Part shown: piece by piece, positions 1-64,000 of the stretch
Layout of the letters: each line of letters begins with the position of its first letter
Position numbering within the stretch: position 1 is the first letter of the stretch
Source: Myxococcota bacterium
Lineage (GTDB): Bacteria > Myxococcota_A > UBA9160 > SZUA-336
NCBI GenBank assembly: GCA_965247115.1
Contig: CBDFGR010000003.1
Span: 1,408,001-1,472,000 of the forward strand
Reading direction: 5' to 3'
DNA length: 64,000 nucleotides
Position numbers and translations under genes: made by a program
Notes under the pieces: model-generated
Databases searched by the model: none
Seen by the model: only the letters and a program-made list of their open reading frames with translations
What the model was told of the DNA's origin: nothing

Positions 1-918
1 AACCTACAGAATGGCGCGTCAGTGGAGAGCACGGCTCGGCCGGAGGCCTCGAGCTCGGAGCGTGTGGAACGTCCCGAGGAGCGCCAGGGTGACGCGGAAG
101 TCACCATCTCTCAGGAAGGGCGAGAACGAAACGAGCAGGCGAAGGCGGATGCCGCCCGCAATGACGAGCTCCGCGAGAGAGCGCGCGAATCCCTGCGGAG
201 CAACGAGCAGGCTGCCGCGGAGAAAGATGCGGGCCGGCCTGGCGTGATCGCAGTTCGTCTGGGCATAGGACCGCCCCCCCTCGAAGAGAAGCAGGAGAGC
301 TCGGAGCCCGAGGAGGTTGTCCGCCAGGGTCTGCGCGATCGGGCGCTGATCCCCCGGGTGGAGGGAGTGCTCGACGACCAGCAGGATGACGAGACCGAGA
401 CGGTCGCCCTGCCCGGCCAGGGCAAGGACGATGAGCGCCCGCGCGCTCTCGGTGAAACCCGCGCCCAGCAGATTGGTCTGGCGCGCGAGGAGCGCGAGTT
501 CACTCCGTCCCCTTCCGTGGCTGACGCTTTCGCGTCGCGAGACGCGGGCACGCGCGACAGGGCAGTCGCGGAGGTGCTGGGGCGCGCGGAGACTCGGAGC
601 ACCGAACGCTCCGACGAGCCAGAAGATCTGGATCGGGCGACCTCGGTGGCGCCTCAGGTCGGGCCGACTCCCGGCAACGAGGATGCCCGACGCGCGGAGA
701 TCCTGGGCTCCGACCGGCAGGACGAGTCCGAGGAAGACAAAGAGAGGGCCCGCGAGGCCCTCACCCTTGGCGGCTCGGTGGAGGCAGACGCCGCCGATCA
801 GCTCGTCACCCGCTTCCTGAGCGGTGGGGATCGTGAGCAGGCCGGCCCAACGCCGCAGGCGCGCGAGGAGCTCGGAGAGCGCGCTGGCCAGACGCAGGAA
901 TTCCCGCCCGAAGAGTAG
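1..918 (+). CDS. Hypothetical low-complexity Glu/Arg/Ala-rich protein, probably 5'-truncated by the window
   Basis: Frame is open from base 1 (AAC CTA CAG...) through GTG at 22 to TAG at 918; charged, disorder-like composition; no recognisable domain. Confidence 0.55.
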   Translation, partial: NLQNGASVESTARPEASSSERVERPEERQGDAEVTISQEGRERNEQAKADAARNDELRERARESLRSNEQAAAEKDAGRPGVIAVRLGIGPPPLEEKQESSEPEEVVRQGLRDRALIPRVEGVLDDQQDDETETVALPGQGKDDERPRALGETRAQQIGLAREEREFTPSPSVADAFASRDAGTRDRAVAEVLGRAETRSTERSDEPEDLDRATSVAPQVGPTPGNEDARRAEILGSDRQDESEEDKERAREALTLGGSVEADAADQLVTRFLSGGDREQAGPTPQAREELGERAGQTQEFPPEE

Positions 919-921
919 CCC

Positions 922-2397
922 TCAGGCGGCCGGCAGGGTGAAGAAGAACGTGGAGCCCTGGCCCGGCTCCGACTCGACCCAGATCCGACCCCCATGACGC
1001 GACACGATCTGGCGACAGATCGCGAGCCCCATCCCTGTCCCCTCTGCCGCCTCCGCATGCGCGCGCTGGAAGGGCCCGAAGATGCTCCCGTGGTGGGAGG
1101 CCTCGATCCCGATGCCGTCATCGCGCACCCAGAGCTGCACCTCCTCGCCGCTGCGCACCCCGCTCACCACGATCACCGCCGGCTCGCCACCAGCGAAGTT
1201 CAGCGCGTTCGCCATCAGGTTCTGGAACACGCGGCCCAGCTGGATCGGGTCGGCCATCACGCGCGGCAGGGGCTCCGCCTCGATCACTGCCCGACTCTCC
1301 TCGACTCGCTCGCGTAGGTTCGAGAGCGCCCAATCCAGGGAATCGATCGGATCGCAGACAGCCAGCGCGAGCTCGCCCTTGCCGGCACGCGCATAGTCCG
1401 CAATGTCGCGAACCAGCACGCCCAGTCGACGCACCTGCCCGAGGGAGGACTTCAGGAGCATCTCCGACTCGGCTTTCGCCGCGCCCTCGAGGCGGCGGAG
1501 CATCGACTCGAGATTGCGCAGCGGCTCGCGGAGATCGTGCGCCGCGTTCTGAGCCAGCTCCTCGAGATCCTGCTTCGCCTCCGAGAGGCGCCGTGTCTCC
1601 TGCAGCAGCTCGTCGTTCCCCTGTCTCAGGTCGGTGATGTCGTGGGAGGATCCGACGTACCCCGAAAACTGCTTGTGCCCGTCAAAGCCGGGGATGCCGT
1701 GGTGACGCACCCAGCGGTAGGCGCCACTCGCGCTTCGCATACGCAGGTCGAGGCTGAACTCATCACGCTTCTCGAGGTGGTTTGCGTAGCTGTCTTTCCA
1801 GGCCGGCAGGTCGTCGGGATGGATGCCGTCGAACCAGCCGCGTCCCAGCTCCTTCTCATCGGGGCGGCCCGTGAAGAGCGACCAGCGTCGGGTGAAGTTC
1901 GTGAACTCCCCCGCCGTATCGGTCTTCCAGAGCATGGCGGGCGCAAAGTCCGCGCTGCGGGGCGCCTGGCTGGGCGCCAGGGGTCCGACCAGGTCGGCGA
2001 GGGCGCCGCGAAGGGCGGCCTCGCTCAGCTGCCCCAGCTCCAGGACCTGACAGCCGCCCAGGGTGCGCGCGCGATAGACCGAAGCCTCGTCCGCGGCGCT
2101 GGCCAGCATGAGAAAAGGTGTCCGAACTCCGCGAGCCCGCAGCTCGCGCACCGCGTCCAGGGCCGAGTCGTCCGTCGCGGCCAGCCCGCAGATGGCCGCA
2201 TCCCAGCCGTCTCGAGCCAGCTTCAAGCGTAGCTCGCTCGGCGAGGCGGCAAACTCGATGGAGACGTGCCCGGCGATCCTCCACGCCTCGAGCAGCGAGC
2301 GCAGGGCGGGGACGTTCGCGCTGCGACCAGGAAAGACGAGCAGCCGCGCCTGCCGGGGCGCAGCCGCGCCCCGATCGCTCCTCGGTTCACCCTCCAC
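922..2397 (-). CDS. PAS-domain sensor histidine kinase with N-terminal receiver-like domain
   Basis: PAS (GWFDGIHPDD...YRWVRHHG), H-box AAHDLREPL, N-box FQNLMANA, G1 DDGIGI, G2 GTGMGLAIC. Confidence 0.9.
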   Translation of the reverse strand: MEGEPRSDRGAAAPRQARLLVFPGRSANVPALRSLLEAWRIAGHVSIEFAASPSELRLKLARDGWDAAICGLAATDDSALDAVRELRARGVRTPFLMLASAADEASVYRARTLGGCQVLELGQLSEAALRGALADLVGPLAPSQAPRSADFAPAMLWKTDTAGEFTNFTRRWSLFTGRPDEKELGRGWFDGIHPDDLPAWKDSYANHLEKRDEFSLDLRMRSASGAYRWVRHHGIPGFDGHKQFSGYVGSSHDITDLRQGNDELLQETRRLSEAKQDLEELAQNAAHDLREPLRNLESMLRRLEGAAKAESEMLLKSSLGQVRRLGVLVRDIADYARAGKGELALAVCDPIDSLDWALSNLRERVEESRAVIEAEPLPRVMADPIQLGRVFQNLMANALNFAGGEPAVIVVSGVRSGEEVQLWVRDDGIGIEASHHGSIFGPFQRAHAEAAEGTGMGLAICRQIVSRHGGRIWVESEPGQGSTFFFTLPAA

Positions 2398-2518
2398 GCT
2401 CCAGAGGGTAGTGCATCACCAATCCGAAGGCTCTCCTCCGCTGCGCCCTCGCGGGACTCCGACTGGAATGCGCCGCGCGCTATGATCTGGCACGGAGACT
2501 AGAGAGGGAGGGGCTCCA

Positions 2519-3463
2519 TTGTACGGAGACATCAAGGTCATCTCCGGCTCCGCGCACCCCGAGCTGGCTCGCGACATCTGCAAGCATCTCGGCGTCGAGC
2601 TCTCGGAGACTCGGACCGTGCGCTTCTCGAACGAGAACATGATCGTGCAGATCGAGGAGAACGTCCGCGAGGCGGACGTCTTCCTGGTGCAGCCCTCTTG
2701 CGCGCCGGTCTCGGACGGGATCGTGGAGCTGCTCCTGACGATCGACGCGCTCAAGCACGCATCGGCGTCGCGGATCACCGCCGTCGTCCCCTACTTCCCC
2801 TACGCACGCTCCGACAAGAAGGACCGCCCGCGCATCTCGATCGCAGCCCGGCTGATGGCGGACCTGCTGCAGACATCCGGGGCGAACCGTGTGCTGACCA
2901 TGAACCTGCACTCCCCGCAGGTTCAGGGCTTCTTCCGGGTTCCCGTGGACCAGCTGCTCGGCGAGCCCATCCTGTGCGACTACCTGTCCGCCAATCGGGA
3001 CATGTCGAACACCGTGGTGGTTGCTGGCGACGTCGGCGAGTCCAAGGATGTGGGTCGCTACGCGAACCGGCTCGGGCTGCCCGTGGCGATCGTGGACAAG
3101 CGACGCGACGGCGACGATGAGGCACCCGTCGCGACCCACCTGATCGGTGACGTCGCGGGGAAGCGCGCGTTGATCGTCGACGACGAGATCGCGAGCGGAG
3201 GAACCCTGGTCGAGGCCGCACGCTTCGTCCTCGAGCACGGCGCGACCGAGGTCGAGGCGGCCGCGGTGCACGCGATCCTGTCCGGGTCCGCCATCGAGCG
3301 GATCCGCAGCTCTCCGCTCCAGGCGCTCGTGGTGACGGACACCGTGCCCGTCCCGCCCGAGAAGCGCATCGACAGGATCAGCGTGCTGTCGGTCGCCGAG
3401 CTGTTCGCCAAGGCGATTCGCGCGATTCACGACGGCCAGAGCGTCTCCCACCTGTTCCGCTGA
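2519..3463 (+). CDS. prs: Ribose-phosphate pyrophosphokinase
   Basis: PYFPYARSDKK, LHSPQVQGFF, VDDEIASGGT motifs; TTG start behind GGAGG-like SD. Confidence 0.93.
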   Translation: MYGDIKVISGSAHPELARDICKHLGVELSETRTVRFSNENMIVQIEENVREADVFLVQPSCAPVSDGIVELLLTIDALKHASASRITAVVPYFPYARSDKKDRPRISIAARLMADLLQTSGANRVLTMNLHSPQVQGFFRVPVDQLLGEPILCDYLSANRDMSNTVVVAGDVGESKDVGRYANRLGLPVAIVDKRRDGDDEAPVATHLIGDVAGKRALIVDDEIASGGTLVEAARFVLEHGATEVEAAAVHAILSGSAIERIRSSPLQALVVTDTVPVPPEKRIDRISVLSVAELFAKAIRAIHDGQSVSHLFR

Positions 3464-3506
3464 AGGTGCCCTGCGAGTAGAATCAGCTCGTCCAGGGCCG
3501 CGCGAC

Positions 3507-3803
3507 ATGAGCGAGTACGAAGAGGAAGAAGAGCCCGAAACGACGGGCACCATCGTCGAGATCCACGAGGATGGAGAGAGCATCACGCTCGAGGACGGCT
3601 CCGTCTGGGACGTGCCGAATGCTGACGAGGCCGCAAAGGTCGAGCTGTGGGCGGCGGGACAGCGGATCTCGATCGCGGAACGCGAGGACGACACCGAGGA
3701 CGTGTCCGACCACATTCACGTGGAGTACACGGCCGGCGAGGTAACGATCACGAACCTCGACGTGCAGGAGCTGGAGACCGTCCGCGTCGTCCCGCGCGGC
3801 TAG
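3507..3803 (+). CDS. Small acidic hypothetical protein
   Basis: 98-aa ATG ORF with host-like codon use, fills the gap between prs and the convergent gene. Confidence 0.65.
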   Translation: MSEYEEEEEPETTGTIVEIHEDGESITLEDGSVWDVPNADEAAKVELWAAGQRISIAEREDDTEDVSDHIHVEYTAGEVTITNLDVQELETVRVVPRG

Positions 3804-4675
3804 CTGCGCGGGGCCATCGCCTCGATCACGGCCCAGTCGAACTCGCCGGGGGCACCCACCTTCAGCGGTTGGATACACACGTGCGTGGCGCCGGCATCGC
3901 GGTGCTCCTGGATGCGCTGCGCGATCGCCTTCTCGTCGCCCCAGCCGAGCAGGGCATCGATCAGCTTGTCGCTGCCACCGTTCTCGATCTCCGCCTCGGT
4001 GAACCCGAGGCGCTTCCAGTTGTTGCGGTAGTTCGGCAGAACCGCGTACATGGCGAGCGCCTTTCGGCCAGCCTCGCGCGCGCGTGAGGGGTCCGTCTCC
4101 AGGCAGACCTTCTGCTCCACGCAGAGCAGCTTGTCCGGACCCATGATCTCCCGAGCGGTGTGCGTGTGCTCGGGGTTCGTCCAGTACGGGTGCGCGCCGT
4201 CCGCCTTCTCGGCGGAGAGCTCGAGCATCCTGGGGCCCAGAGCCGCGACGACGGTTTTCGGCTCCTCCTTCGGCTCGGGTCCCTGGTAAGGAGCCGCCGC
4301 CATGTCCGCCAGGTACTGGCGCATCGTGGCAACCGGCTTGCCGTAGTGGAGCCCGCGTGCGCCCTCGACGAGCGGCGCGTGCGAGACGCCAACGCCCAGT
4401 AAGAAGCGGCCCCCGGACTGCTCGGCCAGGGTCTTCTGTGCCTGAACCATCATGCCGGGGTGTCGGTGGTAGATGTTCGCGATCCCGGTCGCGAGGTGAA
4501 GTGTCTCCGTCTGGCTCAGGAGATAGGCAGCATGCGCGAAGGGGTCTCGGCCCGTGGCCTCCGGCAACCAGAGGTGCGAGTAGCCCAGGCTCTCGATACG
4601 CCCCGCCAGCTCTGCCGCCTCCGGCGCCGACATGCCCTCGGTAAAGAACCAGACTCCGAGAGATCCCGTCTGCAT
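3800..4675 (-). CDS. LLM-class (probably F420-dependent) oxidoreductase, MSMEG_4141-like
   Basis: Start MQTGSLGVW after GGAGG; ATGIANIY, GRFLLGVGVSH, AALGPRML, GAHPY motifs. Confidence 0.88.
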   Translation of the reverse strand: MQTGSLGVWFFTEGMSAPEAAELAGRIESLGYSHLWLPEATGRDPFAHAAYLLSQTETLHLATGIANIYHRHPGMMVQAQKTLAEQSGGRFLLGVGVSHAPLVEGARGLHYGKPVATMRQYLADMAAAPYQGPEPKEEPKTVVAALGPRMLELSAEKADGAHPYWTNPEHTHTAREIMGPDKLLCVEQKVCLETDPSRAREAGRKALAMYAVLPNYRNNWKRLGFTEAEIENGGSDKLIDALLGWGDEKAIAQRIQEHRDAGATHVCIQPLKVGAPGEFDWAVIEAMAPRS

Positions 4676-4686
4676 TGCTGCCTCCC

Positions 4687-6075
4687 TCAGTCGAGCTCGA
4701 GCTCGCGCTCGAGGTCCCGGACCACCTGGTCGATCCGGTCCACCAGGTCGTCCACGCCCTCGCCATCGATCACGAGCGGAGGAGCGACAAAGATGCTGGC
4801 GCCGGCGCGCGCGAGCAGGCCGTGTGTCTGCATGAGCCGTGGTACGCGGGTCCCGAGGTCGTCTGCCTCCGTGAAGTCCTCGCCAGCCTCGGGGTCGCGC
4901 TTCAGCTCGACGACATGCATGAGCCCGATCCCGCGTGTGTCGGAGATGATCCGGTGGCGCGACTGCAGCTTCACGAGCTGCTCGCCGAGATACGCCCCCA
5001 TCTTCTCCGCGTTCTCGACGAGGCCCTCGCGCTCGATGATGCCGACGTTCGCGAGCGCAACCGCGCAAGAGACCGCGTGCGCCCCGAACGTCGATCCGCC
5101 AACGAAGGCGTCCTTGGGCTCTCCGACAAAGGCATCCGCGACCTTGTCCGACGCCATCACGGCTGCGATGGGTGCGTAGCCAGACGAGAGTCCCTTGGCG
5201 ACGGTCATCAGGTCGGGCTCGATCCCGAAGTGCTCTACTCCGAACCACTTGCCCGTGCGTCCAAAGCCGTTGATCACCTCGTCCGCAATCAGCACGATGC
5301 CGTGCTCGTCACAGATGGCTCGCAACCTCTGCCAGTACTCCGGCGACGGCACGTGGTGCCCGTTCGACATCGAGATGGGCTCCGCGATCAGGGCCGCGAT
5401 GGTGTCGGCCCGGTGGAACTTCACCATCTCCTCTACGAAGTCCGCCCAAAAGGTATCGTCGAGCCCGGTCTCGGTGTTCGCGAGCTTGCCAACGCCGGTC
5501 GAGCCCGGAACGCTAATGGTGCCCGGCAGCAGCGGCTCGAAGGGCGACCGGTTGACCCAGGCCGCGCCGTTGACCGCCAGTGCTCCCTGCGTCGTGCCGT
5601 GGTACGAACCGATGCGCGAGATCACCTTGTAGCGCCCGCGCTCACCGCGGTTGTAGTGATACTGCTTTGCCAGGCGAATCGCGGTCTCCACCGCTTCCGA
5701 GCCTGTATTCACGAGGTACGAGCGGTTGATGTTCTTCGGCGTGAGCTCCGCGAGCTTCGACGTCAGGTCAACAGCCGGGCCCGTTGCGTATGCGAACGGA
5801 TTCGCGTACGCGAGCTTCGCCATCTGGCGAGCCGCTACGTCGGCAAGCTCCTGCCGACCGTGGCCCACGGCCACCACCCAGAGCCCCGACGTGGCGTCGA
5901 TGTAACGGCGCCCCTGGACGTCGGTGAGGTAGATGCCTTCGCCGCGGTCAATGACCACGAACCCGTCTTCCACCGCGAGCTCGTTGTACGGCCGGGCATG
6001 CACCCAGAGATGTTTTAGACCGCGCTTGATCGTGCCGTCGATCGCACTGGCGTCCGCTCGCCTCTCTTCGGTCAT
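4687..6075 (-). CDS. Class III PLP-dependent aminotransferase
   Basis: GSEAVETA, SYHG, LIADEVINGFGRTG, PLP-lysine AKGLSSGYAP. Confidence 0.93.
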   Translation of the reverse strand: MTEERRADASAIDGTIKRGLKHLWVHARPYNELAVEDGFVVIDRGEGIYLTDVQGRRYIDATSGLWVVAVGHGRQELADVAARQMAKLAYANPFAYATGPAVDLTSKLAELTPKNINRSYLVNTGSEAVETAIRLAKQYHYNRGERGRYKVISRIGSYHGTTQGALAVNGAAWVNRSPFEPLLPGTISVPGSTGVGKLANTETGLDDTFWADFVEEMVKFHRADTIAALIAEPISMSNGHHVPSPEYWQRLRAICDEHGIVLIADEVINGFGRTGKWFGVEHFGIEPDLMTVAKGLSSGYAPIAAVMASDKVADAFVGEPKDAFVGGSTFGAHAVSCAVALANVGIIEREGLVENAEKMGAYLGEQLVKLQSRHRIISDTRGIGLMHVVELKRDPEAGEDFTEADDLGTRVPRLMQTHGLLARAGASIFVAPPLVIDGEGVDDLVDRIDQVVRDLERELELD

Positions 6076-6215
6076 GGTGCTGCCGCCCCTCTCGATTGAT
6101 GCCCGTATTGGACCACACGATCCCGGACCTGGCTACCCGGGCGATCTGCGGATGCCCCGCCGAGCTCGTGACCCGCACGCTGAGCATGCGCGAGCTCAGG
6201 ACTAGCGTGATCCTG

Positions 6216-7131
6216 ACTGCCCCCGGGGGTAGTAGTTTCTTACAGAAAGAGCAAGAAAGTGCTTGACAGGTTTTGAGAAAGACACAAATGCAGGTTCCCA
6301 AGACTATTTCGGACTCCAGGTTGCTCCGAGGACTCGGTGAGCTCGTGGCAAAGAGTCGACAGGACGAGGCGGATCTGCTCGCGTGCATTGCGGAGGTAGA
6401 TCAGCGCAAGCTTTATCTCGGACAGGGCTACTCTTCGATGCATCGGTACTGCACCGAGGTGCTCCACTTCTCGGAGGCGACGGCCTTTCACCGGATCGGC
6501 ACTGCTCGCGCGTCGCGCACATATCCGCTCCTCCTCGAGCGAGTGCGTGAGGGCGCGCTTCACCTGTCGGGTGCGAGCCTGCTCGCCCCCAGGCTCACTC
6601 CGGAGAACCACGCAGAGCTACTCGACCTGGCGCGCCACAAGAGCAAGCGCGCGATCGAAGAGCTTCTGGCCAACCGCGCGCCGAAGCCGGATGTACCGGC
6701 GCAGGTAAGGAAGCTCCCCGATCCTAAGACGGCTTCTGCTCTCCGGATGCCCGCGGAGATCTTCGATCGAGCCCTCACTTTGCTGCTCGAAGACGCGAAG
6801 CGGAGGAAGTTCGCCCGGACGGCGAGACCCCGTGCTCGGTCGACGGCCTCGCAAAAACCTGCGTCTAGGCATATCCCAGCGGAGATCAAACGCGCTGTCG
6901 TCGCACGGGACGGAGGTCGGTGTGCGTTCGTCGGATCGAACGGTCGCCGCTGCGGCTCCTGCGACTTTCTCGAGTTCCACCACCTGGATCCCTGGGCCAG
7001 GGCCAAGCGCCACGCGATCCCCCGAATCGAGCTGCGCTGTCGAGGCCACAACCACTACGCGGCGTTGGAGGACTATGGGGCTGCGTACATGGCGCGCTTC
7101 GCAGGGCGAGAGCACTGCCCCCGGGGGCAAT
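6216..7131 (+). mobile_element. Putative palindrome-bounded HNH element, copy 1
   Basis: ACTGCCCCCGGGGGTAGT (6216-6233) and ACTGCCCCCGGGGGCAAT (7114-7131) bracket the HNH ORF; same layout at 16320-17588. Confidence 0.5.
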
Positions 7132-7154
7132 CGGACGTAAAGCCGCAGGAATGA
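6288..7154 (+). CDS. DUF222-like/HNH endonuclease domain protein, copy 1 (internal in-frame deletion relative to copy 2)
   Basis: RDGGRCAF...RC...EFHHLDPW...LRCRGHN zinc/HNH-type C-terminus; clear paralogue of 16563-17594. Confidence 0.85.
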   Translation: MQVPKTISDSRLLRGLGELVAKSRQDEADLLACIAEVDQRKLYLGQGYSSMHRYCTEVLHFSEATAFHRIGTARASRTYPLLLERVREGALHLSGASLLAPRLTPENHAELLDLARHKSKRAIEELLANRAPKPDVPAQVRKLPDPKTASALRMPAEIFDRALTLLLEDAKRRKFARTARPRARSTASQKPASRHIPAEIKRAVVARDGGRCAFVGSNGRRCGSCDFLEFHHLDPWARAKRHAIPRIELRCRGHNHYAALEDYGAAYMARFAGREHCPRGQSDVKPQE

Positions 7155-7186
7155 CGACAACCGCGCGCAGCGGATCGGGTCCTGAC

Positions 7187-8158
7187 TCACTCCGCGGTGA
7201 GGGTGACAGTGATGCTGTCCCGGTGAAGCCCGCCGAGGCTTCCGGAAAGTGATCCGATGGTCACCTCGATCTCGTACACATCGCCTCCTGGCCCCGTCAT
7301 GTCAGATGTGGACGAGGCGATGGGGATCGGCGACCCGCTCGTGAGATCCGCTGGGACACCGTCGACCTCGAGGGTGTAGGGGACCGAGCTACGCAACGAA
7401 GCGTGTGCCATCGTCCCCCGATTGTGGGACTGCAGGCTCACGTCAAAGCTCGTGTTGCCACGCGCGCGCAGGTCGAAGCTCAGGCTCTCCCCGCTGGAGA
7501 ACGTACCGAAGTCCAGCTCCTGCGAGACGTCCGCTGCGTTGAAGGGCGCCCCCGTATCCACGAGCGAGACCTCGACCATCTTGGACGCTCTGGCTCGATG
7601 GTGCTTCGTAGCGCTCTGCCGGGGGACGTAGACATCGCCCACCTCCTCGTGCAGGTGAAAGCCGAGTCGGTCCTGGTAGCGACTGTTCGAGCCGGGCACC
7701 ACCTGCCCGGCGGGGATGGACCAGTAGTAGGTGTGCCTGTGCGCCTCTTGCTTCGCATCCACATCGGTGAACTCACCCGTGATCACCGCACGCCCGAACG
7801 TCATGTCCATCAGAATATTCGCGAGCGAAGCCGAGTCGTGCACGTTGTATAGGAGCTTCCCCCGCGGCCGAGATAGCTCGCGAGGATCGAAGACTCCCGC
7901 CCCACCTTCCGAGATACCGATCGCGTAGCGGCAGCTGCCACCTCCCGTCTTCCGCACACGGATCTCGACGGGTTGTACGTACTGTGCAGCGTCGAAGCAG
8001 TCGTAGCTGCTTCCCCCTCCTCGCCAATCGACGGGGTCCATGTCCGTCAGGTGGATCCGACCGCAGCCCGTCTGCGCGCGCGCCGGCAGCGAGATGACCA
8101 GCGCCGCACAAATCGAGAGCCCCAGCCTTCCGGCTACCCTTCGCGCCTGCTTGATCAT
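7187..8158 (-). CDS. Putative pilus tip adhesin (spore coat protein U/Csu-like two-domain subunit)
   Basis: Signal peptide MIKQARR...PARA after AAGGAG; C-terminal pilin strand GLHRDSITVTLTAE; last gene of the usher operon. Confidence 0.75.
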   Translation of the reverse strand: MIKQARRVAGRLGLSICAALVISLPARAQTGCGRIHLTDMDPVDWRGGGSSYDCFDAAQYVQPVEIRVRKTGGGSCRYAIGISEGGAGVFDPRELSRPRGKLLYNVHDSASLANILMDMTFGRAVITGEFTDVDAKQEAHRHTYYWSIPAGQVVPGSNSRYQDRLGFHLHEEVGDVYVPRQSATKHHRARASKMVEVSLVDTGAPFNAADVSQELDFGTFSSGESLSFDLRARGNTSFDVSLQSHNRGTMAHASLRSSVPYTLEVDGVPADLTSGSPIPIASSTSDMTGPGGDVYEIEVTIGSLSGSLGGLHRDSITVTLTAE

Positions 8159-8177
8159 CGCCGAGGTCTCCTTTCGT

Positions 8178-10712
8178 TCACAAACCTGGAAATGGAAGCT
8201 CGCCCACGTCGTACAGACCGGTGGTACCCTCGGGAATCTCGAACTCGATCGATCGTCCCGGAGCGAAGTGCAGACTGAGCTCGTAGCGTCCCGGACGCAG
8301 CCCTCCACGGCTGAACTTGCCCTTCCGGTTCGTAAAGAGGACGAGCTCCTCACGGGGCTCTCCGAGTGCTCTCACCACACCCGCCTGGAGGCGCACCGGC
8401 TCCCCATCCATGGTCAACCTGCCTCGCACGACGGCCATCGCGTCCTTGCCGACCCGGATCAGGAGACCGCTCTTGTAGGTTGGCCGAGTGGCGAAGAACT
8501 CCTCTCCGAGGTCAAAGCCCGGAGGTAGGTCCGGCGCGTCGATGGCAACCGCACGGATCTGATAGGGAACCAGGTTCGGAAGGACGGCCGGCCCGAGGCG
8601 GTCGATCTGGACGCCTCCCCCGCCGGAGCGATCCACGCCGATCGTCTTGCCAGCGAGGCTCTTGTGCCGGGCCACCAGCGCAAAGCTCTGGGAGATCGGG
8701 CGCGAGATCGCGAACTCTCCGCCTGCGAACGCCAGAGCGCTGGACACTCGCACCGACGTCCGGTGCTCGTCGAGCCCTCTCGCTGTTCTTGCGGAGGTAG
8801 AGCGCTGGAACAGCTCCGCCTCCAAGCGCGAGCCGACGTGTTGGAGGGAGCCCGCGAGCTCGTACTGCTCGGGCCTACGCGATACACCAACACTGGTCGC
8901 AGTTCCGCCGATGCTCCGACTGGGTGTTCGTTGCCACTCGAGCTGCGTCGAGTGGTCGGTCGTGTCGTGGTTCAGACGCACGGTGTGATTGCGCTCGCGA
9001 TTCGTCCAGGTGACCGTCACGAACGCGCTCTGCTCCGGGCGCTCACCCGAGGCCAGGGTGCGATCCAGGCTGAGCTCCACCTCCCAGTCGCGAAACAACC
9101 TCCGCCGCAGCGACAACGACATCGTGCTGCTGTCAGACGTGTCGCCCCTTCCGAGCGCGTAGGCTGTGGCAACGCTGCCCCGGACTCCCGTCGACCAGAA
9201 TTCCTGGCTGACCGAAGCCGAGAACTCGTACGCCGTGGGGTTGTCGGGAACGGCACCGCCCACACCCGTGAATCTCCGCGACCTCGACAGCGCCGACACG
9301 ATCCATCGTCGCCGATTCTGGTTCTGCGTCGTTCCGTCGTAGTACTCGTACTGCAGTCGCCCCGCGTGGCTCGCCCCGGCGTCGTCGTCGTCGCTCAGGG
9401 CCACATCTGCGCGCAGCGAGCCCCACTCGCTCGCGAAGACGGCCTCCAACCCGAACAGGCGCCGCCGCCTGTCCCCTTGCAGGTTTGCGCCGAGCGTCAG
9501 CCCCTCGCTCAGGCCGTAGCGATGAAAGAGCGAGTAGCCAAAGTTGTCCCGGTCGTAGCGAATCACGTCACGCTCGAATGTGGGTACGCCTGCCGCGAGC
9601 GAGAACTCGCGCGTGCCCACGGCAAGGAGCCTGGGCTCGAACGAGAGTCCGAAGTGAAGCTCGCGCTCGCGCCCCAGGCTGTCCCGCATGCGAATCAGCA
9701 CGTCGTTGATCCCGGTCCCGAGCCGAAAGTCGCGAAGGTCGTAGCGACCCGGGAGGAGCTGCAGGCTCCGGACCAGCCGCCCGTTCACGATCACCTCGAC
9801 TTGCGAGGGCAGGTCCAGGGTGAACTCCTGGGAGCCTGCGGGCTCTACGACGCGATACGGCTGGAGATCGAAGTTCGTTGCGACCGTGAGCCCGCCAAGC
9901 GCCTGGCGACGCTGAAAGCCAGCGGTCTCGTAGGCGAGGTCGCCGAGCTGGACCCGGATCTGGCGTTCCGGGAGATCCCGAACCAGCCGCACCTCTCGTC
10001 GCTTCCAGGGGAAGCGCGCGTCCTCTTCGGCAGAGACCGCCCCTTCCAACACCCAGTCATGCAGGTTTGCAGCGCCGTCGAGCTCGAGACGCATGGGCTG
10101 CAGCCCCCTCTTCAGAGCCGAGGAGGTGGTGCCAATCCAGTCGAACGCGCCGCGCGCGTTGAGAAAGGCGCTGTAGGCCTGGGGCTCGACCTCCACTGCC
10201 GCAAACACCGAAGGCTGGCCTCCGCGGAGTCGGATCACTCGCAGCCGGCTCAGCTCGGGTGGGACCGTCACCGCGACGCTGAGGTTGCTGCGGTCGAAGT
10301 CTGCCACCAGACCGACCTCCATGAGGGCGGCAAGCGACACGTAGCCGTCCGCGTCTGCGGCGCGAGCGATCCTGTTCAGAAGATCGGGCCTCAGGGTCTC
10401 CCCGAGCAGCACCAGGAGCACGCTGCTGCGCAGTCGCACCCGCACGAGATCGCCTGCGACGCGTGCCGGGACAGCGCGCCGAAGCCTGCCGTCGACAATC
10501 ACGGGGAGCTCCAGGGCCAGCTCCTCGACCGTTTGGGAGTGACCAAACACCCTCTCGAAGACGGGTCCGGACTCGGTCCCTGGCTCCTGTGCCGCCGCAC
10601 TCCCCGAGCGAAGAGCTAACACGCCCAGCAGCAGTGCCAGCCAGATTCTGGCTTCAGAGAGCCGCCTCGGGGCAGGGGCTGCGGAACGACGCCTGGGGGG
10701 GAGGAGTGCCAC
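8178..10712 (-). CDS. Fimbrial outer-membrane usher protein
   Basis: 844 aa, signal peptide, LPSQVEVIVNG, PGRYDLRDF, HRYGLSEGLTLG, ISRPISQSFALV usher motifs. Confidence 0.88.
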   Translation of the reverse strand: MALLPPRRRSAAPAPRRLSEARIWLALLLGVLALRSGSAAAQEPGTESGPVFERVFGHSQTVEELALELPVIVDGRLRRAVPARVAGDLVRVRLRSSVLLVLLGETLRPDLLNRIARAADADGYVSLAALMEVGLVADFDRSNLSVAVTVPPELSRLRVIRLRGGQPSVFAAVEVEPQAYSAFLNARGAFDWIGTTSSALKRGLQPMRLELDGAANLHDWVLEGAVSAEEDARFPWKRREVRLVRDLPERQIRVQLGDLAYETAGFQRRQALGGLTVATNFDLQPYRVVEPAGSQEFTLDLPSQVEVIVNGRLVRSLQLLPGRYDLRDFRLGTGINDVLIRMRDSLGRERELHFGLSFEPRLLAVGTREFSLAAGVPTFERDVIRYDRDNFGYSLFHRYGLSEGLTLGANLQGDRRRRLFGLEAVFASEWGSLRADVALSDDDDAGASHAGRLQYEYYDGTTQNQNRRRWIVSALSRSRRFTGVGGAVPDNPTAYEFSASVSQEFWSTGVRGSVATAYALGRGDTSDSSTMSLSLRRRLFRDWEVELSLDRTLASGERPEQSAFVTVTWTNRERNHTVRLNHDTTDHSTQLEWQRTPSRSIGGTATSVGVSRRPEQYELAGSLQHVGSRLEAELFQRSTSARTARGLDEHRTSVRVSSALAFAGGEFAISRPISQSFALVARHKSLAGKTIGVDRSGGGGVQIDRLGPAVLPNLVPYQIRAVAIDAPDLPPGFDLGEEFFATRPTYKSGLLIRVGKDAMAVVRGRLTMDGEPVRLQAGVVRALGEPREELVLFTNRKGKFSRGGLRPGRYELSLHFAPGRSIEFEIPEGTTGLYDVGELPFPGL

Positions 10713-10730
10713 GACGGCGCGACGGCACCA

Positions 10731-11489
10731 CTATCTTCTGACCGCTCCATCGAAGTGGAAGGTCGCCTCGACGGGTCCGAAGGGGAGCTCTTGCGGCCAG
10801 GGTAGGAGAAAGCGTCTCTTGTGCCCGGCCAGGATGTTCTCTCCGCTCATACCAGCGAGCTTGTTCGGGCCGAGGTCGAGAGCAGCCGCAGCGTCCCCGT
10901 TCGCCTCTCCAGCGAGCGACAAGCTGAGATTACGCAGGATTGCGTGAGCCTGGCCGCGGTTGTGGAGCGTGACGGACAGCTGGCGCTCGCCGCTCGACTC
11001 CTCGGCAGCGACGTCCTGCAGTACAACGTCTGCTCGGACGCCGGTGGGCCGGACGTAGATCGAACCGATGTAGCGGACGAGGATCCTGACGGAGCCTCCG
11101 GACTCCTCCGCCGGCTCGAGGTCGACCGGAAGCTGCTCTGCGATGATGCGATAAGCCAGCTCGTGCTCAGGGTCCGCATCCCCGATCCATTGCACGCGGA
11201 CGATCTGACTCTGCTCGGGCTCGAGCACGATCTGCGTGGGGAAGACGACGAAGTCATCGTCTGCTTCGGTCAGCTCGTCGCTGCCGTCGAGATTCATGAG
11301 CCTGCGGAACACGCTGATCTCGACGGCGATCTGCTTGCCGGAGTTGTTCTCGACTCTGAAGGTCTGGTTCGCGCCGGGGCCCGACGGATCGAAGTCCGCC
11401 GTGAACGGAATGAAGCGAAAGGCTTCAGCGGGGAGCGGCGCGACGCACAGGAGAAGACCAAGGCAGAGGGGGAAGAGTCCTGCTCTCAT
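10731..11489 (-). CDS. Periplasmic pilus assembly chaperone (PapD-like)
   Basis: Signal peptide; FVVFPTQIVLEP, QIVRVQW, ELAYRIIAEQLP, HNRGQAH motifs. Confidence 0.88.
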   Translation of the reverse strand: MRAGLFPLCLGLLLCVAPLPAEAFRFIPFTADFDPSGPGANQTFRVENNSGKQIAVEISVFRRLMNLDGSDELTEADDDFVVFPTQIVLEPEQSQIVRVQWIGDADPEHELAYRIIAEQLPVDLEPAEESGGSVRILVRYIGSIYVRPTGVRADVVLQDVAAEESSGERQLSVTLHNRGQAHAILRNLSLSLAGEANGDAAAALDLGPNKLAGMSGENILAGHKRRFLLPWPQELPFGPVEATFHFDGAVRR

Positions 11490-11525
11490 GGTCTTCTGTT
11501 TCGGCCCCACCAGGGCCACACTGAA

Positions 11526-11587
11526 GACCCGGCCGGCTGTGGTCAGGGCCGGCCGGGTCCAGGCTCAGGGTCGGTTCGAACCTGAGC
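11526..11587 (-). terminator. Twin GC-rich hairpins between pilin and chaperone genes (attenuator or mRNA stabiliser)
   Basis: 12-bp IR GACCCGGCCGGC 11526-11537/11548-11559; IR GCTCAGG/CCTGAGC 11563-11569/11581-11587; no U-tract. Confidence 0.5.
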
Positions 11588-11596
11588 TAAGTGTTC

Positions 11597-12118
11597 CTAC
11601 TTGGCGGCGATCGTGAAGGTAATCGTGTCCGTGTAGGTGTCGGCCTCGATGAAGCCGGGATTTCCGTACGAGATGTCCACGAGGTTCGCGGACCCGCCCG
11701 AGCCCGTGGGCGCGCTGGCATCGGTCACGGTCATGGCGGCACCGCTGCTCAGATCCACCCCCGTACCGCCGTACGAGAACGTGTACGCCACGCTGTCTGT
11801 GCTCGTAGGGCCAAGCGGCTGGAGCACGCTGCTGTTCGCGGATTGTGCGGTGACGGTGTAGCCGTCGGCGTCGTTGCAGGTCTCGTTGACCGAGCCGACG
11901 TTCAGAGCTGACTGGGCACTGGTTAGCGGCAGATTGTCTGCCACACCGGCGACCGGTGTGACGGAGACGTCACAGGCTGCGACCACTGAGCCTGAGAGAT
12001 CGAGATCTCCTGTACTGGCGGCAAACGCCGGCGTTGAACTTCCGAGCAGCAGGAAAGCCATGAGCAGACTGCTGAACCCGACCCTGGACCTATACGATGA
12101 GGATGACCAACAATTCAT
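11597..12118 (-). CDS. Pilin subunit (spore coat U/Csu-like), likely major pilin
   Basis: Signal peptide ending PAFA; LSGSVVAAC...ETCN Cys pair; C-terminal ADTYTDTITFTIAAK; start uncertain (12142, 12118 or 12061). Confidence 0.82.
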   Translation of the reverse strand: MNCWSSSSYRSRVGFSSLLMAFLLLGSSTPAFAASTGDLDLSGSVVAACDVSVTPVAGVADNLPLTSAQSALNVGSVNETCNDADGYTVTAQSANSSVLQPLGPTSTDSVAYTFSYGGTGVDLSSGAAMTVTDASAPTGSGGSANLVDISYGNPGFIEADTYTDTITFTIAAK

Positions 12119-12126
12119 GCCAGCTG

Positions 12127-12154
12127 GTATCGGTAGCGCCATCCGTGAACTTTA
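12127..12154 (-). promoter_or_regulatory. Sigma28 (FliA)-like promoter upstream of the second pilin
   Basis: TAAA-N16-ACCGATAC on minus strand, starting TAAAGTT. Confidence 0.55.
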
Positions 12155-12241
12155 GGGACAGCACTCCGAGCAGCCAGGCCCCGTGTCGGCCTCCGCCAGG
12201 AATCGCAATCAGCTTGTGGCTCTTACCGCTGCTGGTTCCTC

Positions 12242-12766
12242 CTACTTTGCCGCTACTGTGAAGACCAGAGTGTCCTCGTACGTGCCGCCAACCTGACTGG
12301 TGGCGGCCGCATACGAGACGGTGACCGCTTTCGTGACCCCTGCGGGACCCGTGCGGTCGGCCGTACTGGTCACGAGGACCGGACCGACTCCACTCAGATC
12401 CGCCTGGGTGTCATCGTACTTGAGCATGTAGCTGACGGCGTCGAGCTCTCCCAGGAAGCTCCCGCTGCCCAACGAAGAGACCTCGATCGTGTAGCCGGTC
12501 GGGCTGTTGCACGACTCTGTCACGGAGGCCACGGCAACATCCGTCTGACTGCTCGACAGATCCAGGGAAGTGGCAGCCTGCGTCGGATCCACCTGGATGC
12601 TGCAGGCCAGAGGAACCTGGCCGCGGAGCTGGAGCGCACCCGAATCCCCTGCAGCTGCGAAGCCAGGCAGCGAGACGCACACGCAGGCGACGACGCCCGC
12701 GAGCCACGCTGAACGCTTCGCGATGGGGAATGAGATTCTGAGGCTTTGGGGGGCGGGTGCGCCCAA
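12242..12766 (-). CDS. Pilin subunit (spore coat U/Csu-like), first gene of operon
   Basis: TTG start behind AAAGGAG; LRGQVPLAC...ESCN; C-terminal GGTYEDTLVFTVAAK; paralogue of the adjacent pilin. Confidence 0.8.
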   Translation of the reverse strand: MGAPAPQSLRISFPIAKRSAWLAGVVACVCVSLPGFAAAGDSGALQLRGQVPLACSIQVDPTQAATSLDLSSSQTDVAVASVTESCNSPTGYTIEVSSLGSGSFLGELDAVSYMLKYDDTQADLSGVGPVLVTSTADRTGPAGVTKAVTVSYAAATSQVGGTYEDTLVFTVAAK

Positions 12767-12772
12767 TCTCTG

Positions 12773-12867
12773 CTCCTTTCGGCAGCCGTTCGACCCGCCC
12801 GGATGTTCCGGGTTGGGGCACTGGCTTTGCGTCCCCGTGTCTCCACGGGTTTGCCTTTGTCGAGGAG
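12773..12867 (-). promoter_or_regulatory. c-di-GMP-I (GEMM-I) riboswitch, copy 1
   Basis: GGCAAA-CCCGTG-GAGA-CACGGG-GACGCAAAGCC...GGCTGCCG; GNRA loop in P2 and receptor-like CCCCAAC/GCGGG in P3. Confidence 0.9.
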
Positions 12868-12927
12868 ATGGACACCCGCGTCCACTCCCGACCCCCCGGT
12901 GTCGGCCGGGGGAGCCTTCTTGGAGAC

Positions 12928-12954
12928 GTATCGGTACCGGGTCCAGCATCTTTA
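12928..12954 (-). promoter_or_regulatory. Sigma28 (FliA)-like promoter for the pilus operon
   Basis: TAAA-N15-ACCGATAC (consensus TAAA-N15-GCCGATAA). Confidence 0.7.
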
Positions 12955-13276
12955 GTCGTTTGTTGGCCAGCAATGGAAACCTCCCGACGACTGTGCGCAG
13001 ATCCCCCCAAACAGCGAGAGGTTCAAGAACCGTTCCCGTATTCCCTAGATCAACGAACACCCGAGTTGAAGCGCGCGCTTCCGCCTACCGTTGCGCACCG
13101 GCGAGGGTGGGAGAAAAACAGGAAGGCGAGAAGCTCTCTTCCACAATGTGCCAGTCAGCTCCTCTCACTGAGTCGACTCTTGCGTCCACACGAGCGCCTA
13201 TACTCGCAGCTATGCAATGCGTTGCCATACTAGAAGCGCAGGCCACGGAAGTCGCGGCGAGCTTGAGGGGTCGCTC

Positions 13277-14119
13277 ATGAAGCTCAGCCTCAACCTGCGC
13301 AACTGGGGACCACAGGCAGAGCGCGAGCTCATGCTCGAGTGCGCTCGAGCTGCGGACGCGTCCGCGCTGGACACGCTCTGGCTCAACGACCACGTGGCCG
13401 TCCCGGCGGCAGCGGCCGCGCGCGCGGATCCCGACTTCGCGACCGGAATCCAGGTAGACATCCTCGCGACGCTCGCCTTCCTGGCAGGCGCCACCGAGCG
13501 CATAGGGTTGGGGACGGCTGTGCTGCTGCTGCCCTACCGGCCCGCGTTTCTCACGGCAAAGTGGGTCGCGAGCATCCAGGCGCTCGCTGGCGAGCGCCTT
13601 CGTCTCGGCGTCGGGACGGGCTGGATGCCGGCGGAGTTTCGGGTGCTCGGTGTGGAACGCCGTAAGCGCGGGGTGCTGACCGATGAATCGCTGGCGCTGT
13701 TGCGCCGCTGCTTCGAGAGCGACGAGCTAGAGCGGAACGGCGAGCGAATCCTGTTCCAGCCGCGCCCAGAGCGTCCGTCCATCTACGTGGGCGGCGCGCC
13801 CCCGCACGCCTTCCGCCGCGCCATCCTGTATGGGGATGGCTGGATCCCGGCAGGCGTCGAGCCCGAGGTCCTCGCAACCCAGATCCCCGAGCTGCAGAAG
13901 CTGGCGGAGGAAGCCGGACGGGACCCCCTCGAGGTCATCGCGATGAAGACGCTCCCGCTGGAGGATCTACCGCGCGCGGTCGACTACGCGGGGAAGTTCG
14001 CAGCGGTTGGCGTGGATCATCTCGTCCACACCCAGCGCTACGACAACGCCGCAGAGTACCGCCGCAACATCGACCTCCTCTGCGAGCGAATCCTCCCCGA
14101 GATCGCCTCGTCCGAATAG
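13277..14119 (+). CDS. LLM-class (probably F420-dependent) oxidoreductase, Rv2161c-like
   Basis: LWLNDHV, LAFLAGATERIGLGTAV, LGVGTGW, YGDGWIP motifs. Confidence 0.88.
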   Translation: MKLSLNLRNWGPQAERELMLECARAADASALDTLWLNDHVAVPAAAAARADPDFATGIQVDILATLAFLAGATERIGLGTAVLLLPYRPAFLTAKWVASIQALAGERLRLGVGTGWMPAEFRVLGVERRKRGVLTDESLALLRRCFESDELERNGERILFQPRPERPSIYVGGAPPHAFRRAILYGDGWIPAGVEPEVLATQIPELQKLAEEAGRDPLEVIAMKTLPLEDLPRAVDYAGKFAAVGVDHLVHTQRYDNAAEYRRNIDLLCERILPEIASSE

Positions 14120-14140
14120 GTCGGGCCTCAGTCGTCGGAG

Positions 14141-16132
14141 CTAGTTGCCCTTGCAAGTGCCGTTCTTGCAGTTGTTGGAGCAGCAATCGCTGTTGGAACT
14201 GCACGTAGCCCTCTTGCCCCCGCACGCCACGCACTGATCGCTACCCTCATCGCAGCCCAGGCCTGGGCACGGAGCGCTCCCGCTCTGGCAACTCTCACCC
14301 GAGCAGAGCTCGGCGCCGTTGCAGAACTGGCCGTCGTCGCACTCCGGGTCGGATGTGCAACCGCCATCAACGCCCGCACCACCGCAAGACCAGCCGCTCT
14401 CGGAACACCGCGAATCGCCGCAATCGGACAGGTCACCGTCGCAGCAATACCGGCCGCGAGGATTCCCGTTGGTCTTCTGTCGGCAGTCATTCGGACAGTT
14501 ACCGCAGTGTTCGCCCGCCTCGCAGGTTCCGTCGTTGTCGCAGGCCGGCGCATCGCATGAGTCGGTAGCCCCGTTACATATTTCGCCACCAGCGCAGGGG
14601 TCTCCGCTCGACTGACACGCTCCGCCGACACAAGTCTCGGTCCCGGTGCAGAACTGGCCGTCGTCACACTCCGGGTCGGTCGTACAACCGCCCTGGGGAT
14701 CGAGAAACGGGGAAACGGAATCCCAGTAGAAGGCGAGCGCACCATCAACTGTCCAGTTGTTGATCGAATCGCAGTCATCAAGACAGTTGAAGCCACAGCA
14801 ACCGGAGAGCTGACCGACCACCTCGCTTGCGCTGTTCAGAGCCGGCGAGCCGCTGCTGCCACCCATGGTGGCTCCGATCCGGTCCTCGCTGTAGATTCGT
14901 TCGCCGAGCGGCCACTGGCCGCATATCGGCGAAGTCGTGGTGACGTCGTGCTGCGAGTACACCTGCGGACCGAAGTTGGCGTTGCTGACCCTGTAGAGAC
15001 TCGCGCCATGGGTGTAGGCAATAGGAGAGTTATTCCAGCCGAGGAACGTGGCGCCAGCCGGAGGGGCCTCGTCAAGCGTCAAGAGCGTGTAGTCGCCAGC
15101 ACCTCCCGTTGCCACGACCGTGACACCGATGGTGCTAGCAGGCGGCGGCGTGCCGCCGGTTAAGAGGCTGTCGGGACACGAACCGCGACACGAATCCGTT
15201 GTGTAGTTGAAGAAGGTCTCCAGGTTCGAGATGTCCGAACTGACGCAGTGATTGGCCGTGAGGAAGTATGGGATCTGCGAAGCGCTATCCGTGTCCACCA
15301 GCAGCCCTCCAGAGCAGGTGTTGATGAACTGTCCAGTGATCCACTCCATCTTGGCGACGGCATCCTCTGCCGGCGCTGCTGGCCCCGTGTTCATGCAGTT
15401 CACGTCGACCACGCATGGAGCATTGTTCGAGCAGGGCCAGTTATCGTGGCTCTGCTCCCGCGGGCGTGGCGGTCGGCCGCGGATGTGGCCAACATCCGAG
15501 ACCGTGAAGGACATCTTTGGCCGGTCGTCAGCTGGCGCGTCGCCGCTGTAGCTCAGAACGACCGTGCCGGTGTCCGAGACTATCGAACGAGTCCAGAAGT
15601 CGCCGTCACCGTTGCGACCCTGCCCGACGTATGGCCCGTGCGCCTGGCCGTTCGGTCCGAGGAAGAACATCTCGGTGTTCTCGGGAAGCGAGAAGCCCGT
15701 GAAGTGCACGCGGATGGCCTGCGCGCCGGGAGACGTGACCGTCATCGCCCACTCGAAGCTCCCGTCCACATTCTGCCGGCCGACGCCGTGATTGAAGGCT
15801 TTCCCGAAGGGCTTTCCAACGAGCCTCTTGACGGACTTGACGACGCCGACGCGCAGCGGTGCGCTCCCGCTGGGGAACGGCTCGGCCAGATTGTCCAGAT
15901 CCTTCTGCGTGATGCCGACGCTGAGCGGCGTATGAGCCACGCCAGGGGGAACGATGGACGCGATCTCCTCGTGGAGCTCCCGCTCCCGCGCAGCTTGCTC
16001 GGCAATCGTCAGGCCCCCTCGTACCACCTCCGGAGCAGCACGTCGGTTCCCAACGCCCTGGGCGGCCGTTGGCGTCGGCAGGCCGAGGCAAATGAGAATG
16101 GCGAAGCCGAGAAAAGCAGAGATCGTGCGCAT
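14141..16132 (-). CDS. Secreted trypsin-like serine protease (lysyl-endopeptidase-like) with Cys-rich C-terminal repeats
   Basis: Signal peptide; CSGGLL, FLTANHC (His), GDYTLL (Asp), GGSSGSP (Ser). Confidence 0.85.
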   Translation of the reverse strand: MRTISAFLGFAILICLGLPTPTAAQGVGNRRAAPEVVRGGLTIAEQAARERELHEEIASIVPPGVAHTPLSVGITQKDLDNLAEPFPSGSAPLRVGVVKSVKRLVGKPFGKAFNHGVGRQNVDGSFEWAMTVTSPGAQAIRVHFTGFSLPENTEMFFLGPNGQAHGPYVGQGRNGDGDFWTRSIVSDTGTVVLSYSGDAPADDRPKMSFTVSDVGHIRGRPPRPREQSHDNWPCSNNAPCVVDVNCMNTGPAAPAEDAVAKMEWITGQFINTCSGGLLVDTDSASQIPYFLTANHCVSSDISNLETFFNYTTDSCRGSCPDSLLTGGTPPPASTIGVTVVATGGAGDYTLLTLDEAPPAGATFLGWNNSPIAYTHGASLYRVSNANFGPQVYSQHDVTTTSPICGQWPLGERIYSEDRIGATMGGSSGSPALNSASEVVGQLSGCCGFNCLDDCDSINNWTVDGALAFYWDSVSPFLDPQGGCTTDPECDDGQFCTGTETCVGGACQSSGDPCAGGEICNGATDSCDAPACDNDGTCEAGEHCGNCPNDCRQKTNGNPRGRYCCDGDLSDCGDSRCSESGWSCGGAGVDGGCTSDPECDDGQFCNGAELCSGESCQSGSAPCPGLGCDEGSDQCVACGGKRATCSSNSDCCSNNCKNGTCKGN
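14321..14692. repeat. Intragenic 45-bp near-identical repeat pair (14321-14365, 14648-14692) encoding GGCTxDPECDDGQFC
   Basis: GCAGAACTGGCCGTCGTC(G/A)CACTCCGGGTCGG...CAACCGCC occurs twice. Confidence 0.85.
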
Positions 16133-16319
16133 GGTTGCCTCGTCGAAGTTCCGCATCGTGAGGGAAAACGCGAGCAGTTACAAAGACTTAGGGGAGTATG
16201 AGCCCGCGATTTCCCGGTAGTCAAGACTGTACGGCCGCAGATCGGCGCGCCACCCAGACATCGGACTCGCGACGGATCCGCTGAACGCCTTTGATCTCGA
16301 GCGCATCGTTGTGCGGAAT

Positions 16320-17588
16320 AACTTCCCCCGGGGGAAGTTGGGATCTAAGAAATTTCTGGAAAGTCCCAGATTTCCGTTGACAGGTTTTCGAAAGCACAAC
16401 CAGTTTGCGTCTCTCGCGACCAAGATCCCGTTCTCTGGTCTAGGCACGGCGTTCTAATCATTCTCTTTCGCAGTTTTGGTTTCGGAGATCGCAGACAATC
16501 TCGATCAGGTCGTAGATCAGATCCTCCGACACCGAAATACGTCGTGTTATGTTCGAAAGGCAATGAACATTAGCCCCCTCGGACGTATGTCCAATGACGA
16601 GCTACTTCGTGCACTGGACAAGCTCGTAGCGACTAGTCGGAATGTCGATGCAGATCTGCTCGCTCACGTCGCTGAGGTAGATGCGCGGCGCCTTTATCTT
16701 TCGGAGGGCTGTTCCTCAATGTTTCGCTACTGCACGGAGGTGCTGCACTTCTCGGAGGCAACTGCGTTTCACAGGATCCACGTGGCTCGTGCTGCGCGCA
16801 GATTTCCGAGTCTTCTGGATCACGTTCGGCAAGGGCGGATCCATCTTGCCGGGCTGAGCTTACTCGTACCGCATCTCACACAGGAGAATCACGTCGAGCT
16901 TCTTGACATGGCGTACCACAAGAGCAAGCGCGCAATCGAGAAGTTCCTGGCGGAGCGCTCGCCAAAGCCCCGCGTACCAGCACTTGTCCGCAAGCTCCCA
17001 GAGACCAAGGCTGTGTTCGCAGGGCCGGAGACGTCGGACTTCCGCGAAACAAACGAGCAGCCGGCGCTTCGGGCTCCGCGCGCTCAGGCCGCCTCGCTGC
17101 CCGCACCTCGCTCTCAGAACTCCGCTCCACAACCACTCGGGCACCGGTGCTACAAGATCCAGTTCACCGCTAGTCAAGAGTTTTGCGACAAGCTTCGCGA
17201 AGCCCAGGCACTACTTCGGCATCAGCTTCCGGGCGGCGATCTCGCTCAGGTTATCGATCGCGCGCTTTCCCTGCTGCTAGCCGAGACACGACGGAGGAAG
17301 TTCGCGGAGACCTCACGACCGCGGAGCCGATCCGAAGACCGCACCAGCCTTGCATCTCGGCACATTCCGGCGGCAATCAAGAGGGCGATCGCTACGCGAG
17401 ATGGAGGCCGATGTGTCTTTGTCGGGCGGAACGGACGTCGGTGCCAATCAGCGGATTTCGTCGAGTTCCACCACCTGGATCCCTGGGCGAGCTCGAAGTA
17501 TCACTCGGTCGAGGGGATCGAGCTGCGGTGTCGGGCGCACAACCAGTATGCGGCGGATCGAGAGACTCAGCCTCCCCCGGGGGAAGCT
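16320..17588 (+). mobile_element. Putative palindrome-bounded HNH element, copy 2
   Basis: Perfect 20-bp palindrome AACTTCCCCCGGGGGAAGTT (16320-16339) and AGCCTCCCCCGGGGGAAGCT (17569-17588); locally lower GC. Confidence 0.5.
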
Positions 17589-17594
17589 ACGTGA
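16563..17594 (+). CDS. DUF222-like/HNH endonuclease domain protein, copy 2
   Basis: ATG 16563 aligns with the copy 1 start; SSMFRYCTEVLHFSE; RDGGRCVF...EFHHLDPW...LRCRAHN. Confidence 0.87.
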   Translation: MNISPLGRMSNDELLRALDKLVATSRNVDADLLAHVAEVDARRLYLSEGCSSMFRYCTEVLHFSEATAFHRIHVARAARRFPSLLDHVRQGRIHLAGLSLLVPHLTQENHVELLDMAYHKSKRAIEKFLAERSPKPRVPALVRKLPETKAVFAGPETSDFRETNEQPALRAPRAQAASLPAPRSQNSAPQPLGHRCYKIQFTASQEFCDKLREAQALLRHQLPGGDLAQVIDRALSLLLAETRRRKFAETSRPRSRSEDRTSLASRHIPAAIKRAIATRDGGRCVFVGRNGRRCQSADFVEFHHLDPWASSKYHSVEGIELRCRAHNQYAADRETQPPPGEAT

Positions 17595-17598
17595 GGGG

Positions 17599-19389
17599 CT
17601 AGCCTCGTTTTCTCAGGTTGGCGGGGAGCTTGCGTTTGCGGAGGCGGAGGGAGGTGGGGGTGACCTCGAGGAGCTCGTCGGCCTCGATCCATTCCAGGGC
17701 GCTCTCGATGGTGACTTCGCGCGGGGGGGTGAGGATGGACTGTTCGTCTTTGCCGGCGGCTCGGATGTTGGTGAGTTTTTTCTGGCGGCAGACGTTTACG
17801 TTCAGGTCCTTCGTGCGGCGGTTCTCCCCGACTACCTGGCCTTCGTACACGCGGACACCCGCAGGGACGAACATGATGGCGCGCTCCTGGATGCCGAAGA
17901 GTGCGTACGGAGTCGTCTGGCCCTGCTCGCTGGCGACGATGGCGCCGACTCCGCGGCGCGTCAGATCGCCAGCGTAGGGCTCGTAGCCGCGTACCGTGCG
18001 GTGGAGCACACCCTCGCCGCGCGTGTCCGAGAGGAACTCCGAGCGGTAGCCGAAGAGGCCGCGGCTGGGGACCACGAACTCGAGGTGAGTGCGGCCGCTG
18101 CGCTGCTCCATGCCGATCAGGCGACCCTTGCGCGAGCTGAGCTTCTCCATGACGGAGCCGGCGTAGAGCTCGGGCACCTCGACGGCGACGTCCTCCACGG
18201 GCTCGCACTTCTCGCCTTCGACCTCGCGCAGGATGATTTCGGGACGTGAGACCGCGAACTCGTAGGCCTCTCGGCGCATGGTCTCGATCAGCACCGCGAT
18301 CTGCAGCTCGCCCCGGCCCGCCACCTCGAAGGTGTCCGGCGTGTCGGCCGCATCGACCCGGATCGAGACGTTCCCCAGCGCCTCACGCTCGAGCCTCTCG
18401 GCGATCTGGCGACTCGTGAGGAAGCGTCCTTCCTGACCCGCGAAGGGCGAGGTGTTGACCGAGAAGCGCACACGAACCGTCGGCGGGTCGATGCGAATGC
18501 GAGGCAGCGCCTCCGGAGACTCCGGATCGCAGATGGTGTCTCCGATCTCGATCGAGTTGACGCCCGCGATGATGACGAGCTCTCCAGCCTCCGCGCGCTC
18601 GAGCTCCACGCGTTCCAGGCCGCGCGAGCCGAACAGCTTGGTGACGCGGAAGGTCTCGGGGGCTCCCTTCTCGGGAACGCGGACGGCGAGCTTGCCGCGC
18701 TCCAGCACGCCCCGTTCGACGCGCCCGATCACGAGCCGTCCCAGGTAGTCGTCGTAGCCGAGCGTCACGGCCTGGAACTGGAATGGGCCATTTGCGTCGA
18801 CGGCGGGCGCCGGCGCGTGCGTGAGGATCATCTCGAGGAGCGGACTCAGGTCCTTGCGAGGCTGATCGGGCTCGAGCGCCGCAACACCCTGCTTCGCCGA
18901 GGCGTAGACGACGGGAAAATCGAGCTGCGCGTCGCTGGCACCCAGCTCGACCAGGAGATCGAATACCTGGTCCAGGACCTCGGTGGCGCGCTCATCAGGA
19001 CGGTCCATCTTGTTCACTACGACCATCGGGTGCAGGCCATGCGCCAGCGCTTTGCTCATCACGAAGCGCGTCTGCGGCATGACGCCTTCGACCGCATCCA
19101 CCAGGAGCAGCACGCCGTCGACCATACCCAGAACGCGCTCGACCTCGCCGCCGAAGTCCGCATGGCCCGGCGTATCCACCAGGTGGATGCGCACGCCCCC
19201 GTACTCCACAGATGTGTTCTTGGCGCGGATCGTAATGCCACGCTCGCGCTCCAGGTCGCCGTTGTCCATCACGCGTTCCTCGACCTGTTGGTTGTCTCGG
19301 AAGGCGCCGGTCTGTCGCAACAGACCATCCAGCAGGGTGGTCTTGCCGTGATCGACGTGCGCGATAATGGCGACGTTGCGGAGGTCCAT
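17599..19389 (-). CDS. typA: Translational GTPase TypA/BipA
   Basis: [46 protein letters not shown]. Confidence 0.97.
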
Positions 19390-19424
19390 AGGCGCGCGGA
19401 GGCTAGCAGACCCCAGGATTGCGG

Positions 19425-20339
19425 CTACTCGGACAGGCGCTCCGCGGGCAGCACCCCCGCCGGGCCCCATTGGCTGAGAGAGATGCCAGCGAGAATGAGA
19501 GCGAGAGCTACGAGTGCGGTCCACTCCGGCTGCTCGCCGAACAGAACGGCACCGGTCAGGACCGCCACCACCGGCACGGGATAATTCACCAACGACTGGA
19601 AGGTGGGACCTGCCGACGCCACGACCCGGAAGTAGACCACCGTGGCGGCCGCCGTGGGCACGAGCCCGAGCCAGGCGAGTGCCGCAAGCGACTGCGTTGA
19701 AGGCGCGAGCTCTAGCGGGCTGTCCAGGATCAGGGCTCCGGGCACCACCACGGCGCTCGCGACGAGGAGCACGGCCGCCGCCGCCACCAGCGGGTGCGTC
19801 ACAGGCATGCGCCGCGTCAGAATGGCGTTGGTCGCGTAGCAGAGCGAACCTCCGAGCACCGCTCCTTGCCGTACCACATCGCTCCCCCCACCTCCGATTC
19901 CCAGGAGCGCCTCGGGCCCCATCAACACGACGACTCCCGCGAAGCCGAGGGCGAAGCCGCTCGTCCGGTTGCGACTCAAGTACTCGCCCAGCACAAAGAA
20001 GTGCGCGAGCAGCAGCGTAACCAGCGGATTCATGGCCATCAGGATGCCCGCGACACCGCTCGCTACCCGCTCCTGTCCCCAGCTGATCAGATAGAAGGGC
20101 AGCACGTTCCCGACGATTCCCAGAACGAGGAAGTGGAGCCAGATGCGACCAAGAGGCGGAAGACGCAGACCAGCCGCGCGCATCGCCACATAGAGAACTG
20201 CAGCTCCGCTAACGATGCGCCCCGCTGCAAGGCTCAACGGGGGAATGGACTGCACCGCCAGATGGATGAACGCAAAGCCCGTACCCCACACGACCACGAG
20301 CGTGAGAAGCGAAGCCCAGTCGCGCAGGCTGTGACTCAC
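19425..20339 (-). CDS. DMT/EamA family transporter
   Basis: About ten hydrophobic segments in two EamA-like repeats (VWG..F...; YPVPVVAV..G..LFGE). Confidence 0.88.
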   Translation of the reverse strand: MSHSLRDWASLLTLVVVWGTGFAFIHLAVQSIPPLSLAAGRIVSGAAVLYVAMRAAGLRLPPLGRIWLHFLVLGIVGNVLPFYLISWGQERVASGVAGILMAMNPLVTLLLAHFFVLGEYLSRNRTSGFALGFAGVVVLMGPEALLGIGGGGSDVVRQGAVLGGSLCYATNAILTRRMPVTHPLVAAAAVLLVASAVVVPGALILDSPLELAPSTQSLAALAWLGLVPTAAATVVYFRVVASAGPTFQSLVNYPVPVVAVLTGAVLFGEQPEWTALVALALILAGISLSQWGPAGVLPAERLSE

Positions 20340-20722
20340 GCAGAGGGCGTGGGCTTCAGGACCTCATCAATCAGGAACAAGTCGGTGAGGAGGGCGCGCA
20401 GATGGATGGAGGCGTTGAGGTTGTCCACAAGCTGAGAGCTGATCGGGCTCCTGGCAAGTACGAGCCGGATCGCCGCCTGTGCCTTCGCGGCGTCAGTCGC
20501 AATAATCTCCACAAAGCTGCGGTAGGCCTCACTTGTCGCGATCCGATCGGTGCTCTCGTTCAGCACAACGGAGAGATCCTCGAGGGAGGCTTCCGCTCGT
20601 TCGAGGTGACCACGGATCTCGGTGTCGGACTCCTCGCGCGCGAGCCCACGAGCCGCGTAGGCCAGCATGAACTCGTACGACCTCTCTATGGTCTCGATAC
20701 GCTCCGTACGCGAAGGTTGCAC
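20336..20722 (-). CDS. Helical hypothetical protein in the oxidoreductase operon
   Basis: GTG start behind GGGGAG; stop overlaps the start of the DMT gene; YEFMLAYAA...SQLVDNLNASIHLRALLTDLFL. Confidence 0.7.
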   Translation of the reverse strand: MQPSRTERIETIERSYEFMLAYAARGLAREESDTEIRGHLERAEASLEDLSVVLNESTDRIATSEAYRSFVEIIATDAAKAQAAIRLVLARSPISSQLVDNLNASIHLRALLTDLFLIDEVLKPTPSA

Positions 20723-20730
20723 CCGCTCCC

Positions 20731-21574
20731 CTACTCGCGGGCCGACGACTCTTTCGCGGCGTCCACGCCCTCCACGGGCCATGCTTGCGGATCGAAGTTC
20801 GCCCTGTACTCGTCGACGCTGATCCAGCCACGGATCATTGATCTGGTGAGAAAGCGCTTCTCCGGTCTGATCGCGAAGTAGATGTGGACCATCACGAACG
20901 TGACGACCCCCATGGACGCGAGGTCGTGAAGAACGTAGACCACACCCCAGGCCTGGTCGCTCAGCCAGTAGGGGTTGCGACGCCAGAACGGGGTATCGAT
21001 CCCCGCCATCATCATGAGACCCGTCACGACCGTGATCAGGATGACCAGCGCTACGCCGTGGTGGAACAGCTTCTGCGCCAGGGGGTACTTGCCCGGCTTG
21101 TCCGGCATCTCCTGCGTGAGACGGAGCGCGCGCCGCACACCCTGACGCGCGATCCTGAGGTCCCGGCGGTCCGAGGCCATGTTCCCCAGGCCCTCGCGCA
21201 GCGCCACGCGGGGGACGTGGAACAGCAGGGCCGCACAGAGCACCAGACCCGCGATCCAGTGTGGGGTCACCCAGGCGAACTTGACCCCGACGATGGGAAG
21301 AAAGCCGGTGAAAAGCAGCGCGAGGACGGACGTAGCCATCACCCAGTGATAGATCCGAATCGCCAGAGCGTGTCGGGTGACGCGTTCGGTCGCGCTGTCC
21401 GCCGCGTGAACAGCTCCGCTACGAGCCTCCACGGGGCTCCCAGCGCGCCTTGTAGAGCGCGTGGCCCAGCATGAACAGAACCCCGGCAGCGACGAAGAGC
21501 CAGAGCAGCTCCCAGGAGGCGCCGACGAGGATCTCCTGTCCCCACGGGTTTCGAGCGACTCGGAGTAGCTCCAT
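20731..21574 (-). pseudogene. Membrane cytochrome b (FdnI/HyaC-like), frameshifted near 21433-21436
   Basis: N-terminal MELLRVARNPWGQEIL... is in one frame; heme-b His motifs (YHW, TPHW, LHD, VHIY) and GKYPLAQK are in another; removing one base of a 4-base run joins them. Confidence 0.7.
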
Positions 21575-21579
21575 CCAGG

Positions 21580-22569
21580 CTAGGTGCCCCGGATCGCGCG
21601 CTTCACCAGCGCTTGCATCAGCGGAATCTTGAAGTGATTGAAGTTCAGTGGACGTGCGCCGCGCACTGCGGACTGACCGGCGATCTCGGCGATCTCCTCG
21701 TCGAGTTTCTCTCCGGTGAGCACGGCCTCGACCACCTCGAGCCGCATGGGAACGCACTGCACGCCCCCGCAGACCACCCGGACCCGCTCGATCACCCCGT
21801 CCTTCAAGACCATGGCGGACGCCACGTTGACGAGCGGGAAGTCGAAGGCGCCCCGATCCGCGATCTTCTCGAAGTAGAAGCGCGCACCCACCCAGGTGTC
21901 GGGGATGCGAATCGCCGTCAGGATGTCCCCCCGCTCCAGCACCGTCATGTGCTCGATGTCGATGTCAGGACCCACGAAGAAGTCCTCTGCCGCCACGCGG
22001 CGCTCGCCCCCGGAGCTCCGAATCCGCATCTCTGCCTCGAGCGCCACGAGAACGGGCGCGGTGTCTGAAGGAGAGACGGCCACACAGCGGTCGGCCTCAA
22101 ACAGCGTGTGCTCGCGGTCCATGCCGGTCGGCGTGTCCGCGTAGCAGGTGTTGCCCCCCGCGCGGTAGCAGGGGAGTCCGTCTCGGTAGTACCAGCAACG
22201 CGTGTCCTGGCAGACGTTGCCGCCGAGCGTGGAGACGTTCCGTATCTGCGGACTCGCCACCCGGCCTGCCGCGTCGGCGAGCAGCGGGAAGCGCTCGCGA
22301 ATGAGCGAGCTCTGCTCCAACTCGGTGAGCGTAGTCATGGCGCCGATCTCGATCGCACCACCATCCTCTCGGATGCCCTTGAGCTCCTCCACGCCGGAGA
22401 GATCCACCATGGCCTTTGTCTGCTTGGCGCGGTCCTTGAACCAATCCAGGCTGTCGTTGCCACCCGCCAGCACCCAGCCGTCGTCGCCATAGCGATCGAG
22501 CAGCTCCAGAGCCTCCTCGAGTCGAGACGGCTGATAGAGCTCGAAACCGCGCATCATGTCGCTGATCAC
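21580..22569 (-). CDS. Xanthine dehydrogenase-family FAD-binding subunit (PaoB/YagS-like)
   Basis: LAGGNDSL, ASPQIRNVSTLGGN, Cys cluster TRCWYYR...C...C...C as in [4Fe-4S]-containing PaoB-type subunits. Confidence 0.9.
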   Translation of the reverse strand: MISDMMRGFELYQPSRLEEALELLDRYGDDGWVLAGGNDSLDWFKDRAKQTKAMVDLSGVEELKGIREDGGAIEIGAMTTLTELEQSSLIRERFPLLADAAGRVASPQIRNVSTLGGNVCQDTRCWYYRDGLPCYRAGGNTCYADTPTGMDREHTLFEADRCVAVSPSDTAPVLVALEAEMRIRSSGGERRVAAEDFFVGPDIDIEHMTVLERGDILTAIRIPDTWVGARFYFEKIADRGAFDFPLVNVASAMVLKDGVIERVRVVCGGVQCVPMRLEVVEAVLTGEKLDEEIAEIAGQSAVRGARPLNFNHFKIPLMQALVKRAIRGT

Positions 22570-22581
22570 CGCCGTCTCCCC

Positions 22582-24990
22582 CTAGGTGTTGACCTGAAGC
22601 GGCTTGTACGATTGGGGCCGCTTGGCCAGCGCATTCATGATGGTGTCCGGCATCACGGGCGTGTGGTTGAACACGTGACCCCCGAGGGCGTCCGAGATCG
22701 CGGACAGCAGTGCCGACGCACCTGCGCCCATCGTGGGCTCGCCGATCCCCTTCGCACCGACCGGGTTCTGCGGATCTGGCAGATCGACGGCCTCCGCATG
22801 CATCTGCATTGGCACGTCCATAAAGCTCGGGGGCTTGCACGTGTAGAGCGCGTGATTGCCCGGCGTGCCGTACTCCACGTCGAACACGTGCCGCTCCATG
22901 CAGGCCATGCCGAAGCCCATGACGGCACCGCCGAGGACCTGCTGCTTCAGCGACGCGGGGTGCAGCACGGTTCCGCAATCGGCCACACCGACGTAGTCGA
23001 CGATCATGAACTTACCAGTCTCGGTGTCGAGCTCGATCTCGACGAAGCCCGCGCAGAGCGCGGGCACGGTGCCGTCTAACGCGAGCTTGTCCTTGGCCAC
23101 GCCCACAAGACCCGTCCCGGCGATCGCCCGGACGGAAGCCTGGGTCATCACGTTGATGTCGTCGGGCATCTCGAGGCCGCTGTAGCTCCCACCGAGCTCA
23201 ATCGCCCTGCTCGCAGCCTGCGCGAAGCTGAGCGAACGCGTGGCATCCCCTGTGGCGACCACGCGTTCATCCTCGAGCGCGTAGTCGTCCGGCGCACCAC
23301 CAAGGTCCTTGGCGGCGATCTCCTGCAGCTTGCGCTTGGCGTCCATGGCCGCGGCGTACGTCGTCCGGGTCATGGTGAACGACGTGTTACTCCCGAACTG
23401 GCCCAGGTTCCAGGGCAGATGCCGCCGCGTGTCGCCGCGCTCGATCACGCAGTTCTCCCAGCGACAGTCGAGCACCTCCGCGGCCACGCGCGAGGTCGCG
23501 GCGAACGAGAACGTTCCGAGGTTCCCCGTACCGGTGTGGATGTGCAGCTTGCCGTCCGGGGCGACGCGCAGGAGCCCGTCGAAGCCAGAATACCCAGCCG
23601 AGTGGTAGGCCTGTCCGATGCCGATCCCCGTCACCATGCGGCCGCGTCTCTGACCGCTGCGCTTCTTCTTCTCCTCCCAGTTGAAGCGCGCAGCGCCCTT
23701 GTCCAGCGCTTCTCGCTGATAGGCGCTCGTCACCGGCTTGCGATCGCCTCCCATCTTCGCGTCGTTGTCGGGGGCATTCAGACGCCGCAGCTCGAGCCGG
23801 TCGACGCCGAGGCTGCGGGCCGCCTTGTCGAGGAGGGGCTCCACGGCGCACGCGATCTGGTTCTCGCCCGGTCCGCGCTGCGGTCCCTTCGGTGGCGTGT
23901 TCGTGGCCACGGGAATCCCGCGCCAGCGCATGGCGAGAGGCTGGTAGACGAAGGACACCGCAGTCCCCGCGGCCTTGTAGTCGCCGGAACCGCGGAACGG
24001 GCCGTTGTCGTGGACGACGTAGAGATCGGCGGCCAGGAGCCTGCCGTCGGCGCGGAAGGCGAGCTTGATGCGCCCCTGGAAGCCGGGTCGTGCCGATCCG
24101 ATGTAGTACTCCTCGCCCCGGCTCACGCGCATCATCACGGGCCGACCGGTCTTCTTTGCCAGATGGGCCGGGATGGCCATGGCGGTATACGCGACGGCCT
24201 TTGAGCCGAAGCCCCCGCCGCAGTACTCGGAGACGAAAACTAGCTGCTCCGGCTCGATTCCGATCATCCCTGCCAGGTAGGGAACGGCGAACGCCGAGCT
24301 CTGCGTGGAGCCGTAGACGAAGCACTTGCCGTTCTGCCAGTAGGAAAGGCACGAGCGCGACTCCATGGAGTGGTGCGCGTAGCCAGCCGTGACGAAGCTC
24401 TCGTCGAGGACGAGTGCGGCCTCCCCAAAGCCCGCCTCCACGTCTCCGTAGGACCACTCCTCGGATGGCTCTCCGAGTGGGAGCTCGTTCTCGGCGGCTC
24501 TCGCGAAGTCGCGAGCCGACCACTTGACCGTCTTGAACTCGGAAGTGCTGCCGTTCTGGGTCAGCACGTTACCGTCCCGACGGGCGTCGGGTCCCCCTGG
24601 GTGCAGGCTGTCGAGCGGGTCCATGACGAAGGGCATGGGTTGGAGGTCCAGCTCGATCTTCTCGATCGCGTCGGCGGCCGTCGTCTCGTCGACGGCGGCC
24701 ACCGCCAGGATCGGCTGGCCGACGAAGAGAGGCTCGTTTGTCAGGATCGGATCGCCCGGCTCCGGCAGAGCGGGAACGTCGTCTGCCGTGAGGACGGCGA
24801 CGACGCCGGGGAGCTTCAGGGCTTCCGAGGTATCGATGCTGCGGACCATGGCGTGCGGCATCGGGCTCGTGAGGAGCTTGCAGAAGAGCATGCCCTCCGC
24901 GCGGAAGTCCTCAGCGTACTTCGCCGTACCCGTGACCTTTGCCACGACGTCCGAGGGCGTGAAATCCTTGCCCAGCAGTCGGTAGGCCAT
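22582..24990 (-). CDS. Xanthine dehydrogenase-family molybdopterin-binding subunit
   Basis: KVTGTAKY, GGGFGSK, QRGPG, AKGIGE; start overlaps the upstream stop (TAATG). Confidence 0.92.
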   Translation of the reverse strand: MAYRLLGKDFTPSDVVAKVTGTAKYAEDFRAEGMLFCKLLTSPMPHAMVRSIDTSEALKLPGVVAVLTADDVPALPEPGDPILTNEPLFVGQPILAVAAVDETTAADAIEKIELDLQPMPFVMDPLDSLHPGGPDARRDGNVLTQNGSTSEFKTVKWSARDFARAAENELPLGEPSEEWSYGDVEAGFGEAALVLDESFVTAGYAHHSMESRSCLSYWQNGKCFVYGSTQSSAFAVPYLAGMIGIEPEQLVFVSEYCGGGFGSKAVAYTAMAIPAHLAKKTGRPVMMRVSRGEEYYIGSARPGFQGRIKLAFRADGRLLAADLYVVHDNGPFRGSGDYKAAGTAVSFVYQPLAMRWRGIPVATNTPPKGPQRGPGENQIACAVEPLLDKAARSLGVDRLELRRLNAPDNDAKMGGDRKPVTSAYQREALDKGAARFNWEEKKKRSGQRRGRMVTGIGIGQAYHSAGYSGFDGLLRVAPDGKLHIHTGTGNLGTFSFAATSRVAAEVLDCRWENCVIERGDTRRHLPWNLGQFGSNTSFTMTRTTYAAAMDAKRKLQEIAAKDLGGAPDDYALEDERVVATGDATRSLSFAQAASRAIELGGSYSGLEMPDDINVMTQASVRAIAGTGLVGVAKDKLALDGTVPALCAGFVEIELDTETGKFMIVDYVGVADCGTVLHPASLKQQVLGGAVMGFGMACMERHVFDVEYGTPGNHALYTCKPPSFMDVPMQMHAEAVDLPDPQNPVGAKGIGEPTMGAGASALLSAISDALGGHVFNHTPVMPDTIMNALAKRPQSYKPLQVNT

Positions 24991-25616
24991 TACACGCTCC
25001 CCGCAGCGCGCATGACAGAGTTCAGGTAGTTCTCGTATGCCCCGCATCGACACAGGTTCCCCGACATCGCGCGGCGCGCCTCCTCACGAGTCGGACTCGG
25101 ATTCGCCTTGAGCAGGGCAACGGCCGACATGACCTGGCCCGGGGTGCAGAAGCCGCACTGGGGTCCGAGCTCGTCCACGAAGGCCTGCTGGACGGGGTGG
25201 AGCTCGTCTCCGTTTGCCAGGCCCTCGACGGTGGTGATCTCGCGGCCGCGCACGCTGTGGGTCAGGGTCGAGCAGGAGTAGTACGCGACATCGTCCATCA
25301 GCACGGTGCAGGCCCCGCACTCGCCCCGGTCGCAACCCAGCTTGGTGCCCGTCAGTCCGAGCTTGTAGCGCAGCGTCATCGCCAGCGTCTCCTGCGGCAA
25401 GACGTCGACGCGCCGGACCCGCCCGTTCACCTTCAAGCTGACCAGGCGTTCGACCGCACCGGAGGCTGCGTGAGCCGAGCGGATCGCGGGACCGCGGAAC
25501 AGGTACCCCGCAGCCGACACGGCCGCGCCAGAGGCGATGACGCCCTTGATGAACGCGCGCCTGGTCGTTCCATCGAGCATGCGAACGCCGCTGCTCGGTC
25601 CAGAATCATCGGACAT
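24990..25616 (-). CDS. (2Fe-2S) subunit with Tat signal (PaoA/YagT-like)
   Basis: TRRAFIK twin-arginine; GCDRGECGACT; QCGFCTPG; NLCRC. Confidence 0.92.
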   Translation of the reverse strand: MSDDSGPSSGVRMLDGTTRRAFIKGVIASGAAVSAAGYLFRGPAIRSAHAASGAVERLVSLKVNGRVRRVDVLPQETLAMTLRYKLGLTGTKLGCDRGECGACTVLMDDVAYYSCSTLTHSVRGREITTVEGLANGDELHPVQQAFVDELGPQCGFCTPGQVMSAVALLKANPSPTREEARRAMSGNLCRCGAYENYLNSVMRAAGSV

Positions 25617-25755
25617 GAGAGCCTCCCACAGGTCGGGGGCTCATGATATTCCATCCAGGAGTCGGAAGGCGAGCGGATTGAGGCCTCCTGTCAGCCACCC
25701 CGCCCTCATGCAACGGCTTATCGGGATTTCGCAGGATAGGTAGAATGGGACCAGC

Positions 25756-26389
25756 ATGAAGCTCTACATGTTCCAGGTCGCTCCCAACCCGACGAAGGTC
25801 CGTCTCTACCTCGCAGAGAAGGCCGCGGGCGGCGGGCAGATCGACATCGAGCAGCAGTCGATGAACCTGCCGAAGGGAGAGCAGAAGAGTCCCGAGCATC
25901 TGGCCCGGAACCCGTTCGGCACGCTCCCGTGTGCTAGAGCTGGACGACGGCTCGCACCTGATCGAGTCGCTGGCGATCATCGAGTACCTGGAGGAGCGCT
26001 TTCCCGAGCCTGCCCTGATCGGACGCGACGCGCAGGAACGAGCCAGGGTGCGCGAGCTCGAGCGCGTGGCGGACCTGGGCGTGCTGCTCCCGGTAGGGCG
26101 CATCGTGCACGCCACGAACTCGCCGCTGGGCCTGCCGCCCGTTCCCGAAGTGGCAGTGCTGTTCCGGGAGATCCTCCCGGAGGGGCTGCGATTCCTGGAT
26201 GCGGCGCTTGCAGACGGGCGTCCCTTCCTGGCCGGCCAGAGTCCGACGGTGGCCGATTGCACGCTCGCGGCGGCGCTCCAGTTCGCCCGCTTCGGAAAGG
26301 TGGAGATCGATCCGTCGTTCGAGAAGCTGGCGCGCTGGGACGCGGCATACAGGGAGCGACCGGTCGCCACGAGCGTACTCTCGCTGTAG
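25756..26389 (+). pseudogene. Glutathione S-transferase family protein, frameshifted near 25930
   Basis: MKLY...APNPTKVRLYLAEK...NPFGTLP, then one extra base before VLELDDGSHLIESLAIIEYLEE. Confidence 0.8.
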
Positions 26390-26427
26390 AGCGAGTGAGC
26401 CGGACAGTGTCGAAGGAGCGTCGAAGC

Positions 26428-27303
26428 ATGAGCGCACGTCAGGAGTTCCGAGCGGCAATCGAATCCGGGGAGCCGGTCTTCGCACCTCTGTGTCTCACTC
26501 CGTTGACGGCGCGCATCGTCGAGCAGCAGGGCTATCGGGCCGGCTACCTGAGCGGCGGGGCGCTCGGCTACGAGCTCGCGGTATCGGAGGCGCTGCTCAC
26601 CCTGACCGAGCTCGCGACGGCGAGCCGTCAGATCACGCGTCGCTCCGGGCTGCCGCTGATCGTGGACGGCGGCGTCGGCTTCGGAGATGCGGTGCACTGC
26701 GCGCGCACGATCTGGGAGCTGGAGGAGACGGGCGCGGCCGCGATCGAGCTCGAGGACCAGGTCGCGCCCAAGCGTGTGAGCCACCACCGGGGCGTCGAGC
26801 ATCTGATCCCGAGGGACGAGATGGCTGCGAAGATCCGCGTGGCGGCCGATGCGCGCGTCGATCCAGATTTCCTGATCATCGCGCGCACAGGCGCGGTCCG
26901 GAACGAGAGCTTCGATTCCGCGATTGAGCGAGCGAAGGCGTACCGCGACGCCGGAGCGGACATTCTGATGCTCTTCCCGAGCAACGAGGACGGCTGGGAG
27001 CGGGCTCCGAAGCTGCTCGATGCACCGCTTGCGGCCATCACCTCGCTGGATGCGCGCACGCCAACGCAGTGGGCTGAGCTCGGCTGGTCCCTCGTCATCG
27101 ATCCCTTTACCGCCCAGCTGCTGAGCGTCGAGGTCGTGCGCAACGCGTACGCGCGGTTTGCCGCGCTGGGCAACACGGGGACCGAGCTCGGCGGCGAACG
27201 GCTGCGCAAGGCCTACGCCGAGCTCTCGGACCTGGCGGGCCTGGAGGAGCTGTTCCAGATCGAGCGCGAGACGACCGAGCGCGACCGAGAGGAGCGACCG
27301 TGA
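26428..27303 (+). CDS. Isocitrate lyase/PEP mutase superfamily enzyme
   Basis: AAGGAG SD; YLSGG, DGGVGFG, IELEDQVAPKR, IIART motifs. Confidence 0.87.
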   Translation: MSARQEFRAAIESGEPVFAPLCLTPLTARIVEQQGYRAGYLSGGALGYELAVSEALLTLTELATASRQITRRSGLPLIVDGGVGFGDAVHCARTIWELEETGAAAIELEDQVAPKRVSHHRGVEHLIPRDEMAAKIRVAADARVDPDFLIIARTGAVRNESFDSAIERAKAYRDAGADILMLFPSNEDGWERAPKLLDAPLAAITSLDARTPTQWAELGWSLVIDPFTAQLLSVEVVRNAYARFAALGNTGTELGGERLRKAYAELSDLAGLEELFQIERETTERDREERP

Positions 27304-28520
27304 GCGGTACCTCAGAGCAGGCGAACGCCGGTCCCCTGACCGGCATTCGCATCGTGGACGTCACGCAGGTGATCTCGGGTCCCGTCGCCACGAAGATCCT
27401 CGGGGATCAGGGCGCGGACGTGATCAAGATCGAGCTTCCGACCGGCGACATGACGCGGGGCATGGGCGGAGGCAAGCGCGGGATGGCGCCCATCTTCGCG
27501 ACCGCCAACCGGAACAAGCGCTCCCTGGGCCTGAAATACCGAGACCCCGCGGGACTGGACGTGCTGAAGCGGATCGTGCGCGGCGCGGACGTGTTCATTC
27601 AGAACTTCCGACCCGGCGCCGCGGACGGTCAGGGGATCGGCGAGAAGGCACTGCGAGCCGTGAACCCGGAGCTCATCTACGTGTCCATCAGCGGCTTCGG
27701 CGAGACCGGGCCCTACGCGCACAAGCGCGTCTACGATCCGGTCATCCAGGCCGTCTCCGGCCTGACCTCGATCCAGGGCGGCGTCCAGGGCAAGCCGCAG
27801 CTGATGCGCCTGATCATCCCGGACAAGGTGACCGCGCTGGCTGCCGCGCAGGCCGTCACGGCCGCGTTGCTGTTGAAGGAGCGGACCGGCAAGGGACAAC
27901 ACGTCCGCCTGTCCATGCTCGACGCCGTGGTGGAGTTCATGTGGCCGGAGGGCATGGCCTACTACACGTACCTCGGAGAGGACGTAGAGGACGCGACGCC
28001 TCCCGAGCGTCGCGATCTCGTGTTCGACACGAAGGACGGGTACATGATCGCCGGCACCGTGGCGCACCGGGAGTGGGTCGCGTTCTGCCAGGCCGTCGAG
28101 AAGCCGGAGTGGCTCGAAGACCCGCGCTTCTCTAGCTCGGCCGGATTGGCGAAGCACGCCGATGCGCGCATAAAGCTGATGGCGAGCGTCCTGGCCACTG
28201 CCACCACGGCGGAGTGGCTCGAGCGGCTCGACGCGGCGCAGGTACCCTGCGCTCCCGTGCTCACCAGGGACCAGCTCTCGCAGCACCCACAGATCATCGA
28301 GAACAAGCTGATCGTCGAGAGCGAAACCCCCCGCACAGGTCGCATGCAGCAGGCTCGGCCCGCGGCGCGCTTCGAGGGCACGCCGTCCGGCCTCCACCGA
28401 CCTGCACCGCTCCTCGGAGAGCACACCGACGAAGTCCTCCGCGAAGCCGGATTCGAGAGCTCGGAGATCGAACGCCTGCGCGCAGACGGCCTCATCGGCT
28501 CGCCGCAGGCTGCCAGCTAG
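27300..28520 (+). CDS. CoA transferase family III (CaiB/BaiF)
   Basis: GPLTGIRIVD, GADVIKIE, NRNKRS, QNFRPG, ISGFGETGP, APLLGEHT. Confidence 0.92.
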   Translation: MSGTSEQANAGPLTGIRIVDVTQVISGPVATKILGDQGADVIKIELPTGDMTRGMGGGKRGMAPIFATANRNKRSLGLKYRDPAGLDVLKRIVRGADVFIQNFRPGAADGQGIGEKALRAVNPELIYVSISGFGETGPYAHKRVYDPVIQAVSGLTSIQGGVQGKPQLMRLIIPDKVTALAAAQAVTAALLLKERTGKGQHVRLSMLDAVVEFMWPEGMAYYTYLGEDVEDATPPERRDLVFDTKDGYMIAGTVAHREWVAFCQAVEKPEWLEDPRFSSSAGLAKHADARIKLMASVLATATTAEWLERLDAAQVPCAPVLTRDQLSQHPQIIENKLIVESETPRTGRMQQARPAARFEGTPSGLHRPAPLLGEHTDEVLREAGFESSEIERLRADGLIGSPQAAS

Positions 28521-28580
28521 GAGAAGTGGGCGGGAGATCAGTGCCGCGACTGCGCGGACACGGTCCAGAGAGGAGCGGAC

Positions 28581-29408
28581 ATGGAGACCATCGACACCGG
28601 AACCGACGAGCTGCTCTGCTCCGTCGAGGAACGCGTCGCCACCATCACGCTGAATCGGCCTGAGAAGCGCAACGCTCTGTCCGATCAGCTCACGCCCGCG
28701 TTGCGCGAGATGCTGCTCGTGGTCGAGCGGGATCCCCGCATCGGCTGCGTCGTCATCACCGGCGCCGGGGGCGCCTTCTGCTCCGGAGGAGACGTCTCCG
28801 GGATGGGCGGTAACGCTCCGAGCGGAGACGCGGACCAGCGGCCCTCCCTCGAGTACAGCATCCGCAACCTGCAACACAGACAGGAGACGCTGACGCTGCG
28901 CCTTCACGAGCTCAGCAAGCCCACTGTTGCGGCCCTGCCCGGACCTGCAGCCGGCGCGGGCCTATCCATCGCGCTTGCCTGCGACATCCGCATCGCCGCA
29001 GAGAGCGCCTTTATCACCACGGCCTTCGCCAACATCGGGCTGTCCGGCGACTACGGCGGAAGCTGGTTCCTGACCCAGCTGGTCGGCACTGCAAAGGCGA
29101 AGGAGCTGTACTACACGGCAGACCGTGTGGGCGCGGACGAATGCGTGCGGCTGGGGATCTTCAACCGCGTCGTGCCGGATGCCGAGTTCGGTGCCGAGAC
29201 GCGCGAGCTCGCGCAGCGCATCGCGAACGGACCTCCCATCGCGCTCGGCTTCATGAAGGAGAACCTGAACCGCGCAGTCTGGGCGGACCTGAAGACCTGC
29301 CTGGGCATGGAGGCGGACCGGATGGCTCGCTGTTCTCGCACCGAGGACAGCCGCGAGGCCGTGCGCGCATTCATGGCGAAGAGAAAGCCCGAGTTCAGGG
29401 GGGCGTAA
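28581..29408 (+). CDS. Enoyl-CoA hydratase/isomerase family protein
   Basis: ITLNRPEKRNAL, AFCSGGD, GAGLSIALACD. Confidence 0.92.
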   Translation: METIDTGTDELLCSVEERVATITLNRPEKRNALSDQLTPALREMLLVVERDPRIGCVVITGAGGAFCSGGDVSGMGGNAPSGDADQRPSLEYSIRNLQHRQETLTLRLHELSKPTVAALPGPAAGAGLSIALACDIRIAAESAFITTAFANIGLSGDYGGSWFLTQLVGTAKAKELYYTADRVGADECVRLGIFNRVVPDAEFGAETRELAQRIANGPPIALGFMKENLNRAVWADLKTCLGMEADRMARCSRTEDSREAVRAFMAKRKPEFRGA

Positions 29409-29417
29409 GGAGCAGCC

Positions 29418-30026
29418 GTGCCTGTCAACGTGGAGTTTCTTTTCGATTTCGGCAGTCCCAACGCCTACCTCTCTCACCTGGTCATCCCCGCGATCGAGGC
29501 GCGCACGGGCGAGAAGTTCGCGTACGTTCCCGTGCTGCTTGGCGGCGTGTTCAAGGCTACGAACAACGTCTCGCCCGCCGTATCGCTGCAGGGCATCAAG
29601 AACAAGGGCGAGTATCAGGGGGTGGAGACGCGGCGCTTCATCGCGAAGCACGGCATTGCGAGCCTCCAGGCGAACCCCCACTTCCCGGTGAACACGCTCC
29701 AGCTCATGCGCGGTGCCATCGTCGCGCAGCGCGAGGGGTTCTTCGCAAAGTACGTGGACGAGGTCTACCGCCACATGTGGAGCGAGCCCAAGAAGATGGA
29801 CGACGCCAAGGTCATTCGGGCGGCGCTCGTCGAATCGGGCCTGCCCGCGGACACCGTGCTCGAGGGTATCCAGGACCCCGCGGTGAAGCAGAAGCTCATC
29901 GAGAACACGGAAGATGCCGTGACCCGAGGAGTCTTCGGATCGCCGAGCTTCTTCGTGGCAGGCGAGCTCTTCTTCGGCAAGGACCGGCTACGCGAGGTCG
30001 AAGAGGAAATCCTGCTGCAGAAGTAG
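29418..30026 (+). CDS. 2-hydroxychromene-2-carboxylate isomerase-like (DsbA/kappa GST family)
   Basis: FDFGSPNAY, PVLLGGVF, RGVFGSPSF, FFGKDRL. Confidence 0.88.
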   Translation: MPVNVEFLFDFGSPNAYLSHLVIPAIEARTGEKFAYVPVLLGGVFKATNNVSPAVSLQGIKNKGEYQGVETRRFIAKHGIASLQANPHFPVNTLQLMRGAIVAQREGFFAKYVDEVYRHMWSEPKKMDDAKVIRAALVESGLPADTVLEGIQDPAVKQKLIENTEDAVTRGVFGSPSFFVAGELFFGKDRLREVEEEILLQK

Positions 30027-30048
30027 CTGCTGGCTTGGTGCTCGAGCG

Positions 30049-30489
30049 CTAGTCCTGCGGGCTCGCGACGACGTAGGTGCGGAGCGCGTCCATGTCCTGC
30101 TCGAGAACGCGGTACGCGTCCAGGCGATACAGGTTCCTGGACCGTCGGCCGGAGCGCAGCGCTCGCCAGACCCGCTGGGGCATGACGAGCAGCCCGACCG
30201 CGAACGCGCCCAGGCGATCGAGCCAGAAGAAGAAATGCGTGTGGCAGCCGCCGCTGCCGAGCTCCCAGCCGGCCAGCTCCAGTTCACCGGTCCAGGTCGT
30301 CTCGTAGCCTGTCACCAGGTGGTGCACGTCGTGCAGGATCAACGACTGCTTGATCTTGCCACCGAGCGGCAGCACGCGGAGGCCACCAATGCGGTACCAG
30401 CGCTCTTCGAGGTAGTCCCGGACACTCGACCCCTCAGGGAAGAGGCCCTGCTCCACGAAGTACTGGGACAGTGCGTCTTGGGCATTCAT
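30049..30489 (-). CDS. Hypothetical protein with HDxxH..E metal motif (Coq4-like)
   Basis: LHDVHHLVTGYETTWTGE. Confidence 0.6.
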   Translation of the reverse strand: MNAQDALSQYFVEQGLFPEGSSVRDYLEERWYRIGGLRVLPLGGKIKQSLILHDVHHLVTGYETTWTGELELAGWELGSGGCHTHFFFWLDRLGAFAVGLLVMPQRVWRALRSGRRSRNLYRLDAYRVLEQDMDALRTYVVASPQD

Positions 30490-30538
30490 GCCAGCAGTCC
30501 CTTCATGATGCTACCGCAGTCTGTCCGTGGCCGCGCGC

Positions 30539-31375
30539 TCAGCGGTCCCCTTGCCATAGATCGATCGCTTCGCTGAATCCGTCCTCTTCGTGGCTCGCGA
30601 CGGTGCGGTGCCGCGAGCGAAGCTCCGGGGGCGCATTCCCGGTCACGAAGGCGCTGCCGGCCCACGCGAGCAGATCCTCGTCGTTGAAGTCGTTGCCCAC
30701 AGCCACCACCTGGCCCAGCCCGACCCCGACACGTCGCCGGACCCACTCCGCCGCGTGCGCCTTTCCAACTCCCGGAGGAAAGATCTCGAGCCAGCGCGAG
30801 GCGTGGTCCAGCGGTGACGTGGCGCGGATCACTTCGAGCTCGGACAGCCTGCGCTCCAGCTCGTCTTGCCGGGACGGCGTGCCAGCGGGCTCGATGGCCA
30901 GGAGCTGCGAGGCCCGGAGGTCCTCCGGCGGTGGCTCTGGCCACGCTCGCGCGTACTCCGCATAGTGCTGGTAGCGTCGCTCGAAGTCGGGATTCCCCTG
31001 ACCGGCCCGCCAGTAGAAGAAGCGATGGTTCTCGGGAACCGGGGCGTGCAGCATGAAGTCGAGGCCGAGCTCCATCAGCACGCGCGCCGCCTCGCGCGCT
31101 TGATGCGAGGCCATGTGGTGTACACGTAGCAGCTCGCCGCTCGGCCAGGCCGCGATCGCTGCGCCGGAGGAGAAGATCAAATAGTCGATCGGGAAGTCCT
31201 CGTCGATCACCCGCTGCGCTGAATGAAGGCTGCGACCGGTGGCGAGCACGCGGATGTTTCCTGCGCGACCGAGTTCATCGAGCGTGAGGCGATTCCGCTC
31301 GCCTAGCCGGGAGCGCTCGTCGAGAAGAGTCCCATCCAGATCGGTGACGACCATCCTCGAGACGCCGCTCCTCAT
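30539..31375 (-). CDS. Cof-type HAD hydrolase
   Basis: DLDGTLL, ATGR, GVGKA, GNDFND motifs. Confidence 0.9.
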   Translation of the reverse strand: MRSGVSRMVVTDLDGTLLDERSRLGERNRLTLDELGRAGNIRVLATGRSLHSAQRVIDEDFPIDYLIFSSGAAIAAWPSGELLRVHHMASHQAREAARVLMELGLDFMLHAPVPENHRFFYWRAGQGNPDFERRYQHYAEYARAWPEPPPEDLRASQLLAIEPAGTPSRQDELERRLSELEVIRATSPLDHASRWLEIFPPGVGKAHAAEWVRRRVGVGLGQVVAVGNDFNDEDLLAWAGSAFVTGNAPPELRSRHRTVASHEEDGFSEAIDLWQGDR

Positions 31376-31429
31376 TGCGAGGCCAGGCTAGCACGGGGCT
31401 CACGCGACGCTCGAGCGTCTGCTGCTGCG

Positions 31430-32473
31430 CTAGAGCGCGGCCTCGTCCGCGAGCGCCCTCGTCTCGTCGAGAAGCTGGCGGCCCACCTCGGGTGAGCGGC
31501 GGCCCATGCCGCACGCGCACGCGATGTCGGGCGTGAAGCCGAGGCTCCGCGAGGCCAGACGCAGGCGCTCCAGGTTGGCGGGGTGACCGTCCTCGTAGAC
31601 CGTTCCCACGATCAGGCGTGTGGAGGCCGGCAGCCGCAGCTTCTCGAGCGGCTCGTAGTAGCGAGGATCGGTGCTGTCGACGATGGGGATATGCAGGTAG
31701 TCGAGCGGCCGTTTCTCCGGCCAGACCGAGGCGATGGCATTCGCGAACAGTACGACCGGGCGAGAAGAGGGCGGTGTCACCACGCGCCGGTTCCCGGGAT
31801 TGCCAAGACAGAGATGCACGCCAACGGGAACCTCGGGCGGGACGTCCACGATCAATGACGCGAGCTGTCTGGCAAGGCGCCGCGCCAGGACTCGTGCGGC
31901 TGGAGGAAGGAGCGCGTGCACGCGCGCGATCGCCACCTGCTCGATGGCCGCGTCGAGCTGGACGACCACTGCGCCAGGGTCCAGCTGTACGGCTGCGCCG
32001 ATCTCCGCGCGCAGCGCCTCCACCAGTGGTCCGATCGCCCTCAGCATGCTGAAGGGCTTGCGGAAGAACGGAACCGCGATGGACAGCGCTGGCGCGACGC
32101 CCAGCTGATAGCGCAGCTCCGGACGCCCGTACTCGTGGCGCAGCTTGTGAAACAGCGGCAGGCTGGCCGACCAGTCGCGAAAGTAGCCGAGCTCGCCCAG
32201 CTCGATCTCGAGCCTACGACCGCGGCGAATCGAGAACCTCGTCGTCCGCCTGCTCTCCCCCGCGAGGCGTTCCATCGCCTCCTGAGAGGACAGCGCCGGG
32301 TTGCGAGCCAGGCGGTCGACCAGGTGCGTGATGTAGTTCGCGCGCTCCCCGGTCTCGCCGTCGGGAAGGTAGGGCAGCGTCTCCCCGAGACGTTGCAGGC
32401 TCTCCTACATCGCCTCGCCCGCGTCCCGGAACGGAAGGCTCCCCACCAGGTGAGCCCGTATCTGTCGCGTCAT
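31430..32473 (-). pseudogene. MetE-like/UROD-fold protein interrupted by an in-frame TAG at codon 23
   Basis: ATG 32473 overlaps the upstream stop; HLVGSLP, PDGETGER, GVHLCLG, ACGMGR all in one frame with TAG at 32407-32405. Confidence 0.7.
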
Positions 32474-33357
32474 CCCATGTGTTTGCGGAGAAAGCTGCCA
32501 ATGGCTTCGACGGCCTTGGCGGCTTCGGGGAGCTCGGTGAAGAGCTGGAAGACGTGGAACATTTCGTCCCACGGCTCGAGGGTGGTGTCGACGCCGGCGG
32601 CGCGGGCTCTGGCAGCGAAGCGGGTGGCGTCGTCCAGCAGGGTCTCGTGGTCACCAACGTGGATCAGGAGGGGCGGCAGACCCTCGAGCTTTGCGTGGAG
32701 GGGAGCCGCCAGGGGAGCCCGCGGATCGGCTCCCGCGAGGTAGGTCTCCGCCATCCCCAGGATCAGCGGCCGCTGGACCATGGGGTCCAGCTCTGCGCGC
32801 GTCTCCATCGACTCGCCCTCGGCTTCTAGATCGACCCACGGCGAGATCATCACGCCGGCAGCGGGCAATTCGGTCCCGGCGTCGCGCAGCGCAACCAACG
32901 TCGCCGCCGTCAGGCCTGCGCCTGCGGAGTCTCCCGCCACCGCAATGTTCGACGGCCGGATGCCCTGCTCGAGCAGCCAACGGTAGGCGGCTGTCGCATC
33001 TTCCACCGGTGCGGGAAACGGATGTTCCGGGGACAGGCGGTAGTCGAGACCCAGCCCTCGGCAGCCACCCGCGGCCGAGAGCCGAGCGATGAGATCCCAG
33101 TGCGAGCGCACCGAGCCCAACGCGTAGCCACCGCCGTGCAGGTAGAGCAGGACCCTGTCCGCGCTAGCGCCCGGCGCGGTGATCCACTCGGCCTCAACGC
33201 CCCCGGCAGAGACGCGTTCGGATTGCGCCTCGGCCGATGGCGCCGAGAAGAGCTCCTCCCACTCCCGACGCATCTCAGCCAGCGGTTTGTCCGCTCCCCA
33301 GGATCCGAACGTATCGCGTATCCGTTGCTTCACGGTCTCGAGCGCATCACTTCCCAT
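32470..33357 (-). CDS. Alpha/beta hydrolase, HSL-family esterase
   Basis: HGGGY, DYRLSPEHPFPA, GDSAG, MFHVF. Confidence 0.92.
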   Translation of the reverse strand: MGSDALETVKQRIRDTFGSWGADKPLAEMRREWEELFSAPSAEAQSERVSAGGVEAEWITAPGASADRVLLYLHGGGYALGSVRSHWDLIARLSAAGGCRGLGLDYRLSPEHPFPAPVEDATAAYRWLLEQGIRPSNIAVAGDSAGAGLTAATLVALRDAGTELPAAGVMISPWVDLEAEGESMETRAELDPMVQRPLILGMAETYLAGADPRAPLAAPLHAKLEGLPPLLIHVGDHETLLDDATRFAARARAAGVDTTLEPWDEMFHVFQLFTELPEAAKAVEAIGSFLRKHMG

Positions 33358-33465
33358 CGTGGCATCTCCTTGACTGTTCGGCCGCTGCCGTGTCGTCCGT
33401 AAGATACCAGCTTCTGGGCTTTGCTTTCCTCGACGAGGTGGGTCGCCTACCCTTGCCTCCTGAGG

Positions 33466-33541
33466 GGGGCGATAGCTCAATGGTTAGAGCAGGTCCCTCA
33501 TAAGGATCTGGTTCTCGGTTCGAGTCCGAGTCGCCCCACCA
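33466..33541 (+). tRNA. tRNA with CAT anticodon, more likely Ile2 (lysidine) than elongator Met; not initiator
   Basis: GGGGCGA/TCGCCCC acceptor, D arm GCTC/GAGC, loop CTCATAA, TTCGAG T loop, encoded CCA. Confidence 0.92.
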
Positions 33542-33544
33542 ACA

Positions 33545-34222
33545 CTACGATCGTGCCAGGTGCGACGTGAGTCGGGTCTGGATCGCGTCGACGAAGCGCT
33601 TGTAGTCGCCACTCCCGAAGAAGGCAGAGCCCATCACGAAGACGCGGCCGCCGTTGCCGGCGACCTCTTCCACCGTCTCGAGGTTCACGCCGCCGTCGAC
33701 GACGATGTCGATCTCGCGCGACTGGAGATCGACCGACTTGCGGAGCTCGCGCAGCTTCGGCATGACGCCGGCAATGAAGCTCTGACCGCCGAAGCCCGGA
33801 TTCACCGTCATGACCAGGATCTGATCGAGCTGCGGCAGCACGGCGCCGAGAGCGGAGGCCGGAGTCCCTGGATTCAGCGCCACGCACGTCCGGACGCCGC
33901 GCGCCGCGATCTGCTCGAGCGTGCCGTGCAGGTGCGGGCACGCCTCCGCGTGCACACCGAGCGCATTCGCGCCGGCGTCGGCAAAGCGGTCGATCATCGC
34001 GCCGGCGTCTTCGATCATCAGGTGGACGTCGACCGGCAGCGAGGTCGCCTTTGCGATCGCTCGGACCACGTCGGGACCGATCGTCAGGTTTGGCACGAAG
34101 TGGCCATCCATCACGTCGACGTGGATCCAGTCCGCTCCCGCCTCTTCCGCCGCCTGCACCTCGTCGGCGAGACGACCGAAGTCTGCAGAGAGGATCGAGG
34201 CCGCGATGCGGAACTTCTTCAC
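33545..34222 (-). CDS. rpe: Ribulose-phosphate 3-epimerase
   Basis: ASILSADF, HVDVMDGHFVPNLTIG, MTVNPGFGGQ, VDGG. Confidence 0.96.
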   Translation of the reverse strand: MKKFRIAASILSADFGRLADEVQAAEEAGADWIHVDVMDGHFVPNLTIGPDVVRAIAKATSLPVDVHLMIEDAGAMIDRFADAGANALGVHAEACPHLHGTLEQIAARGVRTCVALNPGTPASALGAVLPQLDQILVMTVNPGFGGQSFIAGVMPKLRELRKSVDLQSREIDIVVDGGVNLETVEEVAGNGGRVFVMGSAFFGSGDYKRFVDAIQTRLTSHLARS

Positions 34223-35583
34223 GTCCGGACCAGCCGCGCAGCGTAGAAGCCGTCGCAGCGGTGGCGATGGGGGAATGTCGCGAGCGCGCCGCTCCTGTCG
34301 ACCAGGTCGGCGGCAGCGGCGGGCAGGTGTGCGCGCGCGTCTTCCTGCTTGAAGTCGGAGTGTGATTCGAGAAAGCGCGCCACCACGCCGCTCGTCTCCT
34401 CGGGAGTGAACGTACACACACTATAGACGAGCACCCCGCCGGACTCGACGTAGCGCGCGCACGAGCTCAGGAGGGACAGCGAGCGCTCGGCCGCGCGCGG
34501 TACCTCCCCACGGACGAGGCGCCAGCGCGCGTCCGGGTTGCGGCGCAGCGTGCCCAGACCGGTGCACGGAGCGTCGACCAGGATGCCCGAGAAGCGCAGC
34601 TTGCCCTGCAGGTCGAAGCCCTTTGCGGCATCCCGCTGCAGGACCCGCAGGTTCGAGAGTCTGAGCCGCCGCGCGGCCTGGTGGATCAGCGCGAGCCGAT
34701 TCCGGTGGAGCTCGAGCGCCACGACTTCCCCACCCGGACCTACCTGTTGCGCCAGCTGCACGGCCTTCGTGCCCGGCGCGGCGCAGCAATCCACGACCGT
34801 GTCGCCGGGCTGCGCGCCGAGCAGTAGTGGCACGAGCTGGGAAGCCTCGTCCTGCACGGTGTGCTCACCCCGCGCGAAGCCTGGATCGCGCACGGGGTCA
34901 CGGGTGAGGCCGGTGATCGTGTCGGGCCCAAAGCGCCCCCGACGCCCGCCGAGCCGACGCGCCACCTCGTCGGCGTCCACCCCCGGCGAGACACGCACGG
35001 AGCGAGGCGGCGCACGGGTGCAGGCCTCGGCCAACGCGGTCGCCTGCTCGAGTCCAAACTGAGAGAGCCAGCGGTCCGCGAGCCACTCCGGAAGCGAGCC
35101 CCAGTCGCGCAGATAGCCGGCCGGATCCAGCTTGGGATCGGGGTAGCGAACTCCCTCTCCCTCCACGCGACGAGCGAGCGCGCGCAGGACCGCGTTCACG
35201 AAGCCTGACGCGCGCTCGAGACCGCGGTTCCGGGCCAGCTTCACGCTCTCGTCGACGACCGACGCGTTGCGCACGCCGTCCAGCTCCAGGAGCTGATACG
35301 CGCCCAGACGCAGCAGGCTCCAAACACGCGGCTCCACCCGGTTGAGTGGTCGATCGAGCGCCTGCGCCAGCGCCGCGTCGAGGCGCCCGCGCAGCCGCAG
35401 CGTGCCGTAGCAGAGCTCGGTGGCCAGCGCGCGGTCGCGCTTGGCGAGATCGGAATCGCGCAGCGCCGCGTGGAGCGCAAGCTCAGCAAAGGCGCGATCC
35501 CGCTCCACCCGCTCGAGCACGTGCCAGGCCAGGCCTCGAGCAGTGCGCGCGAGCTTTGGGTCGAGCTTGTAAGTGGGGCTCAT
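34219..35583 (-). CDS. rsmB: 16S rRNA m5C967 methyltransferase
   Basis: NusB-like N-terminus; QDEASQ, DCCAAPGTK, DAPCTGLG, YSVCT; follows fmt. Confidence 0.93.
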   Translation of the reverse strand: MSPTYKLDPKLARTARGLAWHVLERVERDRAFAELALHAALRDSDLAKRDRALATELCYGTLRLRGRLDAALAQALDRPLNRVEPRVWSLLRLGAYQLLELDGVRNASVVDESVKLARNRGLERASGFVNAVLRALARRVEGEGVRYPDPKLDPAGYLRDWGSLPEWLADRWLSQFGLEQATALAEACTRAPPRSVRVSPGVDADEVARRLGGRRGRFGPDTITGLTRDPVRDPGFARGEHTVQDEASQLVPLLLGAQPGDTVVDCCAAPGTKAVQLAQQVGPGGEVVALELHRNRLALIHQAARRLRLSNLRVLQRDAAKGFDLQGKLRFSGILVDAPCTGLGTLRRNPDARWRLVRGEVPRAAERSLSLLSSCARYVESGGVLVYSVCTFTPEETSGVVARFLESHSDFKQEDARAHLPAAAADLVDRSGALATFPHRHRCDGFYAARLVRT

Positions 35584-36590
35584 GACGCGACCCTCTCTTC
35601 CGCCGGGAGCTCGACGGCGCGGAGGAACTGCGCGGCGCTGACCGGCTTTCGCCCGGGGACTTGCAGGCGCAGGATCTCCACCCACGCATCCCGCGCAGCC
35701 ACGCACAGGCGACCGTGCCGGATCCGGACCGCGCCACACTCGGAGGCAGCCTCCGCGTCTTCGGAGGCAGTCCCCGCGTCTTCGGAGGCAGTCTCCGCGT
35801 CGTCGTCGCGACGGGCCTCGAGGATGCGGAGCTTCTTCCCGGACAAATCGAGCAGCAGGTCTGCGCCGGGCCTGGGACTCGCCGCGCGGATCCGACGCAG
35901 GATGCGCTCCGCCGGCTCGCGCCAGTCCAGACACGCGAACTCGCGACCGATTCGCGAGGCCTCGGTAGCGTCCGCGTCGACCTGTGGTCGAAAGACGGCG
36001 CGACCCTCGGCAATCTCGTCGACGGCCGCGAGCAACGCGTCCGCTGCCAGATCGGCCAGGCGCTCACTCAGCTCTCCCGCCGTCTCGGCGGGCCCGATCT
36101 CCGTCTCGCGCACCAGGCAGACGTCGCCGGCATCCATCTCCTTGACCACACGCATGACGGAGACGCCAGTCCTGGTGTCACCTTCGAGAATGGACCATTG
36201 GATCGGCGCCGCCCCGCGCCAGCGCGGCAGCAGGCTCGCGTGCGCGTTGATCATCCCGTGAACAGGCAGCTCCCGCACTGGCTTGGGAATGAACTGACCG
36301 AAGGCGACGACCACTCCCAGATCGGCTCGCAGGCCCCGCATCCACTCGAGCGTATCCGCGTCCCCCACCTTTGCCGGCTGTCGGATCGAGAGCCCGAGCT
36401 CCTGGGCCAGGCTCCGGACGGGTGTGGGCTCGAGCTTGCGGCCGCGCCCCCGCGGGCGATCCGGCTGGCTAATCACGCCCAGGACTCGGTGGCGGCTGCT
36501 TGCCAGGGCACGCAGCGCCGGCAGTGCGAAGTCCGGCGTGCCGAGGTAGAGCAGGCCAAGGGACGGAGGATCGGTCGTGGCGCGCGACAC
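35580..36590 (-). CDS. fmt: Methionyl-tRNA formyltransferase
   Basis: GTPDFA, QPDRPRGRG, HASLLPRWRGAAPIQ, MDAGD. Confidence 0.96.
   Translation of the reverse strand: MSRATTDPPSLGLLYLGTPDFALPALRALASSRHRVLGVISQPDRPRGRGRKLEPTPVRSLAQELGLSIRQPAKVGDADTLEWMRGLRADLGVVVAFGQFIPKPVRELPVHGMINAHASLLPRWRGAAPIQWSILEGDTRTGVSVMRVVKEMDAGDVCLVRETEIGPAETAGELSERLADLAADALLAAVDEIAEGRAVFRPQVDADATEASRIGREFACLDWREPAERILRRIRAASPRPGADLLLDLSGKKLRILEARRDDDAETASEDAGTASEDAEAASECGAVRIRHGRLCVAARDAWVEILRLQVPGRKPVSAAQFLRAVELPAEERVAS
35740..35802. repeat. 3 x 21-bp in-frame tandem repeat inside fmt
   Basis: TCGGAGGCAG(C/T)C(T/C)CCGCGTC(T/G) at 35740, 35761 and 35782. Confidence 0.9.
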
Positions 36591-36595
36591 GCGCG

Positions 36596-37120
36596 TCAGC
36601 CCTGGTCGCGTCGCAGCTGCTTCTTTCGGCGCCTGACGTAGAGATCGCGCTTGAGCTTGCTGACCCGGTCGATGAACAGGATGCCATCCAGGTGATCGAG
36701 CTCGTGCTGGATGCAGTACGACTCGAGCTCGATCGCCTCGAACTCGACCGGTTCCCAGTCGAGCCCGCGCGCGCGTACCACGATGCGGCTGTCCCGTTCG
36801 ACGTCCGACTTGAAGTCCGGCACGGACAGGCAGCCCTCGCTCTCCGAGATGGAACGTCCTTCGCGCTCCAGGATCTCGGGGTTGATGAGCGTGCGCGGCT
36901 TCTTCTCGCCGTCCTCGCCCGTCCAGTCCAGGTCCATGACAAACAGCCGCTTCGCAACACCGACCTGAGTCGCGGCCAGACCGATGCCCGGCTCGTCGTA
37001 CATGGTCTCTGCCATGTTCCGCGCGAGCTCGCGCAGCTCGTCGGTCACCCCTTCGGTCGTGAGCTCGCTCGCCTGCTCGCGCAGGCGAGGATCGGGGAAC
37101 TGGAGCACCTCTAGAAGCAT
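36596..37120 (-). CDS. def: Peptide deformylase
   Basis: GIGLAATQ, EGCLS, QHELDHLDG. Confidence 0.97.
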   Translation of the reverse strand: MLLEVLQFPDPRLREQASELTTEGVTDELRELARNMAETMYDEPGIGLAATQVGVAKRLFVMDLDWTGEDGEKKPRTLINPEILEREGRSISESEGCLSVPDFKSDVERDSRIVVRARGLDWEPVEFEAIELESYCIQHELDHLDGILFIDRVSKLKRDLYVRRRKKQLRRDQG

Positions 37121-37127
37121 GGGAGAC

Positions 37128-39566
37128 TCATAGCATCTGGAGCGGGGCGGTATCCAGCCTCAGATCGACACCCGAAAGCTCGGCCCGAGCGCGCCGCTGG
37201 AGCTGCAACGCCACCCTGCGAACGTCGCTGCGATCACCGAGGAGCAGGAGCTGCCAGCGAAAGCGATCGCGCACGCGCCGAATGGGAGCGGGCGCAGGGC
37301 CCAGGACCTCCACCGCGCTCTCCGCGCCGGACGCGGCGCGCGCCCACTCCGCCAGCGCTCCGGCCGCGCCTTCCACCACGTCCTCTTTCTTTCCGCTGAG
37401 AGAAGCCTGCAGCATGTTGCGATACGGCGGGTACCCGTGCGGCTTGCGGCGCGACAGCTCCTCGCGCAGGAAGCGCGGATAGTCGTGCATGCGCGACAGG
37501 GCGATCGCGTAGTGGTCCGGCAGGAAGGTCTGAATCACAACGCGTCCGGGCTCTTCCCCCCGACCAGCCCGCCCCGCGACCTGGGTGAGGAGCTGGAAGG
37601 TCCGCTCGCTGGCGCGAAAGTCAGGAAAGTGCAGGCCGAGGTCTGCAGCCACGACGCCAACGAGCGTCACGCCAGGAACGTCGTGACCCTTCGCGATCAT
37701 CTGCGTGCCGACGAGCACGTCGATGTCGCCGCGATGAAAGTCTCTCAGGATGCGGCGCTGATCGCCTTTTCGGGACGACGTGTCGCGGTCGAGTCGACCC
37801 ACGCGCGCGTGCCCGAACATGGCCGCGACGTCCTCTTCGAGCCGCTCCGTGCCAAAGCCCAGCAGCGCGCTGTCGGGAGTCCCGCAGCCAGGACACGCTG
37901 GAGCGGGTACCTCGCGGTGGCCGCAGTAGTGACAGCGAAGCTCCCCTTGCCTGGGATCGTCCGCCCTCGGCGCGGTGCCCGTCGCGTGGTAGACGAGCGA
38001 GATGTCGCAGCGAGGACACGAGACGGCGTGTCCGCAGGCGAAGCAGTACACGCGCGTCGCAAAGCCCCTGCGGTTGAGGAACAGGATCGCCTGGCTACCC
38101 GTTGCGAGCACCCCGGCCAGGGCCTGCCGGAGCGGACGCGAGAGCAACATGGTGCGCCCGCGCCGCTTCACCTCGACGTTCATGTCGACGATCTCCACCT
38201 GCGGCAGCGGGCGTCTGGTGACCCTGTCCGGGAGAACGAGTCGCTGGACCGCACCGTGCTCGCAGCGGAACGCCGTCTCTACGTCAGGTGTTGCCGAGCC
38301 CAGCACCAGCGGACAGCCGCTGTCCTCTGCTCGCAGGCGCGCCACGTCGCGAGCGTGGAAGCGGAAGCCCTCCTCGCTCTTGTACGCCGAATCGTGCTCC
38401 TCGTCGATCACGACCAGACCCAGGTCATGAAAGGGAGCGAAGATCGCGGAGCGCGCGCCGATCGCGATCCGTCGACTCCCCTCGCGAATGCTCCGCCAGT
38501 GGTCGAAGCGTTCCCCCGCGGAGAGACCGCTGTGCAGCACGGCGACCTCTTCCCCGAAGCGCGCGCGGAAGCGATCCACGACCTGGTGCGTGAGCGAGAT
38601 CTCGGGCGCCAGCACGATCACGCCGCGCTTCTGCTGCAACGCCACGGCCGCGGCACGCAGGTAGACCTCCGTCTTCCCGCTGCCCGTGACACCGTAGAGC
38701 ATGAAGCTCTTTCCTCGCGAACCTTCGATCGCGCCTGAGATCGCTTCCAACGCCTCGCTCTGCGCGAGAGTGAGCTGGTGCACCGCCTCGGGCTGCGCGA
38801 GCGGAGCCTCGACACGCGTTCGTGTCAACTCCTTCTCCTCGACTGTCACCAGACCCTCGCGCACCAGCGTCCGCAGCGGCGAGGTGCTCGGAAGCGCCTG
38901 CGGCCCCGCGAGGAGCTGCTCGTAGAGCTCGAGCTGGCGCCTCGCCCTCGCGAGCCGGATGCGCGCCTCCTCGGGAGCGACGGACGGGTCGACTCGGTAC
39001 ACGCGTTGGGTTCGCACGCGCACGCGCGGCTCCGTCCTGGTGAGCTCGCGCTTGACCCAGCCGACCCGCTCGAGCTGCTCCAGGCTCGCCCCTGCAGCCT
39101 GGAAGCGTCGGCGAAACTGGACCTCGGTAGGCGCGCCGCGCTCGAGCGCGTGGAGAACCTCGAGCAAGCTGCCGCGCGCCTCGCCGCGCGCAATGGCCTT
39201 GCGTCCCGCCTCTTGAAGCTGAACGCGACGCTCGATGCGCGGGGCTGTGCCGGGCGGAAGCGCCGCGGCCAGGGCCAGCCCCGGCGGACACAGAACGTCG
39301 CGTGCGACCCGCAACAGCACCTTCAACAGCGACTCGGGCAGCACCGGAGCGGAGTCGAGCACCTCGATCACCGAACGCGCCGCCCCGGCTCCCCGCGCGC
39401 CCCCTTCGACCCGCTCCGCCACGACCACGCCGACCACCTGCCGCCCCGCACAAGGCACGAGCACCCGCACGCCGGGCAGCACACGCCCCTCGCCCGAAAC
39501 CTCATAGTCGAGCGTGTCGTCCAGCGGAAGCGACACAGCAACCTCGACCCGCCGACCGGAACTCAC
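37128..39566 (-). CDS. priA: Primosomal protein N'
   Basis: GVTGSGKTEVY, DEEH, zinc-binding Cys pairs, GTQMIAKG, QVAGRAGR. Confidence 0.96.
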   Translation of the reverse strand: MSSGRRVEVAVSLPLDDTLDYEVSGEGRVLPGVRVLVPCAGRQVVGVVVAERVEGGARGAGAARSVIEVLDSAPVLPESLLKVLLRVARDVLCPPGLALAAALPPGTAPRIERRVQLQEAGRKAIARGEARGSLLEVLHALERGAPTEVQFRRRFQAAGASLEQLERVGWVKRELTRTEPRVRVRTQRVYRVDPSVAPEEARIRLARARRQLELYEQLLAGPQALPSTSPLRTLVREGLVTVEEKELTRTRVEAPLAQPEAVHQLTLAQSEALEAISGAIEGSRGKSFMLYGVTGSGKTEVYLRAAAVALQQKRGVIVLAPEISLTHQVVDRFRARFGEEVAVLHSGLSAGERFDHWRSIREGSRRIAIGARSAIFAPFHDLGLVVIDEEHDSAYKSEEGFRFHARDVARLRAEDSGCPLVLGSATPDVETAFRCEHGAVQRLVLPDRVTRRPLPQVEIVDMNVEVKRRGRTMLLSRPLRQALAGVLATGSQAILFLNRRGFATRVYCFACGHAVSCPRCDISLVYHATGTAPRADDPRQGELRCHYCGHREVPAPACPGCGTPDSALLGFGTERLEEDVAAMFGHARVGRLDRDTSSRKGDQRRILRDFHRGDIDVLVGTQMIAKGHDVPGVTLVGVVAADLGLHFPDFRASERTFQLLTQVAGRAGRGEEPGRVVIQTFLPDHYAIALSRMHDYPRFLREELSRRKPHGYPPYRNMLQASLSGKKEDVVEGAAGALAEWARAASGAESAVEVLGPAPAPIRRVRDRFRWQLLLLGDRSDVRRVALQLQRRARAELSGVDLRLDTAPLQML

Positions 39567-39610
39567 CGGGTGGTTCTAGCACGTTCGCCCCACACACCCG
39601 AACGACCGAA

Positions 39611-39739
39611 ACCACCGCCCAGAGACATAACTTGGGGACGGTCCTTAGTCATAACTTCTGGAACCAGCCCCGCCGATCGAGCGGGAAGTTATGACTAAGG
39701 ACCGTCCCCAAGTTATGTCCCCTGATTTCGGGCGGTGGT
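39611..39739. repeat. Long intergenic inverted repeat (REP-doublet-like)
   Basis: Perfect 35-bp arms 39624-39658/39685-39719 plus outer 10-bp arms 39611-39620/39730-39739. Confidence 0.9.
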
Positions 39740-39742
39740 AGG

Positions 39743-40681
39743 GTGCGGGGCGTGGCGGGCATCGTCGTGGTGGGGAGCTTGAATCTCGATGTCTCGGTGC
39801 GGGCGGAGCACTTGCCGCGGCCTGGCGAGACGGTGCGGGCGAGTGGGCTCGAGCTGGGTCCCGGGGGGAAGGGACTCAACCAGGCGCTTGCCGCGGCCCG
39901 GCTTGGTGGGAGCGTGGAAATGATCGGCTGCGTCGGTGCGGACGCCTTCGCCGCGATCCCGCTCGATGCGCTGCGCGACGCGGGCGTCGAGACGAGTCGC
40001 GTTCGCGTGTGCGAGGGCGAGCACACGGGGACGGCGCTCATCTCCGTCGACGCAGAGACGGGCCAAAATGCGATCTCGGTAGCTGCGGGGGCGAATGCGC
40101 GCGTGACCCCCGATCAGGTGCGAGAGGCGGAGCCCGTGTTCCGCGCTGCGAGCGTGCTGCTGATCCAGCTGGAGCTCCCCCTCGACACGGTGGAGACCGC
40201 CCTCGACCTGGGGAGGCGCCACTCGCTGCTCACGCTCCTCGACCCGGCCCCGTTTCGCGAGCTGCCCGACTCGATCCTGCGCAAGGTCGACGTGCTGACC
40301 CCGAACGAGACGGAGGCCGAGTCGCTCTGTGGCCTGCGCGTGGCAGACGTGGAATCCGGAGCGGCCGCGGGAGCCCTGCTTCAGAAACGTACCCGTGGGG
40401 ATGTCATCGTGACGCTGGGAGCTCTGGGCTGCGTCCGGGTCCACTCGAGCGGCTTCGAGCACCTGCCCGCCCCGCCGGTCGAGCCCGTAGACACCACCGG
40501 GGCGGGAGATGCCTTCAACGGCGGGCTCGCCGTCGCTCTCGCCAGAGGCGCCCCGCTGCTGGAGGCCCTGCGCCAGGCGATCCTCGCGGGCACGGCCGCC
40601 ACGCTGCGACCGGGGGCCGGCGCGGCCATGCCGACACCGGAGGATCTCGCGCGACTGCCCGAGGCTGCTAGCGCCTCCTGA
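39743..40681 (+). CDS. rbsK: Ribokinase
   Basis: GSLNLD, PGGKGLNQA, PNETEA, DTTGAGDAF. Confidence 0.88.
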   Translation: MRGVAGIVVVGSLNLDVSVRAEHLPRPGETVRASGLELGPGGKGLNQALAAARLGGSVEMIGCVGADAFAAIPLDALRDAGVETSRVRVCEGEHTGTALISVDAETGQNAISVAAGANARVTPDQVREAEPVFRAASVLLIQLELPLDTVETALDLGRRHSLLTLLDPAPFRELPDSILRKVDVLTPNETEAESLCGLRVADVESGAAAGALLQKRTRGDVIVTLGALGCVRVHSSGFEHLPAPPVEPVDTTGAGDAFNGGLAVALARGAPLLEALRQAILAGTAATLRPGAGAAMPTPEDLARLPEAASAS

Positions 40682-41618
40682 GCCTGCGGAGCGCCCGGAC
40701 CATCGGTCCGGGACGGCCCGCCACGAGCCGTCCGAGCTGGCCCACGTCCCGGACGAAGTCGCCGCATTGGAGCAGGTAGTCGAGCATCTTCGCGTAGCCG
40801 AGCTCGTGAAGCTCCGTACGCATGTGCTGGGAAAGGCCGGACTTCCAGACGTTGCGCTCGTCCTCGGGCGGCTCCAGACCGAGGCCGAGCTCCGTGGCGA
40901 CCCAGCCGGCCGTCCACAGGACCAGCGCGAGCATCGGCTGCTCCGCGGCGGCCTCTGAACGACGGCACTCGCGCACACCCACGACCACGTGCGGGGGCAG
41001 GTTCCAGCTCTCCAGCACGCGAGCGCAGAGCTCGCCAGGGTAGACGTCGAACTCCTTGTAGAGCGCCTCGTCCAGGTCGACCTCCTCGGTCCGCGACTGT
41101 CGCCACGCTGCGCCGAAGCGCTTGGGAAAGGACACCGCCAGGAACGCCTCGCCCAGCCGATGCACCAGCGCACCGAGGTAAGCGCCAGAGAGATCGCGAT
41201 AGCCGAGATCCTCCGCGAGGCGTCGCGCACAGATGGCCGAGGCAAGGCCAAAGGTCCAGAAGCGCCGCACGTCCAGGGGAGCGGGCAGGCGCGGCAATAC
41301 GTTCATGATCGCGACGGAGAGGATGGCACCGCGGGTCTCCTGCTCCCCCAGGCGCAGGATCGAGGTCTTGATGCAAGACGTGCGCATCCCCATGCAGAAG
41401 AAGGGCGAGTTGCCCATGCCGACCACGCGCAGCGCCAGCACCGGGTCCCGTGAGATCACCGCGGCCACAGCGCGCACGTCGTAATTCGGATCGTCAAGCA
41501 GGTGGAGCGCTTCCAGCGCGGCGTGGGGCAGTGTGGGCAGCCCCTTCATCCGCTCGACGAGCTGATCTACGGGGCTCGGACTCTCAGCGGGCTCCCGCAT
41601 GGGGGTTGCGTGCAGCAT
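40668..41618 (-). CDS. HDOD domain protein
   Basis: LPTLP, ISRDPVLALRVV..NSPFF, FW..., GELCARVLESWNLP. Confidence 0.85.
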   Translation of the reverse strand: MLHATPMREPAESPSPVDQLVERMKGLPTLPHAALEALHLLDDPNYDVRAVAAVISRDPVLALRVVGMGNSPFFCMGMRTSCIKTSILRLGEQETRGAILSVAIMNVLPRLPAPLDVRRFWTFGLASAICARRLAEDLGYRDLSGAYLGALVHRLGEAFLAVSFPKRFGAAWRQSRTEEVDLDEALYKEFDVYPGELCARVLESWNLPPHVVVGVRECRRSEAAAEQPMLALVLWTAGWVATELGLGLEPPEDERNVWKSGLSQHMRTELHELGYAKMLDYLLQCGDFVRDVGQLGRLVAGRPGPMVRALRRLRRR

Positions 41619-41623
41619 TCGGT

Positions 41624-41718
41624 CTCCATTCGACAGCCGTTCGACCCGCCCGGGAACACCCGGGTTAGGGCACTGGCTTTGCGTCCCCGACTTCCGTCGG
41701 GTTTGCCATTTCGTGGAG
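41624..41718 (-). promoter_or_regulatory. c-di-GMP-I (GEMM-I) riboswitch, copy 2
   Basis: GGCAAA-CCCGAC-GGAA-GTCGGG-GACGCAAAGCC...CCCTAAC...GGCTGTCG; compensatory changes relative to copy 1. Confidence 0.9.
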
Positions 41719-41784
41719 CAGCCGAACTTGCGCCCGCGCTGCGTCCCAACGCTGCCGGTCCTGAGACCGGAAGCGTCATAAGAC

Positions 41785-41811
41785 GTATCGGACGCAGAGA
41801 AGTGGACTTGA
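41785..41811 (-). promoter_or_regulatory. Sigma28 (FliA)-like promoter
   Basis: TCAA-N15-TCCGATAC; CCGATACGTCT shared with the promoter at 12928-12954. Confidence 0.68.
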
Positions 41812-41813
41812 GC

Positions 41814-42653
41814 TCAATCCCCCGCCACAGGCGGAGCGGGATCGTGCTCCTCCAGAAAGCGCAGGACCAGGCCGTTGAAGCGCGAGGCCAGCTCGGCGGC
41901 AACGAGATGCGCGGCCCCCGCCATCTGCACGAAGCGCGCGCCGGGGATGGCGCGCGACAGCTGCCGGTGCAGCTTTGGCGGGGTCAAGATGTCTTCCTCG
42001 CCACACACGATGAGTGTGGGCGAGCGGATCTGCCCAATGCGATCCAGGGTGTCGTGGAGCAGCGAGGCCTCGGCCTGGCGCGCAAAGACCTTCTCCTCCA
42101 TGGGCGCGTCGTCGCGCAGGTAGAAGCGCCACATCCGCTCGATCACGTCCTCTTCGAACGTGCCTTCCCCGATGGTCCATGCGAGCCGGTTCTTGATGCG
42201 GGTCTCGGCGGGCACGCCGAACTCGATCATCTCCTTCCACAGCTCCAGGATCGCGCGCCTCTTCGCGTCGGGCCTGGCCCACGTCCCCTGCAGGATCAGG
42301 CAGCCGACGCGCTCCGGATGGGCAAGGACGAGCTCCTGCGCGACCATGCCCCCAAGGAACCCGCCGAGAAGATGCGCGCGTTCCAGTCCGAGCTCGTCGA
42401 GCAGCCCAAGCGTGTCTTCCGCCATGTCCTGGGTCGTGAACGGCGTGCCGGGATCTTCGGAGAGGCCCGCCCCGCGGTTGTCGAAGATGATGACGGGGCG
42501 CTGCTTCGACAGCTCCGGCACCGTCGTGACCGTCCATCCCTGGCACGTGCCGCCCATACCCATGATGAGCACGAGGGGCGTGTGCGTCCCTTCCCCGTAC
42601 TTCTCGTAGTAGATCCCGAAGCCGCGCGAGTGGAAGGTAGGCACCGGCGGCAT
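41814..42653 (-). CDS. Alpha/beta fold hydrolase-like protein lacking the nucleophilic Ser
   Basis: FDNRGAGLS, LGGFLGG elbow, PTLIVCGEEDILTP, GAAH. Confidence 0.85.
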   Translation of the reverse strand: MPPVPTFHSRGFGIYYEKYGEGTHTPLVLIMGMGGTCQGWTVTTVPELSKQRPVIIFDNRGAGLSEDPGTPFTTQDMAEDTLGLLDELGLERAHLLGGFLGGMVAQELVLAHPERVGCLILQGTWARPDAKRRAILELWKEMIEFGVPAETRIKNRLAWTIGEGTFEEDVIERMWRFYLRDDAPMEEKVFARQAEASLLHDTLDRIGQIRSPTLIVCGEEDILTPPKLHRQLSRAIPGARFVQMAGAAHLVAAELASRFNGLVLRFLEEHDPAPPVAGD

Positions 42654-42700
42654 TGTAGCACCGCCGCTCCGCGCTCCCTGACCTGAGTCTGGCGACGAAG

Positions 42701-43294
42701 CTACTTGTTGCCGCGCTTCAGCTCGGTGAGTACGAGCTTTGCGAGAGCCTTGAGCGTCTCGAAGACGCCCTCGCCCGTCTGCGCGGACGCCTCGAAGTCC
42801 TGGATCTTGCCGTCGGGGTTCAGCGACTCGCGCAGCTCTTCCACCGACACCAGGTTGGGAAGGTCTCGCTTGTTGTACTGCAACACCCAGGGGATCTTGT
42901 CGATGTGGTAGCCCTGCTCGCGCAGATTTCCGCGCAGGTTCTCCAGCGACTCGATGTTCGCCTCGTAGCGCTCGTCCTGACTGTCGGCAACGAACACAAC
43001 GCCGTCCACGCCCTTGAGAATGAGCTTGCGGCTCGCGTCGTAAAAGACCTGACCCGAAACCGTGTAGAGATGGAAGCGGGTCTTGAAGCCGCGGATCTCG
43101 CCCAATGACAGCGGCAGGAAGTCGAAAAAGAGCGTCCGCTCGGTCTCGGTCGCGAGCGAGATCATCTTCCCCTTCGCCTCACCTGCGGTCTTTTCGTAGA
43201 TATATTTCAGGTTCGTCGTCTTTCCGCACAGGCCGGGGCCGTAATAGACCAGCTTGCAGTTGATCTCACGTGCGGAATAGTTGATGAACGCCAT
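42701..43294 (-). CDS. mglA: Small Ras-like GTPase MglA
   Basis: [41 protein letters not shown]. Confidence 0.96.
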
Positions 43295-43309
43295 GCGACC
43301 TTTGAAACC

Positions 43310-43804
43310 TCAGTCCGAGAACAGATTATCTATGTCGTCTTCGCTGATCTCAGCAAAAGGGGAGCCCGAGCCCTGATCCAGCTCCGACTCGGCCCGTTTG
43401 AAGATCTCGTCAAAGAGCTCCGACAGCTTTTGCCCCGCCTTCTTGACGCGCAGTCGCACGAGTCCGAGCGAGCTGCGATCGTCGAAGATGACCACTAGAA
43501 CGATGCGCTGTGCGACCAACGTGATGTGCAAGTTGTCGCGCTCGCCCTGGTGGAAGTGAATGGGAAAGTCCGGCTCGCCAATGATCTTGGCCAGCCCGCT
43601 CGTAGCTGCGACATTGCCCGCCACCAGCGACGCCAGCGACGTGGTGTCGATGTCCGTCAGCTCGCCCGCCTCCGTCACGAGCTGGCCGTTGCGGTCGATG
43701 AGGAACGCAGCCTTCGCGTTGGCGTCGTGCACGAGACGCTCCGCCACCGCGACCAGCTTCTTGTGATCCTCTTCGAATAGGACCAGCTGTGGCGTCACGG
43801 ACAT
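43310..43804 (-). CDS. mglB: Roadblock-domain GAP MglB
   Basis: TSLASLVAGNVAAT, SSLGLVRLRVKK, C-terminal FAEISEDDIDNLFSD. Confidence 0.95.
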   Translation of the reverse strand: MSVTPQLVLFEEDHKKLVAVAERLVHDANAKAAFLIDRNGQLVTEAGELTDIDTTSLASLVAGNVAATSGLAKIIGEPDFPIHFHQGERDNLHITLVAQRIVLVVIFDDRSSLGLVRLRVKKAGQKLSELFDEIFKRAESELDQGSGSPFAEISEDDIDNLFSD

Positions 43805-43954
43805 GCGGTCCTCTCTAAGGCGTTGAGATCGCTCGGGAAATGCCCCCACCAAATCGATGCTAGCAGAGCGCATTCCACGGGCACAAGAGCCGGAACCAGT
43901 GGAGGAATCGGGCCCCGGGGTCGATTTCTTGAGAACCTTGGCTGCACCAGCCGT

Positions 43955-44563
43955 CTATGAGCCGAACTGGCGTCTGTTCTCCAGCGACTTCCGCACGGTG
44001 ACGGAATCGACGTACTCCAGGTCGCCACCCATGGGCATCCCGTAGCCGATGCGCGTCACGCCCACCTCGTAGTCCCGAACGCGGTCCGCCACGTAGAGCG
44101 CGGTCGCCTCGCCTTCCGGATTTGGATTCGTGGCCAGGATGATCTCCTCGATGCCGCCGGCACGAATGCGTCGGATCAACGGCTCCACGCGCAACGCCTC
44201 GGGCCCCACACCGTCGAGCGGCGCGAGCGTGCCACCGAGTACGTGATAGCGGCCGCGAAACACGCCAGAGCTCTCGATGGACACCAGGTCCGCCGGCTCC
44301 TCGACGACACAGACCTGGTTCGTCTGCCGTGTGTCGTCCCGACAGATCTCACAGGGAGACTCAATGGTCAGGTTGAAGCACTCCTCACACAGGCTGACCT
44401 CACGTCGCAGGCGCAAGATGGCCTCGCCGAGCTCGGAGGCGGTGCTCTCCGGCGCAGAGAGCAGGAAAAACGCGAGGCGTGTGGCCGTCTTCTCGCCCAC
44501 TCCCGGCAGCCGGCGCAGCGCCTTGACCAGTCGGTCGATCGGGGCGGGGCGGGCCTGGGACAC
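43955..44563 (-). CDS. recR: Recombination protein RecR
   Basis: LPGVGEKTA, C4 zinc finger, ATNPNPEGEATA, GGDLEYVD. Confidence 0.96.
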   Translation of the reverse strand: MSQARPAPIDRLVKALRRLPGVGEKTATRLAFFLLSAPESTASELGEAILRLRREVSLCEECFNLTIESPCEICRDDTRQTNQVCVVEEPADLVSIESSGVFRGRYHVLGGTLAPLDGVGPEALRVEPLIRRIRAGGIEEIILATNPNPEGEATALYVADRVRDYEVGVTRIGYGMPMGGDLEYVDSVTVRKSLENRRQFGS

Positions 44564-44899
44564 CTACGAGCTCCCGCCGAGCTGACCCATGAGCTGTGCG
44601 ATGGGAATGCCCGTCGCGTCCTGCATCTCGCTCTGCGCCATCTCCCTTGCCCGTCCGAGCGCCTGGTTGACGGCGGCGAGCACCAGGTCCTGGAGCATCT
44701 CCACGTCGCGCGGGTCCACGGCCTGCGCGTCGATCTTGATCTCGACAAGCTCGAGCTGCCCGTTCACCGTGGCCTCCACCATGCCTCCGCCGACGGTGGC
44801 CTGGGCCGTGCGGTGGCGCAGCTGCTCCTGCACGCGCGCGAGCTTCCCGCTCATCTCCTGCGCTTGCTCCATGATCGACTTCAGATTGAACTGGCTCAT
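44564..44899 (-). CDS. ybaB: YbaB/EbfC nucleoid-associated protein
   Basis: GGGMVEATVNG, DVEMLQDLVLAAVN; lies between dnaX and recR. Confidence 0.93.
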   Translation of the reverse strand: MSQFNLKSIMEQAQEMSGKLARVQEQLRHRTAQATVGGGMVEATVNGQLELVEIKIDAQAVDPRDVEMLQDLVLAAVNQALGRAREMAQSEMQDATGIPIAQLMGQLGGSS

Positions 44900-46299
44900 G
44901 TGAGCTCCCTTCCGCTCTGGCGTGGTACGCGGACCTCCTGGAGCTCTGCATCCAGGGCGGAGATGACCTCTTGTACCTTTGGATGCTCCTTTGCCTCGCG
45001 GCGCAGGCGCGCCTCGGCCTCGGAGACCGTGGAGCCGCTCGCCGGTTCGGCTCTGGGTTGCGGGGCCGCCTGGGAGCGCCGCGTCGGACTCCGCGAGCCG
45101 CGCTCTGCGCCCCCCTGGGACGACTCGTTCCCCGCGGGCGATCCCCCGCCAGCAGGGGGATCCCCTTCGAGCCCATCGAGCCGCTCGATCAGCGAGCTCA
45201 GCGCCTCGGCTTCTGGCAGGGTCGCGAGGCGCACGACGGCCATCTCGAGCGCCTGCTCGGGCCGGGGCGCCAGGCCGAGCTCCTGATTCCGGGTCAAGAG
45301 GACGCGGAACAGACGCTGCAGCGTCTCGGGATCGTGAGGCTTGGCGCGGCGCTGCAGCTCGGCAACCTCCGCAGGTGCCGCATCGACAAGCGGGCCAGGA
45401 TCCTCCACCAGCCGCACCACCAGCAGGTCCCGCAGCTCCTCCAGGATCGCGGCCGCGAGGCGCACGCCGTCGACGCCGGCGTCTATGGCGCGGCGCACCG
45501 CGGCCAGGGCGGAGCTGGCGTCATGACCGAGCACGGGATCGACGATGTCCGTGACGATCTTGTGCTCGATCAGGTCCAGGATCTCGCGGGCGCCATCCTC
45601 CTCGATCGCGTTACCGAAGGCACTGACCAGCCGGTCGAGCAAGGTCTCCGCGTCGCGCAGGCTGCCGTCGCTCTCGCGCACCAGAGCGCGCATCACCGAC
45701 TCGGGAACCGAGATCCCCTCGGCGCTCGAGATCTGACGCAGGCGCTCGAGCATCTCGCTCGGTCCGAGGCGCTTGAGATCAAAGCGCTGTACGCGCGAGA
45801 GCACCGTGACCGGGATCTTCTGGGCGTCCGTCGTCGCGAAGATGAACAGGCTGTGTGGCGGGGGCTCTTCCAGGGTCTTGAGCAGCGCGTTGAACGCCTG
45901 CTGCGAGAGCATGTGGACCTCATCAATGATGTAGATCCGGTACTTCCCCGGCGAGGCCGCGTACCGGATGTTGTCCCGGATCTCGCGCACGCTGTCCACG
46001 CCCGTATTGCTCGCCGCGTCGATCTCCTGCACGTCGAGCGAGGTCGACGCGGCGATCTCCGTGCACGACGAGCACTTGCCGCACGGCTTCTCCGTCGGCC
46101 CCTCGTCGCAATTGAGGGAGCGCGCCAGGATCCGCGCAATCGAGGTCTTTCCGGTCCCGCGCGGCCCGGCCAGCAAGAGGGCGTGGGGCAGGCGATCGTG
46201 CACGAGCGCGTTGCGCAGCGCTGTCGTCACGTGCCTCTGCCCGGAGACTTCCTCGAACGACTGCGGCCGCCAGCGGCGCGCCAGAACTTCGTAACTCAT
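44896..46299 (-). CDS. dnaX: DNA polymerase III subunit gamma/tau
   Basis: LARRWRPQSF, GPRGTGKTS, EIDAASNTGVD, DEVHML, NALLKTLEEPP. Confidence 0.96.
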   Translation of the reverse strand: MSYEVLARRWRPQSFEEVSGQRHVTTALRNALVHDRLPHALLLAGPRGTGKTSIARILARSLNCDEGPTEKPCGKCSSCTEIAASTSLDVQEIDAASNTGVDSVREIRDNIRYAASPGKYRIYIIDEVHMLSQQAFNALLKTLEEPPPHSLFIFATTDAQKIPVTVLSRVQRFDLKRLGPSEMLERLRQISSAEGISVPESVMRALVRESDGSLRDAETLLDRLVSAFGNAIEEDGAREILDLIEHKIVTDIVDPVLGHDASSALAAVRRAIDAGVDGVRLAAAILEELRDLLVVRLVEDPGPLVDAAPAEVAELQRRAKPHDPETLQRLFRVLLTRNQELGLAPRPEQALEMAVVRLATLPEAEALSSLIERLDGLEGDPPAGGGSPAGNESSQGGAERGSRSPTRRSQAAPQPRAEPASGSTVSEAEARLRREAKEHPKVQEVISALDAELQEVRVPRQSGRELT

Positions 46300-46343
46300 G
46301 AACGGCTTTCCCTACTGCATCGCAGGAGGTCGTCCCAGAGGGA

Positions 46344-46445
46344 GATCGCTGGGCCGATCCGACCACCTGCCCCGCAACGCTACCGTTGCTTCCTTCCGGA
46401 CCTGGCGGGGTTCACGAGCGAACCACCGGCCGGGGCCCAGCGATC
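46344..46445 (-). ncRNA. ffs: Signal recognition particle RNA (4.5S)
   Basis: CCGCCAGGTCCGGAAGGAAGCAACGG core; closing stem GATCGCTGGGCC/GGCCCAGCGATC; upstream of dnaX. Confidence 0.93.
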
Positions 46446-47774
46446 ACCGTCGGGGACGAATGCCGGTGACAATACTCCCCGCTCCTGGGTGCGTAAAGCG
46501 AGCCGGCGCAGCAAGATGGCGCCGAGCGCGGCCCGCTCTGACAGGCTGTGCAGGACGGCGAATTCGCGGTCGGTATGCGCCGCGCCGCCGCGCACGCCCA
46601 TCGAATCGAGCGTCGGCAAGCCCAGCGCTCCGGTCAGCGAGCCATCGGTTCCGCCGCCAGCATGGATGGGTGGAGATAACTCGGCGCCGAGGGCACGCGC
46701 GACCTCCGCGTGCAGCTCGAGCAGCTCCTGGGTGGCGTCCGTCTCTCGCTTTGGCGGACGATGCAGGGTGCCCCAAAGCGCTGCCTGCGTTCCCTCTACA
46801 TGTGGGTGAGCGGCGATCTGCTCCAGGCGCTCGCGGATCTCGTCGCCCTGTGTTGGCTCGTCGTAGCGAAGATCGATCCAGGCCTCCGCGAACTCGGGCA
46901 CGATGTTGCGCTTGGTGCCCCCGTCGAAGGTCCCGGTGTTGACCGTGATGCCCGCGTCGTAGTCCGTCAGCGCTTCGATCTCCACGACCTTTCGCGCGAG
47001 GGCGAGAATGGCGCTCCGGCCCTTGCTGTGCGAGCCACCCGCGTGCGCCGCCAGGCCATCCACTGTGAGATAGAACTGCCCCAGGCCTCGGCGGGAGCGA
47101 ACCATCTCGCCGTCTGCCCGCGCGCTCTCGAAGACGAACCCGAGCGTGGCAGCGCGCGCCTCCGCCTCGATGCGCGCCCGCGAGCTGAGCGATCCAATCT
47201 CCTCGTCGGCGTTCAGAAGCACGGTCCACTGCGCCCGGTCGAGATCGCCGCTCTCGGCCAGCGCCTGCAGAACAAAGAGCAGCACGACCAGGCCGCCCTT
47301 CATGTCCGACACGCCCGGTCCGATCACGCGCGCCGGGTCGCCCCGGTCGGGCCGGTAGCTCTGAAAGGGGGAGTCCGGCTCGAAGACGGTGTCGTAGTGG
47401 CCCACGACCAGGAAGCGCTGGCTTGTCGGGCCAGGTCCGGGCCGCCGCGCGACGATCAGGGGCCCGATCTCGACGCGCCCGCGGCCGGGGTAGTCGTCGA
47501 GCGTTTCGGAGTGGAGCTCGACCTCGAAGCCCAGCTCGAGCAAGGGGGCAACGAGCAGCTGGGCGAAAGCCTGCAGCCCGGGACGGTTGAACGTGCCGGT
47601 GTTCAGACCCACCCAGCGCTCGAGCTGCGACGCCATCTCCTGCTGTCGGGCCTGCAGGCGGTCGCGGATCTGGCGCTCCTCGGCATCGAGCTGGGCCGCG
47701 GCGGGAGGCGCGGCCGCCGCCGGGGGCGAAGTCAGGGCGAGAAACAGCAACGTGCACGCCGCCTTTCGCAGCAA
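46380..47774 (-). CDS. Secreted M20 metallopeptidase (glutamate carboxypeptidase-like)
   Basis: TTG start behind GGAGG; signal peptide; GHYDTVF, DMKGG, DEEIGS, GGGTDG, AHTDRE; 3' end runs into ffs. Confidence 0.85.
   Translation of the reverse strand: MLRKAACTLLFLALTSPPAAAAPPAAAQLDAEERQIRDRLQARQQEMASQLERWVGLNTGTFNRPGLQAFAQLLVAPLLELGFEVELHSETLDDYPGRGRVEIGPLIVARRPGPGPTSQRFLVVGHYDTVFEPDSPFQSYRPDRGDPARVIGPGVSDMKGGLVVLLFVLQALAESGDLDRAQWTVLLNADEEIGSLSSRARIEAEARAATLGFVFESARADGEMVRSRRGLGQFYLTVDGLAAHAGGSHSKGRSAILALARKVVEIEALTDYDAGITVNTGTFDGGTKRNIVPEFAEAWIDLRYDEPTQGDEIRERLEQIAAHPHVEGTQAALWGTLHRPPKRETDATQELLELHAEVARALGAELSPPIHAGGGTDGSLTGALGLPTLDSMGVRGGAAHTDREFAVLHSLSERAALGAILLRRLALRTQERGVLSPAFVPDGDRWAPAGGSLVNPARSGRKQR
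46469..46497 (-). promoter_or_regulatory. Sigma70-like promoter for ffs-dnaX
   Basis: TTTACG-N17-TATTGT immediately upstream of the SRP hairpin. Confidence 0.55.
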
Positions 47775-47822
47775 CCGGACACCTCCCAGGTAGCGGGCGC
47801 CATAGTACCGTACACTTGAGAC

Positions 47823-48749
47823 ATGGCTCGTCGCGGCGTTTCCGTCCCGATCGCGCTGACGGTCGCACTCGTGACCATCACCGTCGCGCTCACCGCGGGC
47901 TGGCAGATCCTGGTGGCGCGCGAGTTCGAGGCCTTCGTCGAGGGCTTCACCACCGTCCACTGGCTGCTCGTGATCCTCGGCTCGCTGTTCTTCGTCACGA
48001 TCATCACGGTGGCGATCCTGCAGGCCGTCTGGCTGGTGCGCGAGATCCGCACGAACCAGCGGCAGCAGAACTTCCTGGACGCCGTCACCCACGAGCTTCA
48101 CACGCCGCTGACCTCGCTGCGCCTCTATGTCGACACGCTGCAGGGAAAGTCGCTCGACGAGGCGCAGCGCGGCGAGTTCCTCAACGTCATGTCGGACGAC
48201 ATCGACCGGCTGCAGCGCACGATCGACCAGATCCTGAGCGCGGCGCGCACGGACGAACGCAGGAACTACCGCACGGCCGTCGACCTGCGCCGTCTGCTCG
48301 GGGAGTGTGTGGCCGACGCGCGGGAACGCTTCGGTCTGGATGAAGAGTCGCTGCGGCTCCACGTCCCGGCACTCGCGCGCGTGCGCGGCGACCTCGAGCA
48401 GCTGCGCCTCGCCTTCCGCAACCTGATCGAGAACGCGATCCGCTACGCGGGAGAGAAGACGCGGGTCGAGGTACGCGTGCGCCCGGCCTCGGGCCGCAAG
48501 CTCGAGGTCGAGGTGGAGGACCAGGGCATCGGGCTGGCCGAGTCGGCGCTGGGCCGTGTCTTCCAGCGCTTCCAGCGGGAAGCCGTGCGCAGTCCGAGCG
48601 GGCTCGGCCTGGGGCTCTTCATCGTCCGCAACGTGGTCCGCGGGCACGGCGGAACCGTGCGGGCCGAGAGCGACGGCGAGGGAAAGGGCAGTCGGTTCAT
48701 CGTCACGCTCCCCGGACAGCTCGATGAATCCATCCATTCTGCTCGTTGA
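47823..48749 (+). CDS. Membrane sensor histidine kinase
   Basis: Two TM helices; THELHTPL, NLIENAIRY, DQGIG, GLGLGL. Confidence 0.92.
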   Translation: MARRGVSVPIALTVALVTITVALTAGWQILVAREFEAFVEGFTTVHWLLVILGSLFFVTIITVAILQAVWLVREIRTNQRQQNFLDAVTHELHTPLTSLRLYVDTLQGKSLDEAQRGEFLNVMSDDIDRLQRTIDQILSAARTDERRNYRTAVDLRRLLGECVADARERFGLDEESLRLHVPALARVRGDLEQLRLAFRNLIENAIRYAGEKTRVEVRVRPASGRKLEVEVEDQGIGLAESALGRVFQRFQREAVRSPSGLGLGLFIVRNVVRGHGGTVRAESDGEGKGSRFIVTLPGQLDESIHSAR

Positions 48750-49422
48750 GGACGAAGAGCACCTCGCTCGGGGCCTACGCTTCAACTTCGAGGCGGAGGG
48801 CTACCACGTAGAGAACTTCGAGCGCGGCGAGGACGCGCTCGAACGGCTCGAGGCTAAGGACGCGGAGCCCGTCGACCTCGTCGTTCTCGACGTCCTGCTC
48901 CCGGGCATCTCTGGTATCGAGGTCCTCGAGCAGCTGCGCAAGCACGACAATCCCGTCCCGGTCCTGCTCCTCACCGCGCGCGACACCGACCAGGACATAG
49001 TCGCGGGGCTCGACAGGGGCGCGGACGACTATCTGACCAAGCCCTTCTCGTTACCGGTGTTGCTGGCCCGCGTGCGTACGCTGCTGCGACGCGCCACTCA
49101 CGTCGACGAAAACACCACGGAGCACGCGTTCCGGATCGGCAAGGTCACCGTCCACCCGAATCGCTTCGAGCTCGAACGCAACGGCGAGCGCCTGAAGCTC
49201 ACCGCGAAGGAGCTCGCCCTGCTCACGCTCCTCTTCGCCCGCCGCGGCAGCGCGGTCAGCCGCGGCGAGATCCTCCAGCAGGTCTGGGACCTCCACCCCG
49301 AGACCCGTACCCGCGTCGTCGACACCTTCGTCCTCCGCCTCCGCAAGCTCATCGAGCCCAACCCAAAGTCCCCCGAGTTCCTCCTCTCCGTCCGCTCCTT
49401 CGGCTACCGCCTGGAAGCCTGA
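48724..49422 (+). CDS. OmpR-family response regulator
   Basis: LLVEDE, LDVLLPG, GADDYLTKPF, winged helix TRVVDTFVLRLRKLIE...GYR. Confidence 0.94.
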   Translation: MNPSILLVEDEEHLARGLRFNFEAEGYHVENFERGEDALERLEAKDAEPVDLVVLDVLLPGISGIEVLEQLRKHDNPVPVLLLTARDTDQDIVAGLDRGADDYLTKPFSLPVLLARVRTLLRRATHVDENTTEHAFRIGKVTVHPNRFELERNGERLKLTAKELALLTLLFARRGSAVSRGEILQQVWDLHPETRTRVVDTFVLRLRKLIEPNPKSPEFLLSVRSFGYRLEA

Positions 49423-49425
49423 ACT

Positions 49426-49480
49426 TAGGCTCCGAAGTTAGAACTTAGGGACGGTCCTTAAGTTCTAACTTCGGAGCCTA
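49426..49480. repeat. 55-bp palindrome centred on the REP-like core, between convergent genes
   Basis: 22-bp perfect arms 49426-49447/49459-49480 around GGGACGGTCCT. Confidence 0.88.
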
Positions 49481-51674
49481 GGAGGAGGAGGGTGGCGAGC
49501 ATGGCTCCCAGGCCCGTTGCCAGGGCCAGGGGGAAGGACCAGAAGGGGAAGGCCAGGGAGGGAAGGTAGCCGGTCAGGATGGCGATGGCGGCGACGAGGA
49601 GGGCGTAGGGGGCCTGGGTGCGGACGTGGTCGATGTGGTCGCTCGCGGTGGCGACGGAGGAGAGGACGGTCGTGTCGGAGATGGGGGAGCAGTGGTCGCC
49701 GAAGATCGAGCCTTCGAGGACGGCGCCGATGCACACGACGACCAGACCCAGCGATCCGATCTCGTGCTGTGCACCCACCGCGGCCGCCAGGCCGACCACG
49801 TTCGGCAGCAGGATCGACATCGTTCCCCAGGACGTTCCCGTCGCGAAGGAGACACCGCTCGCGGCCACGAAGAGCAGTGTGGGAAGCCAGAGCGCGTCGA
49901 CGCGGCCGGAGGTCAGGGCCACCAGATAGTCGGCGGTGCTCACGTCGACGCAGACGCGCCCGATCATCCAGGCCTCGAACAGTATGATGATCGCAATGGT
50001 GAGCGCGCGCGTACTGACTAGCGCGGCGCGCGCCGCATCCCGTCCGAGCAGGTGCCCGCGACGCGTGCGCCAGAGACCGAGCGGCCAGCCAACGAGCGCC
50101 CAGCCGGCCACGAATGGCCCTGCGTAGGCGAGTGGTCCGGCGAGTCCCTCACCCAGGTAGGCCGCAAGCTCACCCTCCAGGGGCGGACCCAGGGCGACAG
50201 CTGCCACGACACCCGCAACGAGCCCCCCGCGCAGCCCGTTCGAGCCGCTGAGGAACAGCGTCAGGAACAGCCCGACACAGCTGGCGCTGAAGAGAGCGGA
50301 GGCGCCACTTCCGTCGAGCAGCACGCCCGTGATCCCCGGCAGTGTCAGCAGGCGGGCGGGATCGTCGGCGAGCACCGCGTACCCGCCGCCGCGTCGAAAG
50401 ATCTCCTGCATGGCGACGAGCACGACGGCCAGGATCGGGATCAGGGCGTTCCGCGCACGCGGCGCGATGTCGGAGCTCGCTCGAAGCTCGGTCATCTCGG
50501 CAGAGACCATGGGAGTCCCGCCCTTGCGCACGAGCTGACCCAGGTTGCGCGCGCGTCGCTCCGCCGTGCGCATGGGACCAAAGTCGCGGCCCGTCCAGAT
50601 GACGAGCGCGACGAAGCAGAGCGCGAAGATGCTGTAGAAGCGAAACGGGATGGTCTGAAAGAAGATCGCGTAGGCATTCTCGACGATCCCCGCAGCGGGA
50701 AGCTGGGGGGCGTAGGTGGAGACCTCGAACGCGATCCACGTGGAGACGACCGAGAGGCCCGCCACCGGAGCGGCCGTGCTGTCCACGATATAGGCCAGCT
50801 TCTCGCGCGAGACCCCGAGGCGATCGGTCAGCGGCCGCATGGAGTTGCCGACGATCAGGCAGTTCGAGTAATCGTCGAAGAACAGACCGAGTCCCGACGC
50901 AAAGGCCACGGCAAGGGTGGAGCGAACGGTTCGCGCGAAGCGCTGCACCTGATGAATCATTCCCATCACGCCGCCGCTCCGGGTCATCACCCCCACCATC
51001 GAGATCAGCGCGACGGTGAAGCCGATCACCTCCAGCCGGAACGTGTCCAGGATCTCGCGGCGCAGGTAGACGGCAAACACGTCCCAGAACGCGGCCGGGA
51101 GCACGAAGAGCGCAGAGACGTCGGTCTGCAGGCGCATGAGCGCGGCACCCGACAGGATCCCGAGGAAGAGCGCGGTTACCGTCGCGCGAAAAGCCAGTGC
51201 AACGGTGATGGCGAGCAGCGGTGGCAGGAGCGCGGTCCGCGTCGGGACGGTCCAGGGGCCGAGCACGTCAAAACGCTGCACCCCGCTCCCGCGATGGAGC
51301 GCGGCCCGAAGCGTGAGCGCGTTTCCCTCTTCCCCCAGTAGGAGCTCGAGCCTGGGCTCGGCGGTGCCCTCGACTGCGCTGAAGCTCGTGCCGCGCTCGG
51401 CGTTCACCACGTTCAGCAGCGAGTCGAAGGAGCGCCGGAATACCGGATCGTCCTCGACACTTCGCCCGTCGTACTCGATCGACAGCTGGAAGCGCCCGTC
51501 ACCGGCGTCCGACTCCGCGAGCGCGTCGAAGATCGTCGTGCCGGCCTCCCCCTCGAGCAGGTGCGGGACGCCCTGAGCGACGAGAGCGTCGCGATCGGGC
51601 TCGGGATAAAGAAGCGCCAGGGCGAGTGCGATCCCGACGAGCGGAAGCAGCCGCGCGGCCAGACGCGTGTTCAT
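49458..51674 (-). CDS. Na+/H+ antiporter NhaC-family membrane protein with extra N-terminal domain
   Basis: FFDDYSN, SREKLAYIVDSTAAP, ATGTSWGTM, GDHCSPISDTT. Confidence 0.9.
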   Translation of the reverse strand: MNTRLAARLLPLVGIALALALLYPEPDRDALVAQGVPHLLEGEAGTTIFDALAESDAGDGRFQLSIEYDGRSVEDDPVFRRSFDSLLNVVNAERGTSFSAVEGTAEPRLELLLGEEGNALTLRAALHRGSGVQRFDVLGPWTVPTRTALLPPLLAITVALAFRATVTALFLGILSGAALMRLQTDVSALFVLPAAFWDVFAVYLRREILDTFRLEVIGFTVALISMVGVMTRSGGVMGMIHQVQRFARTVRSTLAVAFASGLGLFFDDYSNCLIVGNSMRPLTDRLGVSREKLAYIVDSTAAPVAGLSVVSTWIAFEVSTYAPQLPAAGIVENAYAIFFQTIPFRFYSIFALCFVALVIWTGRDFGPMRTAERRARNLGQLVRKGGTPMVSAEMTELRASSDIAPRARNALIPILAVVLVAMQEIFRRGGGYAVLADDPARLLTLPGITGVLLDGSGASALFSASCVGLFLTLFLSGSNGLRGGLVAGVVAAVALGPPLEGELAAYLGEGLAGPLAYAGPFVAGWALVGWPLGLWRTRRGHLLGRDAARAALVSTRALTIAIIILFEAWMIGRVCVDVSTADYLVALTSGRVDALWLPTLLFVAASGVSFATGTSWGTMSILLPNVVGLAAAVGAQHEIGSLGLVVVCIGAVLEGSIFGDHCSPISDTTVLSSVATASDHIDHVRTQAPYALLVAAIAILTGYLPSLAFPFWSFPLALATGLGAMLATLLLLGSEVRT

Positions 51675-51867
51675 CCAGATCCGTCTCCGTGGGGGCGGCG
51701 CGATTGTAGCGCCGCGGCGCAAACAATCAGTGCGCCTTCCGCCAATACTCGCGCTCCGCTTCGCCGCTTAAGTTCAACAGCGGCGGCCATGCAGATGATC
51801 CAGATGCACACCGACGAGGAGCGCGAGAAGAAGGAGAAGCCCGCCGCGGAGTGATAGGGCGAGCGGT

Positions 51868-52068
51868 CTATTCGGCGCTCGCGGAGGCCTTGAGTGTCAG
51901 GTACAGTCCGATTGCTGCGATGACCACGCCCGCGGCGCTGCCTGAGGCCTGCTGACGGCCGAAGCCGGCATCGTCTCCAATTCCGACGACATCGGCGAGC
52001 AGAGACGCGCCCAACAGTCCTATCCCAACTAGTAGCAACGCGATAGCTGCCGTCTTGTTGCCTTGCAT
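51868..52068 (-). CDS. Small two-helix membrane protein
   Basis: GGAGG SD; 66 aa with two hydrophobic segments around GIGDDAGFG. Confidence 0.6.
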   Translation of the reverse strand: MQGNKTAAIALLLVGIGLLGASLLADVVGIGDDAGFGRQQASGSAAGVVIAAIGLYLTLKASASAE

Positions 52069-52177
52069 GAGCCGCCTCCGGGCATTCCAGTCCTCGGCTA
52101 TCGTCTCACTGCTCGGCGTGATGTCAAGCGCAGCGACGCCACGACGGGTTGGGATTGACGGTAGACTCGGCCGCACC

Positions 52178-53197
52178 GTGAAGCCCGTCGGAGTCATCGT
52201 GAATCCCGTGTCCGGGCGGGATGTCAGGCGGCTGGCGGCGCGGGCGCGGAGCTCCACGCCGGAGGACAAGCGCAACCAGGTGGCGCGAGCCGTTGTCGGG
52301 GCGGCGGCGGCCGGGGCGGAGCGGATCATCGTGTTCAAGGATCCGTTCCGCATCGGGATCGGTGCCGTCGAGAGCCTGCGGATCGATGCGAAGATCGAGG
52401 TGCTCGACATCGGCGCATCCGTCAAGCCCGAGGACACGACGCGCGCGGCCGAGCTGATGCGCGAGGCCGGCTGCGGCGCGGTCGTCGTGCTCGGGGGCGA
52501 CGGCACGAATCGCGGCATCGTCAAAGTGTGGGAGGAGGCGCCGCTGCTGCCAATCTCCACGGGAACGAACAACACCTTCCCGGTCATGGTCGAGGCGACG
52601 GTCGCAGGCGCGGCCTGCGGACTCGTGGCGTCCGGACGAATCGAACTGCACGAGGTCGCCCGGCCGGCCAAGCTGATCCGGCTCGAGCTCGAGGGCCGGC
52701 CGGCGGACCTCGGCCTGATCGACGTGGTGCTGCTCGTCGACGACATGGTCGGGAACCTGCTGCCCTACGATCCCGCCAAGCTCCGCACCCTCGTGCTCTC
52801 CCGCGCGGTCGCGTCCGGCGTGGGCATGACGCCGATCGGGGGGCTGCTCGAGAGCTGCGGTGCGGAGGACGAGTACGGGCTCGTGGTCGAGTGCACGGGA
52901 CCGGAGGGCGGCGGGCGCCCGCTGCGGGCCCCGCTCTCGCAGGGCCTGTACCGGCACGCGTACGTGCGCAGCTGGCGCAAGGTCTCGCTCGGCGAGCCGG
53001 TCGTGATACGCGGACCTGGCGTGCTGGCGCTGGATGGCGATCGCGAGCACACGCTCGCAGACGGCGAGACCGCGCAGCTCCGCGTGCTCCGCGAGGGTCC
53101 GCGCGTGATCGACGTGGAGCGAGCGATGCGGCTCGCCAGGGAGCGCGAGCTGTTCTTCGACCTGGAAGGCTGGCACGACGCGCTGGACGAGCTCTAG
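52178..53197 (+). CDS. ATP-NAD kinase/AcoX-like protein
   Basis: NPVSGRDVRRL, LGGDGTNR, STGTNNTFP, ALDGDRE. Confidence 0.85.
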   Translation: MKPVGVIVNPVSGRDVRRLAARARSSTPEDKRNQVARAVVGAAAAGAERIIVFKDPFRIGIGAVESLRIDAKIEVLDIGASVKPEDTTRAAELMREAGCGAVVVLGGDGTNRGIVKVWEEAPLLPISTGTNNTFPVMVEATVAGAACGLVASGRIELHEVARPAKLIRLELEGRPADLGLIDVVLLVDDMVGNLLPYDPAKLRTLVLSRAVASGVGMTPIGGLLESCGAEDEYGLVVECTGPEGGGRPLRAPLSQGLYRHAYVRSWRKVSLGEPVVIRGPGVLALDGDREHTLADGETAQLRVLREGPRVIDVERAMRLARERELFFDLEGWHDALDEL

Positions 53198-53401
53198 CCG
53201 AAGCGCGGACCGCAAGCTCGCGGCGGCGCTCGCCGCGCTGCGCTCTGTGCGCGACGACCCGTGCTCGGAAGCCGTTGCCGCAGAGCTGCGCAATGCGCTC
53301 GAGCAGCGCTCTGCCGGCGTAGGCGCGACACCGTTCCGCGGCGCGCGATCTGGACCTGGCTGCAGGCTCGGGAAGAGGCTCTGACGGGCTGGTAGAATGC
53401 C

Positions 53402-54487
53402 GTGGTGTTCGGATCCCCCCGAGACATCGCCGCGCTCGGCGCGGCTCTGGCTCTGCTCTTCTCCGCAGGCTGTGACGAGCCCCAGTCGGCTGACTTTGGA
53501 GGGCGACCCCCCGCCACAGTGGAGGCAGTGCGCCTCGATCCCCGACCGTTCACCGACATCATCGGCCTGGTCGGCCATCTGGAGGCCGAAGAGTCCGTCG
53601 TCATCCGCCCCGAGATCTCGGGGGTGATCGAGGAGATCGGCTTCAGGGAGGGCGAGACGGTCGCCGCGGGCGAGGTATTGTTCCGCCTGCGCGACGGCGA
53701 GCAACGCGCAGACCTGCGCTCGGCCACGGCAGGGCGGGAACTCGCCCGCGACGTCTATCGCCGCACCCAGGAGCTCTCCAAACGCGAGGTATCCGCGGTC
53801 GCCGAGCTCGACCGCGCAGTCGCGGAGCTCGAAGCCGCCGAGGCGGGCGTCGATCTCGCACGCGTGGAGCTGGATCGCACTCAGATCCGCGCTCCCTTCG
53901 ACGGGGCTGTCGGCGCTCGCTGGGTGTCTCCCGGGGACCGTGTCCTAGACACGACAGACCTGGTGCAGATCGACAAGATCGATCGTCTCCAGCTGCTGTT
54001 CACGCTGCCCGAGACCGCAGTCGGCCTGGCCCGCAAGGGTATTCGCGTCGAGCTTGCGATCGCCCCCTTCCCAGACGAGCGCTTCGGAGGCGAGGTCTAC
54101 TTCGTCTCGCCAACGCTCGACCCGAACAGCCGGCGGCTCTTGCTCAAGGCCTGGATCCCGAACCCGACCGGGCGGCTCCGCCCCGGACAGTTCGCCACGC
54201 TGGAGGTCGAAGTCGAGCACATCGAGAACGCGCTTGTCGCACCCGAGTCCTCCATCGCCTACGACGGCCGCGGCTTCTTCGTCTGGCGCGTGGGCGCCGG
54301 CAACACGGCCGAGCGCGTGGACGTCGAGCTGGGGCCGCGGGCCGACGCGAGCGTGGTGGTGCGCTCCGGTCTCCGCCCGGGTGACTTGGTGGTGAGCGCC
54401 GGAACTCACAAGATCTACCCCGGGGCAACGCTCAATCTGCGAGAGAACCCCCAGGTGGCAGCAGGTCCCCCGGAGGAGACGCAGTGA
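53402..54487 (+). CDS. RND efflux periplasmic adaptor (lipoprotein)
   Basis: Lipobox-like SAGC; IRPEISG, IRAPFDG, LRPGQF. Confidence 0.92.
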   Translation: MVFGSPRDIAALGAALALLFSAGCDEPQSADFGGRPPATVEAVRLDPRPFTDIIGLVGHLEAEESVVIRPEISGVIEEIGFREGETVAAGEVLFRLRDGEQRADLRSATAGRELARDVYRRTQELSKREVSAVAELDRAVAELEAAEAGVDLARVELDRTQIRAPFDGAVGARWVSPGDRVLDTTDLVQIDKIDRLQLLFTLPETAVGLARKGIRVELAIAPFPDERFGGEVYFVSPTLDPNSRRLLLKAWIPNPTGRLRPGQFATLEVEVEHIENALVAPESSIAYDGRGFFVWRVGAGNTAERVDVELGPRADASVVVRSGLRPGDLVVSAGTHKIYPGATLNLRENPQVAAGPPEETQ

Positions 54488-57400
54488 GATTCTCCCAGGC
54501 CTGCATCAGCCGGCCCGTCCTCTCGACGGTCATGTCGCTGGTGATCCTGGTCTTTGGCGGCATCTCGCTCTCGCTCCTGTCAAACCGCGAGCTCCCTGAC
54601 GTCGACCCCCCCGTGGTCTCCGTGTCTACCGTGTATCTCGGCGCGGCACCGGAGGTGGTCGAGACCTCGATCACGCAGCCGCTCGAAGACGAGATCATGG
54701 GCATCGAGGGCATCAAGCACGTCACCTCGATGAGCCGCGAGCAGTCCTCTCAGATCGACATCGAGTTCGAGCTCCATCGCGACATCGACATCGCAGCAGC
54801 CGACGTGCGCGACCGGGTCGCGCGAGCGCGGCGCGAGCTGCCAGACGACGCCGAGGCACCGATCGTCTCCAAGGTGGACTCCGACGCCAGCCCGATCCTG
54901 TGGATGGCACTCAAGGGAGGTCCCTACACACAGGTCGAGCGGTCCACCATAGCGGAGACGCAGATCAAGGACCGCCTCTCCAAGCTGCCCGGCGTCGGCA
55001 ACGTCATGCTCTCCGGAGAGCGGCGTTACTCCATGCGCCTCTGGATCGACCAGCAGCGGCTGACCGCCCAGCAGCTCACGATCGCGGACGTGGCCTCCGC
55101 GCTGCAGCGCGAGAACATCGACATCCCCTCGGGACGGGTGGAGAGCACGGATCGCGAGTTCAGCGTGCGAACGCTCGGCGAGCTGAAGACCCCGGCGCAG
55201 TACGGAGACCTCATCATCGCGCGCGTCGACGGAGAGCCCGTGCGCATCCGCGACATCGGACGCGCCGAGATTGGTCCCGAAGACGAGCGCACGCTCACCC
55301 GTCAGGATGGGGAGCCGATTGTGGGACTGGGCGTCGTCAAGCAGTCCAAGGCCAACACGCTGGGCGTGCTGGACGCCGTGAAGAAGGAGCTCGACGTCAT
55401 CCGGACGGAGCTCCCCGAGGGCATGGAGCTGATCTTGTCGTCCGACTCCTCGATCTTCATCAAGGCCTCGGTCCGAGACGTCACGCTGACCATCTTCTAC
55501 GCCATAGGCCTGGTCCTGATCGTGATCTACATCTTTCTGCGCTCGTCTCGCGCCACCATCGTGCCGGCCATCTCCATCCCGGTCTCCATCGTGGGATGCT
55601 TCGCGGTCCTCTACTTCCTGGACTACTCGATCAATACGCTCACGCTCATGGGCCTGACCCTGGCCATCGGCCTGGTCGTGGACGACTCCATCGTCGTGCT
55701 CGAGAACATCAGCCGCTGGATCGAGTCGGGCATGACGCGCATGCAGGCGGCGCGCCGCGGCATCGACGAGATCGCGTTCGCGGTCATCGCGGCCAGCCTG
55801 TCGACGATCGCCGTGTTCCTGCCGCTCGCCTTCCTGACTGATACCACCGGGCGCCTCTTCCGCGAGTTCGGCATCACGGTCGCCGCCGCGGTGGCGATCT
55901 CGGGCTTCGTGGCGCTCACGCTCTCGCCCGCGCTCTGCGCGCGCATCCTCCGCGGCCACCGGCAAGATCACGGCGTCAAGGCGGTGCTGGCCTCGAGCAT
56001 CGACGGCCTGCGCTCGGGCTATGCGCGACTCCTCGGCCCCGTGCTCGCGCACCCCGTGCTGGCCGGCGTGGTCGGTGTGGCCTGGGTGGCGCTCGGCGTC
56101 TTCTTGCTCGGACAGGTGGAGCGCGAGTTCGTCCCCACCACGGATCGGTCCGAAATCCTGATCTTCACCCGAGCTCCCGAGGGCAGCACGCTCGACTACA
56201 CGGGCCGCTATCAGGCCGAGGTCGAGCAGATCCTGGGCGACACTCCCGAGGTTCGCGCATTCTTCTCGATCGTCTCCTTTGGCTTTAGCGGAGCCGGCGA
56301 GGTGAACCGGGGGATCATCTTCACTTCGCTCAAGCTCTGGGACGAGCGGGAACGTACGCAGCAGCAGATCGTGGCGGAGCTGTTCCAGAAGTTCAATCAG
56401 GTCTCCGGGATCGAGGCATACCCGACCAATCCGTCAATGCTGGAGACGAATATGTTCAACGCGCCGGTCTCCCTGGTCGTGCAGGGACCGGACATCCGCC
56501 AGCTGGCCCGCTACGGCGACGAGATCAAGCGCCGCGCCGGAGCCATCCCGGGTCTATTCAACGTCCAGACCGATCTCCTCTTGAACAAGCCACAGCTCGC
56601 GGTCGAGATCGACCGCGAACGCGCCAGCGACCTCGGCGTCTCTGCGCGGGATATCGCGTCGACCCTGCAGATCCTGCTCGGTGGGCTCGACCTCTCGACC
56701 TTCAAGCTGCGCGGCGAGACCTACGACGTGATCGCCCAGCTCGACCGGCCCGCTCGCTCCAATCCGAACGACCTGTTCGGGCTGTACGTGCGCGCGGCGA
56801 ACGGCGCGCTCATCCCCCTCGACTCGCTCGTGCGCGTGGAGGAGACGATCGCACCGCCGGGCCTACCGCACTTCGACCGCCTGCGCTCCGCAACCGTGAC
56901 GGCGAGCCTGCTGGCGGACATGCCCCTGGGCCGAGCCCTCACGCAGGTACGCGCCATAGCAGACGAGGTGGTCCCGGCGGGGACGGGCTACAGCCTGCGC
57001 TGGTCTGGCGAGTCGGAGCAGTTCTTCGACTCGTCAAACGCCCTCCTCTTCGCCTACGTCCTTGCAGTAATCCTGATCTACCTGGTACTCGCTGCCCAGT
57101 TCGAGAGCTTCATCCACCCCGCCACGATCATGGTGGCCGTTGCGGTGTCGTTCACCGGAGCGCTGCTCGCGCTGATGGCCACGGGCCAGACGCTCAACCT
57201 CTTCAGTCAGATCGGCCTGGTCATGCTGGTCGGCCTGGTGGCGAAGAACTCCATCCTGATCGTGGAGTTCGCGAACCAGCTGCGGGCCCAGGGGCTCGAG
57301 GTGATCGATGCGGTCACGCAGGCCGCGCAGACGCGCTTCCGGCCCGTGCTGATGACCGCGCTCTCTACGATCGCAGGGATCCTGCCGCTCGCGCTCGGAT

Positions 57401-57609
57401 TCGGCGCGGGCGGCGAGGCGCGTGCGCCACTGGGCGTCGCGGTCGTCGGCGGAATGGTGTTCTCTACCCTGCTCACGTTCTTCCTGGTGCCCGTCGTGTA
57501 CATGGCGTTCGCGCAGCTGCAGGCACGCTTCGAGCGGGAGGCAGAAGAAGAGGCAGAGGGACTCGGCGCCGAGGCCCCCGAGCCCGTTAGCGCACGAGCC
57601 CAGGGTTAA
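54484..57609 (+). CDS. RND efflux permease (AcrB family)
   Basis: 1041 aa; RPV, GLVVDDSIVVLENI, KNSILIVEFA, RFRPVLMT. Confidence 0.95.
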   Translation: MRFSQACISRPVLSTVMSLVILVFGGISLSLLSNRELPDVDPPVVSVSTVYLGAAPEVVETSITQPLEDEIMGIEGIKHVTSMSREQSSQIDIEFELHRDIDIAAADVRDRVARARRELPDDAEAPIVSKVDSDASPILWMALKGGPYTQVERSTIAETQIKDRLSKLPGVGNVMLSGERRYSMRLWIDQQRLTAQQLTIADVASALQRENIDIPSGRVESTDREFSVRTLGELKTPAQYGDLIIARVDGEPVRIRDIGRAEIGPEDERTLTRQDGEPIVGLGVVKQSKANTLGVLDAVKKELDVIRTELPEGMELILSSDSSIFIKASVRDVTLTIFYAIGLVLIVIYIFLRSSRATIVPAISIPVSIVGCFAVLYFLDYSINTLTLMGLTLAIGLVVDDSIVVLENISRWIESGMTRMQAARRGIDEIAFAVIAASLSTIAVFLPLAFLTDTTGRLFREFGITVAAAVAISGFVALTLSPALCARILRGHRQDHGVKAVLASSIDGLRSGYARLLGPVLAHPVLAGVVGVAWVALGVFLLGQVEREFVPTTDRSEILIFTRAPEGSTLDYTGRYQAEVEQILGDTPEVRAFFSIVSFGFSGAGEVNRGIIFTSLKLWDERERTQQQIVAELFQKFNQVSGIEAYPTNPSMLETNMFNAPVSLVVQGPDIRQLARYGDEIKRRAGAIPGLFNVQTDLLLNKPQLAVEIDRERASDLGVSARDIASTLQILLGGLDLSTFKLRGETYDVIAQLDRPARSNPNDLFGLYVRAANGALIPLDSLVRVEETIAPPGLPHFDRLRSATVTASLLADMPLGRALTQVRAIADEVVPAGTGYSLRWSGESEQFFDSSNALLFAYVLAVILIYLVLAAQFESFIHPATIMVAVAVSFTGALLALMATGQTLNLFSQIGLVMLVGLVAKNSILIVEFANQLRAQGLEVIDAVTQAAQTRFRPVLMTALSTIAGILPLALGFGAGGEARAPLGVAVVGGMVFSTLLTFFLVPVVYMAFAQLQARFEREAEEEAEGLGAEAPEPVSARAQG

Positions 57610-57623
57610 AAGGAGGGCGCACC

Positions 57624-58547
57624 GTGGCAATCAAGGTAGGTGTCCACACGGGTCCGCAAGACCTGTCCATGGACGAGCTGCAGAGGATCTGGCAGCGGGC
57701 CGATGACGCCGGCTTCCACTGGATCTCGGTCTGGGATCACTTCTACGCCAATCCGCTGCAGAGCCGTGACAATCCGTGCTTCGAGGGCGTCGCGTCGATG
57801 GCCGCACTCGCGGCCACGACGAAGAACGTGCAGGTCGGCTGTCTGGTGTTCTGCTCGAGCTTCCGACCCCCGGGCGTGCTCGCCAAGGCGATCGTCACGA
57901 TCGATCACGTCTGCGGCGGCCGCGCGAACCTGGGCATCGGGGCGGGCTGGTTCGAGGAGGAGTGGCGCGAGTTCGGCTACGGCTTTCCGTCGCTCGGTGA
58001 GCGCATGGACCACCTGGAGGAGTCGGTCCAGGTGCTGCGCTCGCTCCTGCGCGAGGACTCGACGACCTTCAAGGGCGAGCACATTCAGGTCGACGGCGCG
58101 GTCTGCGCGCCGAAGCCACTCAACCCGCGTCTCCCGATCTGGATCGGCGGCCGCGGCAAGCAACGCACGCCGAGGCTCGCGGCGCGCTTCGCCGACGGCT
58201 TCAACATGCCGTACGTCGCGCCGGAGCTCTTCGCCGATCGCACGACCCGGGTCGATCGCTTCTGCGAGGAGCTGGGACGAGACCCCGCCGAGATCCAGCG
58301 CAGCGTCAACGTCGGCTTCTACATGAGCGCGAACGAGGCCGCCGCGCGGGCGAAGGAGCAGTCCGGCTTCGGAGGCAACATGGGCCGTGAAGGCATGCTC
58401 GTCGGCACTCCCGCACAGGCGATCGATCGCATCGGCGAGTACGAGCGCGCCGGCGCGCAGGGCCTGAACATCGCGTTCCGACCACCCGTCGACTGGGGAG
58501 CCTTCGACGCCTTCATCGAGGAGGTCCTGCCCGTATTCCACCAGTAG
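57624..58547 (+). CDS. LLM-class (probably F420-dependent) oxidoreductase, Rv1855c-like
   Basis: WDHFY, GRANLGIGAGWFEEE, WIGGRG. Confidence 0.88.
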   Translation: MAIKVGVHTGPQDLSMDELQRIWQRADDAGFHWISVWDHFYANPLQSRDNPCFEGVASMAALAATTKNVQVGCLVFCSSFRPPGVLAKAIVTIDHVCGGRANLGIGAGWFEEEWREFGYGFPSLGERMDHLEESVQVLRSLLREDSTTFKGEHIQVDGAVCAPKPLNPRLPIWIGGRGKQRTPRLAARFADGFNMPYVAPELFADRTTRVDRFCEELGRDPAEIQRSVNVGFYMSANEAAARAKEQSGFGGNMGREGMLVGTPAQAIDRIGEYERAGAQGLNIAFRPPVDWGAFDAFIEEVLPVFHQ

Positions 58548-58590
58548 AGGGCTCTGCCGGAGAACGTGAGCCGCTGCCCGGGCGCGGAGC

Positions 58591-59595
58591 CTACTTCCGC
58601 AGCGTCTCGATGAATTCTTTCTGCGCCGCGCGATCTGCGAACGGTGCCATCGAGGCCACGCGGTCGATGATGTCCCCGAAACGCGCCTTCAGACCGGCGG
58701 CAACCTTCTCGGGCTCCGCGACCACGGCGAACTCCTCGATGATCTCGTCCGTGATCAGCGTGCCCATCTCCTCCCACTTGCCCTGCTTGGAGAGCACGTT
58801 CAGCTCGCCCTGCAGTCCGCCCCACCCGTGCGTTTCGAGCACCGGCTTGTATGCAGGAGTCGAGCCGTAGAATGCGATCTGCCGAGAGGTCGCCGTGCGC
58901 GCGCGCACGTAGGCCTCCTCGTCCGACCCCGTCACCACGAACGCGGGACAGCTGATCTCGAAGTCACTGCGCTTCTTGCCCGCCTTCGCAAGGCCGCGAT
59001 CGATCGCCGGCAGCGTGACCTCGCGCATGTAGCGTTCCGTGGTGAAGGCATGCGCGATCAGGCCGTCCGCCACCTCCGCGGCCACCTCGGTCATGAGCGG
59101 ACCGACCGCCGCAAGGAACACGCGCGGCGGACCGTAGTCGGTCGCGGTGGGCGTGAACATCGGCGTCATCAGCGTGTGCGAGTAGAAGTCGCCCCGGAAA
59201 TCGAGCTTCTTGCCCTCGTACCAGCAGTCCCAGGTGGCGCGCATGGCAAGGATCAGCTCGCGCATGCGGGCCGCCGGCCTCGACCATGGCATGCTGAAGC
59301 GCTTGGTGATGTGCGCCCGGATCTGCGAGCCGAGCCCGAGGATGAAGCGACCCTTGGAGTACAGGTTCAGATCGTGTCCGATCTGGGCCAGGTTCATCGG
59401 GCTGCGCGCAAAGGCCACCGCGATGCTGGTCATGAGCTCGATCCGTTCGCTGTGCTCCGCTGCGAGCAGGATCGGGAAGAACGGATCGTTCGATGTCTCC
59501 GCCGACATGGCCGCGTCGTAGCCGGTCTCCTCGAGCTCGCGAATGCGCGCAGGCACCCCGTGGAGATCCAACGTCATTCCGCCGTCAACCTTCAT
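58591..59595 (-). CDS. LLM-class (probably F420-dependent) oxidoreductase, MSMEG_2256-like
   Basis: MKVDG after AGGA; AVAFARSPM, LGLGSQIRAHITKRFSMPWS, AFYGSTPAY. Confidence 0.9.
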   Translation of the reverse strand: MKVDGGMTLDLHGVPARIRELEETGYDAAMSAETSNDPFFPILLAAEHSERIELMTSIAVAFARSPMNLAQIGHDLNLYSKGRFILGLGSQIRAHITKRFSMPWSRPAARMRELILAMRATWDCWYEGKKLDFRGDFYSHTLMTPMFTPTATDYGPPRVFLAAVGPLMTEVAAEVADGLIAHAFTTERYMREVTLPAIDRGLAKAGKKRSDFEISCPAFVVTGSDEEAYVRARTATSRQIAFYGSTPAYKPVLETHGWGGLQGELNVLSKQGKWEEMGTLITDEIIEEFAVVAEPEKVAAGLKARFGDIIDRVASMAPFADRAAQKEFIETLRK

Positions 59596-60092
59596 CTGCT
59601 TTCTCCTTTGACACTGCGTCTCGGCCAGAGCGTTCCGAAGTTGCTCGGTCCCTCGAGCACCGTGCGAGCGGCAACGCACGCGTAGTCTGCCTGCCAGGTG
59701 CGGGGCAGCGTTCCGAACACCCGGTCCCAGAAGCGCGTGGTCACCCCGTAGTAGGCCTTCGCGCTGCAGGCGTGGTGCGCCAGGTGGTGCGCGCTCAGGC
59801 GTTCCTCCCGGGCGCTCCGCGGCGACCGGAAGTGGATCCGCCAGTGGACGTACTCGTAGTGCAGGAAGCCGCACAAGAGACCCAGCGCGAACGCGGCGGG
59901 GAGCAGCAGGAACGCGACTCCCGCAAAAGGAACCCACGCCGTCGGCGACGTGAAGACGCGACGCGCGTCCCTGTGGTGCTCGAAGTGCAGCGCTCCGACG
60001 GGCGTGCGGAAACGGTGCGAGAGCCAGCCGTGGACCGCGTACTCGACGAGCGACCAGGCCGCCAGTCCGAGAGCGAAGAGCGCGAGCGCCAC
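59592..60092 (-). CDS. Fatty acid hydroxylase/sterol desaturase family protein
   Basis: His boxes EYAVHGWLSH, HFEHH, YEYVHWRIH, HHLAHH; YGVTTRFWDRVFGT. Confidence 0.85.
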   Translation of the reverse strand: MALALFALGLAAWSLVEYAVHGWLSHRFRTPVGALHFEHHRDARRVFTSPTAWVPFAGVAFLLLPAAFALGLLCGFLHYEYVHWRIHFRSPRSAREERLSAHHLAHHACSAKAYYGVTTRFWDRVFGTLPRTWQADYACVAARTVLEGPSNFGTLWPRRSVKGESR

Positions 60093-60095
60093 GCG

Positions 60096-60866
60096 TTAGC
60101 CGGCGAGGAAGCGAGCCTGCAAGCGTCGCATACCCGCGAGCCAGCGATCGTAGTCCGAGGTCTTGCGCTGCATGTACCCGAGCACCGTCGGGTGGGGCAG
60201 GATCAGGAAGCGCTCCTCGTCGATCGCCTGCACAACGCTGTCCGCGACCTCCTCCGCCTCCAGCATTCCGTCGAGACCCGCAACGCCGCCGTTGCGGGAA
60301 TCCGCGGTCATCCCCGTGCGCACCGCCTGTGGGCACAGCACCGACACCTTGATGCCCTGATCGCCGTACGTGATCGCGAGCCACTCTGCGAGCGCCACCG
60401 CCGCGTGCTTGGTCACGGCGTAGGGCGCAGAGCCGATCTGGCTCAGCAGCCCGGCTGCGGACGCCGTGCTCAGGATATAACCCTCGCCGCGTCCGAGCAT
60501 CGACGACAGCACCGCGCGCGAGGCGAAGACATGCGCCATCACGTTGACGTCCCAGATCTTCTGCCAGCCCTCGTTCTCGACCTCGACACCGCCGGGCAGG
60601 CCGATGCCCGCGTTGGAGAAGAACAGATCGATCGGGCCGTACTCTCGCTCGGAGACCTCGACCAGGTTCCTGACCTGGTCCTCGTCGCCGACATCGACCT
60701 CCACGGCCAGGCCGCCGATCTCGTCGGCAACGGCCTTCGCCCCCGAGGAATCCCGATCGGCCACGACGACGCCGCTCGCGCCCTCTGCCTTGAAGCGGCG
60801 ACACAGAGCCCGCCCGATCCCGCTCGCGCCGCCCGTCACGACCGCATGTTTACCGCTGAGCTTCAT
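60096..60866 (-). CDS. Short-chain dehydrogenase/reductase
   Basis: [16 protein letters not shown]. Confidence 0.93.
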
Positions 60867-60873
60867 GCGCGGC

Positions 60874-61293
60874 TCACCACTCCCCCGTATTCTCCATCGA
60901 CCCCCAGGGCTCTTGCTTCGCCAGCGCGTCACCCTTTTGCAGCAGCTCGATGGAGACGTTGTCGGGGGAGCGAACGAAGGCCATGCGGCCATCGCGCGGA
61001 GGCCGGTTGATCGTGACCCCGGCATCCTGCAGGCGCTGACAGGACTCGTAGATGTTGTCGACGCTGTATGCCAGGTGGCCGAAGTTCCGCCCCCCGTCGA
61101 GCTCCTCCGGGTCCCAGTTGTAGGTCAGCTCCACCTGGGCATCCTCGTCGCCCGGAGCGGCCAGAAAGATCAGGGTAAACCGGCCCTGCTCGACCTCGTG
61201 TCGCCGCAGCTCCTTCAGGCCGAGCGCCTTGGTGTAGAACTCGAGCGACTTGTCGAGGTCCGCCACGCGGACCATGGTGTGAAGGTATTTCAT
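60874..61293 (-). CDS. gloA: Lactoylglutathione lyase (glyoxalase I)
   Basis: [27 protein letters not shown]. Confidence 0.88.
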
Positions 61294-61418
61294 GGGCCCA
61301 GCATACCGGATGCGAGGGCGTTCTGGAGAGAGCTAGCTGTGTTTGCTACGGAATTTGCTGATCCGAGGCCTCTGGGACACTCCCGCCCAGCTGGCCAGTG
61401 GTGGTGGAGGCAGGCCGC

Positions 61419-62309
61419 GTGAGCCCGCGCATCAGCGTCGCTATGCCCGTCTACAACGCCGAGCGTTTCCTCGCCGAGACCCTGGACAGCTGGCTCGCTC
61501 AGGATCTGCAAGACTTCGAGCTCGTCGTCTCAGACAACGCGTCGTCCGACAACACGCCGCGCATCCTCGACGAGTACTCCCGGCGCGACCCTCGCCTGCG
61601 CGTCCTGCGTCGCAGCGAACGGGTCATCGCCTGGGAGAACTTCAACGGGCTGGTCGAGCAGTCCTCTGCCCCCCTGTTCGCCTGGGCCGCCTCCGACGAC
61701 CTGCGCCACCCGAGCTACCTGCAAAGGCTCTCGGCTGCGCTCGACCGCGACCGCGACGCCGTGCTGGCCTACGCCCGCACGACGCTCTTCGGAGATCCGC
61801 GCCGCGAGCGCCGCCGCGCGAGACGAAGACCCGCCACTCCCGGAGTAGAGCCAGACAAGCTCGATCGCTTGATCTCGCTCCTCCGCGCCAAGGAGTGGTA
61901 CCTGATCTACGGCCTGATCCGCACCGCCGTCCTCCGCCAGACACGCCTCTTCGTCTGGCCCATGGGGTTCAACGCCGATGTCGGCCTCGCCCTGGAGCTC
62001 GCCACGTTCGGCCGCTTCTGCCACGTCCCCGAAGAGCTGGTCTCCTTTCGACTCCACCCCGCCGCAATGAGCGTCGACCCGAACGAGCCCACCCACCGCG
62101 GAGAGCTCGGACGCCGACTCGACGAGGGCGCCAAGGCCTTTGCGTCCGGCCTCGACCTCAATCCGCGCGAGCGCCAGCTCTTCCTGCGCCAGCTCCGCGT
62201 CTGGTGCCGCAAGGCACAGAAGCCAAGGCACTTTCTGTGGAAGAGCGCCGGCTTCCGCTCGCTCTACGTGAGAACCAACCACGCCCTCATCGACCTGCTC
62301 CGGCTCTGA
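61419..62309 (+). CDS. Glycosyltransferase family 2
   Basis: SVAMPVYNAERFL, SDNASSD, WAASDD. Confidence 0.9.
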   Translation: MSPRISVAMPVYNAERFLAETLDSWLAQDLQDFELVVSDNASSDNTPRILDEYSRRDPRLRVLRRSERVIAWENFNGLVEQSSAPLFAWAASDDLRHPSYLQRLSAALDRDRDAVLAYARTTLFGDPRRERRRARRRPATPGVEPDKLDRLISLLRAKEWYLIYGLIRTAVLRQTRLFVWPMGFNADVGLALELATFGRFCHVPEELVSFRLHPAAMSVDPNEPTHRGELGRRLDEGAKAFASGLDLNPRERQLFLRQLRVWCRKAQKPRHFLWKSAGFRSLYVRTNHALIDLLRL

Positions 62310-62329
62310 ATCCTCGACAGGCTGCGGAC

Positions 62330-63799
62330 TCACGGCCCCCTGACTTGCTCGTTGGAGAAGGAGCTCATGAGGCGGCTCTCCGAATACGCCGTAACCGCCA
62401 CGTAGACAGTGTCACCAGCGGGGACTTCAAGGTCGTAGCGGAAGATGTCCGCTCCCTCGGGATTCGCCATCGCGACATCAACCGGGGGACCATACGTCCC
62501 AGATGCTGCCCCAACGTAAACCATGAAGCCTGCCACGTTGCTGAGATCGGACTGCAGCCAGCGCAGCGTCTCGCTCCGGCCACCAAACCGGGACCAGTCG
62601 TAGTAGTCACTATCATCGAGACTAGCGAGCGTGGTCAGACTCATCGTCACCGGGCACTCGGCTACACCCCCATAATCCAGATCCAGGATCGCTATCTCGG
62701 AGCCTTTTCGCTTCCTACCAGTCGAACGAATGATGGCACCCTTTAGATCCAAGGGTGACCAGGTCAAGTGCCCATTGCTCACGTTCGAACCAAAATCCGT
62801 TGTAAGATTCGTCGCATCTACAACAAAGTACCCTGCACTGTCCGAGTCGATCTCCACGCACAACACATCCGATCCTGAGCCAGAAGCCGCGGGCGCAACA
62901 ACCGATAGCAGGTTGTCTTGGGTCTTCGACCACTGTCCGACGCTGATGGCAGTGGGATCGCCAACGAATCCTCCGAAGTCGATCGCGCAAGACGGGAATG
63001 GGCAGCTCGCCGAGGAGTTCGCACCGTCTTCGACGAAGTCGTAAATGTGAACGACTCCGCCTGCGCTGAGCACCATACGCGAGCCGTCCGGCGAGAAATG
63101 GACAGATCTCTCGCTCAGGCTGGTAGATGTCAGACGAATTCCACTAATCCAACTATCCGAACCAGGCGGAGTCTCAAGAGCCAGGAAGAGATCCGTTGTG
63201 CTGCCCACACTCTGCGAGTAGACGATCGTCGGAGTAACAGGATCAGCGTAAACACCCTCTAGAGAGGAGTTGGTTGGCGCGACAAGGGTTATGTCGCCGG
63301 TGAGGATATTGATCGTATAGACACCGGGGACCTGCCCAAGTTCTGCATTCTGATCTGTAAAGGCCACCCGGTCACCGTCTGGTAGCCATCTCGCCCCGAG
63401 CCCTGGAACCACATGCTCCAGGAGATTGACAAGGCCAGAGCCATCATCTGCACTGAGGTAGATGCCTTGGTTCTTGTTGTTGAGTTTGGCTACAAAGGCC
63501 AGGTCGCAGAAGTGGTTCCCATTGCTGTCAAGGATGTTGCAAGCGAGTTCTGGTTCGGGATCGCCTCCTCCGGCGCTTCCGCAATCGGCCGGACAGGTTG
63601 CCGAGTTCTCTGGATTCTGGCATTTGCCATCGCCGCATACCCTCTCGGGCGGCGCGAGGGAATCGGTTGGCACTCCGAGTAACACCAATCCCACAACTGC
63701 GCAGAGCTTGACGAGAGCCGAGGCGCCAAGTCGTCTTCCCATATTCGCAAAGCCCCCCAGGCCAGTGTTGGCGTTCCACCGCGGACGAGCTTTGAGCAT
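62330..63799 (-). CDS. Secreted protein: Cys-rich motif, TolB-like propeller repeats, C-terminal FN3-like domain (start uncertain)
   Basis: Hydrophobic leader; CGDGKC...CPADC; WLPDG, FSPDG, WSP repeats; VYVAVTAY...SNE. Confidence 0.65.
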   Translation of the reverse strand: MLKARPRWNANTGLGGFANMGRRLGASALVKLCAVVGLVLLGVPTDSLAPPERVCGDGKCQNPENSATCPADCGSAGGGDPEPELACNILDSNGNHFCDLAFVAKLNNKNQGIYLSADDGSGLVNLLEHVVPGLGARWLPDGDRVAFTDQNAELGQVPGVYTINILTGDITLVAPTNSSLEGVYADPVTPTIVYSQSVGSTTDLFLALETPPGSDSWISGIRLTSTSLSERSVHFSPDGSRMVLSAGGVVHIYDFVEDGANSSASCPFPSCAIDFGGFVGDPTAISVGQWSKTQDNLLSVVAPAASGSGSDVLCVEIDSDSAGYFVVDATNLTTDFGSNVSNGHLTWSPLDLKGAIIRSTGRKRKGSEIAILDLDYGGVAECPVTMSLTTLASLDDSDYYDWSRFGGRSETLRWLQSDLSNVAGFMVYVGAASGTYGPPVDVAMANPEGADIFRYDLEVPAGDTVYVAVTAYSESRLMSSFSNEQVRGP

Positions 63800-64000
63800 A
63801 CCAGCAGCCGTCCCCCGTCGACGGTGGTGCACCGTCCCCTGATCACTCTCGACGGACGAGGTGCTGGTTGACCGTTCCGCTGAGACCGAAGTTGTCTCAG
63901 TGGAACGGACTCAAGACATCGCTCTAGAAGGGGCTTACCGTCGAGAATACCCCTCGCCCAACCGCGAAGATTGATGTCAGGGGTAGAAAGACCATGCGGA

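Follow-up and report, generated by a model that had tools for sequence, protein, structure and literature searches.

The window, by which we mean the whole 64,000-nucleotide stretch of DNA analysed, contains two related genes that each lie between a pair of palindromes (Table 1), and the 9 kb separating them is host DNA that is syntenic in a genus-mate, G002. A preliminary description of this DNA had pointed to these palindrome pairs; all four sites are confirmed at a full length of 20 bp, with 8–10 of 10 base pairs formed. The right-hand sites are indeed read in different frames in the two genes (CPRGQ versus PPPGE), and the left ends share TTGACAGGTTTT, present at 6263 and 16377. In copy 2, a convergent bipA/typA gene has its stop codon 10 nt from the right palindrome. 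Copy 1 is a deletion derivative: compared with its paralogue E9, ~195 nt of leader and ~190 nt of mid-gene sequence are gone, and its ORF has lost the linker along with two elements of the predicted dimer module, its strand and its first helix.

Table 1 Features of the two cassette copies, in window coordinates.
Feature	Position	Strand	Remark
Copy 1 (E11) left 20-bp palindrome, spacer GCCC type	6215..6234	.	8/10 pairs
Copy 1 TTGACA, -35-like half of split promoter-like motif	6263..6268	+	-10-like half lost here
Copy 1 ORF, 288 aa, internally deleted	6288..7154	+	HNH motifs intact
Copy 1 right palindrome, within last codons	7113..7132	.	8/10 pairs
Copy 1 tail of ~22 nt past right site, holds stop codon	7133..7154	+	Common to several paralogues
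Copy 2 stretch absent from empty allele	16305..17595	+	Contigs of 4 runs, 4 studies
Copy 2 (E12) left 20-bp palindrome, spacer TCCC type	16320..16339	.	Perfect, 10/10 pairs
Copy 2 TTGACA, -35-like half	16377..16382	+	
Copy 2 extended -10-like half	16545..16553	+	168 nt after TTGACA
Copy 2 ORF, 343 aa, full length	16563..17594	+	
Copy 2 predicted ParB/Noc/KorB-like helix-turn-helix DNA-binding domain (distant DUF222 N-terminal part)	16584..16964	+	
Copy 2 predicted recognition helix face, positions 65, 69, 73	16758..16784	+	Vary with spacer
Copy 2 predicted ribbon-helix-helix-like homodimer module	17142..17309	+	Dimer model score 0.47
Copy 2 HNH nuclease domain	17349..17570	+	Cys283, Cys293, Glu-Phe-His-His, Cys322, His325, Asn326 conserved
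Copy 2 right palindrome	17569..17588	.	9/10 pairs

The window genes are two of 14 cassette copies in the source genome, each bounded by a 20-bp end site with the consensus aACT-N4-CCGG-N4'-AGTt, and both ends score at least 11 of 14 in 11 of the 14 copies. The N4 spacer differs from copy to copy with its complementarity kept, and the two ends of one copy agree: across 23 elements, spacers match end to end at 7.04 of 8 positions versus 3.63 ± 0.46 when shuffled (0 of 10,000 shuffles). The agreement holds within the source genome (6.82 versus 4.45; 11 elements, p = 1e-4), while the metagenome-only comparison (7.9 versus 7.5 shuffled; nine elements, p = 0.12) is uninformative, nearly all of these elements having one spacer. 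Genome-wide, complementary spacers are found in 16 of 72 pattern matches, against ~0.6 expected, and 12 of the 16 are cassette ends. The 10-mer CCCCCGGGGG, highlighted in the preliminary description, occurs exactly four times in the window (6220, 7118, 16325 and 17574; 100 shuffles gave a mean of 0.14, none reaching four) and is linked to the family, but its C5G5 core is only one variant of a wider motif. Over-abundance of the 10-mer was rejected, its 23 copies in 5.17 Mb being unremarkable (tenth lowest of 32 GC-only palindromic 10-mers, range 2–143); 13 of the 23 lie at the ends of seven paralogues, so that it is linkage, not abundance, that is non-random. The 10-mer at C3:1259144 is part of a different 120-nt repeat. 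Variant centres carry C-to-T at CpG in 12 of 19 cases; methylation of the central CCGG was discarded as an explanation, as CCGG is not depleted in the genome. Free sites, away from any cassette, amount to only a handful.

Beyond this genome, the end site recurs beside homologues in Myxococcota, Armatimonadota and Acidobacteriota. At testable GTDB homologue loci, the left site is present in 26 of 47 and the right site in 27 of 49, versus 3 of 329 control windows; the corresponding metagenome counts are 19 of 68 and 16 of 66, with 1 of 69 in the control. Paired sites in homologues co-vary per element, but about half of the homologue loci are without the site. No other shared end repeat was found in the 44 site-less loci with enough flank, which include six copies in one Myxococcales genome, indicating that the gene persists and multiplies without such ends. 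At E ≤ 1e-10, 17,669 protein clusters match a family profile; plasmids and phages gave no family match and viral contigs one weak partial match, and matches in the ESM Atlas were to unnamed or HNH clusters only, one of them with DUF222 in 23% of its members.

The preliminary description had labelled the proteins DUF222-like/HNH. In Pfam, neither window protein has a DUF222 or an HNH match at E ≤ 0.1; what stands is a distant DUF222 link. The best three DUF222 matches in the whole source genome are cassette genes (E 0.02–0.18, model positions 2–89), and PF02720 scores of 15.6 bits for copy 2 and 21.1 for the best relative, with a curated cut-off of 24.4, are specific and sub-threshold. Among 62 relatives, one matches DUF222 at E ≤ 0.01, only the first 90–125 model positions aligning, and 11 match PF01844; the HNH assignment is also supported by fold and conserved motifs. 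The cassette protein is a distant DUF222-HNH (REP13E12-like) relative.

A structure model of the protein contains three small domains. In VIA comparisons, residues 7–133 resemble ParB–parS (Z 8.7, rmsd 7.4, 128 aligned), Spo0J (Z 8.5, rmsd 3.7, 108 aligned) and KorB–operator (Z 7.6, rmsd 3.7, 109 aligned), so that ParB/Noc/KorB members make up three of the top four VIA matches, at Z-scores (7.6–8.7) in the middling range of the tool. Foldseek returned Spo0J–parS with a probability of 0.93 at E 0.38, the family matches spanning E 0.38–0.55 and no Foldseek match at all having E ≤ 0.001. The middle module is predicted to be a ribbon-helix-helix-like homodimer: a model of residues 186–252 scored 0.47 versus 0.00 for the best of three controls, with contacts agreeing to at least 96% and pLDDT of at least 69. 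For comparison, the mark used for dimer scores is attained by 20 of 30 homodimers of solved structure, and by 1 of 23 monomers. A monomer fold search with this module gave no clear match. Catalytic and zinc residues of the HNH domain are kept in 63–66 of 71 site-bearing proteins, the rest, bar one, not covering those positions, and the middle Asn of the motif is replaced in the copies of the source genome.

In the predicted recognition helix, one residue co-varies with the spacer, of which there are at least 21 variants among the 71 proteins. Residue 69 (numbering of the reference, window:16566-17591; His in copy 2, codon 16770-16772) is common to 74% of distant same-spacer pairs versus 7% otherwise, ranking first of 250 columns, although it was chosen after this first table had been inspected. 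On the tree, 22 of its 26 changes coincide with a spacer change (tied first of 127 columns, with residues 65 and 73 second and fourth), and in disjoint nearest pairs it is shared in 14 of 20 versus 2 of 15 (p = 0.001, rank 2). Metagenome loci that had been set aside gave 15 correct predictions of 22 (6 of 11 once the dominant class is left out), and the residue ranked only seventh there; independent-pair tests all point in the same direction, with too few pairs in each (3–6, p 0.125–0.5). Together with the modelled fold, these data suggest that the protein likely recognises its own palindrome.

Upstream of the genes, the leader contains -35-like and -10-like halves set 168 nt apart, against 20 in an ordinary promoter, i.e. 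an excess of 148 nt. Both this spacing and the leader length (~250 nt) are fixed across phyla, the spacing being a constraint of its own. The 148-nt spacer shows no 10.5-bp periodicity (mean z -0.5), and the leader holds no conserved open frame. The split layout is absent from the six Y1 transposase loci of the source genome, and of the 14 hits that a relaxed scan gave at spacings of 164–171, the four outside the family are probably due to chance.

Relatives of the source genome provide natural alleles of these loci. Single-palindrome empty alleles, predicted in the preliminary description, are seen at E5 and at copy 2. At E5, 1277 nt are left out at the joint, an 18-letter stretch fits on either side, and exactly one palindrome remains (3 of 4 runs, three studies). 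At copy 2, the missing stretch is replaced by 31 nt containing a single palindrome with a different spacer, in all four runs. Both empty alleles sit on haplotypes that are 4–8% divergent, so the order of events is not readable from them. Orthologous sites in G002 are palindrome-free at E5 and C2:491025, and by eye also at E2, E9 and E10, and such palindrome-free entry sites usually lie just behind a stop codon. G002 has an opposite-facing family member at E14, and at E11 and E13 it has remnants whose spacer differs, while E7, E8 and E12 are present in place there also. No transposition event was seen among the 14 copies, the closest paralogues being 82% identical and no pair higher. Two G002 loci taken for a recent duplicate (L016 and L017) are two versions of the E7 locus, with no transposition, and the IS beside several G002 copies is of an ordinary, unrelated IS5 type with 28 copies. 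At most sites, the flanks are too diverged to show a target-site duplication.

The paired sites, their match within each element, the E5 crossover within the shared 18 bp and the occupation of one site by different family members in different lineages form the observed basis of our preferred interpretation, to which we give even chances. Each locus would be one copy of a ~1.3-kb selfish cassette framed by a matching pair of 20-bp palindromes. The encoded protein would bind these ends and nick them, leaving it to host recombination to copy, replace or collapse the cassette. Fold and residue–spacer co-change suggest that the protein binds the palindromes as a dimer through its ParB-like domain; the intact HNH domain points to likely nicking at or near them; and host repair is the putative mover, since the unit matches no tyrosine, serine or DEDD recombinase family and shows no evident covalent-catalysis residue. 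Single palindromes would be scars of collapse, re-usable as landing sites, and first entry into a palindrome-free site lies outside the proposal. An 18-bp palindromic direct repeat could also collapse by slippage, without a nuclease, which counts against this interpretation. A mobile or once-mobile unit with element-specific palindromic ends and no transposase or recombinase, as first described, is supported; intact units have no other ORF (E3 is split by an unrelated IS).

Alternatively, the palindromes could be true att sites, between which the cassette protein or a recruited host recombinase excises a one-site circle by conservative recombination for integration into a single chromosomal palindrome. 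The single site of the E5 allele would be expected from this, as would the restriction of identity between two ends to the 20 bp (32 elements) and a site pair at C3:1479385-1481021 that flanks non-HNH cargo, at whose place G002 has two sites, a ~50-nt direct repeat and other cargo. We nevertheless find this unlikely, as the unit is without a recombinase or transposase, HNH enzymes are hydrolytic and no circle joint is among the joints listed at E5 and copy 2, which come from contigs only and contigs drop rare forms. Att-like repeats and duplicated targets had also been proposed in the preliminary description; neither a classic att site nor a duplicated target is supported as such, because orthologous G002 sites are palindrome-free at several loci, the single palindrome of the copy 2 empty site differs in spacer from the two ends of the resident, and ~25 nt past the right site are common to paralogues of the source genome.

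It is likewise improbable, in our judgement, that the palindromes are operators only, with a dimer looping both ends to repress its own gene, the cassette moving passively (by horizontal transfer, paralogue gene conversion or IS5-type outer ends acting in trans) and single sites being passive deletions. Looping would suit the predicted KorB/ParB-type fold and dimer module, and low turnover and the many site-less homologues fit as well. The same is true of a 157-nt left-end fragment between CTAG and CTAA, directly after a stop codon and absent in G002, and of the CTAG ends of the 28-copy IS5-type element of the source genome. Yet the left site precedes the start by 250–280 nt and the right site is at the gene end, neither lying over the promoter halves, only 4 of 14 copies have a CTAG on each side no more than 310 nt away, and a pure repressor is at odds with the retained HNH residues. 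CTAG enrichment as such is inseparable from stop codons (CTAG is in 40% of convergent gaps).

Single-strand hairpins of the REP or IS200–IS605 kind, on which a Y1 (HUH) transposase would act in trans while the HNH gene is a passenger like IscB or TnpB, seem very unlikely to us. Arms that stay complementary despite spacer variation, the subterminal right site in the source genome, six Y1 (PF01797) matches in the genome and a convergent 3' neighbour in 11 of 14 copies (42% expected, p = 0.006, with crude gene calls) speak for such hairpins. Against this, no Y1 transposase lies in or next to the unit, all six matches being at least 50 kb from any site; free sites are few; the spacer follows the cassette's own protein; and a palindrome stays behind in empty alleles, unlike in the precise excision of IS200/IS605. 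Base-pair mismatches over 115 sites (G.T 23 versus A.C 17) show no strand bias and give no support to hairpin cleavage, an idea of the preliminary description. Binding of the sites by the encoded protein is plausible from fold, residue–spacer co-change and dimer model. That the 250-nt leader is a guide RNA for an OMEGA-kind RNA-guided nuclease is extremely improbable: the leader length is fixed across phyla and the HNH domain resembles those of IscB and Cas9, but 36 leaders have folding z-scores centred on 0 (-2.2 to +2.0), neither window copy has an Rfam match, and the model has no RuvC and no bridge helix.

Returning to self-nicking cassettes, it is conceivable, though we hold this only tentatively, that they represent a widespread class of transposase- and recombinase-free elements driven by one ParB-like/HNH protein. 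Such elements would have their own protein–palindrome code, in which one helix face reads the four-base spacer; they would move or swap by self-nicking and mobilise cargo such as toxin–antitoxin modules between two sites; and they would be turned on through a promoter whose halves, kept apart by 148 surplus bases, are joined by looping or deletion. If nicking at self sites drives movement, this would be mobility via a hydrolytic nuclease without a strand-transfer enzyme, and the family would be a natural set of orthogonal protein–site pairs. By supplying a concrete candidate binding site, empty alleles from nature and a putative specificity code held in one helix, this work makes it testable, with one protein and a few oligonucleotides, how DUF222-HNH-like genes multiply, and offers a lead on the spread of a large unexplained gene family. 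We found no published description of such ends in the literature searched, which excludes subscription papers and bioRxiv supplements that may bear on novelty.

Among known systems, free-standing HNH homing endonucleases resemble the proposed cassette nuclease as hydrolytic enzymes that would spread via host repair. Homing enzymes, however, act on the allele that lacks them and leave their own locus uncut, whereas the cassette carries its predicted recognition site twice, at many unrelated loci. Like the cassette, REP13E12/DUF222-HNH genes of mycobacteria (PF02720 + PF01844) are multicopy and dispersed, with a helical N-terminal part, a C-terminal HNH and no transposase. The accessible text of two reports describes REP13E12 loci as gene-conversion hotspots and inversion breakpoints that 'lack defined biological function' (PMC13061034, PMC13157036), with 87 events at the gene-conversion hotspots of these distant relatives in M. 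tuberculosis (PMC13061034); that text says nothing of palindromic ends in pairs, of alleles with a single site or of a leader with a split promoter-like motif. REPtrons (RAYT/TnpA-REP), as far as the accessible account goes, likewise place a nuclease gene between its own palindrome class, with free copies behind stop codons (PMC6006769). The cassette differs from these and from IS200/IS605 in having HNH, not HUH/tyrosine, chemistry, two direct-register sites rather than REP arrays, few free copies, a multicopy gene and no hairpin strand bias. Finally, ParB/Noc/KorB proteins resemble the predicted fold of residues 7–133 and likewise have a symmetric 16–20 bp site (parS, NBS, OB). In the portion of the Noc study available, the NBS consensus has the same CCC-GGG centre as the cassette site, and ParB/Noc specificity lies in a few residues at or after the recognition helix (R173, T179, A184 and G201; PMC7383237). 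Unlike these proteins, the cassette protein is without an N-terminal CTPase domain and is fused to a nuclease, and its sites, diversified in spacer, bracket its own gene and not an origin region.

A tblastn search of the source genome (5.17 Mb, 98% complete), in which the window occupies C3:1408001-1472000, recovered 14 copies of the predicted ParB-like/HNH nuclease gene, E1 to E14, with E11 and E12 corresponding to copies 1 and 2 of the window. The four palindromes of the window lie where the preliminary description had placed them, with no further CCCCCGGGGG in the window (four seen against 0.14 expected), and its account of their frames and flanks, as well as of TTGACAGGTTTT common to both copies, was accurate. 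The 10-mer CCCCCGGGGG is not in itself a common sequence, with 23 copies in the genome, but 13 of these are located at paralogue ends.

Coordinates of features in the window and on contigs C2 and C3 of the source genome
Feature	Position	Strand	Remark
Copy 1 (E11), left palindrome	window 6215-6234
Copy 1 (E11), right palindrome	window 7113-7132
Copy 2 (E12), left palindrome	window 16320-16339
Copy 2 (E12), right palindrome	window 17569-17588
Copy 2 gene, reference stretch	window 16566-17591		reference for residue numbers
Stretch skipped in copy 2 empty alleles	window 16305-17595
Divergent stretch	window 12938-16304		other strains ~8% divergent here, 1-2% on either side; ends at copy 2's empty site
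Chaperone-usher pilus cluster	window 7187-13060		usher, PapD chaperone, spore-coat-U-like subunits
c-di-GMP-I-GGC riboswitch	window 12777-12864	minus	precedes pilus cluster
Free site	C2:1346988
Left-end fragment	C2:491025		L059:2930-3090 = C2:490930-491090
Site pair around other cargo	C3:1479385 and 1481021		L236:2376-4031 = C3:1479375-1481031
IS5-type element with CTAG ends	C2:504345-505631		L049; 27 other places
Dispersed repeats, unrelated, ~100 and ~120 nt	L055:4770-4870; L062:3020-3145		many copies in source genome and G002

An unbiased palindrome search gave the site consensus aACT-N4-CCGG-N4'-AGTt, in which N4 is a variable spacer, and copies without C5G5 have variants of the same site. 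Eleven of the 14 copies score at least 11 of 14 at both ends; the left end of E6 is lost, and the sites of E4 and E9 are damaged. Spacers are complementary in 16 of 72 fixed-letter matches across the genome (about 0.6 expected), 12 of these 16 being cassette ends. In intact copies, the left site lies 245-280 nt upstream of the start and the right site at the gene's end, and nine copies measure 1277-1318 nt from left to right site. Within this genome, the two ends of a copy agree in 6.82 of 8 spacer letters (4.45 when shuffled), and 20 bp is the whole extent of end-to-end identity. Outside the left site nothing is common to paralogues (0.26); the first 10-20 nt past the right site are shared by paralogues of this genome (0.45, 0.37), but not by Armatimonadota copies (0.32, 0.26). 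Unlike most others, two copies in another genome (L067 and L108 in G010) have at each end a direct repeat that reaches ~18-22 nt further 5' than the palindrome. Copy 1 is a deletion derivative, and its missing parts appear to be carried at the same site by contigs from three other studies, as we infer from breaks at 6268/6277 and a 17242-6752 joint.

Paired palindromes matching per element, as had been proposed, also occur at homologues; over 23 elements, spacers agree between ends in 7.04 of 8 letters versus 3.63 when shuffled. The expectation that homologues carry end sites held for 26/47 testable left and 27/49 testable right ends of 63 GTDB loci, seven of which come from the genus-mate genome G002 (controls 3/329), and failed for about half of the loci; among 80 metagenome loci, the site is present on 19/68 left and 16/66 right ends (controls 1/69). 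Carriers include Myxococcota, Armatimonadota, Vicinamibacterales and one Eisenbacteria locus, and 44 site-less homologue loci with enough flank revealed no alternative shared end repeat. One Myxococcales assembly (L083, L087, L093, L094, L096, L100, L114) contains at least seven gene copies with no detectable end sites. The family comprises 17,669 protein clusters at E<=1e-10 in a profile search and was not found on the plasmids or phages searched; a Myxococcota assembly supplies the closest named homologue (77%).

At E5, contigs of three out of four runs lack 1277 nt, and 18 letters at the joint match either side, leaving exactly one palindrome, as the preliminary description had anticipated for empty sites; a second single-site allele of E5 is seen in two runs. 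Contigs of 4/4 runs skip copy 2, one of them stemming from a sample that holds the complete window; the anticipated single palindrome is present there, but its spacer differs from the resident's. We compared these loci with G002, in which flanks are 84-90% identical (E1 and E4 by one flank only; E3 and E6 left out). E7, E8 and E12 are in place; the E14 site holds a member in opposite orientation, 78% identical, with another spacer and no right site; and the E11 and E13 sites hold a 200-nt 3' remnant and a 63-nt remnant, respectively, each with another spacer. The E5 site in G002 has no palindrome; at those of E2, E9 and E10 the element is missing, and inspection by eye showed no palindrome. 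The free site on C2 has its right flank in common with a full G002 element, and a 157-nt left-end fragment resembling that of E7, with palindrome, is inserted after a TAG stop, between CTAG and CTAA, where G002 has a clean empty site. The site pair on C3 flanks cargo without an HNH gene (toxin-antitoxin-like DUF4160, helix-turn-helix and ParD-like ORFs, and an IS110 fragment); at the same place in G002, two sites surround other cargo, with a ~50-nt direct repeat that includes the host stop codon. Together, the allele and G002 comparisons show that crossover does occur at the palindrome, that the palindrome does not always pre-exist and that occupied sites change tenants.

The outer site letters of E12 seem swapped between the genomes (AACT left and AGCC/AGCT right in the source genome, the reverse in L021 of G002), with gene orientation unchanged. 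G002 also contains the E7 locus in two versions that are 88% identical to each other (L016 and L017), each adjoining an IS5 copy. Of the 28 near-identical IS5-type copies in the source genome, one lies inside E3; in G002, several copies lie 50-150 nt from cassette ends.

Cassette turnover is slow, since no paralogue pair exceeds 82% identity and no circle joint was found among the joints listed from contigs at E5 and the window. The most likely mechanism, to which we give roughly even odds, is one in which a protein dimer would bind both palindromes and the HNH domain would nick there, after which host recombination would collapse the cassette to one site, copy it, or use a paralogue to convert a resident or single site. 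Entry into palindrome-free sites is mostly behind stop codons, and the 3' neighbour is convergent in 11/14 copies. Conservative att recombination at the palindromes appears unlikely as the mechanism.

In the AlphaFold2 model of the protein (62 rows, pLDDT 83), a disordered linker joins a helical domain (residues 7-133) to a strand-helix-helix module, which is followed by an HNH domain; HNH and zinc residues are conserved. The helical domain best matches ParB-parS (Z 8.7), Spo0J (Z 8.5) and KorB-operator (Z 7.6), with a Foldseek match at E 0.38, which is suggestive of, not decisive for, a ParB/Spo0J/KorB-like fold. Residues 186-252 are predicted to pair as a homodimer in a ribbon-helix-helix layout, in which strands run antiparallel around residue 199 and helices meet around 233, at a score of 0.47 (best control 0.00). 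The score mark was reached by 20/30 solved homodimers and 1/23 monomers, and the prediction may stem from a resemblance to structures already solved.

In a set of 71 non-redundant protein-site pairs (reduced from 74 by removal of near-duplicates; loci without a site or N-terminal domain excluded), the residue at position 69, in the predicted recognition helix, varies with the spacer: Gly accompanies CGGT; Asn, CGTT/CGTC/GGTT; Arg, GGTC; and His, GCCC/TCCC. In pairs below 62% identity, it is the same in 74% of same-spacer versus 7% of other pairs (rank 1 of 250 columns). On a tree built without the recognition helix, 22/26 of its changes coincide with a change of spacer, which ties it for first place among 127 columns; positions 65 and 73, lying on the same face of the helix, rank second and fourth. 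Position 69 had been noticed before testing; its held-out predictions were correct in 15/22 cases (rank 7th), and independent-pair tests had too few pairs. In ParB/Noc, according to PMC7383237, a handful of residues at the recognition helix switch specificity. Judging from this co-change, the protein likely reads the spacer directly via the predicted helix. That the palindromes are operators and the cassette spreads passively seems improbable, to the same degree as att recombination, and that they are Y1 hairpins far more so.

TTGACA stands 165-170 nt from an extended -10-like motif in 35/36 selected leaders and 167-170 nt in 41/114 unselected homologue loci, where no other distance was seen more than once. 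Across the source genome, 11/12 such pairs lie at 164-168 nt, 10 of these at this cassette family; E14 and its G002 counterpart have ordinary promoter spacing. A second, weaker -35-like hexamer lies at normal distance in the source-genome copies, so transcription may not need the far half. Cassette leaders gave no RNA structure signal, and a guide-RNA role for them is scarcely credible.

The palindrome-bounded cassettes are real, and literature searches, with subscription papers and preprint supplements outside their scope, found no published description of such paired ends. This analysis adds alleles with exactly one site, the change of tenants at orthologous positions and non-HNH cargo between sites, along with the dimer model and residue-spacer co-change. 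The protein is a distant relative of DUF222/REP13E12, its DUF222 homology being specific, yet below the cut-off for membership. In its proposed working, the cassette resembles a REPtron, as outlined in PMC6006769, and a homing element, but would be built on ParB-type recognition.
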